In this document: positions 1 to 64,000 of the stretch, piece by piece | How positions within the stretch are numbered: position 1 is the first letter of the stretch | How the letters are laid out: each line of letters begins with the position of its first letter | Assembly (NCBI GenBank): GCA_965202805.1 | Contig: OZ241869.1 | Span: 2,528,001-2,592,000, forward strand | Direction of reading: 5' to 3' | DNA from: Longimicrobiales bacterium | GTDB lineage: Bacteria; Gemmatimonadota; Gemmatimonadetes; Longimicrobiales; Gaopeijiaceae | DNA: 64,000 bases | Notes under the pieces: model-generated | What the model was told of the DNA's origin: nothing | The model's input: only the letters and a program-made list of their open reading frames with translations | Database searches by the model: none | Position numbers and translations under genes: made by a program

Positions 1-1
1 G

Positions 2-649
2 GAGCTGGGCGCCACCGTGTGCACGCCCCGGTCGCCGTCCTGCGGGGCGTGTCCGGTGGCGGCGGGCTGTCGGGCGCGCGCGGCCGGCACGGTGGCGGAG
101 CGGCCGCTGCCAAGGGGGCGGCGGGCCGTGCCGACCCGCACCTGGGGGGTGCTGGTCGCGGTCTCGCCGCGGGGCAGGACGCTGGTGGTGCGGCGGCCGC
201 CGGAAGGGCTGCTCGGGGGGATGTGGGAGTTCCCGGCGGTGGAGGTGGAGGACGGCGCCGACGCGCGGACCCGGGTGGAGGGACGTGTGGGACGGCAGGC
301 GTCAGCCGGCGGCGGCGGGGCGGACCGGGCCGTGGGCGCCGTACGCGGCACGGTGGGACCACCGGTCGGACAGGGAACCGGGGCTGGCGGGGCTGGCGGC
401 ACCGACAACGCCGTGCGCCCCGCCACGGCACGACCGATGCGGGTCGCCGAACCCGCCCCGGAGGCGGTCGTGGAACTGCCCCCGGTCACCCACCGGTTCT
501 CGCACTTCACCGCGGTCTACCGGCCCTGCCGGGTCGAGGTGGCCGGGGAGTGGGGGGAGGAGGCGGGCCGCTGGGTCACCCCCTCCGAGCTGGCCGACCT
601 GCCGCTTCCGGTCGCCCAGCAGCGCATCGCCCGCGTGGCCCGACTCTGA
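2..649 (+). CDS. mutY: A/G-specific adenine glycosylase, C-terminal part (5' truncated by window edge)
   Basis: ELGATVCTPRSPSCGACPVAAGC is the Cx6Cx2Cx5C Fe-S loop; GLLGGMWEFP and VTHRFSHF belong to the C-terminal NUDIX-like domain; a Gly/Ala-rich insertion lies inside that domain. Confidence 0.9.
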   Translation, partial: ELGATVCTPRSPSCGACPVAAGCRARAAGTVAERPLPRGRRAVPTRTWGVLVAVSPRGRTLVVRRPPEGLLGGMWEFPAVEVEDGADARTRVEGRVGRQASAGGGGADRAVGAVRGTVGPPVGQGTGAGGAGGTDNAVRPATARPMRVAEPAPEAVVELPPVTHRFSHFTAVYRPCRVEVAGEWGEEAGRWVTPSELADLPLPVAQQRIARVARL

Positions 650-689
650 CGGGCCCCCGGCGGCGCTGGCGCGCCTCTTCCTGAATGAC

Positions 690-2159
<1,470 letters not shown>

Positions 2160-2388
2160 GTGTGTCGTGGGGGAGCGGGGGTCGGAAGGACGCCGTGACG
2201 ACCGGCGCCGGATTGGCTAGGATGTAGCACTTCGGGAGGCCGGCTGCCCTGGGTCGGGCCGGGGTCGGGCGGCGCTGCGGCCTCGACAGACTACCCCGCT
2301 CTCCGGGCCCGGATCCTGCCCGCCGCGCGCCGGCTCGATCCACGGCGCAAACAGGCCGCGCAGACCGGAAGCCCGTTCAGGAGCCCGC

Positions 2389-4050
2389 ATGTCGCAACCT
2401 CCGCCGTCCGTGCGGCCCGCCGTCTGGCAGCCGGCCCTGCCCGTCGACCGCTTCATCGTCGAGGAGCCTCCGGACGCCGAAGCAGTCCCCCTGGACGTGG
2501 TCTTCGTGGGGGGAGGACCGGCCGGACTCGCCGGCGCCATACAGCTCGCGAAGCTGGCGCGCGCGGATGGCGAGGCGGGAGGCGATCTGGGCGCACTCGA
2601 GATCGGCGTGCTGGAGAAGGCCGGGGAGCTGGGCGAGCACAGCCTTTCCGGTGCCGTCGTCAACCCGCGCGCCTTCCGGGAGCTCTTCCCCGAGCTCGCC
2701 GACGACGACTTTCCCTTCACGCGCCCGGTTTCCCGCGAAGCGGTGTACCTGCTGACGGGTGCGAGCGCGTTCCGGCTGCCGACGCCGCCTACCATGAGGA
2801 ATCACGGCAACTTCGTGGGCTCGATCTGCGAGATGGTGCGCTGGCTGGGCGAGCGAGCGGAGGAGCTGGGCGTGAACGTCTTCCCGGGGTTCCCGGTCGA
2901 CTCGCTCCTGGTTGAAGAAACACGCGTCAGAGGTGTGCGCACGACGCCCGCCGGCCTCGACCGGGAGGGCGCCCCGGGAGCGGGCTACCAGCCGCCCATG
3001 GACATCTCCGCCACCGTGACGGTGCTCGCCGAAGGCACCCGCGGCCCGCTCACCCAGGCCTGGCTGGAACGGGAGGGCATCGGCTCGCCCAACCCCCAGA
3101 TCTACGCCCTCGGCGTGAAGGAACTCTGGCGCACCCGCCGGCCCCTGGACCGCGTGGTGCACACCCTCGGATGGCCGCTTCCGCGCGATGCCTTCGGGGG
3201 CAGCTTCATGTATCCGCTGGCTGACGATCTGGTCGCGCTGGGGCTGGTCGTGGGGCTGGATTACCAGGATGCCTCGCTCGATGTCCACGAGCTTCTCCAG
3301 AGGATGAAGCTGCACCCGCTCTTTCGCCCGACGCTCGAGGGCGGCGAGATGCTGGAATGGGGCGCGAAGACGATCCCCGAAGGGGGCTACTACTCGGTTC
3401 CGGAACGCCGCCACGGGGAGGGCCTGCTGATCTGCGGCGACGCGGCCGGCCTCGTGGACGTCCCCTCCCTGAAGGGCATCCACTACGCGATGCAGTCGGG
3501 CATCTACGCGGCCCACGCCATCTTCGCCGAACTCAAGGGCGAGGGCGACGGCCTGGCGGGCTTCACCCGCGTCCTGGACGGCTCCTGGGTGATGAAGGAC
3601 CTGCGCCGCACCCGCAATCTGCGCCTGGCCTTCAAGAAGGGCTTCTGGGCGGGCGGGATTAAGGCGGGGCTCATGACGGTGACGGGTGGGGCTTTTCCCG
3701 GTGCCCGCATCCCGGTATCGGAAGACGCCGAGGAGGCGCGACGCCCCGGGGCACCTCAGGCCTTCAGACCCGATGGAGAGCTCACGTTCTCCAAGGTCGA
3801 CGCGGTGTACAAGTCCGGGAACCAGACGCGCGACGACATCCCCAGCCATGTGCTGTCGGGCGACGCGGTGCCTCCGGAGGGAGCCGCCTTCTATGCCCGC
3901 ATGTGCCCGGCCGGGGTGTACGAGGAGGGCGAAGACGGCGAACTGGTCGTGAACGCCCCCAACTGCGTGGACTGCAAGGCGACTGACGTGCTCGGACCGC
4001 GCTGGACGCCGAGGGAAGGGGGCAGCGGGCCGGCGTATCGCAGGATGTAG
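2389..4050 (+). CDS. Electron transfer flavoprotein-quinone oxidoreductase (FixC-FixX fusion type)
   Basis: FAD motif DVVFVGGGPAGLAGA, HSLSGAV, YALGVKELW, WGAKTIPEGG, KGIHYAMQSG; C-terminal ferredoxin CPAGVYE...NCVDCK. Confidence 0.9.
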   Translation: MSQPPPSVRPAVWQPALPVDRFIVEEPPDAEAVPLDVVFVGGGPAGLAGAIQLAKLARADGEAGGDLGALEIGVLEKAGELGEHSLSGAVVNPRAFRELFPELADDDFPFTRPVSREAVYLLTGASAFRLPTPPTMRNHGNFVGSICEMVRWLGERAEELGVNVFPGFPVDSLLVEETRVRGVRTTPAGLDREGAPGAGYQPPMDISATVTVLAEGTRGPLTQAWLEREGIGSPNPQIYALGVKELWRTRRPLDRVVHTLGWPLPRDAFGGSFMYPLADDLVALGLVVGLDYQDASLDVHELLQRMKLHPLFRPTLEGGEMLEWGAKTIPEGGYYSVPERRHGEGLLICGDAAGLVDVPSLKGIHYAMQSGIYAAHAIFAELKGEGDGLAGFTRVLDGSWVMKDLRRTRNLRLAFKKGFWAGGIKAGLMTVTGGAFPGARIPVSEDAEEARRPGAPQAFRPDGELTFSKVDAVYKSGNQTRDDIPSHVLSGDAVPPEGAAFYARMCPAGVYEEGEDGELVVNAPNCVDCKATDVLGPRWTPREGGSGPAYRRM

Positions 4051-4099
4051 GTTGGAAGTTGGATTCAGGTCGCCGGAAATGGCCTGGCGAGGAGGACCC

Positions 4100-5359
4100 A
4101 TGAACCCGGCTGCGGCCATGTCAGACCGGAGGCTTCCGGCCCGCAGGGACGCATCGCAACGGCTCCTGAGCCACCGACCCGCACTCGTGCCGGTGTTCGC
4201 ATTGCTTGCGGCGTCGGCGTGCGCCGAGCGGAGTTCCGAGATCGTGGTCCAGGTCGACAGCGCCGGGGTGCGGATCGTCGAAAGCCGGGCGCCGGCATGG
4301 GCGCCCGGGACCGAATGGCGCGTCGATCCCGAGCCCGTCCTCCGGCTGGGAGCCGCAGACGACGACCCAGCCTCACAGTTCTTCCGGATCCTCGATGTCG
4401 CGCTGCTCGCCGGCGGGGAACTCATCGTCGTGGACGGCGGGTCCGCCGAGGTGCGTCGCTACGACGCCGGGGGCGGCCACCTGTGGAGCACGGGCGGACG
4501 CGGGGAGGGACCGGGCGAGTTCCGCGGCCCGCGCTATCTGGGGCGGCGGGAGGATGGGGCGTTCCTGATCTGGGACCGGGCGCTGCTTCGCCTGTCGGTG
4601 GTCGCCGAGGACGGAGAAGTGCTGCTCAGCGAGCGCAGGACCTCGCCCGATGGATCCGAGTTCATCGCGTTCGGCTTGTTCGACGATGGCGCCTGGCTGG
4701 TCGCCAACCCGAGGCGCGTGTCGGCCCCGGCGGAGGGCACCACGTGGACCGATACCGTGCCGCTGGGACGGTACGACCCGGCGCTGAACGAGCAGTTGGG
4801 TCTGGCGCGCGTTCCAGGCCACCGGTGGATCTGGACCGGCCAGCACATGCTGCCCGTGCCGTTCAGCCCGCAGCCATTGCGGACGATCGTCGGCGATCGC
4901 CTGGCCGTGGCGAGCGGGCCGGATCCGCAGGTTGCGGTCCACGATGCCGACGGTTCGCTGGTGGCCCGGTACCGGCTCGCACGTGCACGGGAGCCGGTGT
5001 CCGAATCGGATGTCGGGCGGATGATCGAGAGTTTCGTCGAGATGGGCCAGGAGCCGGCGGCGGTGTGGCGGCAATGGCGGGACGAGATGGAGATTCCGGC
5101 GCACGAGCCGGCGTTTGACCGACTGCTTGCGGACGACGATCGAAACCTGTGGGCACGCCGATTCACCGCTGACCCGCTCTCGCGCGAACCCCCGTCGTGG
5201 GACGTATTCGACCCGGCGGGAACCTGGCTGGGCGTGGTTGCGACGCCGGGCGGAATGACCGTGACCGCCATCCGTGACGGGTTTGTGGCGGGGATATACC
5301 GGGATGAGCTGGGTGTGGAGTACGTCAGCGTGCATCGCATCGCGACGGATGCCGGCTGA
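4100..5359 (+). CDS. Exported 6-bladed beta-propeller lipoprotein
   Basis: Lipobox LLAASAC, VDSAGVRIVES, GGRGEGPGEF, WDVFDPAGTWLG, DELGVEYV; GGAGG RBS before ATG 4100; start uncertain. Confidence 0.75.
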   Translation: MNPAAAMSDRRLPARRDASQRLLSHRPALVPVFALLAASACAERSSEIVVQVDSAGVRIVESRAPAWAPGTEWRVDPEPVLRLGAADDDPASQFFRILDVALLAGGELIVVDGGSAEVRRYDAGGGHLWSTGGRGEGPGEFRGPRYLGRREDGAFLIWDRALLRLSVVAEDGEVLLSERRTSPDGSEFIAFGLFDDGAWLVANPRRVSAPAEGTTWTDTVPLGRYDPALNEQLGLARVPGHRWIWTGQHMLPVPFSPQPLRTIVGDRLAVASGPDPQVAVHDADGSLVARYRLARAREPVSESDVGRMIESFVEMGQEPAAVWRQWRDEMEIPAHEPAFDRLLADDDRNLWARRFTADPLSREPPSWDVFDPAGTWLGVVATPGGMTVTAIRDGFVAGIYRDELGVEYVSVHRIATDAG

Positions 5360-5474
5360 TCCGCGGGGACCCGATCCGGAGGACGCTGATCCGTAGAGGA
5401 TGCCGTCCGGGGTCATGCGCGGGCGCGCGCGACCCCTCCTCCGATGACCCGGGTGAGTTCCGGCCAGGACGCCG

Positions 5475-6275
5475 CTAGTCGTCCAGGATGCTCACCCTCA
5501 CCCCGGCCTCCGTGCGCACCAGCGCGGGCATGATGGCCGGAATGTCGCGCGTCCGGTAGTGCGCCAGCACCGCCTCCGCGGTCGAGAAGGCGCTCAGCCG
5601 CTCCAGCGTGCGGATCGTGGGGAAGATCATCGGCAGCCGTCCCGTGCGGTGCCGGTCCAGGGCCTTCCCGGGTGAGAGCCAGAGCGAATCGGTCATCTCC
5701 CGCGGGTCGGGGGCGGACCGGGACCCCGCCGGCGCGAGTGCCGCGAAGAAGCGGGTGTCGTAGCGCCGGGTCTCCGCCTCGGGGGTGATCCAGTGGGCGA
5801 TGTACTCGAGCGCGGCTCCGTCGATGCCCACCCCCAGATCGTCCAGGACCTCGGTGAAGCCCAGGGTGCCGGCCAGCAACTGCTCCCGCAGGCGAACCAG
5901 ACGTGCGCGGCCCGACGTCGTGTCCGGCAGGAAGCGCCCTCCGGGCCGTGCGACCAGCACCGCGGCCTCTTCGAAGACCTCGCGCGCGGCGGCCAGGTAG
6001 TACGCGATCGCGGGCGGATCTCCGCCAGGGAGGCCCAGCCGGGCGGCGGCTTCCCGGGGTGTCAGCCGCTCGAGACGCGAGACCAGGGCCGGGTCGGCGT
6101 CCTGCGCATCCACGCGCCCCCCGGGAAAGACGTAGGCACCCGGCACGAATCCCGCGGAGCGGTTGCGCCTCATCAGCAGGAGCTGAAAGCCCGGCGCCCG
6201 CTCCCGCAGAAGAACGACGGTCGCTGCGGGCCGAGGCGCTACGCCGGAGGGCGGAAGGCGTTCAAACCGGTCCAT
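5475..6275 (-). CDS. NUDIX hydrolase (NUDT19/CoA-diphosphatase-like)
   Basis: PRPAATVVLLR, YVFPGGRVD, AAAREVFEEA, HWITPE..RRYDTRFF, MIFPT; ATG overlaps the ggt stop (TGATG). Confidence 0.85.
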   Translation of the reverse strand: MDRFERLPPSGVAPRPAATVVLLRERAPGFQLLLMRRNRSAGFVPGAYVFPGGRVDAQDADPALVSRLERLTPREAAARLGLPGGDPPAIAYYLAAAREVFEEAAVLVARPGGRFLPDTTSGRARLVRLREQLLAGTLGFTEVLDDLGVGIDGAALEYIAHWITPEAETRRYDTRFFAALAPAGSRSAPDPREMTDSLWLSPGKALDRHRTGRLPMIFPTIRTLERLSAFSTAEAVLAHYRTRDIPAIMPALVRTEAGVRVSILDD

Positions 6276-7849
6276 CAGCGCCCGACCGCCATCCCGTCCT
6301 TGCGCGGATCCGACCCCGCCGCCCATCCCCGTTCCAGACGCATCACCCCCTGGCCTCCCCCGAAGGAGGTGAGCGACGGATCGACCACGTGATGTCCCAT
6401 GAGCCCGAGCGCGACCCCGGTCACGCGGCTCAGTCCCTCGACCGCCACCTCGCGTCCGGCGGTGTGGCGAAAGCGGGGGGCTTCGATGGCGGCCTGCAGG
6501 TCCATGCTGAAGACGAGGAGGTTGAGCAGCACCTGAACATGCCCCTGGGGTTGCATGGATCCCCCCATGACGCCGAACGCCAGCCAGGGTTCCTCCCCCC
6601 GTGTCACGAAAGCCGGAATGATGGTGTGCAGGGGCTTCCTGCGGGGCGCCACCTGGTTCGGATGCCCTTCCTCGAAGCTGAAGCAGGCGCCGCGGTTCTG
6701 GAGCGCAAACCCGGTTCCCGGGATCACCACGCCCGAGCCGAACCCCTCGTAGAGGCTGTTGATGAACGACACCATGTTGCCGTGCTCGTCCGCCGTGCAC
6801 AGGTAGATGGTCTCGCTCTCCGGGACCGCGGCGCCCGGGTCCACCCGGTCGGCGGCCTCGCGCGTGTTCAGCAGCGCGCGGCGGGCGTTCACGTGGTCAT
6901 CGGCGAGCAGTGCCTGAGCCGGGATTCTCATGTGGTCCGGGTCGCCCACGTGGCCGGCGAGGTCGGCGAAGGCCAGCTTCTTGGCCTCGATGAGGTGATG
7001 GAGGTAGGCCGGGCTGTTGTGACCCATGACGCCGAGATCGAATCCCTCCAGGATGCGGAGCATCTCGAGCGCGGCGATCCCCTGTCCGGCCGGGGGAAGC
7101 TCCCACAGCGTGTGTCCCGCGAAGTCGGTGGAGAGCGGGGCCACCCAGCGCGGCTCGTGGCCGGCGAGGTCCTCGCGGGTCAGGAAACCACCCAAGCCCT
7201 CCAGCCCCTCCACCAGCCGCCGGCCGAGCGCGCCCGTGTAGAAGGCCTCCGCCCCCCCGCCCGCGACCCGGCGGAGGCTCGCGGCCAGCTCCGGCGACCG
7301 GAACCACTCCCCGGCGCGCGGGGCGCGTCGCCCGCCCACCAGGTAAGTCGCAGCCGCCCCACGGTCGCCGCGCAGCTTGTCGGCTGCGGCCGCCCACTGG
7401 CCGGCGATGATGGGGGTGACCGGAAAGCCCTCCTCCGCAACGCGGATGGCCGGCGCGAGCACTTCCGGGAAGGTCATCGCGCCGAACCGGTCCAGCAGGG
7501 CCGCCCACCCCGCGACCGCCCCCGGCACCGTCACCGATCCCGGCCCGCTCGCGGGCACGTCCTCCAGCCCCGCGGCCGCGATCGCCTCGCGCGACATGCC
7601 CGACCCCGACCGCCCGCTCGAGTCGAGCCCGACCAGCCGGCCCTCCGCCGCCGACCACAGCAGCGCGAACATGTCGCCGCCCATCCCCGTCATGTGCGGC
7701 TCGACCACGTTCAGCATGGCCGCGGCGGCGACGGCCGCATCGACCGCGTTCCCGCCCCGTTCCATCACCGAGAGCGCCGCCCAGCTGGCGAGCGGCTGGC
7801 TGGTGGCGGCGGCGCTTCTGGGCGCGTAGACGGCGGATCGGCCGGTCAC
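6275..7849 (-). CDS. ggt: Gamma-glutamyltransferase (no signal peptide, probably cytoplasmic)
   Basis: GGNAVDAAVA, VEPHMTGMGGD, autocatalytic Thr in ETIYLCTAD, PLHTIIP, GVMGGSMQPQGH, GSDPRKDG. Confidence 0.92.
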   Translation of the reverse strand: MTGRSAVYAPRSAAATSQPLASWAALSVMERGGNAVDAAVAAAAMLNVVEPHMTGMGGDMFALLWSAAEGRLVGLDSSGRSGSGMSREAIAAAGLEDVPASGPGSVTVPGAVAGWAALLDRFGAMTFPEVLAPAIRVAEEGFPVTPIIAGQWAAAADKLRGDRGAAATYLVGGRRAPRAGEWFRSPELAASLRRVAGGGAEAFYTGALGRRLVEGLEGLGGFLTREDLAGHEPRWVAPLSTDFAGHTLWELPPAGQGIAALEMLRILEGFDLGVMGHNSPAYLHHLIEAKKLAFADLAGHVGDPDHMRIPAQALLADDHVNARRALLNTREAADRVDPGAAVPESETIYLCTADEHGNMVSFINSLYEGFGSGVVIPGTGFALQNRGACFSFEEGHPNQVAPRRKPLHTIIPAFVTRGEEPWLAFGVMGGSMQPQGHVQVLLNLLVFSMDLQAAIEAPRFRHTAGREVAVEGLSRVTGVALGLMGHHVVDPSLTSFGGGQGVMRLERGWAAGSDPRKDGMAVGR

Positions 7850-7982
7850 GGCCGCCCGCTCCGGTTCTGGTGTGGGCGCATGGGCCGCTCCCGGGCGTGG
7901 TTCGGCTGGCGCAAACGCGCGTGCCGCGCCAAGCTAGAGAGAGCGAACGGAGCCTGCCAGCCTCCCCCCGGCGGAACCCGGT

Positions 7983-8125
7983 CTGCCAAAATGGCAGTCC
8001 CGGCACGCCGAGTCGGCCAATATGTCAGGCCCGATTCGTGCATCTGGGCCCGACACCATGCATTTCGTCTGACATGGAAGGCGAGCAAACCGCCTGGAAG
8101 TCGGGGCGATCTGCCCTTCTGACAG
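7983..8125. promoter_or_regulatory. Three palindromic CTGCCA-N3-TG(G/T/A)CAG-like boxes between the divergent ggt and lon genes
   Basis: CTGCCAaaaTGGCAG 7983-7997 (perfect), CGGCCAataTGTCAG 8014-8028, CTGCCCttcTGACAG 8111-8125. Confidence 0.5.
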
Positions 8126-8211
8126 GACATTCGCGTCGCGGGTCGCAGGTACGGCCGGCTTCGCGGGGCAGGCCACCTGACTCGCCGGGCAAACGATAAG
8201 GAGTCGGATCC

Positions 8212-10752
8212 GTGGGCGAACGTTACAGGCTACCCGTCCTTCCGCTGCGGGACACGGTGGTGTACCCGGGCGTGGCGGTGCCCATATCGGCCGGTCGACC
8301 CGGCACCATAGAGGCCGTTCAGGCTGCCCTCGAGGGAGACCGCAAGCTGCTTGCGGTGGCCCAGCGGGAGAACGTGGACAAGCCGACCCCCGAAGGGCTG
8401 TACGAGGTGGGCACGGTGGTGCGCATCATTCAGACCCACCGCGTGCGGGCGGGGATCCAGTTGCTCGTGCAGGGGGACAGGCGGGCACAGGTGCTCTCCT
8501 ACGAGAAGCGCGGCAAGACCATGCTCGCCGCCATCGTCCTGGACCTCGAGAGAATCCCGCCGCGCAGCGAAAAGGACCCCGCCTTCCAGGCCCTGGACCG
8601 CGAACTGCGCGATCGTGCGGCCGGGCTGGGAACCCGGCGCGGCGTCCCCGCCGAGTCCCTCAACCAGCTCATCCAGGGCGTGGACGAACCGGGCGCGTTC
8701 GCGGATCTGGTGGCCTTCTACCTGGACCTGCAAACCGCGGAGAAGCAGCGGCTGCTGGAGGTGCTGGACGACGAGGACCGCATGCGCCAGGCGCTTGTGG
8801 CGGTGGAGCGCGAGCTGGTGCGGCTCAGCGCGCAGGAGGAGATCCAGGCCCGGGTGCAGGAGGAGTTGGGAGAGCGCCAGCGCGAGATGCTCCTTCGCGA
8901 GCAGATGAAGCAGATCCGGCGCGAACTGGGCGACGAGGACGAAAAGGCCGAACTGGACGATCTGCGCGAGCGAATCGAGGCGCTTCGGCTCAACGACGAT
9001 GCTCGCACCGAGGTCCGGCGCGAGCTCAAGCGCCTGGGGAGGACGAATCCCCAGTCGGCGGAATACCAGGTCATCCGGACCTACCTCGAGTGGATCACGG
9101 AACTGCCCTGGGATGATCGCACCGAGGACAAGATCGACCTGGAAGCGGCAGCGGAGGTGCTCGCCGAAGACCACTACGGGCTGGAGGACGTCAAGGACCG
9201 CATCCTCGAGTTCCTCGCCGTGCGCAAGCTGCAGGCGGAGCGGGCGGCGGACGCGGAAGAAGCGGAAGGCGAGGATGCCGGAGAGGAGGAAGTTCTCCGG
9301 GAGGCCGAGGCCGGGGCCGCCCGGAACGGCTCCGGGACGGAGGACGAGCCGGCCGATACGCCGCCCGCGAGCGGCCAGGGGCCCATCCTGCTCTTCGTGG
9401 GGCCGCCCGGCGTCGGCAAGACCAGCATCGCGCAGTCCATTGCCCGCGCGATCGGACGCAAGTATGTGCGCATCTCGCTGGGCGGCGCGCGCGACGAAGC
9501 GGATATCCGGGGTCATCGACGCACATACGTGGGCGCGATGCCCGGCCGGATCATCCAGGGAATGCGCCAGGTGAAGTCGAAGAATCCCGTATTCCTGCTC
9601 GACGAGGTCGACAAGCTGGGCATCTCCTTCCAGGGCGATCCCAGCGCGGCCCTGCTCGAAGTGCTGGACCGGGCCCAGAACTGGACCTTCACCGACCACT
9701 ACCTGGGGGTCCCCTTCGACCTGTCGGAGGTGCTGTTCGTCGCGACCGCAAACTACTGGGACCGCATTCCGCCCCCGCTGCTCGACCGCATGGAGCGGGT
9801 CGACTTCAGCGGGTACACCGAGCAGGAGAAGCTGGAGATCGCCAGGCGTTACCTGCTGCCCAGGCAGCTGGAGGAGAACGGCCTGCTCGACGAGGAGATG
9901 GAGCTGGGTGACGAGGCGATCCTGAACGTGATCAGCGAGTACACGCGCGAGGCAGGCGTCCGCCAGCTGGAGCGCGAGATCGGAAAGCTGGCGCGCAAGG
10001 TAGCGCGCAGGATCGCCGGCGGCGGATGCGAGCAGATGGTCGTGGACCAGGATGTCGTGCGCGAACTTCTGGGTCGCCCGCGGGTGCACCCCGAGGTGAT
10101 GGCGGAGGAGGACCGGGTGGGCGTGGCCACCGGAATGTTCTACACACCTACCGGCGGCGATATCATGTTCGTAGAGGCCAGCGTCATGCCGGGGGACGGG
10201 AAGCTGGTGCTCACCGGGCAGTTGGGCGACGTGATGAAGGAATCGGGGCGGGCGGCGCTGACCTATGCCCGCAGCCATCACGAGAGCCTGGGGATGTCGG
10301 TCGAGGATGTGCTGGACAAGGAGGTGCACATCCACGTGCCGGCCGGCGCGGTGCCCAAGGACGGCCCCTCGGCCGGGATCACGATGGCGACCGCCCTGAT
10401 CTCGGCGCTGTCGGGGCGTCCGGTGAGGCGCGACGTGGCCATGACCGGCGAGCTGACGCTGACGGGAAGGGTGCTCCCCATCGGCGGCCTGAAGGAGAAG
10501 ATCCTGGGCGCCGTTCGCGCGGGCATCCAGGAGATCGTGCTCCCCGCCGACAATCATGCCGACCTCGAAGACCTCTCCGACGAGGTGCGCGCCGACCTGG
10601 TTCTGCACCTGGTTTCCGGTCTCGACGACGTCGCCCGGGTGGCGTTCGCGGGCGGGCTGGCACCGGAGGCGGATCCGGTCGAGGCCGCCGACCCGATGAC
10701 GCTGCTCACGTCCGGCGGCTCGTCCTCCGCGCCCGAGGTCGCGACGCACTGA
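8212..10752 (+). CDS. lon: ATP-dependent Lon protease
   Basis: LPVLPLRD N-domain, Walker A GPPGVGKT, Walker B LLDEVDK, catalytic [25 protein letters not shown] before GTG. Confidence 0.97.
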
Positions 10753-10787
10753 CCTCGCCGACCCTCGAGGTCGCCCCGGGCGCCGTG

Positions 10788-11885
10788 ATGGGACGGCACC
10801 ACGGGCGGCCGGCGGCCCGTCACTACGGACGGCCCGACCTGGAGTACCGGGCCGCAGTGGACTCCGCGGCCGTCCTCGACCGGTCGCACCGCAGCCGGCT
10901 GGCCGTGTCGGGCCGGGCGCCGGTGCGCATGCTCGGCGGCGTGATCACCAACAGCGTCCCGCCACCCCCCGAGCCGACCTCCTCCGGGCTGCTCGCGGGG
11001 CGCACGGCCTACAGCACCGTGCTCATCCCCAAGGGACGCATGGTCACGGACCTGGTCGTCGCCTGGCGGGGCACGCGCGAGGACCGCCACGGCCTCTGGC
11101 TGCACCTGCCGGCCGCCGGGCACGCACCCCTCGTCGCCCATCTGCGCAAGTTCCTGCCGCCCCGGTTCGCCTTCGTCGACGACGTCACCGAGGCGACCGG
11201 CACACTCACCGTCGCCGGCCCGGCCGGGGCCGGCCTGATCGAGACCGCCCTCGGGATCGCCCCCGGCGCACTCTCCGCCCTCGAAGAAGACGGCTGCCTG
11301 CTCACCGGCCCGGCGCCGGACGGCTTGCTGGTCGCGCGCCTGGGCGAGGTGCGGCTGCCCGCCTTCGACGTCCTGGGTGGCCGGGCTCCGCTCGAACGGC
11401 TGGGCGCCGAGCTGGTCCGCCTGGGCGCGGTGCCGACCGGCATGGGCGTCTTCGAGACGCTGCGCATCGAGGCGGGCCGGCCCGAGTTCGGCCTGGACAT
11501 GGACGACCGCACCATCCCCACCGAAGCGGGCATCGACGATCGCGCGATCGACCACGGCAAGGGCTGCTACACGGGGCAGGAGGTGATCGTGCGCATCCGC
11601 GACCGGGGCCACGTCAACCGGCACCTGCGCGGCCTCCTGCTCGGCGATGCCGCCACCCCCGCGCCCGGGACGCCTCTGTACACGGGAGCGCGCGCCAGGC
11701 CGGTCGGGCAGATCACCAGCGCCGCCATGTCGCCCGCCTTCGGGCAGACCATCGCGCTGGGGTTCGTGCGCCGGGAGGTCATCCCCCCCGCCGAAGTTCG
11801 GCTGGGAAACCCGGACGGGCCGCCGGTGGGCGTGCGCGTGGTCGGGGAAGGCGGCTGGGAGCTTCAGCCGGGCGATCTGAGCTGA
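10788..11885 (+). CDS. ygfZ: Folate-binding YgfZ/GcvT-family protein
   Basis: KGCYTGQEVIVR signature, ETLRIEAGRP; start could be about 13 codons further upstream. Confidence 0.85.
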   Translation: MGRHHGRPAARHYGRPDLEYRAAVDSAAVLDRSHRSRLAVSGRAPVRMLGGVITNSVPPPPEPTSSGLLAGRTAYSTVLIPKGRMVTDLVVAWRGTREDRHGLWLHLPAAGHAPLVAHLRKFLPPRFAFVDDVTEATGTLTVAGPAGAGLIETALGIAPGALSALEEDGCLLTGPAPDGLLVARLGEVRLPAFDVLGGRAPLERLGAELVRLGAVPTGMGVFETLRIEAGRPEFGLDMDDRTIPTEAGIDDRAIDHGKGCYTGQEVIVRIRDRGHVNRHLRGLLLGDAATPAPGTPLYTGARARPVGQITSAAMSPAFGQTIALGFVRREVIPPAEVRLGNPDGPPVGVRVVGEGGWELQPGDLS

Positions 11886-12014
11886 GGAGGTGCCGCGACC
11901 ACGGTGTGCCCGAGCCCACCACCGACTCCCAGACCTCGAACCAACCTTGACAGCGGGCGACCCGCACCGCAGCCGCCTCGGACGCCTCCCGCACGGGCTA
12001 CGCCAAGCGTGGGG

Positions 12015-12033
12015 TTGACATATATGTTAACAT
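12015..12033 (+). promoter_or_regulatory. -35 hexamer embedded in AT-rich palindromes (candidate antitoxin operator)
   Basis: TTGACATATATGTTAA (12015-12030, one mismatched pair) overlaps perfect ATGTTAACAT (12024-12033), just upstream of the toxin; no clear -10 seen. Confidence 0.55.
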
Positions 12034-12077
12034 CGTTCCACGAGTGATGTTCGGAGTGCGGGCACGCTAGACCGGCA

Positions 12078-12446
12078 ATGGAACCACCCGAGTATGCGGG
12101 AAGCAGGCTTACTATCAGGTGCATGGAGCAGACAAGCGGACGGTCGCCCGCACGCGAGTTCCTCCAAGCGCTGCCGGACAGGGAACGCCTGCGTGTGACT
12201 CTCATCATCAAGCAGTTGGGGGATCGAGGGTTCCTCACGAACGACACCAAGTTCAAGAAGCTCCGAGGCACGGACGGCATCTGGGAGATCAGGAGCGGTC
12301 GGAACAGGGTATTTTGCTTCTTCGCCCCCGGTCAGCTGATCCTCGCGCTGGGGACGGTGAAGAAGTCCGCGAAGGCCAAGCGGACGGACATAGAGAGGGC
12401 GATCAGGATGAGAGCCCAATTCAACGAGAGAACGAGAGAACGCTGA
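12078..12446 (+). CDS. Type II toxin, RelE/HigB (phage Gp49-like) family
   Basis: GRSPAREFLQAL, FKKLRGTDGIWEIRS..NRVFCFF, LALGTVKKS.K; toxin-first order; start 12078 or 12123. Confidence 0.85.
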   Translation: MEPPEYAGSRLTIRCMEQTSGRSPAREFLQALPDRERLRVTLIIKQLGDRGFLTNDTKFKKLRGTDGIWEIRSGRNRVFCFFAPGQLILALGTVKKSAKAKRTDIERAIRMRAQFNERTRER

Positions 12447-12901
12447 TGGAGACCGCCACAGCCTGGGTGCGCCGCAAGTCCGAGGATCCGTCGTTTCGCC
12501 AGCTGTACGAGGAGGAGCGGCTCATCCTGGAAGCGGCGGAGGAGATTGCGGCTGTCATGGCCGAGCACGGCCTCACCCGGGCGAACCTCGCCGAGCGGAT
12601 CGGCAGCAGCCGGGCAAATGTCACCCGGCTTCTGAGCGGGTCGCGCAACATGACCCTGCGAAGCCTCGCGAAGCTCGCCCACGCATGCGGCCATCGGGCA
12701 GAGGTGCAGTTGGCCGAACTCCACGACGAGGTGTTCGTGCCGGTGGGAAACTCGGTGACCCAAGTTGCGGCTGCCAGACGGGTCCCTGTCCCGGTGTTCA
12801 GGTCGTCGGACGGTGATCAGCGCACGATGGATCTGCCGCCCGCCGTCGCCGCCCATGTGCCTCGTAAGGCGCGCACGGGCGCAATCGCTCTAGCCGCCTA
12901 A
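12446..12901 (+). CDS. XRE/HigA-type HTH antitoxin with a long C-terminal extension (putative chaperone-addiction tail)
   Basis: HTH GLTRANLAERIGSSRANVTRLLSGSRNMTLRSL; ATG overlaps the toxin stop (TGATG); about 60-aa tail ending GAIALAA. Confidence 0.85.
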   Translation: METATAWVRRKSEDPSFRQLYEEERLILEAAEEIAAVMAEHGLTRANLAERIGSSRANVTRLLSGSRNMTLRSLAKLAHACGHRAEVQLAELHDEVFVPVGNSVTQVAAARRVPVPVFRSSDGDQRTMDLPPAVAAHVPRKARTGAIALAA

Positions 12902-12905
12902 GGGG

Positions 12906-13388
12906 GTGAGCGTGTCCACCACCCTCGACCTCGCGAGCCTTGTGGCCCGTGACGTGCAGATCGAGTCGGTCACTCTCGTCGGCGTCCGCATGGACGCGAC
13001 CGGAGAGTACGATGGACAACTGCTCCTGTCGAACCGATACCGTTGCAGGCACCGGCTGCACTCCGCGGAACCCGACCGGCTGCGCGTCTACGTCGACCTG
13101 CATTTCGATGCCTCCCCGGATGGAACGCCGTCGGAGGAGTCTAAGTCGCAGGTGGACCTGTCGGCGACCTTCCTCGCGACCTACGCCCTGAAGGACGCGG
13201 CCAAGTACTCCGCAGAGGCGTTTAAGCACTTTGCGGACCTGAACGGAACCTTCAACGTCTGGCCCTACTGGCGGGAACTGGTCCAGAGCATGACCGGACG
13301 GGCGGGCCTGGGCGGCATCACTGTGCCGGTGTTCAGGCCCAGCATCGAGGAAGTCAGCTTAGAGAACGAGTCGCCGGTTGGGGAGTGA
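12906..13388 (+). CDS. SecB-like chaperone (third component of a TAC system)
   Basis: Beta-rich body followed by the SecB-family C-terminal pattern FADLNGTFNVWPYWRELVQSMTGRAGLGGITVP; starts 4 nt after the antitoxin stop. Confidence 0.8.
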   Translation: MSVSTTLDLASLVARDVQIESVTLVGVRMDATGEYDGQLLLSNRYRCRHRLHSAEPDRLRVYVDLHFDASPDGTPSEESKSQVDLSATFLATYALKDAAKYSAEAFKHFADLNGTFNVWPYWRELVQSMTGRAGLGGITVPVFRPSIEEVSLENESPVGE

Positions 13389-13395
13389 TTCCCCC

Positions 13396-13715
13396 TCACG
13401 CCATCGCCACCTCGAGCCGTCTCCTTCCGCTTCTGCCTGCCGGGCATCATCCGGCTCGGCAGGCGGTGGAACCCCGAGCCGTGGTTCGGCGCGGCCATGT
13501 GGCAGAACTCGTGTGCGATCACGTAGTCGATCGCATCCGGCGGGGCCTCGATGAGGCGGCGGTTGAGGAGCAGGCCACCCGCTGGCGAGAGCGACCCCCA
13601 CCGGTTCTTCATCCGCCGCACGATGAGCCCGGCGGGACAGAATCGGTCCGCGTCTGGGAAGAGGCCCAACACGGCCTCCAGCCGTTCGGCTTGGGACTCG
13701 CCTGCGAGCTCCTCC
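13396..13715 (-). pseudogene. Truncated, frameshifted M48/YgjP (DUF45, SprT-like) zinc metalloprotease remnant
   Basis: MKNRWGS...LNRRLIEAPPDAIDYVIAHEFCH...NHG; N-terminal half absent; the natural-looking end KRKE-RLEVAMA* needs a 1-nt shift near 13420. Confidence 0.75.
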
Positions 13716-14753
13716 TCAGCCGTCTCGCGAAGTCTTGAAGTGTTCCACGATCAGGCCGCCGTGGAAGCGCCCGTTCTCGATGAAGATCTTGTTGGCGTCG
13801 TGGCCCGCGGCAAGCACGCCCGCGATGTAGATGCCGGGCGTGTTGGTCTCCATGGTGGCGCGGTCGTGACCGGGAATGCCGGTTTCTCCATCGATTTCGA
13901 CGCCTACGCTCTTCAGCAGCCGCGGTGAAGCCCGCCAGCCGGTCATCGCGAAGACCCAGTCGTTGGCGAGCTCGGTGATCTCGCCCGTCTCCAGATGCTC
14001 CAGTACGACGCTGCCTTGCCGGATCTCCGCGACCCGTGTCGTGAAGTGGGTCGCGATCTCCCCGAACCTGATCCGGTTGGTGATGTCCGGAACCACCCAC
14101 GGCTTCACGCCCTGGTCGATGCCGTCGAAGATGTGGACCAGCGTGACCCGCGCATGGGCCCGGAAGAGCTCCAGCGCGGCCTCCACCGCGGAGTTCCGCC
14201 CCCCCACCACGAGCACGTCCTGGTCGTAGTAGGGATCGGGCTCCCGGTAGTAGTGGTGCACCTTGGGCAGGTCCTCTCCCGGAACACCCAGGTAGTTGGG
14301 CTCGTGGAAGCTCCCGGTCGCGATCACCACGGCGCGGGCGCGGTGGCTTGCGCGGGCACCGTCGCGGCGGCGCGTGCGCAGCAGGAAGTCACCCCTGCGG
14401 CCCTCGATCGCCAGGACCTCCTCGTGCTGGCGGACATCCAGCCCGAAATGCCGCACGACGCGCCGGTAGTAGACGAGCGCGTCCCGGCGCGACGGCTTGC
14501 CGGACGCCAGAATGAAGGGCACGCCCTCGATCTCCAGCTTCTCCGCCGTGGAGAAGAAGGTCATGTAGGGCGGATAGTGGATGATCGATTCGGTGATGAA
14601 CCCGCGGTCGAAGACGGTGGCCGAAACCCCTCCGACCCTGGCCGCGCTCGCCGCCGCCAGGCCGCAGGGCCCCGCACCCACAATCGCCAGGTCGACGGGC
14701 TCGCCTTCGCTGGCCATCCCGCCCCGGGCGGAAAGCGCTTCGATATCGGACAT
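13716..14753 (-). CDS. ypdA: YpdA-family FAD/NADPH oxidoreductase (putative bacillithiol disulfide reductase)
   Basis: IVGAGPCGLAA, YPPYMTFFSTAEKLEI, VHHYYREPDPY, VKPWVVPDITNRI, IFIENGRFHG; start may be 14717. Confidence 0.88.
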   Translation of the reverse strand: MSDIEALSARGGMASEGEPVDLAIVGAGPCGLAAASAARVGGVSATVFDRGFITESIIHYPPYMTFFSTAEKLEIEGVPFILASGKPSRRDALVYYRRVVRHFGLDVRQHEEVLAIEGRRGDFLLRTRRRDGARASHRARAVVIATGSFHEPNYLGVPGEDLPKVHHYYREPDPYYDQDVLVVGGRNSAVEAALELFRAHARVTLVHIFDGIDQGVKPWVVPDITNRIRFGEIATHFTTRVAEIRQGSVVLEHLETGEITELANDWVFAMTGWRASPRLLKSVGVEIDGETGIPGHDRATMETNTPGIYIAGVLAAGHDANKIFIENGRFHGGLIVEHFKTSRDG

Positions 14754-14795
14754 CTTCCTTGCGTCGTCGGTTTTCGCGGCGCGGAACCGGGAAAC

Positions 14796-14837
14796 ATCTA
14801 CGCTCTGAACCTATTGATCTACGCTCTGAACCCATAG
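14796..14837. repeat. Tandem 21-bp direct repeat (2 copies)
   Basis: ATCTACGCTCTGAACCTATTG followed by ATCTACGCTCTGAACCCATAG (19/21 identical) in the divergent intergenic region. Confidence 0.85.
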
Positions 14838-14963
14838 CTACAGAGGCGCATGTCCGGCTGATCCCCGAGACGAACGCCCGGGGACGGCCCCCGGTGCGGG
14901 AACGCCGCCGCGGCTGGAGCGTACCGTTGGAGCACCTTCCACATCCTCAGGGAGCGTCGACAG

Positions 14964-15236
14964 ATGGCACAGGCCGAAGCGGAGGCGCGCAGAGCCGCGA
15001 ATCGACTGCGGAGGGCGCTGGAGAAGTCGCACCGGGAAATCGACGCGCTGGAAGGGGCGCTCTCCAGAGCCGAGGGCGACGACTTCCCGGCGCACGCCTA
15101 CGAAGAAGCCCGCGGACGGATCGATCGGGTGGTGGAATTCGTGGAAGAGGAGTCCCGCCGGCTCCAGCACAAGATCCTGGTGGCAGGAGGTCTCGAGCCC
15201 GGACGGGTTCGACGTGCCTCTTCCCGGGATGGATGA
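14964..15236 (+). CDS. Small helical hypothetical protein (90 aa)
   Basis: GGGAG RBS, charged coiled-coil-like sequence, stop overlaps the next ATG (ATGA). Confidence 0.65.
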   Translation: MAQAEAEARRAANRLRRALEKSHREIDALEGALSRAEGDDFPAHAYEEARGRIDRVVEFVEEESRRLQHKILVAGGLEPGRVRRASSRDG

Positions 15237-16339
15237 ACGGCTACGCGCTCCGTGACGATCTGATCGGCGTCATGGGAGCGGGGGTCGCCACGCCCCTGTC
15301 CGACGCGGATTTCGACGACCTCGCGCGCCGTGTCTCCGAACACCAGTGGCAACGCAACCCGGTATTCGCCCGCTTCTGCGCGGCGCGCGGAGTCCAGCCG
15401 GGTTCATGGTCCTCGTGGCGCGCCCTCCCTCCCGTGCCCGCGCGTGCATTCCGGGAGCGCGGCCTCGTGTCCCGGGGGCCCTGCGAGGCGATCTTTCGAA
15501 CCAGCGGAACCACGGGCGGCGGGGCGGAGCGCGGAGAGCACCGCATCCCCGACCTGTCGCTCTACCACGCCTCGCTGCTCCCCAACTTCGAAGCGCATCT
15601 GCTTCCCGACGGCGCACGCCTGCCCATGGTCTCGCTCATACCGCCTCCGCGCGAGGTTCCGGATTCCTCGCTCAGCCACATGATCGGCGTCGTGGAGGAC
15701 GAGCTCGCGGGCGAGACCGGCTATTTAGTCGGAGGGGACGGGAGTTTGGACGAGCGCGGGCTGCGATCCGCTCTTCGCGACGCGGAGGGAGCAGGAGATC
15801 CGGTCCTGGTGGTCGGGACCGCCTTTGCCTTCGTGCACCTGCTGGATGCCTTGACCGCGGACGGGACCCGCTTTCGGCTGCCGGCCGGCTCGCGGGTGAT
15901 GGAGACGGGAGGCTTCAAGGGACGCACCCGCGCCGTTCCCCGTGCGGAACTCTACGAGGGCATCCACCGCCGACTCGGCATTCCGCCGCGCCGGATCGTG
16001 AACGAATACGGCATGACGGAACTGCTCTCGCAGTTCTACGAGCCGGTGCTCACGGAGGGAGCGCGTCTGCATCGCCCGCCACCGTGGGTGCGCACGCGTG
16101 TGCTCGACCCGGCGACCCTCGAGACGCTTCCGCCGGGGCGCGAGGGGCTGCTGTGCCACTTCGACCTCGCCAACCTGGGATCGGTGTGCTGCCTGCTCAC
16201 CGAGGACCTGGGCGTAGAGCCCCCGCAGGCCGAAGGAAACGGCTTTCGCGTGCTGGGCCGGAATCCAGGAGCGGAGCCGCGCGGGTGCTCGCTGGCGATG
16301 GACGACCTCATGACCGCCGTCCGCGGCCCGGGGCGATGA
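15233..16339 (+). CDS. LuxE-like acyl-protein synthetase
   Basis: FRTSGTTG, METGGFKGR, NEYGMTELLSQFY, FDLAN, TEDLG, C-terminal GAEPRGCS. Confidence 0.85.
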   Translation: MNGYALRDDLIGVMGAGVATPLSDADFDDLARRVSEHQWQRNPVFARFCAARGVQPGSWSSWRALPPVPARAFRERGLVSRGPCEAIFRTSGTTGGGAERGEHRIPDLSLYHASLLPNFEAHLLPDGARLPMVSLIPPPREVPDSSLSHMIGVVEDELAGETGYLVGGDGSLDERGLRSALRDAEGAGDPVLVVGTAFAFVHLLDALTADGTRFRLPAGSRVMETGGFKGRTRAVPRAELYEGIHRRLGIPPRRIVNEYGMTELLSQFYEPVLTEGARLHRPPPWVRTRVLDPATLETLPPGREGLLCHFDLANLGSVCCLLTEDLGVEPPQAEGNGFRVLGRNPGAEPRGCSLAMDDLMTAVRGPGR

Positions 16340-17862
16340 CAACCTTCCCGGCCTGGTGGCTCCCGCCCGGGCTGCCGGGCGAGGGGACATCCGCGGCGGA
16401 CGCGGCGGCGGAAGGGAAGGCTGCTGTGGCGGGGAAGCTCGGTGGCGGCACCCACACCCCGTTCCCCGCAGGGCGGGACCCGGAGGCGGTGCAGCCGGTG
16501 GACGAACGACCGGCTTTCTCCACCGCGTCCGCAAGCGACCACCTCCGACTCCGCTTCCCCACCCCCGACCCCGCGTTCGCGCGCCGCCTGTGCGACCAGC
16601 TCATCGACGCGGGCACCCGCCTGCATGAGCGCCGCACCGACGCGCTGGTGGCGTCGCTGGGTCGCGCCGGAGCCCGCTTTCTCGACCCCGCCGACCCGAT
16701 CCGCACCGCGGCGCTCGACCTGCTGCCCGCCGCCGCCGGGCTCTCCCCCGCCATGGCCCGGGAGGTCCTGGACGGAATGGCGCGCGACTGGACCGCCGAC
16801 CGTCTCACCCGGCTGGTGCGCGCACAGTTTCCCGATCCGGGCGTGCTGGACGGCTTTCGGCCGGGGCCCGGCGGGTCACGGGTGCGGGCGTTCGGCCACC
16901 GACTGGTCGTGCAACTGGGCGCGGGCAACGTGGCGGGGGTGTCGGTCGGAGGGGTGGCGCGCGCACTCCTTGCCCGCTCCCCCGTGCTGCTCAAACCCGG
17001 CCTTCACGATGCCGTGCTCCCGGTGCTCTACGCCCGCGCCCTGGCCGACTGCGACCCGGAACTGGCGGCCGCCCTGGCCGTGCTCTACTGGCCGGGAGGC
17101 GCCGCCGCGGTCGAGGCGGAAGTGCTCGCCCGCGCCGGTCTGGTGGTGGTGTACGGCGGCGCCGACACGGTGGAGGCCGTGCGCGCCCGCATCCCCGCGA
17201 CCACCTCCCTGGTGGCGTACACCCACCGGGTCGGGGTCGCCCTGGTCGGCCGCGGGGCGCTCGCCGGCGGGCGGGCGGACCGAACCGCCCTGGATGCCGC
17301 GCGCGCCGCAGCCGCCTTCGACCAGCGGGGTTGCGTCTCCCCTCACCTCTTCTGGGTGGAGGAGGGCGGCGCGCTCACCCCCGCCGGGTGGGCCGCCCGC
17401 CTGGCTTCCGCCATGGCCGAGGTCGAAGAGGATCTCCCCGCCGGCCCCACCCCTCCGGAGGTCGCGTCGCAGGTCCAGCAGCTGCGCGGCACCTGGGAGC
17501 TGAAGCAGGCGGCCGGGGAGGGTGCGCGCGTCTTCCGCCCGGCGGGCGCGGAGTGGACGGTGGTCTACGACCCCGACCCGGCCTTCTCGGCGTCCTGCCT
17601 GGGCCGCTTCGTCCGGGTGAAGCCCGTCCCCGACCTCGAGGGGGTCGCCGACCTGCTGGCCGGGCTGCGCCCGTATCTGCAGACCGCCGCTCTGTGCGGC
17701 GCGGGCGGGCGGGCACCTTCTCTGGTCGAGCAGCTGGGAAGGGTGGGCGTCAGCCGCGTTACCTCGCTACGCCGCATGCCGTGGCCGCCTGCCTGGTGGC
17801 ACCACGACGGCGGCGACCCGTTGCGGGCGCTCGTCCGCTGGGTTGACTGGGAAACGGAGTAG
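16336..17862 (+). CDS. LuxC-like acyl-CoA reductase (ALDH fold)
   Basis: GAGNV, YWPGG, VVYGGADTV, catalytic FDQRGCVSP, WHHDG; ATGA overlap with the luxE-like gene. Confidence 0.85.
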   Translation: MTTFPAWWLPPGLPGEGTSAADAAAEGKAAVAGKLGGGTHTPFPAGRDPEAVQPVDERPAFSTASASDHLRLRFPTPDPAFARRLCDQLIDAGTRLHERRTDALVASLGRAGARFLDPADPIRTAALDLLPAAAGLSPAMAREVLDGMARDWTADRLTRLVRAQFPDPGVLDGFRPGPGGSRVRAFGHRLVVQLGAGNVAGVSVGGVARALLARSPVLLKPGLHDAVLPVLYARALADCDPELAAALAVLYWPGGAAAVEAEVLARAGLVVVYGGADTVEAVRARIPATTSLVAYTHRVGVALVGRGALAGGRADRTALDAARAAAAFDQRGCVSPHLFWVEEGGALTPAGWAARLASAMAEVEEDLPAGPTPPEVASQVQQLRGTWELKQAAGEGARVFRPAGAEWTVVYDPDPAFSASCLGRFVRVKPVPDLEGVADLLAGLRPYLQTAALCGAGGRAPSLVEQLGRVGVSRVTSLRRMPWPPAWWHHDGGDPLRALVRWVDWETE

Positions 17863-17882
17863 AAGGCCCGCTGCCCGGTCCG

Positions 17883-18071
17883 TCAGTCCTCCGGCTGGTC
17901 CTCCGAGCGCCAGACAACCAGCTGACGCGACCCGTTCGAAGCCTCCACCCGCACCCTCAGCATGTCTCCCTCCACGATGCCGAGGTGGTCGCGCATCTCC
18001 TGGGGGATGGTGATCCTTCCCCCAACTCCCACGACAACGTCGCCGTAGTACAGCGAGCGATAGATGGCCAT
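17883..18071 (-). CDS. AbrB/MazE/SpoVT-family DNA-binding protein (stand-alone)
   Basis: VGVGGRITIPQEMRDHLGIVEGDMLRV swapped-hairpin signature. Confidence 0.8.
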   Translation of the reverse strand: MAIYRSLYYGDVVVGVGGRITIPQEMRDHLGIVEGDMLRVRVEASNGSRQLVVWRSEDQPED

Positions 18072-18098
18072 GGCTTTCCCTGTGTCTGGAATCGAATC

Positions 18099-18120
18099 AA
18101 AAAACCGGAAGTGGTTTCCG
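18099..18120 (-). terminator. Short hairpin plus U-tract, possible intrinsic terminator between the GWxTD and AbrB genes
   Basis: Minus strand CGGAA-accac-TTCCG-G-TTTTTT; stem only 5 bp. Confidence 0.4.
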
Positions 18121-18266
18121 TAGTATGGCCTGACGGAGACGGCCCGACGAGGCGGCGTTTCCCGGCCGGGAAGTTGCCGCAAGCCCATCCTGTTAACCTA
18201 GCGACGAGCGCAAGACCTGTGCACGCGGCATCGGCGCACGCCTGGCTGCGCCAACCCCGCCCCCCG

Positions 18267-20570
18267 TTATCGCGGGTCGCCCTCCGGCCTGCGGATGGTG
18301 AGCTCGCGCTCCACGGTGACCGACGCGCCGGTGGTCCGGTCGGTGATGGCGATGATGAGCCGGTGCGCCCCCTCCCCCGCTTCTTCCGCGGAGACCGAGA
18401 AGTACTCGGGCACCACCCCGTCGACGGGCTCGACGTTGCGCACGAAACGGACGGCCAGCTCGCCTTCCGCGCCCCGTATCAGGTTGCCCAGCGAGCGCAG
18501 GAGGCGCGCGCCCACGCTGCGCCGCTCCGCGTCCTGCAGCGTCACTTCCACGGTGTACTCCGACGAACCCGTGAAGTCGGTGGTCAGACCGTAGAGTTCC
18601 AGGTAGACGTGGATGTCGTCGTGCGCGTCGAAGATCAGGTCGCGCGAGGCGCCGATGGCAAAGTCGCGCCATCCGCCGGGCCGGTCGACCCGCGGCACCA
18701 CGCCCCCGGCCAGGACCAGATCGGAGGTGGACAGGCCCACCCGCCGTGCCGGAATGGCGGTGATCGTCCCCCGGTTGCGCGCGGCCACGCGGGAATCCGC
18801 CGCCAGCCCCTCGAGCGAGTACTCGAAGGTTCCGCGGGGCAGCTCGAAGGTGAACAGAACGTTGCCGGTGTCTTCGGCCTTCACCGCGTGCGTCACGCTG
18901 GCCGAGTCCTCATAGCTGCGGTTGAACAGGAACATGCCGACGCGCACGGAGTCGCCCTCGAACAGATTGAAGGAGTCCGGGTCGGCGCGCAGGAAGGCCA
19001 GCACCTCCACCTGCCCGGGCGCCGCCCCCCGGAAGCGGGCGATCTGCGCGGGGATCTCGGTCCAGCGGTTGACCGCCCGGCTCTCGAAGGTGGTGGTGGC
19101 CTCGCTTTCGCTGACCTGGCGCAGATACTGCCCGGTGTTTGCGTCGAAGTCGAAATCGACCCGGTTGTAGCCGAGCTGCCGGCGGAACACGAAACTGGGC
19201 ACCTCCAGCCGATAATTCCAGAAGATCCACCTGTCGTTGGCGCTGGCTCCGACCCGCTGGCCCGCACCGAGCCCCACGCCGGCGCCATCCCGCCGCAGCA
19301 TCCAGATGTTTTCCGGCATGCCGTAGCGAATCAGCACCTGCCCCCGGTCGCTGCTCCAGCCCGGCAGGCGCCGCTCCGGGTCTCCGAAGGCCAACTCCGC
19401 GTAGGTGACCCGCGCCACATGCTCCATCAGCCGCTCGTTCTCCGGTATGAGAAACAGCGGGTCGGACTTGGCCCACAGGATGCGCTCGTATTCCCGGGCT
19501 TCCTCCGCTTCGAGCTGTTGATACGAGGCCCTGTCCTCGTCATCCAGCAGGTAGGAAATGTTGTCGTAGGGCGCTCGCTCCGCTGGAGGCATGAGCGCGA
19601 GGCCTGTGTCGAAGGCGTCGCGCGCCGCCGCCCACTGCAGCGACTCGTAGAACGCCAGCCCCAGGAAGATGTGTGCATGGGAATCTTCGGGATTCACTTC
19701 GGCGAGGCGCCGAGCCTCGGCCGCCATGTCCTCGAAGCGGCCCTGGCGGTGGAGCAGCGCGAGCAGTCCGCGGGCGGCCTGAGGGTGGTCCGGGACGTGC
19801 GACAGAGCCGCTCGATAGTGGGCTTCGATGCGCGGCGGGTAGTCCACGTCGCGGTCGCTGGCGCGTCCCGCGCCCGCGAGCTGCCGGTTGAACGTGCGCG
19901 GTTCCGTGTAGTTGAGGCAGAAGGCCTGGACCCCGGCCGGACAGCGCGTCGATCCGGCGTACTCGTCCGTCCCGGGCGACCCGTCCCGCCGCCACCCGGC
20001 GGGCAGGAAGACCATGTGCTCGAAGTCCTCCATTTCCTCCGTGAGGATGCGGGCCAGCACAAAGTGCGACTGGGCCAGGACGTGTGGCTCAACGGCGCGG
20101 CTGCTCTCGGACCCCACCGTCCGTTCCAGAATCCTGCGCGCGTCCACGCGCATGAACTGGCGCCGTTTCAGGAGGGCCATCTCCAGCAGCACGCCCGCGT
20201 CCTCGTGGAGTCCCTCGTACGCCTCTTCCAGCAGCGCTTCCGCCTCCATCCGCTGCCTGAAGTCGGTCTCCCCCAGCGGCGCGGTGCGCGCCAGCAGCGT
20301 GCCCAGGGCGAATGCGATGTGGGGATCCCGGTCGTCTTCGTCCCGCGCCCTGCGCAACAGCCCCAGTGCGGCGGTCGTGTCCCCGGCTTCGACCAGGCTC
20401 GTGGCCTGGGCGACGGCGCGCGGCACCGAGACCTCCTGGACAGACTGCCCCTGAGACGCGGGCGCCGCGGGACGGACGGGAATCGCGGAAGCCGAAGCGG
20501 GTGCGGACAGGATGAGTGCCCATGCCAGCCACGCCCGGAGTCCGCGGGACGCCCGGAGGGACCGGCCCAC
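18267..20570 (-). CDS. Exported GWxTD-domain protein with TPR-like N-terminal region
   Basis: Signal-like LAWALILSAPASA; WAKSDPLFLIPENERLMEHVARVTYAE..F...PGWSSDRGQVLIRYGMP; start approximate. Confidence 0.8.
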   Translation of the reverse strand: MGRSLRASRGLRAWLAWALILSAPASASAIPVRPAAPASQGQSVQEVSVPRAVAQATSLVEAGDTTAALGLLRRARDEDDRDPHIAFALGTLLARTAPLGETDFRQRMEAEALLEEAYEGLHEDAGVLLEMALLKRRQFMRVDARRILERTVGSESSRAVEPHVLAQSHFVLARILTEEMEDFEHMVFLPAGWRRDGSPGTDEYAGSTRCPAGVQAFCLNYTEPRTFNRQLAGAGRASDRDVDYPPRIEAHYRAALSHVPDHPQAARGLLALLHRQGRFEDMAAEARRLAEVNPEDSHAHIFLGLAFYESLQWAAARDAFDTGLALMPPAERAPYDNISYLLDDEDRASYQQLEAEEAREYERILWAKSDPLFLIPENERLMEHVARVTYAELAFGDPERRLPGWSSDRGQVLIRYGMPENIWMLRRDGAGVGLGAGQRVGASANDRWIFWNYRLEVPSFVFRRQLGYNRVDFDFDANTGQYLRQVSESEATTTFESRAVNRWTEIPAQIARFRGAAPGQVEVLAFLRADPDSFNLFEGDSVRVGMFLFNRSYEDSASVTHAVKAEDTGNVLFTFELPRGTFEYSLEGLAADSRVAARNRGTITAIPARRVGLSTSDLVLAGGVVPRVDRPGGWRDFAIGASRDLIFDAHDDIHVYLELYGLTTDFTGSSEYTVEVTLQDAERRSVGARLLRSLGNLIRGAEGELAVRFVRNVEPVDGVVPEYFSVSAEEAGEGAHRLIIAITDRTTGASVTVERELTIRRPEGDPR

Positions 20571-20575
20571 GACGG

Positions 20576-20869
20576 TCAGGGAAGAATCGACCGGAGCAGC
20601 GCTTCCAGTTGGTGGCGCCTGAAGCTCTGCGCCTTTTCCACCGCCAGCTCGTAGGATTCCTCGACGAAGATGGCCGCGGTCTGCGCCGCGTCTCCGGATT
20701 CCCCGTCGGCCGGTGAATAGACCAGCTTTGCGCGGCACGGTTCCCCGCTCGAGGACCGCTTGGTCTCGAACTCCAGATAGACGTCCCAGATGCGATTCTG
20801 GTACGTGATGGTTGCGAGGTGCTGGCCCGGCATGGGCCTGAGGTCGGAGGGTACCGCAGGGTCGATCAT
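20576..20869 (-). CDS. Small hypothetical protein
   Basis: Globular, non-shadow composition (HLATITYQNRIWDVYLEFE...LEALLRSILP); immediately upstream of the GWxTD gene; start 20869 or 20833. Confidence 0.65.
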   Translation of the reverse strand: MIDPAVPSDLRPMPGQHLATITYQNRIWDVYLEFETKRSSSGEPCRAKLVYSPADGESGDAAQTAAIFVEESYELAVEKAQSFRRHQLEALLRSILP

Positions 20870-21093
20870 GGTGGCTTACATTATCATCCGCGGGCCGGGA
20901 AATCCAGCGCCCCGACCCGGGCAAGTCGGGTGCCGCAGGCGCTCTCTCGCGGCCGTCTCTTCGCGTGTTCCGCCATCGTGACGCGGTCATCCTGCAGCAA
21001 CCCTCCTCGCGCGGGCGTTCAGACATCCTCCTGGAACTGATCTTTCGCGAACTCGTCCCTCCGTGTTCCAAATGAGCCTTTGACCCCATTCCG

Positions 21094-21122
21094 TTGACGC
21101 TCGCCACCGGTGCCCCTAACTT
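21094..21122 (+). promoter_or_regulatory. Sigma70-type promoter of the act operon
   Basis: TTGACG-17 nt-TAACTT about 100 nt before actA. Confidence 0.55.
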
Positions 21123-21221
21123 GCGGCCCGAATCACATGGGCCGCGTGTCTCCGTCGCCGCCGGATGCGAACGGCGCGAACCATTCCCGCAACCTCCACA
21201 CGCCAAGGAACCGCGCGCTTC

Positions 21222-21794
21222 ATGAAGGGAAAGCGGACTGCCGTTCTGGCTGGAGTCGTCGCAACGCTCGGCGCCCTCGCCTTCGTTCAGGAGAGCGACA
21301 CCCCCCAGGAGAGCCCGGATTCCGCCGTCGAGATGGCCGCGGCCGAACCGGATCCGCTGGCGCAGCCCATCGCATTCCCCCACGACATCCACGCCGGCGA
21401 ATTCGGCATGGACTGCCAGTACTGCCACTTCTCCGCCGAGCGGTCCGTCGACGCGGGCATCCCGCCGGTGGCCACCTGCCAGGGCTGCCACCTGGTCGTC
21501 CAGGGACGCAACAATCCGGAGGAAGTGGCCAAGGTGCGCGACTATGCGCTGCGCCAGGAGGCGATTCCGTGGGTGCGCATCTACAAGGTCTCGGACCACG
21601 TGCGCTTCCCGCACATGCGACACGTGGCGCCCGACGAGTCCGGCGAACCCCGGGTCCAGTGCCAGGAGTGCCACGGTCCGGTGCAGGAGATGGCGGTCAT
21701 CGAGGCGGTGAACCAGCCGCTCTCCATGGGATGGTGCGTGCAGTGTCACGTGGAGCGGGAGGTCTCCCGCGACTGCGCGGTCTGTCACTACTGA
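21222..21794 (+). CDS. actA: Alternative complex III pentaheme cytochrome c subunit
   Basis: N-terminal TM; QPIAFPHDIHAG; five CxxCH motifs (CQYCH, CQGCH, CQECH, CVQCH, CAVCH); LSMGWC; ends CHY. Confidence 0.9.
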   Translation: MKGKRTAVLAGVVATLGALAFVQESDTPQESPDSAVEMAAAEPDPLAQPIAFPHDIHAGEFGMDCQYCHFSAERSVDAGIPPVATCQGCHLVVQGRNNPEEVAKVRDYALRQEAIPWVRIYKVSDHVRFPHMRHVAPDESGEPRVQCQECHGPVQEMAVIEAVNQPLSMGWCVQCHVEREVSRDCAVCHY

Positions 21795-21882
21795 GCGAGC
21801 CGGAGTCGCGAGCAGCTACGGCCGGGAGCGGGAACGCGGAGCCCATGACCAGAAGCGGCACACCAGCGAGAAGCGAGAGCAC

Positions 21883-24800
21883 ATGAGCGGTGGCATCCAA
21901 CGCCGGGACTTCCTGCGGGTGGTGGGCGCATCCGGGGCCGGGGCCACCATGTTCGGCTGTTCCACGGACAACGTGGAGAAGCTCATCCCGTACGTGGTCC
22001 CGCCCGAGGAGATCACGCCGGGGGTAGCAACCTGGTACGCGTCCGTATGCGGGGAATGCGCGGCAGGATGTGGAATCTGGGTGCGCACGCGCGAGGGGCG
22101 CGCGGTCAAGATCGAAGGCAACCCGCAGCATCCCGTCTCCGGAGGCGCGTTGTGCGCCCGCGGGCACTCGGCCCTTCAGGGGCTCTACAATCCCGACCGT
22201 CTCACGGGGCCGATGATGCGCGACGGGGACGGCTTTACTCCGGTCAGCTGGGAGGATGCGGAGGCGCAGCTCGTCGAGCGGCTGGGCGCCGCGGGCGGAA
22301 ACGTGCTGCTCGTCACCGGGAGCGCCGGTGGAGCGCTCGGCCACCTCTTCGACCGCTTTGCGGAGGTCACCGGCGGCACACGCGTGGAATACGAGGCGCT
22401 GTCGGAAGCCCCGTTGCGGGAGGCTGCGCGTCTGGCATTCGGGCGCGATGTCGTTCCCACCTATGACTTCGAGGCCGCCCGCTTCGTGCTTTCCTTCGGC
22501 GCCGACTTCCTGGAGACCTGGCTGTCGCCTACGGCGTACGGGCGGGGCTTCGCGCGCATGAGCGCCATTGACCAGATGGGTTCCAAGGGGCGCTTCGTCT
22601 TCCTCGCGCCAAGGCTCTCGCTGACGGGCCAGAACGCCGACGAGTGGTTCCCCATCCGCGCGGGATCCGAGGCGGGGGTCGCGCTCGCGATGGCCGCGGT
22701 GATCGCGGGTGACGGGGCGGATGCCGGCCCGTACGCTGATCTGCTGGCCGGTTTCGACCTGGACGCGGCGGCGAATGCGGCCGGGCTCTCGACCGACGAG
22801 ATCGCGGACCTGGCACGGCGCTTCGTGACCGAAGGGCCCGGACTCGCGCTGGGGCCCGGCGTGAGCGGACAGCATCGAGGCGCCACCGGCGCCAACCTGG
22901 CGGTGCTGGTGCTCAACCACGTCGCGGGCAACATCGGCCGCTCCGTGCACCTGGCCTCGCCGGACCAGGCAGCCGCGTCCTCGGCGTACGCGTCGTTCGA
23001 GTCCGCCATGGGTTCGATGCGGGCGGGGGAGGTCGCGGTTGCACTCGTGCACGGCACCAACCCGGCCTATTCGCTGCCGCCCGCCGCGGGCTTCGCGGAC
23101 GCGTTCGGTGCCGTGCCGTTCAAGGTGTCCTTCGCCTCGGCGCTCGACGAGACCGCGCACCTCGCCGACCTGGTGCTCCCCGACACCCACCCGCTCGAAT
23201 CGTGGGGTGACTCCCATCCGCGTCCGGGACTTCATGCGGTGCAGCAGCCCGTAATGCGCCCCGTGCCGCTCTTCGATTCCCGGGACACCGGCGACGTGCT
23301 GCTCTCGGTCGCCAGCGCCCTGGGCCAGGACCTGGGTGCCGGCGACTTCCAGGCATATGTGCGCGCCCGCTGGCAGGAGATGGGCCTCGCGGGAGAAGAC
23401 GACTTCGACGGCTTCTGGCGCGAAGCCCTGCGCCGGGGAGTGGTCTTCTCCGAGCCCGGCGGGCAGGAGGGAGAGCAAGGGGACGCCGCCGGGCTGCTCT
23501 CTCCGGATCCCGCCGTCGGCTTCGACCTGCCCGCCCTGGACGGCGACCCGGACGGACTGGCCCTGGTCGTGTACCCGTCGTCCCGCTTCGGGGACGGACG
23601 CCAGGCCAACCGCTCCTGGATGCAGGAGCTCCCCGACCCGGTCAGCAAGATCACCTGGCATTCGTGGGTGGAGCTGCACCCGGCCACGGCGGAGCGACAC
23701 GGGCTCCGCGAGGGCGACATCGTGCGCGTGAGTTCGCCGCACGGCCAGGTGGAACTGCCGGTGTGGCCCTATGCGGGCGTGCGGGAGGACGTCGCCGCCA
23801 TCGCCATGGGCGGCGGACACACGAGCTACGGCCGCTACGCCGACGGCAACGGGGTGAACCCCATGGCATTGCTCCCGGCCGAATCGGAGCAGCCTTCGGG
23901 CGGTATGGTCCATCTCGCCACCCGCGTGACCGTCGAGCCCACCGGGGAGTGGCGCAAGCTCGCCAGCATCCACGGTTCGGGACATACCCAGGAAGACCGC
24001 AACATCGCGCCCGCCATCGCGCTTGCCGACGTCGGGCACGCGGAAGAGGAGCACGCGGAGCACGACCTCTACGAGCTGCAGGAGGTCGGCGGGTTCGTCC
24101 CCGTCCCCGCGGACGGGGAGCCCGGCGATTTCCCGCTCCCGGGAGCACGGCACGGCGAGTACGATCCGGAGACCACCCCCCGCTGGGCCATGGCCATCGA
24201 CCTGGACAAGTGCACCGGGTGCAGCGCCTGCGTGACCGCCTGCCAGGCCGAGAACAACGTGCCCGTCGTCCAGGAGCAACAGCTCCTCATGGGCCGCGAC
24301 ATCCAGTGGATGCGCATCGAGAACTACCTGGAAACCGTGGACGCGTCCCACGCGGGCCCGGTCGACGTGCGCTTCACGCCCATGCTCTGCCAGCACTGCG
24401 GCAACGCTCCCTGCGAGCCGGTGTGCCCGGTTTTCGCGGCCTACCACACCCCGGACGGACTGAACGCGCAGGTGTACAATCGCTGCGTGGGCACCCGGTA
24501 CTGCGCCAACAACTGCCCCTACAAGGTGCGGGTGTTCAACTGGTACGAGTATTCGGACGTGCCCGAGCCCCTCAACTGGCAGTACAACCCGGACGTCACC
24601 GTGCGGGGCGAGGGGGTCATGGAGAAGTGCACCTTCTGCGTGCAGCGCATTCGCGAGGTGGAAAACCAGTCGGTGCTCGAGGGACGGGACGTCGCCGACG
24701 GCGAGGTGGTGACGGCCTGCCAGCAGAGCTGTCCGGCCGAGGCCATCGTCTTCGGCAACATCCGGGATCCGAACTCGCGGGTGGCCCAGGTCACCGCGAA

Positions 24801-24903
24801 CGAGCGCTCGTACCGGGTGCTCGACGATCTGATCAACACCCAGCCGGCAGTCACCTATCAGCGGAAGGTGACGTTCCACGAGCCGGCCGCGGCGGGACAC
24901 TAG
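21883..24903 (+). CDS. actB: Alternative complex III molybdopterin-oxidoreductase-like / Fe-S subunit
   Basis: TAT motif RRDFLR plus lipobox MFGC; KIEGNPQHP; DLDKCTGCSACVTAC, CQHCGNAPCEPVCP, RCVGTRYCANNCPY, MEKCTFC. Confidence 0.92.
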   Translation: MSGGIQRRDFLRVVGASGAGATMFGCSTDNVEKLIPYVVPPEEITPGVATWYASVCGECAAGCGIWVRTREGRAVKIEGNPQHPVSGGALCARGHSALQGLYNPDRLTGPMMRDGDGFTPVSWEDAEAQLVERLGAAGGNVLLVTGSAGGALGHLFDRFAEVTGGTRVEYEALSEAPLREAARLAFGRDVVPTYDFEAARFVLSFGADFLETWLSPTAYGRGFARMSAIDQMGSKGRFVFLAPRLSLTGQNADEWFPIRAGSEAGVALAMAAVIAGDGADAGPYADLLAGFDLDAAANAAGLSTDEIADLARRFVTEGPGLALGPGVSGQHRGATGANLAVLVLNHVAGNIGRSVHLASPDQAAASSAYASFESAMGSMRAGEVAVALVHGTNPAYSLPPAAGFADAFGAVPFKVSFASALDETAHLADLVLPDTHPLESWGDSHPRPGLHAVQQPVMRPVPLFDSRDTGDVLLSVASALGQDLGAGDFQAYVRARWQEMGLAGEDDFDGFWREALRRGVVFSEPGGQEGEQGDAAGLLSPDPAVGFDLPALDGDPDGLALVVYPSSRFGDGRQANRSWMQELPDPVSKITWHSWVELHPATAERHGLREGDIVRVSSPHGQVELPVWPYAGVREDVAAIAMGGGHTSYGRYADGNGVNPMALLPAESEQPSGGMVHLATRVTVEPTGEWRKLASIHGSGHTQEDRNIAPAIALADVGHAEEEHAEHDLYELQEVGGFVPVPADGEPGDFPLPGARHGEYDPETTPRWAMAIDLDKCTGCSACVTACQAENNVPVVQEQQLLMGRDIQWMRIENYLETVDASHAGPVDVRFTPMLCQHCGNAPCEPVCPVFAAYHTPDGLNAQVYNRCVGTRYCANNCPYKVRVFNWYEYSDVPEPLNWQYNPDVTVRGEGVMEKCTFCVQRIREVENQSVLEGRDVADGEVVTACQQSCPAEAIVFGNIRDPNSRVAQVTANERSYRVLDDLINTQPAVTYQRKVTFHEPAAAGH

Positions 24904-24955
24904 AAGCAGGGCGCCTTCCGGCCCGCTGGCCGGTGGAGACGCGCCCGGGAGAAGG

Positions 24956-26332
24956 ATGGCGACAGCGACGGAAGCACCCCGCGGCGCGGTAGCCCACCCG
25001 GATGTCGGGTCCTACCAGCAGGTCAACGAGGACGTTCTCAAGATCCTGGGGCGTCCCGGGCGCGGGTGGTGGATTCTCTTCGGGCTGGCTTCGCTGGGGC
25101 TGGCGGTGTTCGCCGGTTCCTGGGCGAACCAGATCATCAACGGCATCGGGCTGTCGGGGCTGAACTCTCCGGTCGGCTGGGGCGCCTACATCACCACCTT
25201 CGTCTTCTGGGTCGGCATCGCCCACTCGGGCACCCTCATCTCCGCCATCCTCTTCCTCTTTCGCGCGCCCTGGCGGCAGTCGGTATACCGGCTGGCGGAG
25301 GCGATGACGGTCTTCGCGGTCATGACCGCCGGCCTCTTCCCGCTGATTCACGTGGGCCGCGTCTGGCACGCGTACTGGCTCATCCCCTATCCCAACTCGC
25401 GCTTCCTCTGGCCCAACTTCAAGTCGCCACTGGTCTGGGACGTCTTCGCGGTGACGACCTATTTCACCGTGTCCGCCGTGTTCTTCTACCTGGGGACCAT
25501 TCCGGATCTGGCCGCCGCGCGCGACCAGGCCCGCGGGCTGCGCAAGAAGTTCTACAGCGTCGTGTCGCTGGGATGGCGCGGAACCGACAGCGAGTGGCAC
25601 CACTTCGGCAAGGCCTACATCTTCCTCGCCGCGCTGGCCACGCCGCTGGTGCTGTCGGTGCACTCGGTGGTGTCCTGGGACTTCGCCATGGGCATCGTGC
25701 CCGGCTGGCACGCCACCATCTTCGCCCCCTACTTCGTCGCGGGCGCCATCTTCTCGGGCGTCGCCATGGTCATCACCCTGGCGGTGCCGATGAGGAAGTT
25801 CTTCGGGCTGGAGTCGTACCTCACCAACAAGCACTTCGACGCGCTGGCCAAGTTGTGCCTGCTGACCTCGCTGATCGTGCTGTACGCGTACCTCACCGAG
25901 TTCTTCATGGCCTGGTACTCGGGCGAGCCTCCCGAGCGCGGCGTGTTCTGGAACCGGGTGTTCGGGCCCTACTGGTGGGCGACCTGGACCATGCTGGTCT
26001 GCAACGGCATGGTGCCCATCCTGCTGTGGTTCAAACGGGTGAGGCGCTCGATCGCGGCGCTGTTCGTCATCTCGATCTTCGTCAACATCGGCATGTGGTT
26101 CGAGCGCTTCGTGATCATCGTCACCTCGCTCTCGCACGAGTACGAGCCCTTCGCCTGGGGCATGTACCGTCCCTCGCTCACGGAGATGGGCATCGTCCTG
26201 GGCAGCTTCGGATGGTTCTGCTTCTGGTTCCTGCTCTTCACGCGGCTGCTGCCGCCGGTGGCGATCGCGGAACTCAAGGAAGTGCTCCCCGCCCCGCTCC
26301 GACCGCGCGCCCGCAAGGAGGCTGCCCGATGA
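24956..26332 (+). CDS. actC: Alternative complex III NrfD-type quinol-binding membrane subunit
   Basis: FVFWVGIAHSGTLISAIL, AEAMTVFA, NFKSPLVWDVFA, SVHSVVSWDFA, GMWFERFVII. Confidence 0.93.
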   Translation: MATATEAPRGAVAHPDVGSYQQVNEDVLKILGRPGRGWWILFGLASLGLAVFAGSWANQIINGIGLSGLNSPVGWGAYITTFVFWVGIAHSGTLISAILFLFRAPWRQSVYRLAEAMTVFAVMTAGLFPLIHVGRVWHAYWLIPYPNSRFLWPNFKSPLVWDVFAVTTYFTVSAVFFYLGTIPDLAAARDQARGLRKKFYSVVSLGWRGTDSEWHHFGKAYIFLAALATPLVLSVHSVVSWDFAMGIVPGWHATIFAPYFVAGAIFSGVAMVITLAVPMRKFFGLESYLTNKHFDALAKLCLLTSLIVLYAYLTEFFMAWYSGEPPERGVFWNRVFGPYWWATWTMLVCNGMVPILLWFKRVRRSIAALFVISIFVNIGMWFERFVIIVTSLSHEYEPFAWGMYRPSLTEMGIVLGSFGWFCFWFLLFTRLLPPVAIAELKEVLPAPLRPRARKEAAR

Positions 26333-26853
26333 GCGCGCAAGCCGGCCTGCTGGCCTCCTTCGACTACCTCGACGGGGCGGTGGACGCCGTGAAGGCGCTG
26401 CGCAAGTCGGGGTTCCGCAAGATCACCGCCTATTCCCCGCTGCCCGAGCATCATCTGGAGGAGGCCCTGGGGTACGATCAGAGCCCGGTGCGCGTGTTCG
26501 CGCTGGTGGGCGGCCTGACCGGCGCCGCGACGGGCTTCGCGTTCACCACCTGGACGTCGATGGACTGGCCGCTGGTGACGGGCGGAAAGCCCATCGTATC
26601 GATCCCGGCGTACTTCATCATCGCCTTCGAGCTGGCGGTGCTGTTCGGGGCGCTCTCCACCGTCATCGGCGTCTTCATCAACGCGAAGCTGCCCCGCCTG
26701 CGCCCGCCCGTGATCTACGATCCCGGGTTCAGCGGCGGTCGTTTCGGGGTGCACGTGAGCGCCCCCGCCGACCGCATCGAGGAAGCCCGCCGGATCCTCA
26801 ACGGAAGCGATCCGGCCGAACTCACGGAAGAACCCGCCCCATCCCATGGCTGA
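26329..26853 (+). CDS. actD: Alternative complex III subunit D (DUF3341)
   Basis: YSPLP, DWPLVTGGKP, PAYFIIAFELAVLFGA; ATGA overlap with actC. Confidence 0.88.
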   Translation: MSAQAGLLASFDYLDGAVDAVKALRKSGFRKITAYSPLPEHHLEEALGYDQSPVRVFALVGGLTGAATGFAFTTWTSMDWPLVTGGKPIVSIPAYFIIAFELAVLFGALSTVIGVFINAKLPRLRPPVIYDPGFSGGRFGVHVSAPADRIEEARRILNGSDPAELTEEPAPSHG

Positions 26854-27481
26854 CCGACCTCGCCCGCGCACTCCCGTCCGCTTCGTCGCGGTGGCCCTGC
26901 TGGCCGGGCTGGTGAGCGCCTGCTCGCCCTTTGACGACCTCATGGTGCAGATCTTCGGGCGCAGCATGCGCGACCAGCGCTCGTTCGACCCCTACGAGAA
27001 CACGCTGCTGCCGCCGGAGGGTTCGGTGCCCTTCTCGGCCGGCAACTTCTCCGCCGGTCCGGATCAGGTCTCCCTGGGACAGCCGGATCCGTCGGTCGAG
27101 ATGCCTCCGCCCTTCACGATGGCGGAGGTGGCCATCGAGGCCCCGGTGGTAATGGAGATGACCAACCCGGTAGAGGCCACCGCGGAATCCCTGGCGCGAG
27201 GCGAGCGGCTCTACAATCGATTCTGTGCCGCGTGTCACGGCGTGGACGGAGTTGGCGCCAACGCGTCCATTGCCCCGCTGCATCCCATGCTTCCGGCCGT
27301 CAACCTCTCGAGCGCGATCACCGCGATCCGCCCCGATGGCTACATGTACGGCGTCATTCGCGTGGGGCGTGGACTGATGCCCGCCTACGGGCACCAGATT
27401 ACGCACTACGACCGCTGGCACATCGTCAACTACGTCCGGCAGCTGCAGGCGCAGGCGGGCAACCCGGCCCCGGGGGAGTAG
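26846..27481 (+). CDS. actE: Alternative complex III monoheme cytochrome c lipoprotein
   Basis: Lipobox VSAC, PPEGSVP, single CAACHG, GRGLMPAYG, DRWHIVNYVRQLQ. Confidence 0.88.
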   Translation: MADRPRPRTPVRFVAVALLAGLVSACSPFDDLMVQIFGRSMRDQRSFDPYENTLLPPEGSVPFSAGNFSAGPDQVSLGQPDPSVEMPPPFTMAEVAIEAPVVMEMTNPVEATAESLARGERLYNRFCAACHGVDGVGANASIAPLHPMLPAVNLSSAITAIRPDGYMYGVIRVGRGLMPAYGHQITHYDRWHIVNYVRQLQAQAGNPAPGE

Positions 27482-27485
27482 CGGA

Positions 27486-28784
27486 ATGGCCCACATCCAC
27501 GTCCCGGGCGACATCCCGGTTCGCCACCTGGAGCGCTCCCGGGGCTTCTCGATGTTCTGCGGGGCCCTCTTCCTCGTCGGCGTGATCTCGCTCTTCGTGC
27601 TCCGCGCCGCCGATCCCGCGCGCGCCGAGCAGGCCTACTCGGCCAACTGGCTCTTCTTCTTCGCCGTCGCCGAGGGCGCGATGCTCCTGTGCGCGGTGAC
27701 GACCATCGTAAAGGCGAAGTGGAACTGGTCCGTGCGCCGCGTGAGCCTCGCCTTCGCCGCCTACCTGCCGATCGCGTTCATCCTGTTCCTCCCCATGCTG
27801 GGGCTCCGGGAGTCGTACTTCCCCTGGATCGAGGCGATGGAGAGCGATCCCATCGTGCAGGCGAAGGCCGCGTACCTGAACATCCCCTTCCTTGTCGCCC
27901 GCAATGTGGCCGGCTTGCTGCTCCTCATCGGGCTGAGCCTGTACCTGGCCTACCTGGCCCTGCGCCCGGACATGGGGCTGGTTGAAGGCGATGGCGATGC
28001 GGGGCGCAAGCGCTGGCGTGCCACCCTTGCCGCGGGATGGATTGGACAGGAAGCCGAGGAGACCGCCAGCGCCCGCAGGATGGGCCGTCTGGCCCCCGCC
28101 TTCATCCTGGTCTACGCCGCCGTGATGAGCATGGTGGCCTACGACTTCGCCATGTCGCTCGAACCCCACTGGTTCTCGACCATCTTCGGGGCCTGGTACT
28201 TCATGGGCGGCTTCTGGGGAGGAATCGCGTCCACGGCGCTGATGGTCGTGCTGCTGAAACGCCGGCACGCGGATCTGAATCGGCTGATGGGCCTCCAGCA
28301 GATGCACGACCTGGGCAAGCTGACCTTCGCTTTCTGCGTGTTCTGGACCTACATCTTCTTCGCCCAGTACATCGTCATCTGGTACGGCAAACTGCCGTGG
28401 GAGCAGGCGTGGGTCGTACACCGGACCGGCGAGACCTGGGGAGGGTTTTCGCTCGCCCTCGTGCTGATGTGCTTCGTGATTCCCTTCGCGGGACTCATCG
28501 GGCGCCGGCCCAAGATGAACCCGGTGATCCTCGGTTCCTTCGTGGTCGTGATCCTCGGAGGGCTCTGGCTGGAGCACCATCTGCTGATCGCGCCCTCGCT
28601 GCGCCTGGATGGCCCGACGATCGGCGCATGGGAGGGGCTGGTGACGCTGGTCTTCCTGGGTCCGCTGCTCTGGAGCCTGCGCTGGTTCCTGAGCACCTTC
28701 CCCGTGGTGCAGGTGTGGCAGCCGCCGGAGCAGTTGGAGATGGTGGATCTGGAAGTGACGCGGGAGGAAGCCGGCGTCCGTTAG
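27486..28784 (+). CDS. actF: Alternative complex III membrane subunit F
   Basis: KAAYLNIPF, MSLEPHWFSTIFG, HDLGKLTFAFCVFWTYIFFAQYIVIWYGKLP. Confidence 0.88.
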   Translation: MAHIHVPGDIPVRHLERSRGFSMFCGALFLVGVISLFVLRAADPARAEQAYSANWLFFFAVAEGAMLLCAVTTIVKAKWNWSVRRVSLAFAAYLPIAFILFLPMLGLRESYFPWIEAMESDPIVQAKAAYLNIPFLVARNVAGLLLLIGLSLYLAYLALRPDMGLVEGDGDAGRKRWRATLAAGWIGQEAEETASARRMGRLAPAFILVYAAVMSMVAYDFAMSLEPHWFSTIFGAWYFMGGFWGGIASTALMVVLLKRRHADLNRLMGLQQMHDLGKLTFAFCVFWTYIFFAQYIVIWYGKLPWEQAWVVHRTGETWGGFSLALVLMCFVIPFAGLIGRRPKMNPVILGSFVVVILGGLWLEHHLLIAPSLRLDGPTIGAWEGLVTLVFLGPLLWSLRWFLSTFPVVQVWQPPEQLEMVDLEVTREEAGVR

Positions 28785-28814
28785 CCGACCCGCCTCCGGA
28801 GGTGTTTCGAGGCG

Positions 28815-30041
28815 ATGAAGTGCACGTTTGGCTCGGACGGGCGTTGGCGCACCCGTCCATTCACGCCGCAAAGACGCTTCAGTTCCGCAGCAGGGGCGAA
28901 GATTGCAGTTGCGCTGGCCGTGGTGGCCGCAGCCTCGTGTGGAACCGAGGCGCGTGACGTCGGCACATCGGCCGTTTACGACTCCGCGGGCGTGACCATC
29001 GTCGAGAACCCCGGGCCCGACCGGCTGCTGGATGTCGAAGTCACGCCGCTGGCCGATCTCATACCCCCCGACAGCGCGCTCACGGTGGTTCCATGGGGTG
29101 TTGCGGTCGATGAGGCGACGGGGCGCGTTTTCGTGGCGGATCGACCCAATGACCGGGTCGTCGTGTTCGAACCCTCGGGAACATACGCCGGGACTCTGGG
29201 GCGCTCGGGGGACGGGCCCGGAGAGTTTCGCGATCCCGACGCGGTTTCCATGGAGCCCTCCAGATCGCTTGTCGTGTGGGACAACCGTCGCCGCATCCTC
29301 AGTCGCTGGTCGAGCGGAGGGGATTTCCTGGGCGAAGATCGTCCGGATCTGAATTACGGGCGCCTGGGGTTCGCGGTGGGAGCAGACTGGGTCGTGACCG
29401 TGACGGCCACGGGCGCAGGAATGGCGACCAGGCGGCAATTGGTCGTCCACAAGGAAGGCGACACCAGGACGTTGCACGAAACTACGGCGGAGATGGCCTT
29501 GATGGAGATGCGTGGTGGGTCCTTTCCGGCCGAGGAGCTGTTCGCCCCCACGCCCGTCTGGACGAACCGGGGTGACTCAATCTCCTTCCTTGACGGGCCG
29601 GACTATCGTATCGACATGAGCGTCGGCGGTTCGCTGGAGCTGAGTCTCAGGCGTCCCCTGGATCCCATCGAGGTGACACGGGAGATGGCCGTCAGGAACA
29701 TCGAGTCGGGTCCCGGGGCGTATGGCGACCTGATGCGCCGGAATGGCCTGGAGGCGGAAGACATCGTAGCTGCAATCGGATATGAGGACCGCATCTCGCC
29801 CGTCCTGAGCATGACCGCCGCCCCTGAAGGTCGGCTTTGGGTCACCCGTACCCTGGATGGGATCTCGCCCCACGCCGTCGACATCTTTGACGCTGCCGGA
29901 GGGTACGAGGGCACGTTCGAAGCGCCCGTGGTTCCGGTTGCGTTCGTGTCCGATTCCACCTTCGTGGCGCTTCGGCTGGAGGAGTTCGGAGAGACGATCC
30001 TGACGCTCCAGCGCGTACGCATGAGCGAAGGGGGCTTCTGA
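28815..30041 (+). CDS. Exported 6-bladed beta-propeller lipoprotein
   Basis: Lipobox AAASC, YDSAGVTIVEN, LGRSGDGPGEF, DIFDAAGGYEG; similar to 4100..5359; start uncertain. Confidence 0.72.
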   Translation: MKCTFGSDGRWRTRPFTPQRRFSSAAGAKIAVALAVVAAASCGTEARDVGTSAVYDSAGVTIVENPGPDRLLDVEVTPLADLIPPDSALTVVPWGVAVDEATGRVFVADRPNDRVVVFEPSGTYAGTLGRSGDGPGEFRDPDAVSMEPSRSLVVWDNRRRILSRWSSGGDFLGEDRPDLNYGRLGFAVGADWVVTVTATGAGMATRRQLVVHKEGDTRTLHETTAEMALMEMRGGSFPAEELFAPTPVWTNRGDSISFLDGPDYRIDMSVGGSLELSLRRPLDPIEVTREMAVRNIESGPGAYGDLMRRNGLEAEDIVAAIGYEDRISPVLSMTAAPEGRLWVTRTLDGISPHAVDIFDAAGGYEGTFEAPVVPVAFVSDSTFVALRLEEFGETILTLQRVRMSEGGF

Positions 30042-30137
30042 GGAGGCCGTAGGAGTGGCGGTCGGCGCCGATCGGGCCGGCCTGACCAGCCAGTGCGCGA
30101 CGTGCCGGTAGTCCATGACGGAGCCCGGCACTGTGCT

Positions 30138-30944
30138 TCAGCGGGCCGGAGCGGTTCCCCCGGCCAGCAGATCGAGGACGCGCGGGTGCAGGGCCGGGTT
30201 GCTGGATACCCCCGAGCCGCCGTGGATGGTGGGCTCGCCCGACACGTCCGTGAAACAGCCGCCCGCCTCGGTGACGATGGTCAGCAGGGGCGCCGCATCC
30301 CAGGAGGCGAGCACCGGGTCCACCATGACCTGAGCCCGACCCGTGGCGACCAGGACGTGGCCGTAGCAGTCGCCCCAGCTGCGGGTCATGCGCGCGGCGG
30401 CGGCCAGGGCCCGCCAGCCCGCTTCGCGGGGATGACCGTGAAAGGCCGCCTCATCGGTGGTGAGCACGAGGCTCCTGTCCAGCCGGTTCTCGGTGGAAAC
30501 CGAACACGGCGCGCCGTTCCAGCGGCACCCCCGGCCCCTGGCCGCCGTTACCGTCTCCCCGAGTGCGGGAAGGTGTACGACCCCCACTACGGGCTCATCC
30601 TCCACCTCGATGCCGATGAGGACGCCCCACAGCGGCACCCCGCGGACAAAGGACTTCGTGCCGTCGATGGGATCGAGAATCCAGCGCACCGGAGCTCCGG
30701 GCAGCACTTCGCCGTGCTCCTCCCCGACGATGCCGTGGTTGGGGAAGCGTCGCCGGATCTCCGCGCGCAAAAGGCTCTCGGCTTCCCGGTCCGCGACGGT
30801 GACCGGCGTGTCGTCGGCCTTGGTTTCGACCCCGATCCGCGTCCCGAAGTACCCGAGCGCGACCTCTCCGGCGGCGCGCGCGAGGTCCTCGGCCGTGCGC
30901 GCGAGGTCATCGAGTTCGATGCGGGTCGGATGGGATGTGCTCAT
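30138..30944 (-). CDS. hisN: Histidinol-phosphatase, inositol monophosphatase family
   Basis: KADDTPVTVADREAE, GEEHG, WILDPIDGTKSFVRGVPLWG, WGDCYG, WDAAP...EAGG. Confidence 0.8.
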   Translation of the reverse strand: MSTSHPTRIELDDLARTAEDLARAAGEVALGYFGTRIGVETKADDTPVTVADREAESLLRAEIRRRFPNHGIVGEEHGEVLPGAPVRWILDPIDGTKSFVRGVPLWGVLIGIEVEDEPVVGVVHLPALGETVTAARGRGCRWNGAPCSVSTENRLDRSLVLTTDEAAFHGHPREAGWRALAAAARMTRSWGDCYGHVLVATGRAQVMVDPVLASWDAAPLLTIVTEAGGCFTDVSGEPTIHGGSGVSSNPALHPRVLDLLAGGTAPAR

Positions 30945-31765
30945 GGCGGACGGCAGGCGGACCGCGGCGGATAGTCCGTGCGCTGCGCCGAGCGGGAAGG
31001 CCGGCGCGTGCCGGGCGGGTGCGCCCCAAGATATCGAAGGTCGCGGCCCTCCGGGAGCGGGCGGGCGGGCGAGCGCCGACGGCGGAGATCCAGATCCGCC
31101 GCCGCAAGGAGATCCTGCCAGCGGTTCATGCCGGCGTCCAGGGCGGCGACACCGAAACTGACCGTGACCCCGTGCACGGAGAGCGCCGGGTCCCTCGCGA
31201 CCGCCTTCGCCATGTGCCGGGCCGCTTCCCGGGCCTGGCCGGTTGCCTTGCCGGGAAGGATGGCGACGAATTCGTCTCCACCCAGCCGGGCCGTCAGAGT
31301 CGGGCAGGCCCTGGAGAGCGTCCTTCCCACGACCGACAGCACTTCGTCACCCGCAACGTATCCGTGCCTTTCGTTGAAGTGCTTGAAGTCGTCCACATCG
31401 AAGAAGGCCAGCGAGAACGGGCGCAGGCGAGAACCCGTCTGGCGGGAAGCCGCGGGGACACCGGGGGCCAGGAGCCGATCCAGATGGCGCTCCAGGTGCC
31501 GGCGATTCGGGAGACCGGTCAGCGGATCGGTCAGCGCCAGGCGCCGATTGGCTTCCGCGATCCGCTCCATCCGGCGCAGCCTCAGTTCCAGCTCCCGAAC
31601 GTAGCGAGCGTCGAGACGGCAGCGGGCGCCAAGGCTTCGTTTTCGCCTCCGGCGGCGGAACCGGACCGATGCCTGCTTCGATTGTCCGTCCGAATACGCC
31701 TCGGGCCCGGAGGGATGTGCCAAGAGCGTGATCCCGCGCGGAGTGTGGACGGACGGGCGACCCAT
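30941..31765 (-). CDS. Stand-alone GGDEF (diguanylate cyclase) protein
   Basis: ALTDPLTGLPNRR, FFDVDDFKHFNERHGYVAGDEVL, ARLGGDEF, VTVSFGVA; start uncertain; stop overlaps the hisN ATG. Confidence 0.8.
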   Translation of the reverse strand: MGRPSVHTPRGITLLAHPSGPEAYSDGQSKQASVRFRRRRRKRSLGARCRLDARYVRELELRLRRMERIAEANRRLALTDPLTGLPNRRHLERHLDRLLAPGVPAASRQTGSRLRPFSLAFFDVDDFKHFNERHGYVAGDEVLSVVGRTLSRACPTLTARLGGDEFVAILPGKATGQAREAARHMAKAVARDPALSVHGVTVSFGVAALDAGMNRWQDLLAAADLDLRRRRSPARPLPEGRDLRYLGAHPPGTRRPSRSAQRTDYPPRSACRPP

Positions 31766-31841
31766 GAGGCTATCGCAACGCCCCATGAGCAGGAATGGGA
31801 GATCGGGACCGATCGGGTCCCGGTTTTCGCCGCAGCGCGCG

Positions 31842-32732
31842 TCAGTCGGCCCGCTCCCGCGGAGCCGCGGGGGCCGGCCCGGTCTCGACGGATTCGGCCT
31901 CGCCGGCGGACTCGGCGCCGTCGATGGATTCAGCCCCGCCGATGGATTCGGCCCCGTCGCCCCCGGCCGCCAATCCTTCCGCACGTTCCGCGTAGCGCCT
32001 GATCTCGTAGCCGACGGCCCTAAGGATCCCCGCTTCCTGGGTGTCAGGCTCGGCGCGCGCGATGATGGTGCGCAGGGTGCGCATCACTCCCTCGGGCGCG
32101 CGGCGGGTGAAGAAGTCGATGCGGTCGAGGCCGCGCTCGAGCACCGCGTAGGTCTCCTCCAGTTCGGCGCTGCTGGCGGGTTCGGTCGCGCGCCGTCCCC
32201 GGGGCAACTCCGCCGGGTCGTGCGCCGCCAGGAAGATCTCGTAGGCCAGGATCAGCACCGCCTGGGCCAGGTTGAGGCTCTTGTACTCGGGCAGGGTCGG
32301 AACGATCGCCACCCGGTTGCACAGGTCCAGCGCCTGGTTGGAGAGGCCGCGGTCCTCGCGCCCGAAGAGCACCGCCACCCTGCCCCGGGAAGCGCGCTCG
32401 AGCACCTGGGCCGCCAGCTCGCGCGGCCGCCCGTAGTTGCGGTGGGCGGTGCGGGCGCGCGCCGTGGTGCCGAGCACGAAGACGGTGTCGGCCAGGGCGT
32501 CGGCCAGGGTGTCGTGGATCTCGGCGCGCTCGACCAGATGGTCGCTGCGGTGGGCGATCCCGGTAATGCGCCAGGCGTCGAACTCGGCGGGACGCACCAG
32601 GCGCAGCCGGTCGAGTCCCATGTTCATCATCGCCCGCACCGTACCCGCGATGTTGACCAGGTTCTGCGGCTCGTGCAGCACGACCACAACGTTGGAGAGC
32701 GGAGAAGCCTCCGCCGGCACATCTCCCGGCAT
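31842..32732 (-). CDS. trmJ: SPOUT tRNA methyltransferase, TrmJ/LasT family
   Basis: VVLHEPQNLVNIAGTVRAMMNMG, GTTAR, LFGREDRGLSN, YKSLNLAQAV. Confidence 0.85.
   Translation of the reverse strand: MPGDVPAEASPLSNVVVVLHEPQNLVNIAGTVRAMMNMGLDRLRLVRPAEFDAWRITGIAHRSDHLVERAEIHDTLADALADTVFVLGTTARARTAHRNYGRPRELAAQVLERASRGRVAVLFGREDRGLSNQALDLCNRVAIVPTLPEYKSLNLAQAVLILAYEIFLAAHDPAELPRGRRATEPASSAELEETYAVLERGLDRIDFFTRRAPEGVMRTLRTIIARAEPDTQEAGILRAVGYEIRRYAERAEGLAAGGDGAESIGGAESIDGAESAGEAESVETGPAPAAPRERAD
31885..31956 (-). repeat. Four degenerate 18-bp tandem repeats encoding (G/E)AES-x-x at the TrmJ C-terminus
   Basis: tcgacggattcggcctcg / ccggcggactcggcgccg / tcgatggattcagccccg / ccgatggattcggccccg. Confidence 0.8.
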
Positions 32733-32806
32733 GGGGCGGGTCAGCGACGCGGTCGGGCGCGGATGCAGCGCCGCTGGAACGCCGGGCGCAGTGCGTGCAC
32801 GGACCG

Positions 32807-33040
32807 TCAGGACTCGGAGGCTACTTCTTCCTCGGGCGCCTCGGGGAACTGGGGCGACTCATCCGCCTGCCCTTCCTTGAGACCGCGCTTGAAGTTCTTG
32901 ATGCCCGTGCCCACCCCGCGGGCGAACTCGGGAATCTTGCGGCCTCCGAAGAAGAGGACCAGGAGGCCCAGCGCCAGAAGGATCTCGTTGAATCCCAGCA
33001 GCAGGGGCAGCGCCACAAAGACCGGGTCTGGACCGAACAT
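32807..33040 (-). CDS. tatA: Twin-arginine translocase subunit TatA/E
   Basis: EILLALGLLVLFFGGRKIPEFARGVGTGIKNFKRGLKE. Confidence 0.88.
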   Translation of the reverse strand: MFGPDPVFVALPLLLGFNEILLALGLLVLFFGGRKIPEFARGVGTGIKNFKRGLKEGQADESPQFPEAPEEEVASES

Positions 33041-33107
33041 GTTCTCGCCTCGATGTCGTGGGGTCGACCTGTGGAAGGTAGCAGCCCGCGGGTGACTTCG
33101 CCCGCTG

Positions 33108-34289
33108 TCAGGCTCCGGCCTCTCGCAGCAGGAGCTTCGCGATGGTCTGAAGCTGCATGTTGGTCGTCCCTTCGTAAATGGTGCCTATCTTCGCGTCGCG
33201 GTAGAACTTCTCGACCGGGTACTCGCTGGTGAAGCCGTATCCACCGTGCAGATCCACGCACTCCGACGCCACCCTCTGAGCGGTCTGCGATGCGAAGAGC
33301 TTGGCCATCGCCGCCTGACGAATGTAGGGGTACCCGCCGTCGCGCAGGCGCGCCGCATTGTACACCAGCAGGCGCGCAGCCTCCACGTCGGTGGCCATCT
33401 GCGCGAGCTGGAACTGAACCCCCTGAAACTCGGAGACCGAACGGCCGAACTGTTCCCGCTCCCGCGTATAGCGCAGGGTGTGGTCGAGGGCTCCCTGCGC
33501 CAGCCCCACCATCTGGGCGCCGATTCCGATGCGTCCCTCGTTGAGGGTGGCGATCGCGATCCTGTACCCGAGGCCGACCTCGCCCAGCAGATTCCCGCCG
33601 GGGACCCGGCAGCCGTCCAGCACCACCTCCGTCGTCGACGACGCCCGAATCCCCAGCTTCTGCTCCCTCCTGCCCACGGAGAGGCCCGGCGTATCCCTCT
33701 CGACCAGAAACGCGGTGATGCCGCGGTAGCCCGAATCCGGATCGACGTTGGCGAAGACGATGTAGAGCCCGGCTTCGGCTCCGTTGGTGATCCAGAGCTT
33801 CTGGCCGTTCAGAATCCAGTCGTCGCCCGCGCGCACCGCGGTGCATCGGAGGGCGAAGGCGTCGGACCCGCTTCCCGCCTCCGAAAGCGCGTAGGCGCCG
33901 ACGGTGCCGGAGGCCAGACGCGGCAGATGGCGGCTCTGCTGCTGCCCGGTTCCGTAACGGAGGAGCGCATTGATGACCAGGGTGTTCTGCACGTCCACCA
34001 GCACGGCCACCGCGGGGTCCACGGAGGAGAGTTCCTCGACGACGAGCACGGCCGCGAAGAACGAGCTGCCCGCTCCCCCGAAGCGTTCGGGAATCTCCAC
34101 CCCCATGAGCCCGAACTCGAACAGCTTGCGGATCAGCGCCGGATCCATGGCGTGCTGGGCGTCCATCGCGGACACCCTGGGTGCGATCTCGCTGCGCGCG
34201 AAGTCCCGCACGGCCTGCTGAAAGAAGCGCTCCTCCTCGCCAAGGGAGGTCAGCGCGGCGCGCATTCCGTCCGCGAAGCCTGCCTGCAT
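33108..34289 (-). CDS. Acyl-CoA dehydrogenase (short/branched-chain type)
   Basis: YALSEAGSGSDA, LNGQKLWITNG, KLGIRASST, REQFG, HGGYGF, RDAKIGTIYEGT. Confidence 0.92.
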   Translation of the reverse strand: MQAGFADGMRAALTSLGEEERFFQQAVRDFARSEIAPRVSAMDAQHAMDPALIRKLFEFGLMGVEIPERFGGAGSSFFAAVLVVEELSSVDPAVAVLVDVQNTLVINALLRYGTGQQQSRHLPRLASGTVGAYALSEAGSGSDAFALRCTAVRAGDDWILNGQKLWITNGAEAGLYIVFANVDPDSGYRGITAFLVERDTPGLSVGRREQKLGIRASSTTEVVLDGCRVPGGNLLGEVGLGYRIAIATLNEGRIGIGAQMVGLAQGALDHTLRYTREREQFGRSVSEFQGVQFQLAQMATDVEAARLLVYNAARLRDGGYPYIRQAAMAKLFASQTAQRVASECVDLHGGYGFTSEYPVEKFYRDAKIGTIYEGTTNMQLQTIAKLLLREAGA

Positions 34290-34482
34290 GAAAACTCCGT
34301 TCCTGCGCTGGAAGTCGAGGAAACGACCGATCCATGGACCGCTTCCTCATCCATGGACGGCGGCGCGGGCATCACGCGCGCGCGGCGCGCCGTACAACCC
34401 CCTCGGGGCGCGCGGCGTTCCCCCGTGGAACCCTGAGCTCGAGGCCGATCCGGCTTCGGCGCCAGGGGTGCCGGCATCGGGG

Positions 34483-34512
34483 TTGACGGGGCAGGAACGC
34501 GCTTTCTATAGT
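34483..34512 (+). promoter_or_regulatory. Sigma70-type promoter of the gcvH operon
   Basis: TTGACG-18 nt-TATAGT. Confidence 0.6.
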
Positions 34513-34558
34513 CCCGAACCGAAATCCACCCTCGATCACTCCTGTGCCCGGAGCACCC

Positions 34559-34948
34559 ATGTCCGACATCCCCGAGCATCTCTACTACACCGAGGAGCAT
34601 GAGTATGTGGGGGAAACCGACGAGGAGAGCGTCTACGTCGTCGGCATCACCGACTACGCGCAGGGGGAACTGGGCGACATCGTGTACGTGGAACTGCCCA
34701 GAACCGGCACGCACTTCGACCGGATGGAGGTGTTCGGGGTCATCGAGGCGGTGAAGGCGGTCAGCGACCTCTACTGCCCGATCGCGGGCGAGGTCGTCGA
34801 GATCAACGAGGCCATCGACCTGGACCCGGCGCTGGTGAACGGCGATCCCTACGGGGACGGCTGGATGATCAAGCTGCGCGCGGAGGACGACGACGCGCTG
34901 GAGGGCCTGATGAGCCCCGAGGACTACGAATCCCACATCGACGGGTGA
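34559..34948 (+). CDS. gcvH: Glycine cleavage system H protein
   Basis: [23 protein letters not shown], lipoyl-Lys in [18 protein letters not shown]. Confidence 0.95.
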
Positions 34949-34985
34949 GCAGCACCGCATCCGCGCTTCGCGCATCGCCCGACTG

Positions 34986-37859
<2,874 letters not shown>

Positions 37860-37861
37860 CC

Positions 37862-38557
37862 ATGGCCAGCCTGACGTATCACGGACACGCCACCTTCCTG
37901 CTCGAGCTGAACGACGGCACGCGCATCTCGATCGACCCCTGGTATGAGGAGAGCCCCGCCAACGACCTGTCGCTCGCGGATCTGGGGGACGTCGACTACG
38001 TGTTCTGCTCGCACGGGCACTTCGATCACTTCGCGGATGCGATTCCGCTGGCGAACGCGACCGGCGCCACGCTGGTGTCGACCTTCGAGATCGTGGCCTT
38101 CGCCCAGACCCAGGGGGTCGAGAACGCGCACCCGATGCACATCGGCGGGGGATTCAACTTCCCCTTCGGGCGCGTGAAGATGACGCCCGCGCTGCACGGC
38201 GGTCAGGTGCACGGCGACAATACCGGCGCGTACACGACGGTTCCGGGCGGGCTGCTCTTCCACGCCGACGGCACGCGGGTGTATCACGCCGGCGACACCG
38301 CGCTGCTCACGGACATGAAGCTGCTGCGCGGCCAGGTGGACGTGGCCCTGCTGCCGATCGGCGACAACTTCACCATGGGCCCGGACGACGCGGCCATCGC
38401 GGTGGACTTCATCCAGCCGTCGGTGGTGGTGCCGATCCACTACAACACCTTCCCGCCCATCGTTCAGGACCCGGAGGCATTCCGGGCGCTGGTCGGGGAC
38501 GCCGCGCGGGTGGAGGTGATGGGCAGCGGCGACGTGCTGGAGCTGGGCGGAGGCTGA
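37862..38557 (+). CDS. Metallo-beta-lactamase-fold hydrolase (UPF0173-like)
   Basis: YHGHATF, SHGHFDHFAD, YHAGDT, LPIGDNFTMGP, PIHYNTFP. Confidence 0.88.
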   Translation: MASLTYHGHATFLLELNDGTRISIDPWYEESPANDLSLADLGDVDYVFCSHGHFDHFADAIPLANATGATLVSTFEIVAFAQTQGVENAHPMHIGGGFNFPFGRVKMTPALHGGQVHGDNTGAYTTVPGGLLFHADGTRVYHAGDTALLTDMKLLRGQVDVALLPIGDNFTMGPDDAAIAVDFIQPSVVVPIHYNTFPPIVQDPEAFRALVGDAARVEVMGSGDVLELGGG

Positions 38558-38697
38558 GGGAGGCCGAGGGGCGCCTCGGGCTCGCTCGGAGACACGGGCC
38601 GGTATCGTCTCCGAGGACGATGTCCGGCGGAGCGCAGTGGAGCGCGGCCGCCCGAAGGGTGGCGGGTATGGCCGGGTGGCGCGAGACGGTTCGCCGG

Positions 38698-39477
38698 ATG
38701 GCTCGCCTGCGGTGGACCGTCGTCTTCGACCCGCCCCGTGACGGCGCGGCCAACATGGCGGTGGACCATGCCCTCGCGGAAACCGTCGAGCCCGGCGCGG
38801 CGTGGCTGCGGCTGTACCGCTGGGTCCGGCCGACCCTTTCGCTGGGCCGCAACGAGCCGGCCGCGGGCGCCTACGACTTCGAGCGCGCGGAGCGGCTGGG
38901 CATCGACGTGGTGCGTCGTCCCACCGGCGGCCGGGGCGTGCTGCACGACGCCGAGCTGACCTACGCGGTGGTCGCCCCGGTCGCCGCGGCCGGGCGGTTG
39001 CGGGCGGCCTACGCGGCGGTCCATGCCGGCCTGGCCGCCGGACTCCGCTCCCTCGGGGCGGACGCCCGGTTGGCCGCGGGGGTGGCGCCGGGCCCGCCGC
39101 GGGCGGGAGCATGCTTCGACGCGACCGCCGGAGGGGAGGTGGTGGCGGGGGGGCGGAAGCTCGCCGGCAGCGCCCAGGCGCGCATCGGCCGGGCCCTGTT
39201 ACAGCACGGCTCCATCCTGATCGACGGCACCCAGGAACGAGTCGGCGAACTGCGCCGGCAGTCTCCCGACGCGGACACACCACCCGCGTCCACGACCCTC
39301 CGCGAACAGCTCGGCCGCGCACCCTCGTGGCGGGAGGTCGCGACGGCGGTCACGGAAGGGCTCGCCACGGAGCTGGGAACGGAGATCGTGACAGGAGAAC
39401 TCCCGCGAAGGGTGACACGGCTGATCGGGCCGCTGGGGCGCCACTACCGGTCGCGCGAGTGGACGCTACGCCGGTAG
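38698..39477 (+). CDS. Lipoate-protein ligase / LipM-like octanoyltransferase (catalytic domain only)
   Basis: NMAVDHAL, LRLYRW..PTLSLG, VRRPTGGRGVLH, ACF, GRKLAGSAQ, LQHGSI; start uncertain (38620-38698). Confidence 0.85.
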   Translation: MARLRWTVVFDPPRDGAANMAVDHALAETVEPGAAWLRLYRWVRPTLSLGRNEPAAGAYDFERAERLGIDVVRRPTGGRGVLHDAELTYAVVAPVAAAGRLRAAYAAVHAGLAAGLRSLGADARLAAGVAPGPPRAGACFDATAGGEVVAGGRKLAGSAQARIGRALLQHGSILIDGTQERVGELRRQSPDADTPPASTTLREQLGRAPSWREVATAVTEGLATELGTEIVTGELPRRVTRLIGPLGRHYRSREWTLRR

Positions 39478-39751
39478 ATCGGGCCGGCGAATGCGCGAGG
39501 CCTTCCGTCGGATCGAGATCGTCCGGGCGGCTGGCCCGGGCGATTCTGCAACGGACAGGGCAGGCATCGGAGGACCGACGCCAGCCTCGATGAGGTACCT
39601 TCCGCGGAGTCGCGAACGCCGGGCTCCATCGGAGGTACTCTCATGTACGGCATCGCGATCGATGGCACCGGCTCAGGTGCCGCCCCGGATGTGCCAGCCA
39701 TTTACGAAGTTACGATCCGGCCTGCTACCTGAGACGAGCGCCGGACAACCC

Positions 39752-39780
39752 TTGACACACCCCGGAGGTGCTTTCATCTT
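39752..39780 (+). promoter_or_regulatory. Putative sigma70 promoter of exbB
   Basis: TTGACA-17 nt-CATCTT. Confidence 0.5.
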
Positions 39781-39865
39781 GCCTGCTCCGGTGCTAGGAT
39801 AAGTTCCGGTGGACCCGGTGGGCTGTCCGATGTGGGCAGTCATTTCGTTGCCTTGAACCCAGCTC

Positions 39866-40585
39866 ATGGAGGGCACTCCCTTGGCCGCACTCAACAACCT
39901 TTATGTTGCGCTCCTGCAGATCCCCGGGATGGAAGCTCCGGATCAGACACTCGGCGAGCAAATGGGATTCATCTGGGATCAGACGGGCTTCATGCGCTAT
40001 CCGCTGGCCGCCTGCATCGTCGTCGGCATCATCGTCATCATCTGGAAGTTCTTCGACCTGATGGCCAAGAGCGGCCGCACCAAGAAGATCCTCTCCGAGG
40101 TCGACGCTCTGCTCGCCGACGCCCAGCTGCAGGAGGCGATCGAGGTCACCCGCGAGTCCAACTCGCCCGCCGCGAACATCCTGTACGCCGGCCTCGAGCG
40201 GCACGAGGAAGGCACCGACCGGGTCATGAAGGCCATCGAGAACCAGGGGCTCATCGAGCTGAGCCGTCTGGAGCGCGGCCTGGTGGTCCTGGCGACCCTC
40301 ACCAACATTGCCCCGCTCCTCGGCTTCCTGGGCACGGTGATCGGGATGATCATCGCGTTCCAGTCCATCGAGCTGGCCGGTGAGGTCGAGGCGACGCTGG
40401 TGGCGGGCGGCATCAAGGTGGCGCTCCTTACGACCGCGGCCGGCCTCACGATCGCGATCCCCGTGAGCATCGCCCACAACTTCTTCGTCTCGCGCATCGA
40501 CTCGCTCGTCATCGACATGGAGGAGTCGGCCCAGAAGATGATCGACGCGCTCCACGCGATGGAGACCGGGAGGGCGTCCATATAG
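39866..40585 (+). CDS. exbB: MotA/TolQ/ExbB proton-channel protein
   Basis: LERGLVVLATLTNIAPLLGFLGTVIGMI, VAGGIKVALLTTAAGL.IAIP..IAHN. Confidence 0.88.
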   Translation: MEGTPLAALNNLYVALLQIPGMEAPDQTLGEQMGFIWDQTGFMRYPLAACIVVGIIVIIWKFFDLMAKSGRTKKILSEVDALLADAQLQEAIEVTRESNSPAANILYAGLERHEEGTDRVMKAIENQGLIELSRLERGLVVLATLTNIAPLLGFLGTVIGMIIAFQSIELAGEVEATLVAGGIKVALLTTAAGLTIAIPVSIAHNFFVSRIDSLVIDMEESAQKMIDALHAMETGRASI

Positions 40586-40607
40586 CCGGAACCCGAGGTT
40601 TCGCAGT

Positions 40608-40644
40608 CGAGAGGTCACCCCCTGGGGTGGCCTTTCGTCGTTTT
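40608..40644 (+). terminator. Intrinsic terminator after exbB
   Basis: Stem GAGAGGTCACCC-cctg-GGGTGGCCTTTC followed by GTCGTTTT. Confidence 0.6.
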
Positions 40645-40662
40645 CAGGCCAGGGGTTTGAAG

Positions 40663-42984
40663 ATGAAGCCGTCCTCCGTGAAGGTACTGATTCTCGCCAC
40701 TGCGGCGTCCCTGATCATCGCCGCCCCCACCCCGGCCTCGTCCCTGTCCCGGCCGGCGACGACTCCCCAGGCTGCCGCGGCCGGGAGCCGTGACCGGATC
40801 GAACGGCCCTGGCAGACCGCGGTCGCGCTGAGAGAGGCGCTCGCCGCGACCGATTCCCCCCAACCCGCAGCCGTCCTGGAGCTGGCCCGCGCCGAGGCGG
40901 GCTGGCGGAACTGGACGGAGGTGAACGAGTTGCTGGCGGGCGCGGAGTGGCTCGACGAGGTGAATGCCGGAGAAGGATGGTTCCTTCTCGGCCGGGCAGC
41001 CGAGGCGGAAGGAGACTGGGCGGCCGCCGAGCACGCCCTGAGCGCCTATCTGGCCGGCGGAAGCCGCGACGAGGAAGCGGTCCTGCGGCTGATCCGGATT
41101 CGAGCCCGTCTGAACCGTTCCGGTGACGCGCTCGGGACGCTGGAGGCGATCGCCACCGGCCGCACGGACTACTTCAACAGCCGCTTGCGGCTGGAGGTCG
41201 CGGACATTCTCGCCCCGCTGGGCGACACCGCCGGGGTGCGGCTGGCGATCGCGGGCATCACCGACGACGAGGTCCGGGAACGGAGCTGGCTGCTCCGCTC
41301 CGACGCATACCTGACCGTGGCCGACAGCGCCGCCGCCGAGACCTTCCTCGACCAGACCGTCGCCTCGATCTCGAACGACGGACGCCGGGCGCGGGGATGG
41401 GCGATGCTGGGCGAACTGCGACAGGCGCGCGGCGACCGGGAGGGCGGGCTCGCCGCCTTCCGGGCCGTGCTCGACGCCGTCGACCGGGGCAGCGCCGCCA
41501 CCCTCGCTGCCACCGCCCTCGCGGAATCGGGCACCGCCCCGACCGACGACCTGCCGGCCCTGGGGCGCGTCCTCCAGCGGGGAGGCGAAACCGGACGCGC
41601 GCTCGAAGTCTACGACCGCTACCTGGAGGAAACCTCCACCGCTCCGCCTATCACCCTGCGCCTGGCGCGCGCGCGCCTGCTGGCAGGCTCGGGGCGGCTC
41701 TCGGAAGCCAGAGACGAGCTCACCAGCCTCGCCGGGAGCGATGACCCGGAGGTGGGCGCACCCGCCCTCGACAACCTGGCCCGGGTGCAGCGGCGGCTCG
41801 GTGCGGGGGGCGCGGCGGAGACAGCGCAGGAGCAGATGGTGGAGCGCTTCCCGGGCAGCCGTGAAGCGGTCGACTTCGTCTTCTTCCGAGCAGACGCGGA
41901 CCACGACGCGGGCCGGCTCTCCCGGGCCATGGAAGGGTACGGGCAAACCGCGTCGATGGCGCCCACCATGGATCGCGCCGGTCTGGCGCGCATGCGCCTC
42001 GGCCAGCTACACATCGGCGCCGGCGATCATCGGCAGGCGGCCGGGGTTTTTGAAGACTACCTCGCCGACTTTCCGCGGGGGCGGCGCTGGCAGGAAGCGG
42101 CCTACTGGGCTGCGTGGGCCCGCCTTCGGCTGGGCAACCGCGAGCTCGCTGCCGGGCATGTGGCCCTCGTCACCCGCGGTGATCCTCTTTCCTACTACGC
42201 CTTCCTCGGAGCGGAGCTGCTCGGCGAGGACTACGACCCCGAACTGGAGCCCGATCCCCCCTTCGACGAATCCAGCGTCTTCTGGATGTACGAGCCGCTG
42301 CGCGAAGCCGCGCTCCTGAGGCGCGCGGGGATGAACTCGGCCGCCGCGGACATCGCGGCGCGATTGCTGGAACGGGCTGAAAGCTCTCCGGGAGCGCTGC
42401 TCCGGCTGGCCGAGGGCCTGCTCGCCGAGGGCATGTACATCGAGGGCATCCGCGTCGGCGGACGGGGCCAGAGCGCCGGATACCCCCGCTCGCCGCGCCT
42501 CGTGCGCGCGGCCTATCCGCTCCCCTATCGGGACCTCATCTTCGACGAGGCGGCCAGGCACGAAGTGGACCCGTTCCTGATGGCCGCCCTGATGCGCCAG
42601 GAATCCGCCTTCGACGCGGAAATCGTCTCCAGCGCGGGAGCGGTCGGGCTCATGCAGGTGATGCCCGCAACCGGACGCGAGCTCGCGCGCCGGGGAGGAC
42701 CGCAGCCCTTTTCGGCTACGGCCCTGAGGGTCGCCGATGTCAACCTGCACCTCGGCTCGCGCTACCTCGCGCAGATGCTCGGCCGCTACGACGGCCAGCT
42801 GCCGCTGGTGCTGTCGGCCTACAACGCGGGTCCTTCCCGCGCCAACCGCTGGCGCCGCCTGCCGGAAGCCGCGGACCTGCAGCGCTTCACGGAGCGGATC
42901 CCCTTCTTCGAAACGCGCAACTACGTGAAGAGCGTCGAGCGCAACCTGCGGATCTATCGCTGGCTGTACGGCGACGACTCGTGA
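40663..42984 (+). CDS. slt: Soluble lytic transglycosylase with TPR/superhelical N-terminus
   Basis: Signal peptide; ALMRQESAF, SSAGAVGLMQVMPAT, AYNAGP, ERIPFFETRNYVK. Confidence 0.88.
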   Translation: MKPSSVKVLILATAASLIIAAPTPASSLSRPATTPQAAAAGSRDRIERPWQTAVALREALAATDSPQPAAVLELARAEAGWRNWTEVNELLAGAEWLDEVNAGEGWFLLGRAAEAEGDWAAAEHALSAYLAGGSRDEEAVLRLIRIRARLNRSGDALGTLEAIATGRTDYFNSRLRLEVADILAPLGDTAGVRLAIAGITDDEVRERSWLLRSDAYLTVADSAAAETFLDQTVASISNDGRRARGWAMLGELRQARGDREGGLAAFRAVLDAVDRGSAATLAATALAESGTAPTDDLPALGRVLQRGGETGRALEVYDRYLEETSTAPPITLRLARARLLAGSGRLSEARDELTSLAGSDDPEVGAPALDNLARVQRRLGAGGAAETAQEQMVERFPGSREAVDFVFFRADADHDAGRLSRAMEGYGQTASMAPTMDRAGLARMRLGQLHIGAGDHRQAAGVFEDYLADFPRGRRWQEAAYWAAWARLRLGNRELAAGHVALVTRGDPLSYYAFLGAELLGEDYDPELEPDPPFDESSVFWMYEPLREAALLRRAGMNSAAADIAARLLERAESSPGALLRLAEGLLAEGMYIEGIRVGGRGQSAGYPRSPRLVRAAYPLPYRDLIFDEAARHEVDPFLMAALMRQESAFDAEIVSSAGAVGLMQVMPATGRELARRGGPQPFSATALRVADVNLHLGSRYLAQMLGRYDGQLPLVLSAYNAGPSRANRWRRLPEAADLQRFTERIPFFETRNYVKSVERNLRIYRWLYGDDS

Positions 42985-43000
42985 ACCGCGGCTACGGGCC

Positions 43001-45769
43001 ATGAACCCGCCTTCCCTCTTCCTGATCGACGCCTACGCGCTCATATATCAGTCGTTCTTCGCCTTCGCCAACCGACCGCTCACCAACTCCAGGGGCGAGA
43101 ACACCTCCGCGGAGTGGGGCTTCCTCAACTACCTGATCCGGATCCGGGAAGAGTTCGCGCCCGACTATCTCGCGGTGGTCTTCGACGCCGGCTCGAGTCA
43201 GCGCAAGAAGCTCTATCCCGCGTACAAGGCGACGCGCGAGAAGATGCCCGAGGATCTGCGCGAGAGCCTGGGCCGCATCCGGTCGCTGCTGGATGCGCTC
43301 CACCACCCCGTGGTCGAAGTCGAGGGATTCGAGGCGGACGACGTGATCGCTTCGCTGGCGCAGCGAGCCCTCGCGCTCGAGGAGGACATCGAGGCCGTCA
43401 TCGTTTCGGGGGACAAGGACTTCTACCAGCTCCTGCGCCCGGGCCTGCGGCTGTTCCGGCCCGCACGCGGGGGACGCGCCGGCACCTCGGCGGAATGGGT
43501 CGACGAGTCGAACGCGAGCAAGCGTTTCGGGGTCCCTCCCGATCGCATCATCGATTACCTGGCGCTGATCGGAGACTCCTCGGACAACGTGCCCGGAGCG
43601 CCGGGCATCGGGCCCAAGACCGCGGTCAAGCTCATCGAGCAGTATGGAGACCTGGACGAGATTCTCGCGCACGCGGAAGATGTGCGCGCCAAGCGTCCCC
43701 GCGAGTCGCTGCTCAACCACGCGGACCAGATCCGGCTGTCGAGGCAGCTGGTGACCATGCTCACCGACGTGGACGTGACCTTCGATCTCGATGGCCTCGC
43801 CGTGCGCGCTCCGGACCGCGAGCGGATGCGCGAGCTGCTGCTGGAGCTCGAGTTTCACACCCTCCTGGAGCGCTTCGCGAGTTCGCCGGGAGCCGGGGGA
43901 CCGGCATCCAGGGAGGAGGACGTCGACTACCAGCTGGTGCTGGACGGGGCCGGAGTCGGCGAGGTGGTCCGGGAAGCGCGCGCGCAGGGTGAAGTCGCGG
44001 TCGCCGTACTCACGGCATCCCTCGATCCGATGCGGGGGCCCATCGCCGGGATCGCCCTCTCGAGCCGGCCGGGCGAGGCCCGCTACCTCCCGCTGGCCCA
44101 CGAAGCCGCGCTCGACCTGGAGATGGGAGCGCTGGCGGAGTCCGCGGCGTCGGCGAACAACCTGCCCGCGCTCGATTCCCGCGACATGGCCCCGCTTCGC
44201 GATCTGCTCGAGGACGCCGGGGTGGCCAAGACCGGACACGATCTGAAACACGGGATGGTCGCGCTGGCCGAGGTCGGCATCGCCCTCGCGGGGGCCTGCT
44301 TCGACACCATGGTGGCCTCGTATCTCCTCGAACCCGAGCTTCGGGGCCACGAACTGGACACCCTGGCGGCAAACAGGCTCGGCCTCGAGACCACCCGGCT
44401 CAAGGAGCTCGTGGGCACGGGGAAGAAGGAGGTGCCGCTGACCCGGCTCGGGCCCGAGCAGGTCCTCCGCTACGCCTGCGAACGCGCCGACTGCGCGGGA
44501 CGGCTTCGTGAACACTTCCGGCCCAGGCTCGAGGGACACGCTCTGGACGGACTGTTTCGGGATGTGGAGATGCGCCTGGTACCGGTGCTGGCGTGCATGG
44601 AGCGAAACGGAGTCCGCATCGATCCCCTCTTCTTCAGCGACATGAGCCGGGAGCTGGAGCGCGAACTCGAGCGGGTGCGGAAGGATATCTTCAGCGAGGC
44701 GGGATCCGAATTCAATCTCAATTCGACGCCCCAGCTGCGAACCGTGCTCTTCGAGGATCTGGGGCTCCCGGTCATCCGCAAGACCAAGACCGGGCCCTCG
44801 ACGGCCGCCTCGGTGCTGGAGGAACTCGAGGCGCTCGGCCATCCGGTGCCGAGCCTGCTGATGAAGTACCGCCGCATGGAGAAGCTGCGCAGCACCTACA
44901 TCGACGCCCTCCCCGGTCTCGTCCATCCGCGCACCGGGCGCATCCACACGCATTTCAACCAGACCGTGGCGGCGACCGGCCGGCTGTCTTCCAGCAACCC
45001 CAACCTGCAGAACATCCCCATCCGCACCCGGATCGGACGGGAGATCCGCAAGGGCTTCGTGGCCGCTCCGGGACACGTGCTGCTGACCGCGGACTACTCC
45101 CAGATCGAGTTGCGCATCCTCGCCCACTTCTCGGGCGATCCCGCCTTCGTGACCGCGTTCCGCGAAGCGAGCGACATCCACCGCCAGACCGCCGCCGTCA
45201 TCTTCGACGTGCCCGTGGACGAGGTGAGCCCGCGAATGCGCGACCAGGCGAAGACCATCAACTTCGCCACCCTGTACGGGCAGGGAGCATTCTCCCTGGG
45301 ACGCCAGCTGGGCATTCCGCAGGATGAGGCGCGGCGCTTCATCGACCAGTACTTCGAGCGCTTCAGCGGCGTGCGCGCCTTCCTCGACGAGCAGGTCTCC
45401 CTGGCCAGGGAGCGCGGCTACGTCGAGACCCTTTCGGGGCGCCGGCGCTACGTGCCCGAGCTGGCCTCGCGCAACTGGAATATCCGCGCGCACGGGGAGC
45501 GGGTCGCGCGCAACACGCCCATCCAGGGCACGGCCGCGGACGTCATCAAGAAGGCGATGATCGAGGTGCAGCAGGGCCTCGAGAAAGCCTCTTCAGGGGC
45601 GATGCTGCTCCTTCAGGTGCACGACGAGCTGGTGCTCGAGACGCCCGCCCGCGAACTGGATGCCGTGCGCGACATGGTCGTGTCGCACATGGAGAACGCG
45701 ACCGTGCTCGACGTGCCGCTGGTGGTGGATACCGGAGCCGGCGAAAGCTGGTTCGAATGCAAGGGTTGA
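43001..45769 (+). CDS. polA: DNA polymerase I
   Basis: 5'-3' exonuclease LFLIDAYA...EADDVI...GDSSDNVPG; TGRLSSSNPNLQNIP, ADYSQIELRILAH, LLQVHDELV. Confidence 0.97.
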   Translation: MNPPSLFLIDAYALIYQSFFAFANRPLTNSRGENTSAEWGFLNYLIRIREEFAPDYLAVVFDAGSSQRKKLYPAYKATREKMPEDLRESLGRIRSLLDALHHPVVEVEGFEADDVIASLAQRALALEEDIEAVIVSGDKDFYQLLRPGLRLFRPARGGRAGTSAEWVDESNASKRFGVPPDRIIDYLALIGDSSDNVPGAPGIGPKTAVKLIEQYGDLDEILAHAEDVRAKRPRESLLNHADQIRLSRQLVTMLTDVDVTFDLDGLAVRAPDRERMRELLLELEFHTLLERFASSPGAGGPASREEDVDYQLVLDGAGVGEVVREARAQGEVAVAVLTASLDPMRGPIAGIALSSRPGEARYLPLAHEAALDLEMGALAESAASANNLPALDSRDMAPLRDLLEDAGVAKTGHDLKHGMVALAEVGIALAGACFDTMVASYLLEPELRGHELDTLAANRLGLETTRLKELVGTGKKEVPLTRLGPEQVLRYACERADCAGRLREHFRPRLEGHALDGLFRDVEMRLVPVLACMERNGVRIDPLFFSDMSRELERELERVRKDIFSEAGSEFNLNSTPQLRTVLFEDLGLPVIRKTKTGPSTAASVLEELEALGHPVPSLLMKYRRMEKLRSTYIDALPGLVHPRTGRIHTHFNQTVAATGRLSSSNPNLQNIPIRTRIGREIRKGFVAAPGHVLLTADYSQIELRILAHFSGDPAFVTAFREASDIHRQTAAVIFDVPVDEVSPRMRDQAKTINFATLYGQGAFSLGRQLGIPQDEARRFIDQYFERFSGVRAFLDEQVSLARERGYVETLSGRRRYVPELASRNWNIRAHGERVARNTPIQGTAADVIKKAMIEVQQGLEKASSGAMLLLQVHDELVLETPARELDAVRDMVVSHMENATVLDVPLVVDTGAGESWFECKG

Positions 45770-45891
45770 ACCCCGGACCGGACCGGGACCGCGATCGGCT
45801 CATCCTGTCATTCCTTCGCCCGGACTTCCCCGCGAACGTCAGAGACGCGCGGAGGAATCCAGTTTCACAGGCCAAGGAAGGAGAGACGCCG

Positions 45892-46233
45892 ATGAGCCGG
45901 TCGGTCAACAAGATCATCCTGATCGGGAATGTCGGGCGGGATCCGGATGTCCACGAGACCCAGGGGCGCAAGAAGGTGGCGCATTTCTCGCTCGCCACCA
46001 ACCAGCGTATCCGTCGTGGGCCGAACGACGTGGAGGAGCGAACGGACTGGCACCGGATCACGGTGTGGAACAAGACCGCTCAGTTCGTCGAGGATTATGT
46101 GCGGAAGGGAGACCGGGTGTACGTGGAGGGCCGGCTCGAGTACGACTCCTATGAGCGGGACGGCATCACCATTCCGACGGCCGATGTCAACGCACGCGAG
46201 CTGGTGCTGCTCACCTCCCGCAGCGACGGCTAG
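45892..46233 (+). CDS. ssb: Single-stranded DNA-binding protein (OB fold only, no acidic tail)
   Basis: SVNKIILIGNVGRDP, FSLATN, TDWHRITVW, KGDRVYVEGRL; GAAGGAG RBS. Confidence 0.9.
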   Translation: MSRSVNKIILIGNVGRDPDVHETQGRKKVAHFSLATNQRIRRGPNDVEERTDWHRITVWNKTAQFVEDYVRKGDRVYVEGRLEYDSYERDGITIPTADVNARELVLLTSRSDG

Positions 46234-46317
46234 CGGTCCGTGGGATGAAGCGGCTCGAATGCCGGGGGGCGTTCGCCCACGGACGCGCCTGGCGGTCGAG
46301 GAAAGGGCGAGCGCCGG

Positions 46318-47178
46318 TCAGTTTGCGCTCCAGAAACCCGACAGCGAATCCCCGTGCGGGCTGTCGCGCAGCTTCTCGAATGCGCGGTTGCGAATCTGGC
46401 GAATCCGTTCGCGCGTGACCCCCAGAAGCACGCCGATCTCCTCGAGCGTGCGCTCCTCGCCGTCGTCCAGGCCGTAGTAGAGGTAGAGGATCTTGCGTTC
46501 GCGTTCCGTCAGGTACTTCTCGAACATGTCCTCCATGAAGGCCCGGCGGGCCAGCGCCTCCACATCCAGTTCGATGTCCGCGGCCTCCACGCCGGCAAAG
46601 CGTTCGCCGAAGCTGGAGCTGTCCCGGTCCCGGCGGTCGATGGGGGCGTCCAGGCTGAGTTCGGTCGCGGCCACCCGGCGCAGCGCGCGGATGGTCTCGA
46701 CGGGCTCCTGCATCTCCTTGGCGATCTCCTGATCGGTGGGAGAGCGGCCCAGCTCCTGGGTCAGCGCCGTGTCGGTGCGCGCCAGCTTGGCGAGGTTGGA
46801 GTTCTGGTTGAGCGGGATGCGCACGGAACGGGTCTGTTCGGCCAGCGCCTGCAGGACGGTCTGCCGGATCCACCAGACCGCGTAGCTGATGAATTTGACC
46901 CCCTTGTCGGGGTCGAATTTCTTGACCGCCTTCAGCAGCCCCTCGTTGCCGATGCAGACCAGTTCGGCCAGACCGAGCCCGCGACCCTGGTACTTCTTGA
47001 CATAGGAAATCACGAAGCGGAGGTTGGCGGTCACCAGCCGCTCGGCCGCCTCCATGTCCCCGGTCCGGGCGCGCCGAGCCAGCTCGCGCTCTTCTTCGGG
47101 ATCCCGGATGAGCGGGTACTTCTCTACGTCCTGAAGATACTGATCGAAGGAGTCCAGACCACGAGAGGATGAGAACAT
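46318..47178 (-). CDS. RNA polymerase sigma70 factor (RpoD/RpoS-like, lacking region 1.1)
   Basis: ANLRFVIS, GNEGLLKAVKKFDP.KGVKFISYAVWWIRQ, TLEEIG...VTRERIRQI. Confidence 0.92.
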   Translation of the reverse strand: MFSSSRGLDSFDQYLQDVEKYPLIRDPEEERELARRARTGDMEAAERLVTANLRFVISYVKKYQGRGLGLAELVCIGNEGLLKAVKKFDPDKGVKFISYAVWWIRQTVLQALAEQTRSVRIPLNQNSNLAKLARTDTALTQELGRSPTDQEIAKEMQEPVETIRALRRVAATELSLDAPIDRRDRDSSSFGERFAGVEAADIELDVEALARRAFMEDMFEKYLTERERKILYLYYGLDDGEERTLEEIGVLLGVTRERIRQIRNRAFEKLRDSPHGDSLSGFWSAN

Positions 47179-47322
47179 CCAGTGCGCGCCTACCGGGGGT
47201 GGGGTTCTACGAAACGGCGATGGCTGGCCCAGGAACAGCAAGTCAGGCAATGTAACACCGCCGATCCTGACAGGTCTACCTCTTGATTCTCTGACAGGTC
47301 AGGACCCGGTTTTGTTGTGTCG

Positions 47323-50300
47323 CTAGTGGAAGAACCGCCCTCTGCCCACGAACGCACCCCGTGAAGTTGCTCCCTGCGTTCCGGCCAGGCCGTCCAGCCA
47401 GTCGTTGAGGGAATCGATGCGGTCGGCAATCACATGGATCACGCCCTGCTCCTTCTCCAGCCGGCCGCGGCAGACCATGAGCCGCGCGGTGAGCAGGGCG
47501 CGGCGGCAACGTTCCTGGACCGAGGGAAACACCACCAGGTTGGCGGTTCCGGTCTCGTCCTCCAGGGTCACGAACACGATCCTGCCCGCCGTGCCCGGCC
47601 GCTGGCGGCACAGCACGATGCCGGCGACGGTGACGCGCGCACCGGCGGGGGCTTCCTCCAGGTGGCTGGCCGGGCGCACGCCCCGGTCGGCCAGCCGCTC
47701 CCTCAGCAGGGCGGCGGGGTGCTGTTTGAGGGACAGCCCGGTGGTGCGGTAGTCAGCCACCACCTGCTCGCCGGCGGAAAGGGCAGGCAGAGCCGGTTCC
47801 GGGCGGGGCGGTTCCGCCTCGCCGGGCGGATCGAAGAGAGGCAGCGGTTCCACCTGGTCCAGGGAGCTGATCGCCCAGGTGGCCTGGCGGCGGTCCAGCC
47901 CGGTGGAGGTGAAGGCGTCCGCCCTGGCCAGGCGCATCAGGACGGCCGGACTGGTCCCTGCCCGACGCTGCAGGTCGGCCGGGGAGCGATACCCTTCCTC
48001 CCGGGCCGTAACGATGCGGGTGGCGTCCTCTTCCCTCAGACCGCGGACCTGACGCAATCCCAGCCGCAGCGCCATGCGCGGTGGCGGGCACGCCGGTTCC
48101 AGGGTGCAGTCCCACTCCGAGTGGTTGACATCCACCGGGCGCACCTCCACCCCGTGCCTGCGCGCATCGCCCACGATCTGGGCGGGCGCGTAGAAGCCCA
48201 TGGGCTGGCTGTTCAGGAGGGCGCAGGCGAAGACCTCCGGGTAGTGGTGCTTCAGCCACGAGGAGATGTAGACCAGGAGCGCGAAACTGGCCGCGTGGCT
48301 CTCCGGAAAACCGTAGTCGCCGAACCCCTCGATCTGCTTGAAGCAGCGCTCGGCGAACTCCGGCTCGTACCCTTTCCCCACCATCCCATCCACGAACTTG
48401 TCGCGGAAGCGGTGGATGGTGCCGTAGTTGCGGAAGCTGGCCATGGCCCGGCGCAGCCGGTCCGCCTCGGCCGGGCTGAAGCCGGCTCCGACGATGGCGA
48501 TCTTCATCGCCTGTTCCTGGAAGAGGGGCACGCCCAGCGTCTTCCCCAGCACCTCGCGCAGATCTTCCGAAGGGTATTGCACCGGCTCCACGCCCCTGCG
48601 CCGGCGCAGGTAGGGGTGGACCATGTCCCCCTGGATCGGTCCGGGCCGCACGATCGCCACCTCGATGACCAGGTCGTAGAAGGTGGCCGGCTTCAGCCGC
48701 GGGAGCATCGCCATCTGCGCCCGGCTCTCGATCTGGAACACGCCGATCGTGTCCGCCCGCTGGATCATCCGATAGACCCCCGGATCCTCAGCGGGCACGT
48801 CCCCCAGAGTGTGGCGGACGCCGTAGTGTGCTTCCAGCAGCTCGAAGGAGCGCCGGATGCAGGAGAGCATGCCGAGCCCCAGCACATCCACCTTGACGAG
48901 CCCCAGCGCCTCGAGATCATCCTTGTTCCACTCGATCACCGTGCGGTCCTCCATGGCGGCGTTCTCGATGGGAACGATCTCGCACAGCGGCCCGCGGGAG
49001 ATGACGAAGCCGCCCGTGTGCTGGGACAGATGGCGGGGAAAGCCCTGGAGTTCGCGGGCCAGCTCCAGGGTCAGGCGCAGGCGCCGGTCCTTCGGGTCGA
49101 ACCCTTCCTCACGGGCGCGCTCCCCGTCCACCGGCTTCGACCAGACCGAAGCCATGGAGAGCAGCCGGTCGACCGTGTCCTTGCTCAGCCCCATGGCCCT
49201 GCCGGTGTCGCGCAGGGCACTGCGGACGCGATAGGTCACCACCGTTGCGGCCAGCCCGGCCCGCTCGCGGCCGTACTTGCGGTAGATGTACTGGATGACC
49301 TCCTCGCGGCGCTCGTGCTCGAAATCCACGTCGATGTCGGGCACTTCGTTTCGCTGGGCGGAAATGAAGCGCTCGAACAGCAGGTCGATGCGGTCCGGAT
49401 CGACCGAGGTGATCTCCAGGCAGTAGCACACCGCCGAGTTGGCGGCCGAGCCGCGTCCCTGGCACAGGATGCCCATGCCGCGGGCGGTCCGGACGATGTC
49501 GGCCACGGTAAGGAAATAAGGGGCGTATTCCAGTTCGCCGATGAGCGTCAGCTCGTGTTCGAGCGTCGCCCGCACTCCGGAGGGGATGCCCTCGGGATAG
49601 CGCCGGGCCGCGCCCTCCCAGGTCAGGGCCTCGAGCTCCTGCTGGGGCGTGCGGCCTTCGCCGACCCCCTCTCCGGGATATTCGTAGCGCAGTTCTCCGA
49701 GGGAGAAGCGGCAGCGCTCGGCGATCTCCACTGCATTGGCCAGGGCACGGGGATGATCGCGGAAGAGGGCGGCCATCTTCAGGGGGGATTTGAGATGGCG
49801 TTCCGCGTTGGCCGCGAGGCGCCAGCCGGCGGTGTCGATGGTGCAGCGCTCGCGGATGCAGGTGAGCAGGTCGTGGAGCCGACGCCGCTCCGGGATGTGC
49901 TGGTGCACGTCGCCGGTCGCGACCAGGGGCACGCGCTCCGCTTCCGAGAGGGAGGCGAGGTCCGCCAGGCGGAGGGCGTCGTTGCCCCGGTGGAGGCAGG
50001 TGGCGGCCATGAAGAGAGGTGCGTCCAGCCGCGCCCGGTACCACGCCAGCCGTTCGGCGAAAACGGGACCGGGCACCTCCGGCGGCAGGGCGATGAAGAC
50101 CTGCTCTCCAGCCGCCTCCACGACGTCCCCGCGGTGGAGCCGACACTCTCCCTTGGGAGCGCGCCTGCGTCCCCGGGTGATGAGGCGGGCCAGGCGGCCG
50201 TAGCCCTTCCTGGAGACGGGCAGGCAGAGCAGGGACGGCCCGTCCTCGAGGTCGAGGCGGGCGCCGGCGATGAAGCGGAGCGCGGTCTCGCGGGCGGCGT

Positions 50301-50529
50301 GGTGGGCGCGCACGACCCCCGCCAGGGTGTTGCGGTCGGTGAGAGCCAGGGCGCGGTAGCCCAGGGCATGCGCCCGCTCCACCAGTTCCTCGGGCCGGGA
50401 GGCACCGCGCAGGAACGAGAAGTTGCTGGTGACCTGGAGTTCCGCGTAGCCGCCCGTCCAGGCCGACGAACCTCCATCCGTGCGGCCGCCGGGGAGGAGC
50501 GCCGCGGGGTCGCGCCCGACCGCGCTCAC
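47323..50529 (-). CDS. dnaE2: Error-prone DNA polymerase III alpha (ImuC)
   Basis: YAELQVTSNFSFLRGAS, GRGSAANSAVCY, PDIDVDFEHERREEV, YGFPESHAASFA, LLNSQPMGFY. Confidence 0.95.
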   Translation of the reverse strand: MSAVGRDPAALLPGGRTDGGSSAWTGGYAELQVTSNFSFLRGASRPEELVERAHALGYRALALTDRNTLAGVVRAHHAARETALRFIAGARLDLEDGPSLLCLPVSRKGYGRLARLITRGRRRAPKGECRLHRGDVVEAAGEQVFIALPPEVPGPVFAERLAWYRARLDAPLFMAATCLHRGNDALRLADLASLSEAERVPLVATGDVHQHIPERRRLHDLLTCIRERCTIDTAGWRLAANAERHLKSPLKMAALFRDHPRALANAVEIAERCRFSLGELRYEYPGEGVGEGRTPQQELEALTWEGAARRYPEGIPSGVRATLEHELTLIGELEYAPYFLTVADIVRTARGMGILCQGRGSAANSAVCYCLEITSVDPDRIDLLFERFISAQRNEVPDIDVDFEHERREEVIQYIYRKYGRERAGLAATVVTYRVRSALRDTGRAMGLSKDTVDRLLSMASVWSKPVDGERAREEGFDPKDRRLRLTLELARELQGFPRHLSQHTGGFVISRGPLCEIVPIENAAMEDRTVIEWNKDDLEALGLVKVDVLGLGMLSCIRRSFELLEAHYGVRHTLGDVPAEDPGVYRMIQRADTIGVFQIESRAQMAMLPRLKPATFYDLVIEVAIVRPGPIQGDMVHPYLRRRRGVEPVQYPSEDLREVLGKTLGVPLFQEQAMKIAIVGAGFSPAEADRLRRAMASFRNYGTIHRFRDKFVDGMVGKGYEPEFAERCFKQIEGFGDYGFPESHAASFALLVYISSWLKHHYPEVFACALLNSQPMGFYAPAQIVGDARRHGVEVRPVDVNHSEWDCTLEPACPPPRMALRLGLRQVRGLREEDATRIVTAREEGYRSPADLQRRAGTSPAVLMRLARADAFTSTGLDRRQATWAISSLDQVEPLPLFDPPGEAEPPRPEPALPALSAGEQVVADYRTTGLSLKQHPAALLRERLADRGVRPASHLEEAPAGARVTVAGIVLCRQRPGTAGRIVFVTLEDETGTANLVVFPSVQERCRRALLTARLMVCRGRLEKEQGVIHVIADRIDSLNDWLDGLAGTQGATSRGAFVGRGRFFH

Positions 50530-52121
50530 GCGAAGAACCCGTGCAGGAACCAGCGCGGCGGGGCGGCGGGGTCGCGGGGTCGCTCGCAGAAGAGCCAGTA
50601 GCGCCGCCCCTCCTCGTCTTCAATCAGGTAGTAGTCGCGGGACGGGGCGTCCTCCAGCCACCATTCGCACTCCAGCCGCTCGGGACCTTCGGCCGCGCGC
50701 ACCCGGTGCCTCCGTCCACGCCAGCGAAAGAACGCCGGCGCGCCCGCAGGCTCCATCCCGCCGGGCTCGCGGGCGACGGCCTCCACCCGCTCCGGGGGAG
50801 ACAGCAGGCGGAGCGGCCGGCGGCGTCCCTCCGGCCAGCCCGGGCCGTGCCTCCGGTGTGCGGCCAGGGGCTCGCGGAGCTCGACCGCGCGCTCGGGCAG
50901 CCAGCTCTGGCGCGGGACCGGGCAGGCGATGTTTCCGAAACCGAAGCGGTTCCCCAGCCGGTCGACGAGGGCGGCCAGTTCTTCGCGGCCCGTCCCACCC
51001 TCTCCTCCGATCCATCCGCCGCTGCCCGCCGCTGCCGTTCCGGCCCGCGCGAACCAGTCCTCCTGCTCCTCTTCGACGACCTCGACCACCTCGGCGGACA
51101 ACACCATCTCCTCGATGCCGAAACCCGGGTCGATCCGCTCCAGCTTCCCCGCGAACAGGTTCATGAGGAGCCTTGCGCGGCGCAGAGGCCGGCTGGTGCC
51201 TGCCACCAGAACGGAACGCGCTCCATCCCCCCGGTGGCAGACGAGCCGCATGCGCCGCACGCCCTCGCCTGCCCGGCTCAGGATCCGGCACAGATCCCCC
51301 AGCAGGGCTTCCACCGCCGCGTGGATGGCGTCCACTGTCGAGACCGGCTCGGCAAAGGCACGGCGGGCCTCGCGCGGAAGCGGAGGCGGAAGAGAGATGA
51401 CCGGCTCCTGAGCGAAGCCGAGGGCCTGCTCCAGGCGGCGGCGCGGGGCGGGGCCGAACCTCTTCGCCAGCGCTCCGGGGTCGAAGGGGTAGAGCGTTCC
51501 GATCCTGTCCAGGCCGAAGGAGACCAGGGCCTCCACGACATCGGCATCGAGCCTGAGGGCGGCGACGGGGAGCCCGGCCAGCACCTCCTTCATCCTGGCC
51601 GGACCCGCAGACGGGGGCACGATGGCCGGAGACCTCTCCCCGTGGCGGGCCAGCGCCCAGGCCGCCCCGGGCGTACCGGCCAGAGCCAGTCGAGAGGTGA
51701 GCCCAAGCCCCCCCAACCCCGCCCCCAGCGCCGCCAGCAGCGCCTCCTCGCCGCCATGGAGATGCGTGCACCCCCCGACATCGAGGAAGAGCCCGTCCGC
51801 GCCGGCCGGCATGACCCGGGGGGTGAAGCCGTCCGCCCACCGGGCCAGCCGCTTCAGCGCATGGGCGTCGGCGGCGGGATCGGCGGGGTGGGCGATCACG
51901 TCGGGCACGATGGCCCGTCCGTCGGCCAGGGGCATGCCCGGCGCCAGCCCAGCCCCCGCCGCGCGCGGGTTGACCGCCTCGATCACCAGCCGCCCCCGCT
52001 GCTCGCCGATGGTCACGAAGGGCCGGGTGCGCGCCTCGGGACAGCGCCAGACCAGCCTCTCCACCGGCCACCAGGGGAACCAGGCGGCAAGGATGCGACG
52101 GGGGGTGGAAAAGACGCCCAT
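50526..52121 (-). CDS. imuB: Inactive Y-family polymerase ImuB
   Basis: GLAPGMPLADG, DGLFLDVGGC.HL.GGE, LVDRLGNRFG, RPLRLL.PPE, GPERLECEWW..RDYY, WFLHGFFA. Confidence 0.92.
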   Translation of the reverse strand: MGVFSTPRRILAAWFPWWPVERLVWRCPEARTRPFVTIGEQRGRLVIEAVNPRAAGAGLAPGMPLADGRAIVPDVIAHPADPAADAHALKRLARWADGFTPRVMPAGADGLFLDVGGCTHLHGGEEALLAALGAGLGGLGLTSRLALAGTPGAAWALARHGERSPAIVPPSAGPARMKEVLAGLPVAALRLDADVVEALVSFGLDRIGTLYPFDPGALAKRFGPAPRRRLEQALGFAQEPVISLPPPLPREARRAFAEPVSTVDAIHAAVEALLGDLCRILSRAGEGVRRMRLVCHRGDGARSVLVAGTSRPLRRARLLMNLFAGKLERIDPGFGIEEMVLSAEVVEVVEEEQEDWFARAGTAAAGSGGWIGGEGGTGREELAALVDRLGNRFGFGNIACPVPRQSWLPERAVELREPLAAHRRHGPGWPEGRRRPLRLLSPPERVEAVAREPGGMEPAGAPAFFRWRGRRHRVRAAEGPERLECEWWLEDAPSRDYYLIEDEEGRRYWLFCERPRDPAAPPRWFLHGFFA

Positions 52122-52135
52122 GGTTCCGGATCGGG

Positions 52136-52813
52136 TCAGCCGGCGCGGCGCGAAAGGTCACGGGCAGCCATCCCCACCACCCAATACCCCGGTCTCCCCC
52201 CGCGGCAGTGCACCACCTCCACGCGCCACCGGGTCATCCCGGTCCCCGGAACGGCGGTGACCCGCCACCGGCTGTCGGCCGTGGGTACCCTGACCCGCCC
52301 CGCCCCTCCTGTCCCGGCCTCAGGCCACAGTACCAGCCCGGGTACGCCCGAGCCTTCGGCGGCGAGCATCAGGCGCCGGGAGGCCGCCCGGTCAAGGGTG
52401 TCCACCTCCGCCACGACTCCTCTCAGGGCCCGGCAGCGCAGCGCCTCCTCCATGGCCCACAGCATGTCGGCCCGCCGCCGCAGCCCCGAAGCAACCAGCA
52501 GCCGCCCCGGTTCGATCCCGTACCGGACCAGTCCCGGCAGATAGAGGTCATCCCCGCGCGCCAGCCACAGGAGCGGCCCCGGGGCCCTGCCGGCACGCGC
52601 CAGAAGGACGGCGCAGAAACCGGTCGCGGCCTCGTCCCCGGCAATCTCATGGACGCACCCCGCACGCAGCCCGCCTCCGGGCAGGGCGCCATCGATTTCC
52701 GGGATGCCCAGCGACAGGCACGCCGCCCCGGCTTCGCCCGGAACCTCGATCCGGCGGATCTCTTCGCGCAGCGCCTCCAGCGCTCGCCGCTTCGTCTTCG
52801 GCACGTGAGACAT
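52136..52813 (-). CDS. imuA: RecA/SulA-like accessory protein ImuA
   Basis: IDGALPGGGL..G.VHEI, LWAMEEALRC, SRRLMLAAE, SRWRV; first gene of the imuABC cassette. Confidence 0.88.
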   Translation of the reverse strand: MSHVPKTKRRALEALREEIRRIEVPGEAGAACLSLGIPEIDGALPGGGLRAGCVHEIAGDEAATGFCAVLLARAGRAPGPLLWLARGDDLYLPGLVRYGIEPGRLLVASGLRRRADMLWAMEEALRCRALRGVVAEVDTLDRAASRRLMLAAEGSGVPGLVLWPEAGTGGAGRVRVPTADSRWRVTAVPGTGMTRWRVEVVHCRGGRPGYWVVGMAARDLSRRAG

Positions 52814-52821
52814 GGGCCGAC

Positions 52822-52851
52822 AAGATACCGAATAAAAACCGTAAGTGTCAA
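52822..52851 (-). promoter_or_regulatory. Sigma70 promoter of imuABC with an overlapping direct-repeat operator candidate
   Basis: Minus strand TTGACA-18 nt-TATCTT, only 8 nt before the ATG; CGGT-N7-CGGT lies across the spacer. Confidence 0.65.
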
Positions 52852-53021
52852 ATGGCCGGGGTCTCCAGGCCGAGGTGGTGCACGCAATCCCTACATGAGC
52901 CCAAAACCGAACCATCCCATCCGGAAAAGGGTAGGATGGACGCGCGGCCGGGTTTCTCTTCGCGTGTCGGACTGTAACGGAGAGGATCGCCGCCAACCTT
53001 GATCTCAGGAGCTTCCGAAAA

Positions 53022-53699
53022 ATGTTTTCAAAGACGAATCGTCAGCCGATATCCTTCAGACTCCTCCTCGTCCTGCTGCTCGTCCCGACCGCCTTCGCGC
53101 TGACAGCCTGCGAAAGCTCTACGGAGCCGGAAGGGGACCGGATGACCCAGAACGAAGCCAACGCCCTCGTGCAGGGGCTGTACGGTGGAAGCCTTCTGGC
53201 GTATGGGGGATTACTTCTCCAGGCGGATCCGGCAATGCTCACAGCCGTTCCGCCTGGAGCGCCTCTTCCCCTGGACGCCGCCACTCCCTGCGCCGAAGGC
53301 GGCGAAGCCGGGTTCTCGGGAAGTGCGATGATCTCCATAGACGAGGCCCGGGGTTCCCTGGAGGTGGAGCTGTCTGGCACCCTGACCCCCAGCGGCTGCA
53401 CGTTCACCGGCGGCGGCGCCACTTTTGTCCTGGACAGCGATCCGGGTCTGGCTCAGACGGGCTCGGTCATCCTTGTACTGGAAGACTTCAGCTTTTCCAT
53501 CAACATCACGTCTTCCGGCTCGTTCAGCTGGACGAGCGGGACCAGATCGGGCAGCTGCGATCTCGACAACACCATCACCTCCGAGATCTCGATGGTCGAT
53601 ACCGCACTCAGCGGCGCCATCCCGACGGCGACCGTGTCGGGCTCCGTATGCGGCCTCAGCGTCAACCGTGACATCGAACTGACCGCCACGACCTCCTGA
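53022..53699 (+). CDS. Hypothetical lipoprotein (Ser/Thr/Gly-rich, beta-rich, 4 extra Cys)
   Basis: AGGAG RBS, signal peptide with lipobox ALTAC. Confidence 0.7.
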   Translation: MFSKTNRQPISFRLLLVLLLVPTAFALTACESSTEPEGDRMTQNEANALVQGLYGGSLLAYGGLLLQADPAMLTAVPPGAPLPLDAATPCAEGGEAGFSGSAMISIDEARGSLEVELSGTLTPSGCTFTGGGATFVLDSDPGLAQTGSVILVLEDFSFSINITSSGSFSWTSGTRSGSCDLDNTITSEISMVDTALSGAIPTATVSGSVCGLSVNRDIELTATTS

Positions 53700-53774
53700 C
53701 GCGGACAAACCCGCCGGGCACATCCCGACTGCGGGTGGTCCCGGTGCCCTCGACCTGCCCGGTCTTGCATGATG

Positions 53775-53839
53775 TATCGAACTTCGATATGTTGAGCACG
53801 TGATATATTGCTTGCCGATACATCGGAACACGACATAAT
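53775..53839 (+). promoter_or_regulatory. Four tandem TATCG-N5-CGATA-like palindromes overlapping a putative promoter
   Basis: TATCGaacttCGATA, TGTTGagcacgTGATA, TATTGcttgcCGATA, CATCGgaacaCGACA lie end to end; TTGCCG-16 nt-CATAAT overlaps units 3-4. Confidence 0.65.
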
Positions 53840-53873
53840 GCTCAGGGCGGGCATCTTCCTCAGGGATATCCAC

Positions 53874-54227
53874 ATGACGGACCAGGAATTCGACGCGCAG
53901 GGCTTCGCCCGGGGAATCCACGAACTGCTGGTCCTCGCTGCCCTGCGAGAGAGCCCCAGGCACGGCTACCAGATCGCCCTGGACGTGGAGGCGCACAGCA
54001 ACGGGGTCTTTCGTTTCCGGCACGGCACCCTGTACCCGATCCTGCACCGGATGGAGGGGAACGGGCTCATCCAGGGCCGCTGGTCGAGCGGGGGCGGGCG
54101 GAGAAGGAAGGTGTATTCGCTCACCGACATCGGCCGCAGGCACCTCAGCGGAGAAACGGACCGGGTTCAGGAGATCCTGTCCGGGCTCATGCGCATGCTT
54201 CGCCGTGCGCGGGAGCTCCCGGCGTGA
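53874..54227 (+). CDS. PadR-family transcriptional regulator (short subfamily)
   Basis: ELLVLAAL...PRHGYQI, GTLYPILHRME..GLI, RRRKVYSLTD.G. Confidence 0.92.
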   Translation: MTDQEFDAQGFARGIHELLVLAALRESPRHGYQIALDVEAHSNGVFRFRHGTLYPILHRMEGNGLIQGRWSSGGGRRRKVYSLTDIGRRHLSGETDRVQEILSGLMRMLRRARELPA

Positions 54228-55039
54228 GCGCGTTCCAGCCGGCGCTGCGCAGGCTCGACCGGGACTTGACGGTCCCCATTCCGGACCGCCTCAGGATCCT
54301 GCGCGAACTCGAATTCGACCTCGAGGCGCTCTCCGGCGAACTCGAAGCCCGGGGTACGCCCCCGGACGAGGCCCGCGCCCGCGCGCTGGACGCCCTCGTG
54401 CCCGACGGGGCGACGCTCCGCGAACTCGACCGCCTCCACGCCTCCCACTACCGCCGGCTCACCCGCCACTTCAGTCCCGGCCGCCTGCGCACCCTCGAGC
54501 GCTCGGCGCTCGCCCTGACCACCGCAGTCGTGCTTTTCGCGGAGACCTTCCTGCTTCTGCGGGCCGACTGGCTCCGTCATGCGTCGCCCTTCCTGTGGCC
54601 GGTTCTCGGGCTGGGTACACTCCTTTTCGCAGCCATCGCCACGCTCTCGTTCAGGCTGTGGGTCAAGCGCGACCACCGGGATCCGGCAGCGAACCTCCGC
54701 GTCATCCTGTTCCTGTCCGGCCTGACGCTCGCCACCGGCATCTTCGGCGCCCTTGCCGACCTCTTACGGCTCGCCGGGGCTCTGGAGGCCGAGCCCGGAC
54801 TGGCCGGATCGCTCCTGCTCGAGTGGTTGGCCGGAACCTGCGTCCTGCTCTCGTTCTCACTGTTGCTGGCCCTCACCGGAGGGCTGGCCTGGTTCATTCC
54901 CGCACACTGGCTCGCGCTCGTCTCCGGTGCGCACGCCGAGCTGCTGGGCAACCCCCTGCCGGACACCCGCCCCGGCGCGCCGCGGATGCCCGATCCCGCG
55001 CCCACACACCAACCCGCATCCCTGGGAGAATCATCATGA
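54224..55039 (+). CDS. Membrane protein with an N-terminal HAAS/permease-prefix-like helical domain and about 4 TM helices
   Basis: LRRLDRDL...RILRELEFDLEALSGELEARG.PPDEARARAL, then hydrophobic segments; GTGA overlap with padR. Confidence 0.7.
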   Translation: MSAFQPALRRLDRDLTVPIPDRLRILRELEFDLEALSGELEARGTPPDEARARALDALVPDGATLRELDRLHASHYRRLTRHFSPGRLRTLERSALALTTAVVLFAETFLLLRADWLRHASPFLWPVLGLGTLLFAAIATLSFRLWVKRDHRDPAANLRVILFLSGLTLATGIFGALADLLRLAGALEAEPGLAGSLLLEWLAGTCVLLSFSLLLALTGGLAWFIPAHWLALVSGAHAELLGNPLPDTRPGAPRMPDPAPTHQPASLGESS

Positions 55040-55467
55040 CCGCGATGGAAGCCTTCGAAGCCCTCGGCGTCATCCGCTGGCCGCTCACCTTCTCGCTGCT
55101 GGTGGTCGTCGCCCTGGCGCTGTGGTCGCTCGCGCTGGTGTGGCGCAGTGCCATGCCGGGCCGGCACGCCAAGGCCTGGATCGACGCCATCCTGTTCTGG
55201 GGAGGGTTCGCGGCCATCAGCGGCGTGCTGGGCACACTGGTCGGCATAATCATCACCTTCCAGTTCATCGAGTTGGCCGGCGAGGTCGTGGCGACGCTGG
55301 TGGCGGGCGGCATCAAGGTCGCGCTCCTCAGTTCGGCGCTCGGCACCCTGATCCTGGCCGTCGCTTCCCTGCTCTGGTTCGGACTCCAGCTACGCTGGCG
55401 GATCCTGGTGGCGCGGCACGCCGGAGAGACCGTGCAGGACCCCGGAAGCGGCGTATTACCAGTGTAA
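55036..55467 (+). CDS. Minimal MotA/TolQ/ExbB-family protein (3 TM, cytoplasmic domain missing)
   Basis: GVLGTLVGIIITFQFIELAGEVVATLVAGGIKVALLSSALG; ATGA overlap with the upstream gene. Confidence 0.8.
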   Translation: MTAMEAFEALGVIRWPLTFSLLVVVALALWSLALVWRSAMPGRHAKAWIDAILFWGGFAAISGVLGTLVGIIITFQFIELAGEVVATLVAGGIKVALLSSALGTLILAVASLLWFGLQLRWRILVARHAGETVQDPGSGVLPV

Positions 55468-55545
55468 TACAGCGGCTTCGGCGGCTTTCATGCGCGCCGG
55501 GAGATTGCGTCTTGCCCCACGCTGACGCCCGGCCTCGCGCAGGAT

Positions 55546-57792
55546 CTACCGCGAAAACAGGTACGTGACCTTGACGATCAGCTGCCGCTCGCGGAAGGAC
55601 GCGAACTCGTTGTACCTGCCGAAGTCGTCGTAGACGTTCCTGCGCAGTTCGTCGTAGACGATGTAGATGTCGCTCCCCGGCCGGTAGATGTAGTTGAAGC
55701 GCCCCGCAGTGCTCCACTGGTCGGTGAGCGAGTTGTACTGCGTAACGGTGCGCAGCGTCATCGTCGGCGAGAGCGCGTAGTCGATGCGGAACGACGCGAT
55801 GTCGGCGCTGAAGTCGCCCCCGGGCAGGCGGACGTCGTTGCGCGTGAACGCCCCCTCGGCGGCCAGCTGGCTGGTCAGCCTGAAGCCGGCACTGGCGCTG
55901 TAGTCGGTGCGGTCGCCGTCGAAGAAGGTCTGCGGAGAGTAGTAGACGGTCCCGTAGAGCCTGCGCGAAGGGTCGCTGTTGAACGAGAAGCGCCAGTCGC
56001 CGAAGCGGTAGGTCCCCGGCGCCACCACCACGTCCGGCCGCACGCGGAAGGGGTTGTCGAGCACTTCCAGGTTGGCATTGTACCAGATGTTGATGTAGGC
56101 CCCGTTCTGGAGCCTCGTCCCCAGCATGTGGTGGATGCGGCGGGTCACGAGCCGATTGTTCTGGTCGGTCGTGTAGGTGATGTTGACCATCGGGTCGAAG
56201 ACGCGCACTCCGAAGCGCCCCGGCCTGGGATTGCGCTCCAGGTGGAGCTTGCTGATGCGGATCCCGTTGCGCGGCAGGAAGCCCACCTCCGGGTTGAAGT
56301 TCTCCTGGAAGTCCGAGTACTCGCCGTAGACGTTCCAGTTCTCGTCGAGCCAGCCGAGGCGGATGTAGCCGGCCAGCTGGCCGTCGGTGACCCCCGTGGT
56401 CGAGGTCTTGGCGACGAAGCTGTTGACCAGGAAGGCGGGATGGGGGGCCAGCGTCATGTCCGCGGCGAAGGTGCGGTTGACGTAGTGGCCGTCGCCCACA
56501 TGCTTGTTGATGACCAGCGCGCCCACCTTGGAGCGCGCCATGATGTCGCGGCTGTAGCGGGCCACGAAGAAGTTCTCGCCGTCACGGCCGGGCATCCCCC
56601 CGCCAACATCGCCGGGCAGGCCGTCGGTCTGGATGTCCATGATGGCGATGTTGTTGCGACCCACCTTCCCGGTCAGCCGGGCGCCACCCAGGATGGGGAT
56701 GGGGTCGCCCGTCTCGGACAGGCCGATGCGACGGCTGAAGAACAGGTCCGCCACGCGCATGAAGGCGCTGTTGGTGCCGACGTTGAACTGGCCCGAGTTC
56801 TCCAGGAAGAAGTCGCGCTTCTCGGGATAGAAGAGAGCGAAGCGGGTCAGGTTGACCTGCTCGTCGTCGACTTCCGCCTGGGCGAAGTCGGTCCTGTAGG
56901 TGATGTCCAGGTTCAACCCGGCCGAGACCCCGTACTTGATGTCGAAACCGATGTCGCGTTGCCCGTCGTTCTCCACGACGCCCTCGGTGGCCACGCGCGT
57001 GCCGCCACCGGTGACGAACGGCTTGACGCGCAGGTCCATGCCCCGGTTCAGCGACTCGAGACCCGTCAGGCTGCCGGCCAGACTCACGCGCGTGAGGGTA
57101 TACGGCTTCGGAATGCCCGCCCAGAACGCCTGCTCGTTCTTGCGGCGGATGTTGCGCATGAAGTTGATGCCCCACTCCTGGCGCTCCTCGTCGGGGAAGC
57201 GCAGGGTGACCATCGGAATGGCGATCTCCGCAGCCCAGCCGTCGTCGGTTCTGCGCGCGCCGACGTGCCAGACCCCGTCCCAGTCCTTGTTGATGTTGGT
57301 CGCCACCCCGAAACCGCGCCGACTGCCTCCCTCGCCTTCCTCGAAAACCTGCTGCTCCAGCTTCGCCCCCAGCGGCGTGGTGACGAACATGTAGGCGGAA
57401 CGGAAGTCCCTGAAGGTGTCGAGGATGATCTGGAAGTTGTCCTCGTCGAGTATCCGGTCCGAGTCGCGGCGCATCTCGGTGGCGATGACCCCGTCCGGCT
57501 CGGAGTCGAAGGCGCGCACCCCGATGTAGAGGTTCTCCCCGTCGTAGAGGATGCGCGCCTCGGTACGCTCGGACGCCGGAGCGCCCTCGTCGGGCTCCTG
57601 CTGCACGAAGGCGTCGATGGCTTCGGCCGCTCTCCAGACCGGCTCGTCCAGGACTCCGTCCAGGACCGGCGCCTCGTCCACGCGGGAGGCGGCGACGCTG
57701 TGCCCGTTCCGGCCGTTCTGGGCGGATAGGGGCGCGGCCGTCGCGATGGCAACAAGAGCCGCGACCGCCAGGGCATGTACGCCGTGATGCAC
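55546..57792 (-). CDS. CBM9-like + DUF5916 outer-membrane protein
   Basis: Signal peptide, APVLDGVLDEPVW, GWAAEIAIP..TLRF, TDFAQAEVD..QVNLTRFALFYPEKRDFFLE, LFFSRRIGL, ends VKVTYLFSR; start approximate. Confidence 0.82.
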   Translation of the reverse strand: MHHGVHALAVAALVAIATAAPLSAQNGRNGHSVAASRVDEAPVLDGVLDEPVWRAAEAIDAFVQQEPDEGAPASERTEARILYDGENLYIGVRAFDSEPDGVIATEMRRDSDRILDEDNFQIILDTFRDFRSAYMFVTTPLGAKLEQQVFEEGEGGSRRGFGVATNINKDWDGVWHVGARRTDDGWAAEIAIPMVTLRFPDEERQEWGINFMRNIRRKNEQAFWAGIPKPYTLTRVSLAGSLTGLESLNRGMDLRVKPFVTGGGTRVATEGVVENDGQRDIGFDIKYGVSAGLNLDITYRTDFAQAEVDDEQVNLTRFALFYPEKRDFFLENSGQFNVGTNSAFMRVADLFFSRRIGLSETGDPIPILGGARLTGKVGRNNIAIMDIQTDGLPGDVGGGMPGRDGENFFVARYSRDIMARSKVGALVINKHVGDGHYVNRTFAADMTLAPHPAFLVNSFVAKTSTTGVTDGQLAGYIRLGWLDENWNVYGEYSDFQENFNPEVGFLPRNGIRISKLHLERNPRPGRFGVRVFDPMVNITYTTDQNNRLVTRRIHHMLGTRLQNGAYINIWYNANLEVLDNPFRVRPDVVVAPGTYRFGDWRFSFNSDPSRRLYGTVYYSPQTFFDGDRTDYSASAGFRLTSQLAAEGAFTRNDVRLPGGDFSADIASFRIDYALSPTMTLRTVTQYNSLTDQWSTAGRFNYIYRPGSDIYIVYDELRRNVYDDFGRYNEFASFRERQLIVKVTYLFSR

Positions 57793-57882
57793 TCGCCGAA
57801 TGCCGGAACGATCGCGAGCCGTTCGCCGAATCGCTTCCAGGGACAAGAAGGCTGCTCCCACGAGGAAATCCTGTCTGGTTTG

Positions 57883-57920
57883 AAAGGAAAAAGCGCCGGG
57901 AGAACCTATCTCCCGGCGCT
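57883..57920 (-). terminator. Intrinsic terminator
   Basis: Perfect 12-bp stem AGCGCCGGGAGA-accta-TCTCCCGGCGCT followed on the minus strand by TTTTCCTTT. Confidence 0.75.
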
Positions 57921-57954
57921 CTTCCGGCGCCAGCCCGAGGGGTTCCCGGCTCCG

Positions 57955-59208
57955 CTAGCTGCCGCTGCCTCCACGCGGGCGGGCGGTGCGTCCGGTCGAA
58001 CTGCCGGACCCGCCCCTGTAGCCGCCGGAGGAGGTGCCGACCGACGAACCGCCGCTGCGGGACCCGCCGGACGACCACATGCCTCCGCCGTCGCTGCCCA
58101 CCGCGGTGGATCTGCCGCGGTCGCCGCCGCGAACGTACCCGAGGCCCCTGACCAGCCTGCCGCGCTGATCGGCCGGGCGCTCGCTCACCTGAACCACGAC
58201 CGGCCGGTACCCGATCCCGTAGTAGCCGCCGTACCCCATCCCGTAGCCGCCATAGCTGTACGGAGAGAAGCCGTACCGATAGGGGGAATACCCGTACCCG
58301 TAGAGCCCATATCCGCCATGGTAGCCGAAGCCGAACGGGGAATAGTACCAGGGATCCGTGCGTACCCTGCGGCGGTCCCGGTCGCGTTCGCGGTCCTGCC
58401 TGGCGAGCGCAACACCCCTGCGGTCCTCTTCGCGCAGCCGGAAGCGGTGGGGATTCGCGACCGCGACCACCACATCGATCACGTCCGGATCCACGCCTGC
58501 ATCCGCGATCCGGATGAGCTGCTCGGCGTTCACGTTCAGGTCGGGCTCGCTCTCGACCAGCCAGGCCTGCACCGTCTGGGCGTGCAGTGTCTGGCCCGCC
58601 TCGATGATCGCGGCGATGGTCGGCGACGTGGTGGAGTACATGCGCGCGGCCCGGATGGCCATCTCCTGGTCGTCCCCGAGGCCGGCGTATCCGGCCGCCT
58701 GCGTCGCCATGACGCCCGCCATGCGATAACGCTGCACCCAGGGCGTCACCTCGCCTTCGACCTCCACCGCACTGACGTCCATCCACTCGGTGGGGTTCAG
58801 CATGACCATCATGCCCGAGCCCTTCCGGGTCACCGTCCCGTCGCAGACGTGCTCGGAGCGGTGATACACCCGGTGGCCGTCCTGCGAGAAGCGCCAGGTG
58901 GTGGTGCCCTCGCACCCCTCCTGGGAGGCGTCCACGGGCCGTCCATCGGCGCGCGCCACCTCGCGCGATGCGACCTCGCCGTCGCGCACGGTCACGAACT
59001 CGGCCGAGAACCGGTCTTCTCCGGGCACCACGCACAGGGTCGGCCGCTCCGCGGCATCCTGCTCGAGGGGCGTCCAGCATCCCGTAAAGGCCAGCCAACT
59101 GCCGACTTCGGACTGTCCTTCCACAGGGACGGCGGCGACCACAAACAGCAACGCAACGACCGAACATCGCCGGGCGACGGCCGTCAGGGCTTCGTGATGT
59201 GCTTTCAT
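57955..59208 (-). CDS. Exported hypothetical protein with Tyr/Gly-rich and Gly/Ser-rich C-terminal tail
   Basis: GAGGA RBS, signal peptide, W..F.GCW, paired Cys residues, tail YGYGYSPYRYGFSPYSYGGYG... Confidence 0.75.
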   Translation of the reverse strand: MKAHHEALTAVARRCSVVALLFVVAAVPVEGQSEVGSWLAFTGCWTPLEQDAAERPTLCVVPGEDRFSAEFVTVRDGEVASREVARADGRPVDASQEGCEGTTTWRFSQDGHRVYHRSEHVCDGTVTRKGSGMMVMLNPTEWMDVSAVEVEGEVTPWVQRYRMAGVMATQAAGYAGLGDDQEMAIRAARMYSTTSPTIAAIIEAGQTLHAQTVQAWLVESEPDLNVNAEQLIRIADAGVDPDVIDVVVAVANPHRFRLREEDRRGVALARQDRERDRDRRRVRTDPWYYSPFGFGYHGGYGLYGYGYSPYRYGFSPYSYGGYGMGYGGYYGIGYRPVVVQVSERPADQRGRLVRGLGYVRGGDRGRSTAVGSDGGGMWSSGGSRSGGSSVGTSSGGYRGGSGSSTGRTARPRGGSGS

Positions 59209-59255
59209 GTTGCTTTCCTCCACTGACGACTTGCTTCCATCCGAGGGCATCGCGG

Positions 59256-60011
59256 TCATCCGCTCATGCGGATTCCGATTCCCGCGAGAATCTGGAAGCC
59301 GGAAAGATCGATGTTCTCAAACCCCTCGAACGAACGATCCATGGGGCTGCTGGACCAAGAATAACGCCCTTCGCCCGTCAGCACGAATCGCGGGCCCAGC
59401 GCGTACTCGATGCCACCGAAGACATGCACGAAGGGAGCGGTGCCGTCCGACACCAGCAGGTCGTTGAAGACGTCGAGCGTCTCGATGTCGACGAAGTCCC
59501 CGTCCTGCTCGAACTTGTACACGTTGCCGCCCGCTCCCGCTCCCACATAGGGCACCAGCTGCGACGGCACCCAGGCGAAACGGCTCAGGCTGCGGCCGCG
59601 ATCGCGCAGGAAGTAGCGGGCGCTCACCGTGAAGGGAAGCTTGGAGTGGGTGGTGACCTGCTCGATCGGCTGGCCCCTGTTGTCTTCCCAGTCGCGGAAC
59701 TCGGAGAGCGTCTCGCTCCTGGCGTAGCCCACGCCCGCCACCAGCTCGAGTCTTTCGGTAAGGTGGACACCGATGTCGACCGTGATCGCCGGAGCCGCGA
59801 AGCTGCTCTTCTCCAGCGTCAGCAACTCGCTGGTGTAGCTGAAGATGTCGCTGTTCGCGCGGGGGATGTCGTATCCGGTGCGGAAGTTGAAGGTGGCGCC
59901 GGGACGGCTGAAGAGGAACCCCCTTCCTTCCTGGGCATGCAATGCGGAAGGCGGGAACGTTCCGGCCACAAGGAGCAAGGCGAGAAACGGCGCCGCGGTC
60001 TGTCGATTCAT
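59256..60011 (-). CDS. Small outer-membrane beta-barrel protein
   Basis: Signal peptide ending ALHA-Q, alternating strands, PYVGAGAG, GEGRYSW, C-terminal ILAGIGIR. Confidence 0.72.
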   Translation of the reverse strand: MNRQTAAPFLALLLVAGTFPPSALHAQEGRGFLFSRPGATFNFRTGYDIPRANSDIFSYTSELLTLEKSSFAAPAITVDIGVHLTERLELVAGVGYARSETLSEFRDWEDNRGQPIEQVTTHSKLPFTVSARYFLRDRGRSLSRFAWVPSQLVPYVGAGAGGNVYKFEQDGDFVDIETLDVFNDLLVSDGTAPFVHVFGGIEYALGPRFVLTGEGRYSWSSSPMDRSFEGFENIDLSGFQILAGIGIRMSG

Positions 60012-60175
60012 GGAGGTCTCCCGGTAAGTTGGAGGCCGGCCCCGGGCACCGCTACTTGCGCATCCGGAACGTTGTTCTACACGATTTCCCGTAACGCGTT
60101 CGCCGCTCGGGCTCATCATGGTTCGCCGCTGGATGGGGAACCACGCTGCAATCATCGTGCCGAAGGAGTCACGCC

Positions 60176-61369
60176 ATGAACCACCCACGCACCTTTTCCT
60201 ACGCGCTGACCTGCGTCGCCGCCGCCGGTATCGTGGCACTCTCTTCCTGTACCATCGAGTCGGCGAGCCAGGCGCCCGACATGTCTGGCGAGGCGCCCAT
60301 CTTCGAGGTGGATCCGCTCTGGCCCAAGCCGCTGCCCAACCACTGGATCCTGGGTTCGACCATCGGCGTCGGGGTCGATTCGCGCGACCACGTCTTCATC
60401 ATCCACCGCCAGACCACCTTCAGCGACGTCAACGAGATCGGGGCCACCCTCGATCCACCCACCAGCGAATGCTGCGTGCCCGCGCCCAACGTGCTCGAGT
60501 TCGATCCCGAGGGGAACCTGGTCAACTCCTGGGGCGGCCCCGGAGAGGGCTACGACTGGCCCACCTCCAACCACGGCCTCAGCGTGGACCACCACGACAA
60601 TATCTGGATCGGGGGCAACGGCGGCCCGGACGGGCAGCTGCTCAAGTTCAGCCGCGACGGCGAGTTCCTGATGCAGGTGGGCGTGGCCGACGCTCAGCCC
60701 AACAGCACCTCCACGGAGCACTTCTCCCGGGTGGCGAAGATCTCCTTCGACGGCACCACCGACGAGGCCTTCGTCGCCGACGGCTACGGCAATCGCCGGG
60801 TGGTGGTGCTCGACTCCAACACCGGGGAATTCAAACGCTACTGGGGCGCCTACGGCAACGAGCCCAGCGACGACCTGGTACCGTCGCACACGCCCGACGG
60901 CCCGCCGCAGCAGCAGTTCCGCACCCCGGTGCACTGCGCCGACCCCTCGGCGGACGGGCTGGTCTACGTATGCGACCGCGCCGGCAACCGCATCCAGGTC
61001 TTCCAGAGCGACGGCACCTTCGTGCGCGAGGCCTTCATCGCCAACGCGACCCTGGGCGGGGGATCGGTGTGGGACATCACCTTCTCGCGCGATGCCGACC
61101 AGCGCTTCGTGTACGTGGCCGACGGGATGAACAAGGTGGTCCATGTGCTGGACCGCGAGAGCCTCGAGGTTCTCACCAGCTTTGGCGGCGGCGGGCGCCA
61201 GCCGGGCCAGTTCTACGGGGTGCACAGCGTCGCGACCGATTCGCAGGGCAACCTCTACACCACCGAGACCTACGAGGGCAAGCGCCTGCAGAAGTTCGTC
61301 TTCATGGGGACCGGACCGGTGACCGCGGAGCATCAGGGGGCTCTGTGGCCGCAGAGCGGAGGTGAGTAG
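60176..61369 (+). CDS. NHL-repeat beta-propeller lipoprotein (peptidyl-alpha-hydroxyglycine lyase-like)
   Basis: AAGGAG RBS, lipobox LSSC, FEVDPLWPKPLPNHW, VADGYGNRRV, YVCDRAGNRIQVF, GRQPGQFYGVHS..DSQGNLY. Confidence 0.82.
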   Translation: MNHPRTFSYALTCVAAAGIVALSSCTIESASQAPDMSGEAPIFEVDPLWPKPLPNHWILGSTIGVGVDSRDHVFIIHRQTTFSDVNEIGATLDPPTSECCVPAPNVLEFDPEGNLVNSWGGPGEGYDWPTSNHGLSVDHHDNIWIGGNGGPDGQLLKFSRDGEFLMQVGVADAQPNSTSTEHFSRVAKISFDGTTDEAFVADGYGNRRVVVLDSNTGEFKRYWGAYGNEPSDDLVPSHTPDGPPQQQFRTPVHCADPSADGLVYVCDRAGNRIQVFQSDGTFVREAFIANATLGGGSVWDITFSRDADQRFVYVADGMNKVVHVLDRESLEVLTSFGGGGRQPGQFYGVHSVATDSQGNLYTTETYEGKRLQKFVFMGTGPVTAEHQGALWPQSGGE

Positions 61370-61468
61370 GCGCGGCGTGCCGGTCATTTTGGACGGAGAA
61401 TTCACGGGCGCGAAGCCCGGACGCTGGATCCGGGGGCCGGTGCATGAGCCGCGGGAGGGTTCCGCGGG

Positions 61469-63721
61469 ATGAACTCGCCGAGGCCCGGGGGCTTCTCCCG
61501 GGCCGTTTGCCTCCCGGTGCTGGCCGCCCTGCTGGCTCCCGTCCCCATCGTCGCCCAGGCCAACGGGCCCGAGGCGCGCGCGACCGCGAACCCCGTGCCC
61601 CGTCCCCCCACCATCGACGGGGTGCTCGACGAGCCCTTCTGGGCGATGATCGAGCCGGTCACCGACTTCCGCCAGCGCGACCCGGTGGACGGCGCGCCCG
61701 CCAGCGAGCCCACCGAGGTGCGCATCGGCTACGACGCCAACGCCCTCTACTTCGGCTTCGTCTTCCACGACTCCGAGCCCGCGCTCATCCGGCGCAGCAT
61801 CCTGCACCGGGGCGGGCGCATCGACAAGGACGACCGCGTCATCGTCGCGCTGGACACGTATCACGACCGCCGCAACGCCTACATCTTCGAGGTCGGCGCG
61901 CTGGGGACGCAGGACGACGCCCTCATCTCCGACGAGAGCATGACCCTGGACGACTGGAACTGGGACGGGGTGTTCACCAGCGAGACCCGGGTTACCGAGG
62001 ATGGCTGGGTGCTCGAGCTCGAGATCCCCTTCACCACCATCCGCTTTCCGGACACCGACGAGCCCACCATGGGCATCGCCTTCATGCGCTCGATCCGGCG
62101 CAAGAACGAGAGCGTGCTCTGGCCGCACATCGGGCAGGAGTACCGCTCGGGCATCTCTCAGGTGTCGCGCTATGCGACGCTGGAGGGGCTGCGCGGGCTC
62201 AGGCGCGGCCGCTACGCGGAGGTCAAGCCGTTCGCGATCGCGGGGACTCAGCGCATGGCGGGGGACGCGAGCTTCGAGGGGCAGACCGACGTGGGGCTCG
62301 ACGTCAAGTACGCCCTGACCTCGAATCTCACCTTCGACCTGACCTGGAACACCGACTTCGCGCAGGTGGAGTCGGACAACGTCCAGATCAACCTCACCCG
62401 CTTCGACCTCTTCTATCCCGAGAAACGGGAGTTCTTCCTGGAGCGAGCCGGCCTCTTCCAGTTCGGGACCCCGCGCCAGACCGAGGTCTTCTTCAGCCGG
62501 CGGGTCGGGCTCCAGGGCGACATCGCGGGAGGAGGGCGGCTCACCGGGCAGGCCGGACCCCTCTCGATCGGTGCCCTGGGGCTGCGCACGCGCGGATACT
62601 CGGATGATGCGCTCGCTCTGCCGGCGGCGTGGAACTCGGTGGTGCGGCTGCGAACCGACTTGCGACCGCGCACGACCCTCGGCGGGATCATCACCAGCCT
62701 CGATCACGAGAACGGCTGGGACCGCACCGCGGGTATGGACTTTTCCAGCCGCTTCTGGAGCAGCAGCGCCTTCAATGTGTGGGCGGCGCGGGTGTGGAAT
62801 CCGGACTTTGCCCCCTCCGCGACGGAGGTTTCGGGATCACCCGGGGGCACGGTATCGCCCGGATCCGCGGAGCCCCGGGACGCGGGCAGCGCCAACGCCG
62901 CGTCCGCCGAGCTGGTGCTCCAGAACGACCTGTACGTCGCGGGCGTTTCGCGCCTGGTCATAGACGATGGCTTTCAGCCGGCGCTGGGGTTCGTGCCCCG
63001 CACCGACCAGGACCGGTGGGAGGGCCGCGCCGGGGTCACACCCCGCTTCGAGTCCAGTAGCTGGGCGCGCCAGCTGATGCTCGACGTGAGCGGCCACCAC
63101 ATCCGGGGCAGAGACGGTGCGAAGCAGACTCACGAACTGGGAGCGAGCGCCGGACTGAACTTCCAGAGCGGGGAGTTCGCCAACATCGGGTTCCGCGAGC
63201 GCTTCGAGCGGCTGGAGACGCCGGCGCGAATCAGCGGACGGCGTCTCGCGGCCGGTGACTATCGCTTCCGGAGTCTCTACGCGCATGTGCGCACCAACGA
63301 CAGCCGCACCTTCTCCGGCGCGATTGCCGGATCCATCGGCGACTTCTGGTCCGGCACGCGGACCGAGATCGGAGGCGGCGCCACCTGGATCACCGGCCCG
63401 CACCTCACCATTGGCGGGAGGTATTCGTGGAACGGCGTCTCGTTGCCGGTGGAGGACGGGGATTTCTCGACCCACCTGGTGAGCGCAAACATCCAGGGCG
63501 CGGTGAGCCGCAAGCTCTTCGCCAACGCGCTCGTGCAGTGGGACAACCACTCGCGGGAGCTGCAGGCCAACATCCGCATCGACTGGATCCACACCCCTGG
63601 CAGCGACCTCTTCGTGGTCATCGATACAGGCTACCTGACCGGCGACCTCCTCGACCCGCGCGAGCCGCGCTGGCAGCGGCGCACGGGCGTGGTGAAGCTG
63701 ACGTATCTGATGGCGTTCTGA
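61469..63721 (+). CDS. CBM9-like + DUF5916 outer-membrane protein (second copy)
   Basis: PTIDGVLDEPFW, GWVLELEIPFTTIRF, NTDFAQVESD..QINLTRFDLFYPEKREFFLE, ends VKLTYLMAF. Confidence 0.82.
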   Translation: MNSPRPGGFSRAVCLPVLAALLAPVPIVAQANGPEARATANPVPRPPTIDGVLDEPFWAMIEPVTDFRQRDPVDGAPASEPTEVRIGYDANALYFGFVFHDSEPALIRRSILHRGGRIDKDDRVIVALDTYHDRRNAYIFEVGALGTQDDALISDESMTLDDWNWDGVFTSETRVTEDGWVLELEIPFTTIRFPDTDEPTMGIAFMRSIRRKNESVLWPHIGQEYRSGISQVSRYATLEGLRGLRRGRYAEVKPFAIAGTQRMAGDASFEGQTDVGLDVKYALTSNLTFDLTWNTDFAQVESDNVQINLTRFDLFYPEKREFFLERAGLFQFGTPRQTEVFFSRRVGLQGDIAGGGRLTGQAGPLSIGALGLRTRGYSDDALALPAAWNSVVRLRTDLRPRTTLGGIITSLDHENGWDRTAGMDFSSRFWSSSAFNVWAARVWNPDFAPSATEVSGSPGGTVSPGSAEPRDAGSANAASAELVLQNDLYVAGVSRLVIDDGFQPALGFVPRTDQDRWEGRAGVTPRFESSSWARQLMLDVSGHHIRGRDGAKQTHELGASAGLNFQSGEFANIGFRERFERLETPARISGRRLAAGDYRFRSLYAHVRTNDSRTFSGAIAGSIGDFWSGTRTEIGGGATWITGPHLTIGGRYSWNGVSLPVEDGDFSTHLVSANIQGAVSRKLFANALVQWDNHSRELQANIRIDWIHTPGSDLFVVIDTGYLTGDLLDPREPRWQRRTGVVKLTYLMAF

Positions 63722-63815
63722 GGGGAGTTCAGGACGAGCGCCCCCGCCGATTTCCATGAGCGTCCGCAGGAGAACGCGGGCCCTGCTTGATCAATCCGTC
63801 ACCGAAGGAGGACCC

Positions 63816-64000
63816 ATGCAGACTCCGTACACGAATGAAGCCGCGCTCGAGCACGCACGCCGACTCGCCGAAGTCGTCGGGCTCGCCGAGAACCAGCTGC
63901 CCACCACCGTCTTCGCCGACGTGCTGAACGGGCTCGCCGAGTGCGAGGCGATCCTGGCCGGGATGCCGCAGCAGGAAACGCCTCCCCCGATCACGAAGCA
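63816..64000 (+). CDS. Hypothetical protein, 5' part (runs off the window)
   Basis: Strong AAGGAGG RBS before the ATG; frame stays open (MQTPYTNEAALEHARRLAEVVG...) to the window end. Confidence 0.55.
   Translation, partial: MQTPYTNEAALEHARRLAEVVGLAENQLPTTVFADVLNGLAECEAILAGMPQQETPPPITK

Follow-up and report, generated by a model that had tools for sequence, protein, structure and literature searches.

What are two membrane proteins related to an ion-motor subunit doing behind a PadR-family repressor, in a neighborhood that lacks the other genes of such a motor? The question is raised by three genes of a Longimicrobiales bacterium, in a window (the whole stretch of DNA analyzed) of 64,000 nucleotides from a genome consisting of one 4.02-Mb contig (OZ241869.1). 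All three lie on the forward strand: padR (53874..54227; ATG start, TGA stop) encodes a short, 117-amino-acid PadR-family winged-helix repressor, mid (54224..55039; GTG start) a 271-amino-acid membrane protein, and mini-ExbB, here called mini (55036..55467; ATG start), a protein of 143 amino acids (~133 in close relatives). By the coordinates of the open reading frames, padR overlaps mid by GTGA and mid overlaps mini by ATGA, and the three translationally coupled reading frames described in the first-pass annotation are present where it had placed them. The locus start that it gave, position 53775, falls inside a candidate operator palindrome, however, and padR begins only at 53874. A second copy of the triad is found at C1:390697-389044 of the same genome.

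Profile searches of the genome detected PF01618 in five genes and PF02472 in three. The five PF01618 genes belong to an exbB-exbD-exbD-tonB-like operon, a tolQR-type operon, an orphan full-length exbB within the window (39866..40585, forward strand; PF01618, 110 bits), and the two minis; gene names outside PF01618 and PF02472, such as tonB-like, were assigned from reading of the translations. All three exbD/tolR genes are more than 1.2 Mb from the triad, in agreement with the earlier statement that no exbD, tolR, or tonB gene is nearby. The orphan exbB had been named in the first-pass annotation as a partner for modeling mixed pentamers, but it lacks an exbD and the complete motor operons are elsewhere in the genome; no exbD-like gene was found beside it in the corresponding loci (~2.8 kb) of 17 genomes.

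The three-gene arrangement is conserved well beyond this genome. A scan of species genomes yielded 51 loci, labeled Acidobacteriota, KSB1, Melioribacteraceae, Cytophagia, Neomarinimicrobiota, Planctomycetaceae, Cloacimonadota, Gemmatimonadota, or unclassified, and the triad was complete in 47 of them, with two of the others cut by a contig end and two broken. It was also present in all 17 loci with a full mid match from a 201-genome sample of the phylum and in 28 of the 30 top mini loci of the class (the remaining two were cut by contig ends); these locus sets overlap in part, and related loci within them are not independent. The named homologs are labeled Longimicrobiales or Gemmatimonadota. 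No neighbor beyond the three genes was conserved among the homologous loci surveyed, most of which consist of the triad only, and the variable cargo of the operon includes serine hydrolases, FGE-sulfatase-like proteins, and propeller lipoproteins. No relatives of mini were found in viral contigs and no mid was found in plasmids; a search for longer forms returned 5 proteins only, which is weak evidence on fusions. Contigs of triad relatives occurred in one sponge metatranscriptome (share of words, 0.07), where a contig is not proof of transcription; one contig of 943 bases, ~91% alike, spans the end of padR, mid, and the start of mini.

The last protein of the operon can be placed readily. It matches PF01618 with 35.9 bits (cutoff, 22.9) over residues 51 to 113, and in alignments with the ExbBs of the host both TM1 and the TM2-TM3 hairpin are matched while ~80 residues of the cytoplasmic domain between TM1 and TM2 are absent. 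The first-pass description of an ExbB/TolQ TM2-TM3 hairpin without the large cytoplasmic domain was thus correct, and TM1 can be added to it. The top Foldseek matches of the predicted structure (pLDDT, 85.8) were ExbB/TolQ/MotA proteins (ExbB/TolQ probability 1.0, E value of 0.018), and a wider structural search ranked ExbB first (6ye4; Z score of 11.1, rmsd of 3.0, 143 residues aligned) with CorA tied at 10.9. The packing glycines G63, G70, and G103 are invariant in 126 of 126 distinct mini sequences. Prolines in TM2 and TM3 (TolQ P138 and P187) are important in ExbB/TolQ motors, and not one of the 126 minis has a proline at either site. Mini resembles the ExbB-ExbD and TolQ-TolR structures (6tyi, 6ye4, 8odt, and 9kpz) in its three-helix fold, its packing glycines, and its TM1 motif, and many minis share the two pore hydroxyl sites of these motors (PMC12965293). 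It differs from them in lacking the cytoplasmic domain, the equivalents of P138 and P187, and a cognate exbD, tolR, or tonB, and in its regulatory gene context. Judged by gene content and key residues, the triad is outside the 5:2 motors.

The middle protein is more divergent. The window protein has no match in Pfam, PF01618 included, and among 76 mid homologs PF01618 was matched by only one (E value of 5e-4), which is a chimera of mid and mini (P0377). An initial failure to detect homology between mid and mini (BLAST E value of 0.072; shallow hhalign probability of 4.7%) was overturned by deeper alignments. A profile search with mid gathered 542 clusters at 50% identity, and residues 113 to 239 aligned with the whole of mini over 126 columns (hhalign, 98.9%; E value of 1.5e-17), compared to 0.6% for a reversed control. 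The four best PDB sequences for the mid profile were TolQ proteins (E values of 0.0017 to 0.0038 over 92 ungapped columns), followed by ExbB. Structural comparison was less specific: ExbB/TolQ proteins filled 9 of the 10 top Foldseek rows, all with E values of at least 0.6, and the wide search returned helical bundles first, with ExbB at rank 25 (Z score of 8.3, rmsd of 3.5, 132 residues aligned). A remote homology of mid to ExbB/TolQ is supported by these profile comparisons.

Because residues 113 to 239 align with all of mini, mid is best read as a cytoplasmic head, an extra helix, and a degenerate copy of the whole mini domain in the ExbB orientation. Hydropathy and hhalign place the extra transmembrane helix and the degenerate three-helix domain at residues 94 to 239 (54503..54940, forward strand), with the topology inferred from hydropathy and charge. 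The first-pass annotation had seen a degenerate hairpin in the last two helices; the likeness to ExbB stands, but it extends over a three-helix domain rather than the hairpin alone. From these alignments both mid and mini are of ExbB ancestry. A FastTree phylogeny of minis, mid domains, and ExbBs separated the three groups and did not give the direction of descent. An ExbB-like packing of this part of mid is opposed by the loss of the TM3 glycines; 45 of 76 homologs have a tryptophan where G170 would be.

The MotA/TolQ/ExbB family is known for forming the ring of 5:2 ion motors, and T145 and T178 are residues of the TolQ proton path (PMC12965293). In one alternative reading, mid and mini would assemble their own ion-conducting ring or motor, in which mid D179 replaces the ExbD aspartate or an ExbD is borrowed from elsewhere in the genome. 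Such a motor would fit the polar residue that all 126 minis carry at the T145 site (T in 56, Q in 27, S in 26, and H in 17), the serine or threonine at the T178 site in 101 of them, and the aspartate or glutamate that 61 of 76 homologs carry at mid position 179, which corresponds to TolQ G148 and lies one turn from T145. However, 44 of the 126 minis have Q or H at the T145 site, mid lacks both pore threonines, and distant homologs make D179 a less convincing substitute for the ExbD aspartate, with G in place of the acid in 12 of 76. An ExbD profile had 0 matches in 140 triad or mini loci with flanks of 1.5 to 5 kb (some places were fetched twice, and MotB-type partners fall outside the profile), whereas it detected 16 genes in the control loci, with matches in 8 of 8, and no energy-consuming partner gene was conserved among the homologous loci. 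We consider a motor made by the operon itself improbable.

The upstream DNA points to control by PadR. PadR matches PF03551 with 90 bits (cutoff, 27) and the acidobacterial PadR family TIGR03433 with 87.9 bits, which is under the curated cutoff of 101.8; in an alignment of 41 operon PadRs, H30-G31-Y32 and G51-P55 are invariant. Three candidate operators lie in front of the gene on the forward strand. The first (O1, 53772..53792) is a 21-bp palindrome with 2 mismatches to the consensus ATATAT[AC]GA-N3-TC[GT]ATATAT, and the other two (O2, 53803-53823, and O3, 53818-53838; matrix scores of 10.9 and 9.9) overlap a sigma-70-like promoter (TTGCCG-16-CATAAT, 53812-53839). O1 ranked second among the sites of the 4.02-Mb genome when these were scored by a matrix derived from other genomes alone. 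Seven of the top nine sites precede the two operon copies, and the core TATCG-N5-CGATA occurs twice in the genome, once before each copy. Of 46 regions upstream of padR, 41 contain the palindrome with at most 3 mismatches (shuffles had a mean of 0.15 and a maximum of 1), and homologous loci usually carry tandem sites. The best site in the genome lies at a DUF1572/DinB gene (C1:2071818), which was rejected as a regulon member; the site is AT-rich and is kept in 0 of 12 homologous loci. Because the operator is conserved, PadR control of the operon, as originally suggested, is likely: PadR likely binds these sites and represses its own promoter, much as Listeria LltR represses its own PadR-DUF1700 operon (PMC6624303). 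None of the genome's top 25 matrix sites precedes an exbB or tolQ gene, a result that counts against the reading, preferred below, in which mini tunes ExbB-type motors.

The N-terminal part of mid may be what relieves this repression. Residues 1 to 92 (54224..54499, forward strand) form a cytoplasmic helical head, modeled with helices at residues 5 to 14, 19 to 42, and 47 to 58, that is HAAS-like by sequence comparison. The window protein matches NF038403 (perm_prefix_1) over residues 22 to 56 with 17.5 bits against a cutoff of 30, which speaks against a HAAS head, but 69 of the 76 homologs match this model at E values of 0.05 or lower, the best being 7e-8. PF22564 HAAS matched only 2 of 76, with E values of at least 0.021. 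The HAAS GxP motif, whose absence is a second point against this assignment, is replaced by L-V-P at residues 58 to 60; P is present in 32 of 76 homologs, and G is not among the common residues at 58. Thus, the expected HAAS and ExbB similarities of the middle protein were recovered in a HAAS-like head and an ExbB-derived body, but with a score under the NF038403 cutoff and no PF01618 match. No other part of mid is as strongly conserved as the head, in which E28 is invariant (76/76) and D32 and H72 are each present in 75 of 76 homologs.

A complex of two PadR chains with two copies of mid residues 1 to 95 was predicted with a score of 0.61, compared to 0.00 for the best of three controls; the first-pass annotation had suggested modeling this pairing. 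Among solved pairs, 116 of 157 attained the mark used for such predictions, as did 2 of 215 mismatched ones, counts that serve only as a rough guide for the PadR-head case. Contacts agreed between runs by at least 96%, and the partner pLDDT was at least 77. In the model, PadR residues 30 to 32, 47 to 55, and 76 to 79 contact mid residues that include E28, D32, and H72, and the interface has invariant residues on both sides. From the winged-helix structure, we take these PadR residues to be the DNA-binding helix and the wing. Since the model docks the head on the DNA-binding face of PadR, mid probably acts as an anti-repressor by keeping PadR from its DNA. No PadR-HAAS complex was named among the molecule names of 45 PDB relatives of PadR.

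It must be weighed against this that short PadRs can bind ligands directly. The repressor here might be an ordinary ligand-sensing PadR of the LmrR/LadR type with two membrane effectors, the mid head serving only as a targeting or assembly module that does not bind PadR, and the binding of HAAS domains to PadR is itself a proposal (PMC11237479). A head of that kind is hard to reconcile with the predicted complex and its invariant residues, with the conservation of the head above all other parts of mid, or with the presence of a stand-alone padR next to mid in 49 of 51 loci (the two exceptions are one contig-end cut and one broken locus). We therefore hold direct ligand sensing with an idle head to be quite unlikely, and the regulatory arm of PadR, operator, and anti-repressor head to be fairly well supported by sequence conservation and modeling.

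The nearest described system is the HAAS-PadR dyad, for which Ravi et al. (mSystems 2024) proposed membrane signaling (PMC11237479). As in the triad, a stand-alone short PadR is coupled to a multipass membrane protein with a helical head, and a membrane signal is proposed to be relayed to the repressor. The triad differs in its ExbB/TolQ-derived body, in its paralogous third gene, in a head without GxP, and in the model's placement of the head on the DNA-binding face of PadR; ExbB, MotA, and TolQ have 0 mentions in the text and supplement of PMC11237479 as searched. The triad probably works like the dyad, even though the GxP motif is absent. The Listeria operon LltR-Lmo0600-Lmo0601 likewise combines a PadR, a DUF1700 membrane protein, and a third gene, and a repressor mutant showed ~100- to 150-fold derepression (PMC6624303). 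Its membrane domain is a different one, however, its third gene encodes DUF4097, and neither ExbB likeness nor binding of the head to LltR is reported in the part of that source consulted. The acidobacterial pairs of PadR and ADOP permease (TIGR03433 and NF038403), which are weak matches of the mid profile (L017-L019), have a related PadR and a related head, but their body is an FtsX/MacB-type permease and the window proteins score under both cutoffs. Sequestration of a winged-helix repressor's recognition helix by an acidic surface, as predicted here, has a precedent in Myxococcus CarS, although CarS is a soluble SH3-like protein, unrelated in sequence and fold, that acts on the MerR-type CarA/CarH (PMC2926617). 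No published description of the triad was found in the openly accessible literature searched.

The role of mini can be read in more than one way. One alternative is that mid and mini form a private hetero-oligomeric sensor in which mini is the obligatory partner or feedback inhibitor of mid and stays clear of the host motor; the variable cargo would be the output. We regard this as possible but rather unlikely. In its favor, mini follows mid, translationally coupled, in 47 of 51 loci; the two are joined in the chimera P0377; four loci, and a further frameshifted one, carry a fusion of mini with a PF00144 serine hydrolase; and in the second copy of the operon cargo genes are inserted between the operator and padR. 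The cargo is not conserved, however, and most loci have three genes only. Mini also occurs without mid. In a phylum represented by 167 genomes, a mini query returned 26 loci: 17 triads, five minis opposite a PF06580 kinase, one alone, and three cut or broken. A 301-genome sample around a Melioribacteraceae genome contained 12 mini loci, of which one was a triad, seven were opposite a membrane LytTR protein, three were opposite a PF06580 kinase, and one was a second copy near one of these. In all, mini lies opposite a LytTR/LytS-type sensor, without mid, in 15 loci (10 in Bacteroidota and 5 in a second phylum). The same arrangement is annotated on a Fulvitalea plasmid, and five of the LytTR loci share a motif 98 to 141 bases upstream of mini. 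Because it is found without mid opposite these unrelated sensors, mini has the appearance of an output that two unrelated membrane-sensing circuits share, although it could also be a feedback partner of each sensor. The first-pass reading of a pair of ExbB-like subunits holds with respect to their origin, but the two are unequal: mid resembles the sensor and anti-repressor, and mini also occurs under LytTR/LytS control without it.

A further observation at odds with a private sensor is that part of mini appears to have been replaced by host exbB sequence. Codons 75 to 97 (55258..55326, forward strand), which encode the periplasmic TM2-TM3 loop, form a patch of exbB-like DNA for which the orphan exbB is the likely donor (~40358-40426); this gene is also a candidate target of mini. 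Over codons 74 to 96, the window mini is 90% identical to the genome's own exbB and 62% identical to the paralogous mini, whereas the flanking stretches match the paralog at 87% and 94% identity. A clustering test gave P = 2e-4 in all 30 comparisons, with the informative sites concentrated at codons 75 to 90-97 (in controls the largest segment was 4, versus 14 to 24, and P was below 0.05 in 4 of 15). The direction of transfer is suggested by the exbB loop, which is invariant across the genus whichever loop the mini carries. A quick tree built without the loop from 116 of 120 proteins (four were dropped for length) placed the ExbB-type loop at five positions, including two well-supported clades (SH values of 97 and 100) among W-type minis, which shows that the loops are exchangeable.

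The loop transfer independently hints at a link between mini and the host ExbB. A loop match is not required, however, since most minis lack an ExbB-type loop (of the 118 classified, 66 are W-type and 52 A-type) and the loops of distant minis differ still more. Gene conversion from the exbB of the same genome in each lineage was considered but is not supported: the best-matching exbB is often that of another species (0.93 versus 0.90 for the genome's own), and the transfer therefore predates the species or came by exchange. It may also represent neutral recombination between paralogs 15 kb apart.

Taken together, the reading that we prefer, and to which we would give about an even chance as a whole, is a PadR-repressed operon in which mid is an anti-repressor and mini a spare ring subunit that tunes ExbB-type motors. 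The gene order and coupling, the ExbB ancestry of both membrane proteins, the tandem operators, and the exbD-less neighborhood form its starting point. PadR would bind the operators, for which LltR provides the precedent (PMC6624303), and two mid heads are predicted to settle on the HGY motif, the recognition helix, and the wing of the PadR dimer, blocking DNA binding and turning the operon on; we consider these two steps probable. The mid body may sit in a ring with mini or with the host ExbB, its head becoming exposed when the ring is disturbed. Extra mini would then enter host ExbB pentamers and lower Ton-type motor activity under envelope or energy stress, the weakest step, for which mini offers its missing cytoplasmic domain and the absence of both kink prolines. 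Ring sensing by mid and the entry of mini into host pentamers are thus put forward tentatively, at somewhat less than even confidence, but mini is likely a spare ExbB-type subunit that would join and throttle ExbB-type rings rather than build its own motor. More speculatively, and in our opinion doubtful as it stands, these systems could be Ton/Tol decoys: an inducible, stripped ExbB is inserted into host ExbB pentamers and throttles them, a sister subunit reports ring status to the repressor through a membrane-tethered, DNA-mimicking head, the periplasmic tip of the decoy stays in step with its target because exbB repeatedly converts it, and the Bacteroidota LytTR systems have recruited the decoy.

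In these loci two members of the MotA/TolQ/ExbB family, without a plug gene and without the cytoplasmic domain, are parts of regulatory circuits, and one of the two carries a predicted anti-repressor as its head. By supplying a candidate operator sequence and a model, at the level of residues, of PadR control by a HAAS-like head, in which the head blocks the DNA-binding face, the triad makes the proposed HAAS-PadR idea (PMC11237479) directly testable. If mini does enter host rings, TonB-type uptake in these organisms would be regulated at the level of motor composition.

The mini protein encoded in the window, an ExbB-like protein reduced to TM1-TM2-TM3, extends at its C terminus (55436-55467) 10 residues beyond that of its 133-aa relatives. 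At several homologous loci in other genomes, a signal-peptide-like fourth helix joins mini to a PF00144 serine hydrolase (L094:5753-7618, L105:5781-7565, L114:5802-8033, L116:5774-7570, and L100:1428-3114). At L178:1984-3300, a PF00144-type serine hydrolase is also encoded as a separate gene, downstream of a mini that lies opposite a LytTR sensor gene and has no accompanying mid. The LytTR-linked loci L175 to L179 share a motif approximately 98 to 141 bases upstream of mini, between it and the sensor gene, consisting of TCGAyGAA and, about 22 bases further on, a CTACmTTG-like word; this motif is likely a LytTR site.

Other loci carry a fourth gene (L089:6250-6654, L097:6265-6681, L104:6189-6602, and L106:4284-4742), the product of which has three helices and resembles a headless form of mid (the membrane protein with a HAAS-like head), with a longer loop containing two cysteines. 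Recombinants of mid and mini were also present: the mid homolog P0377 combines the head and TM2 of mid with a mini-type TM3, and at L124:1766-2112 a deletion fuses the start of mid to the end of mini.

In the second triad copy of the source genome (L021), the region between the putative 21-bp palindromic operators and padR (G000 C1:395256-390694) holds a remnant of padR as well as three cargo genes, whose products are FGE-sulfatase-like lipoproteins, one of them containing a propeller. Several relatives have comparable inserts upstream of padR. In the window, the operators are directly preceded by a plus-strand, 225-aa lipoprotein-like open reading frame (53022-53699) with no match in Pfam or NCBIfam, which is divergent from a minus-strand mutagenesis cassette (47323-52813) of imuB (PF00817), dnaE2, and a gene that we take to be imuA-like. 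A near-perfect operator match occurs in an AT-rich stretch upstream of a DUF1572 gene (G000 C1:2071780-2071870); this stretch was missing from 12 other genomes.

The window also contains an orphan exbB (39866-40585) without exbD, and no exbD-like match was found beside it at 17 loci of ~2.8 kb each. This gene is kept in related genomes in addition to a separate exbB-exbD-exbD-tonB-like operon, and its product is a candidate member of mixed ExbB pentamers.
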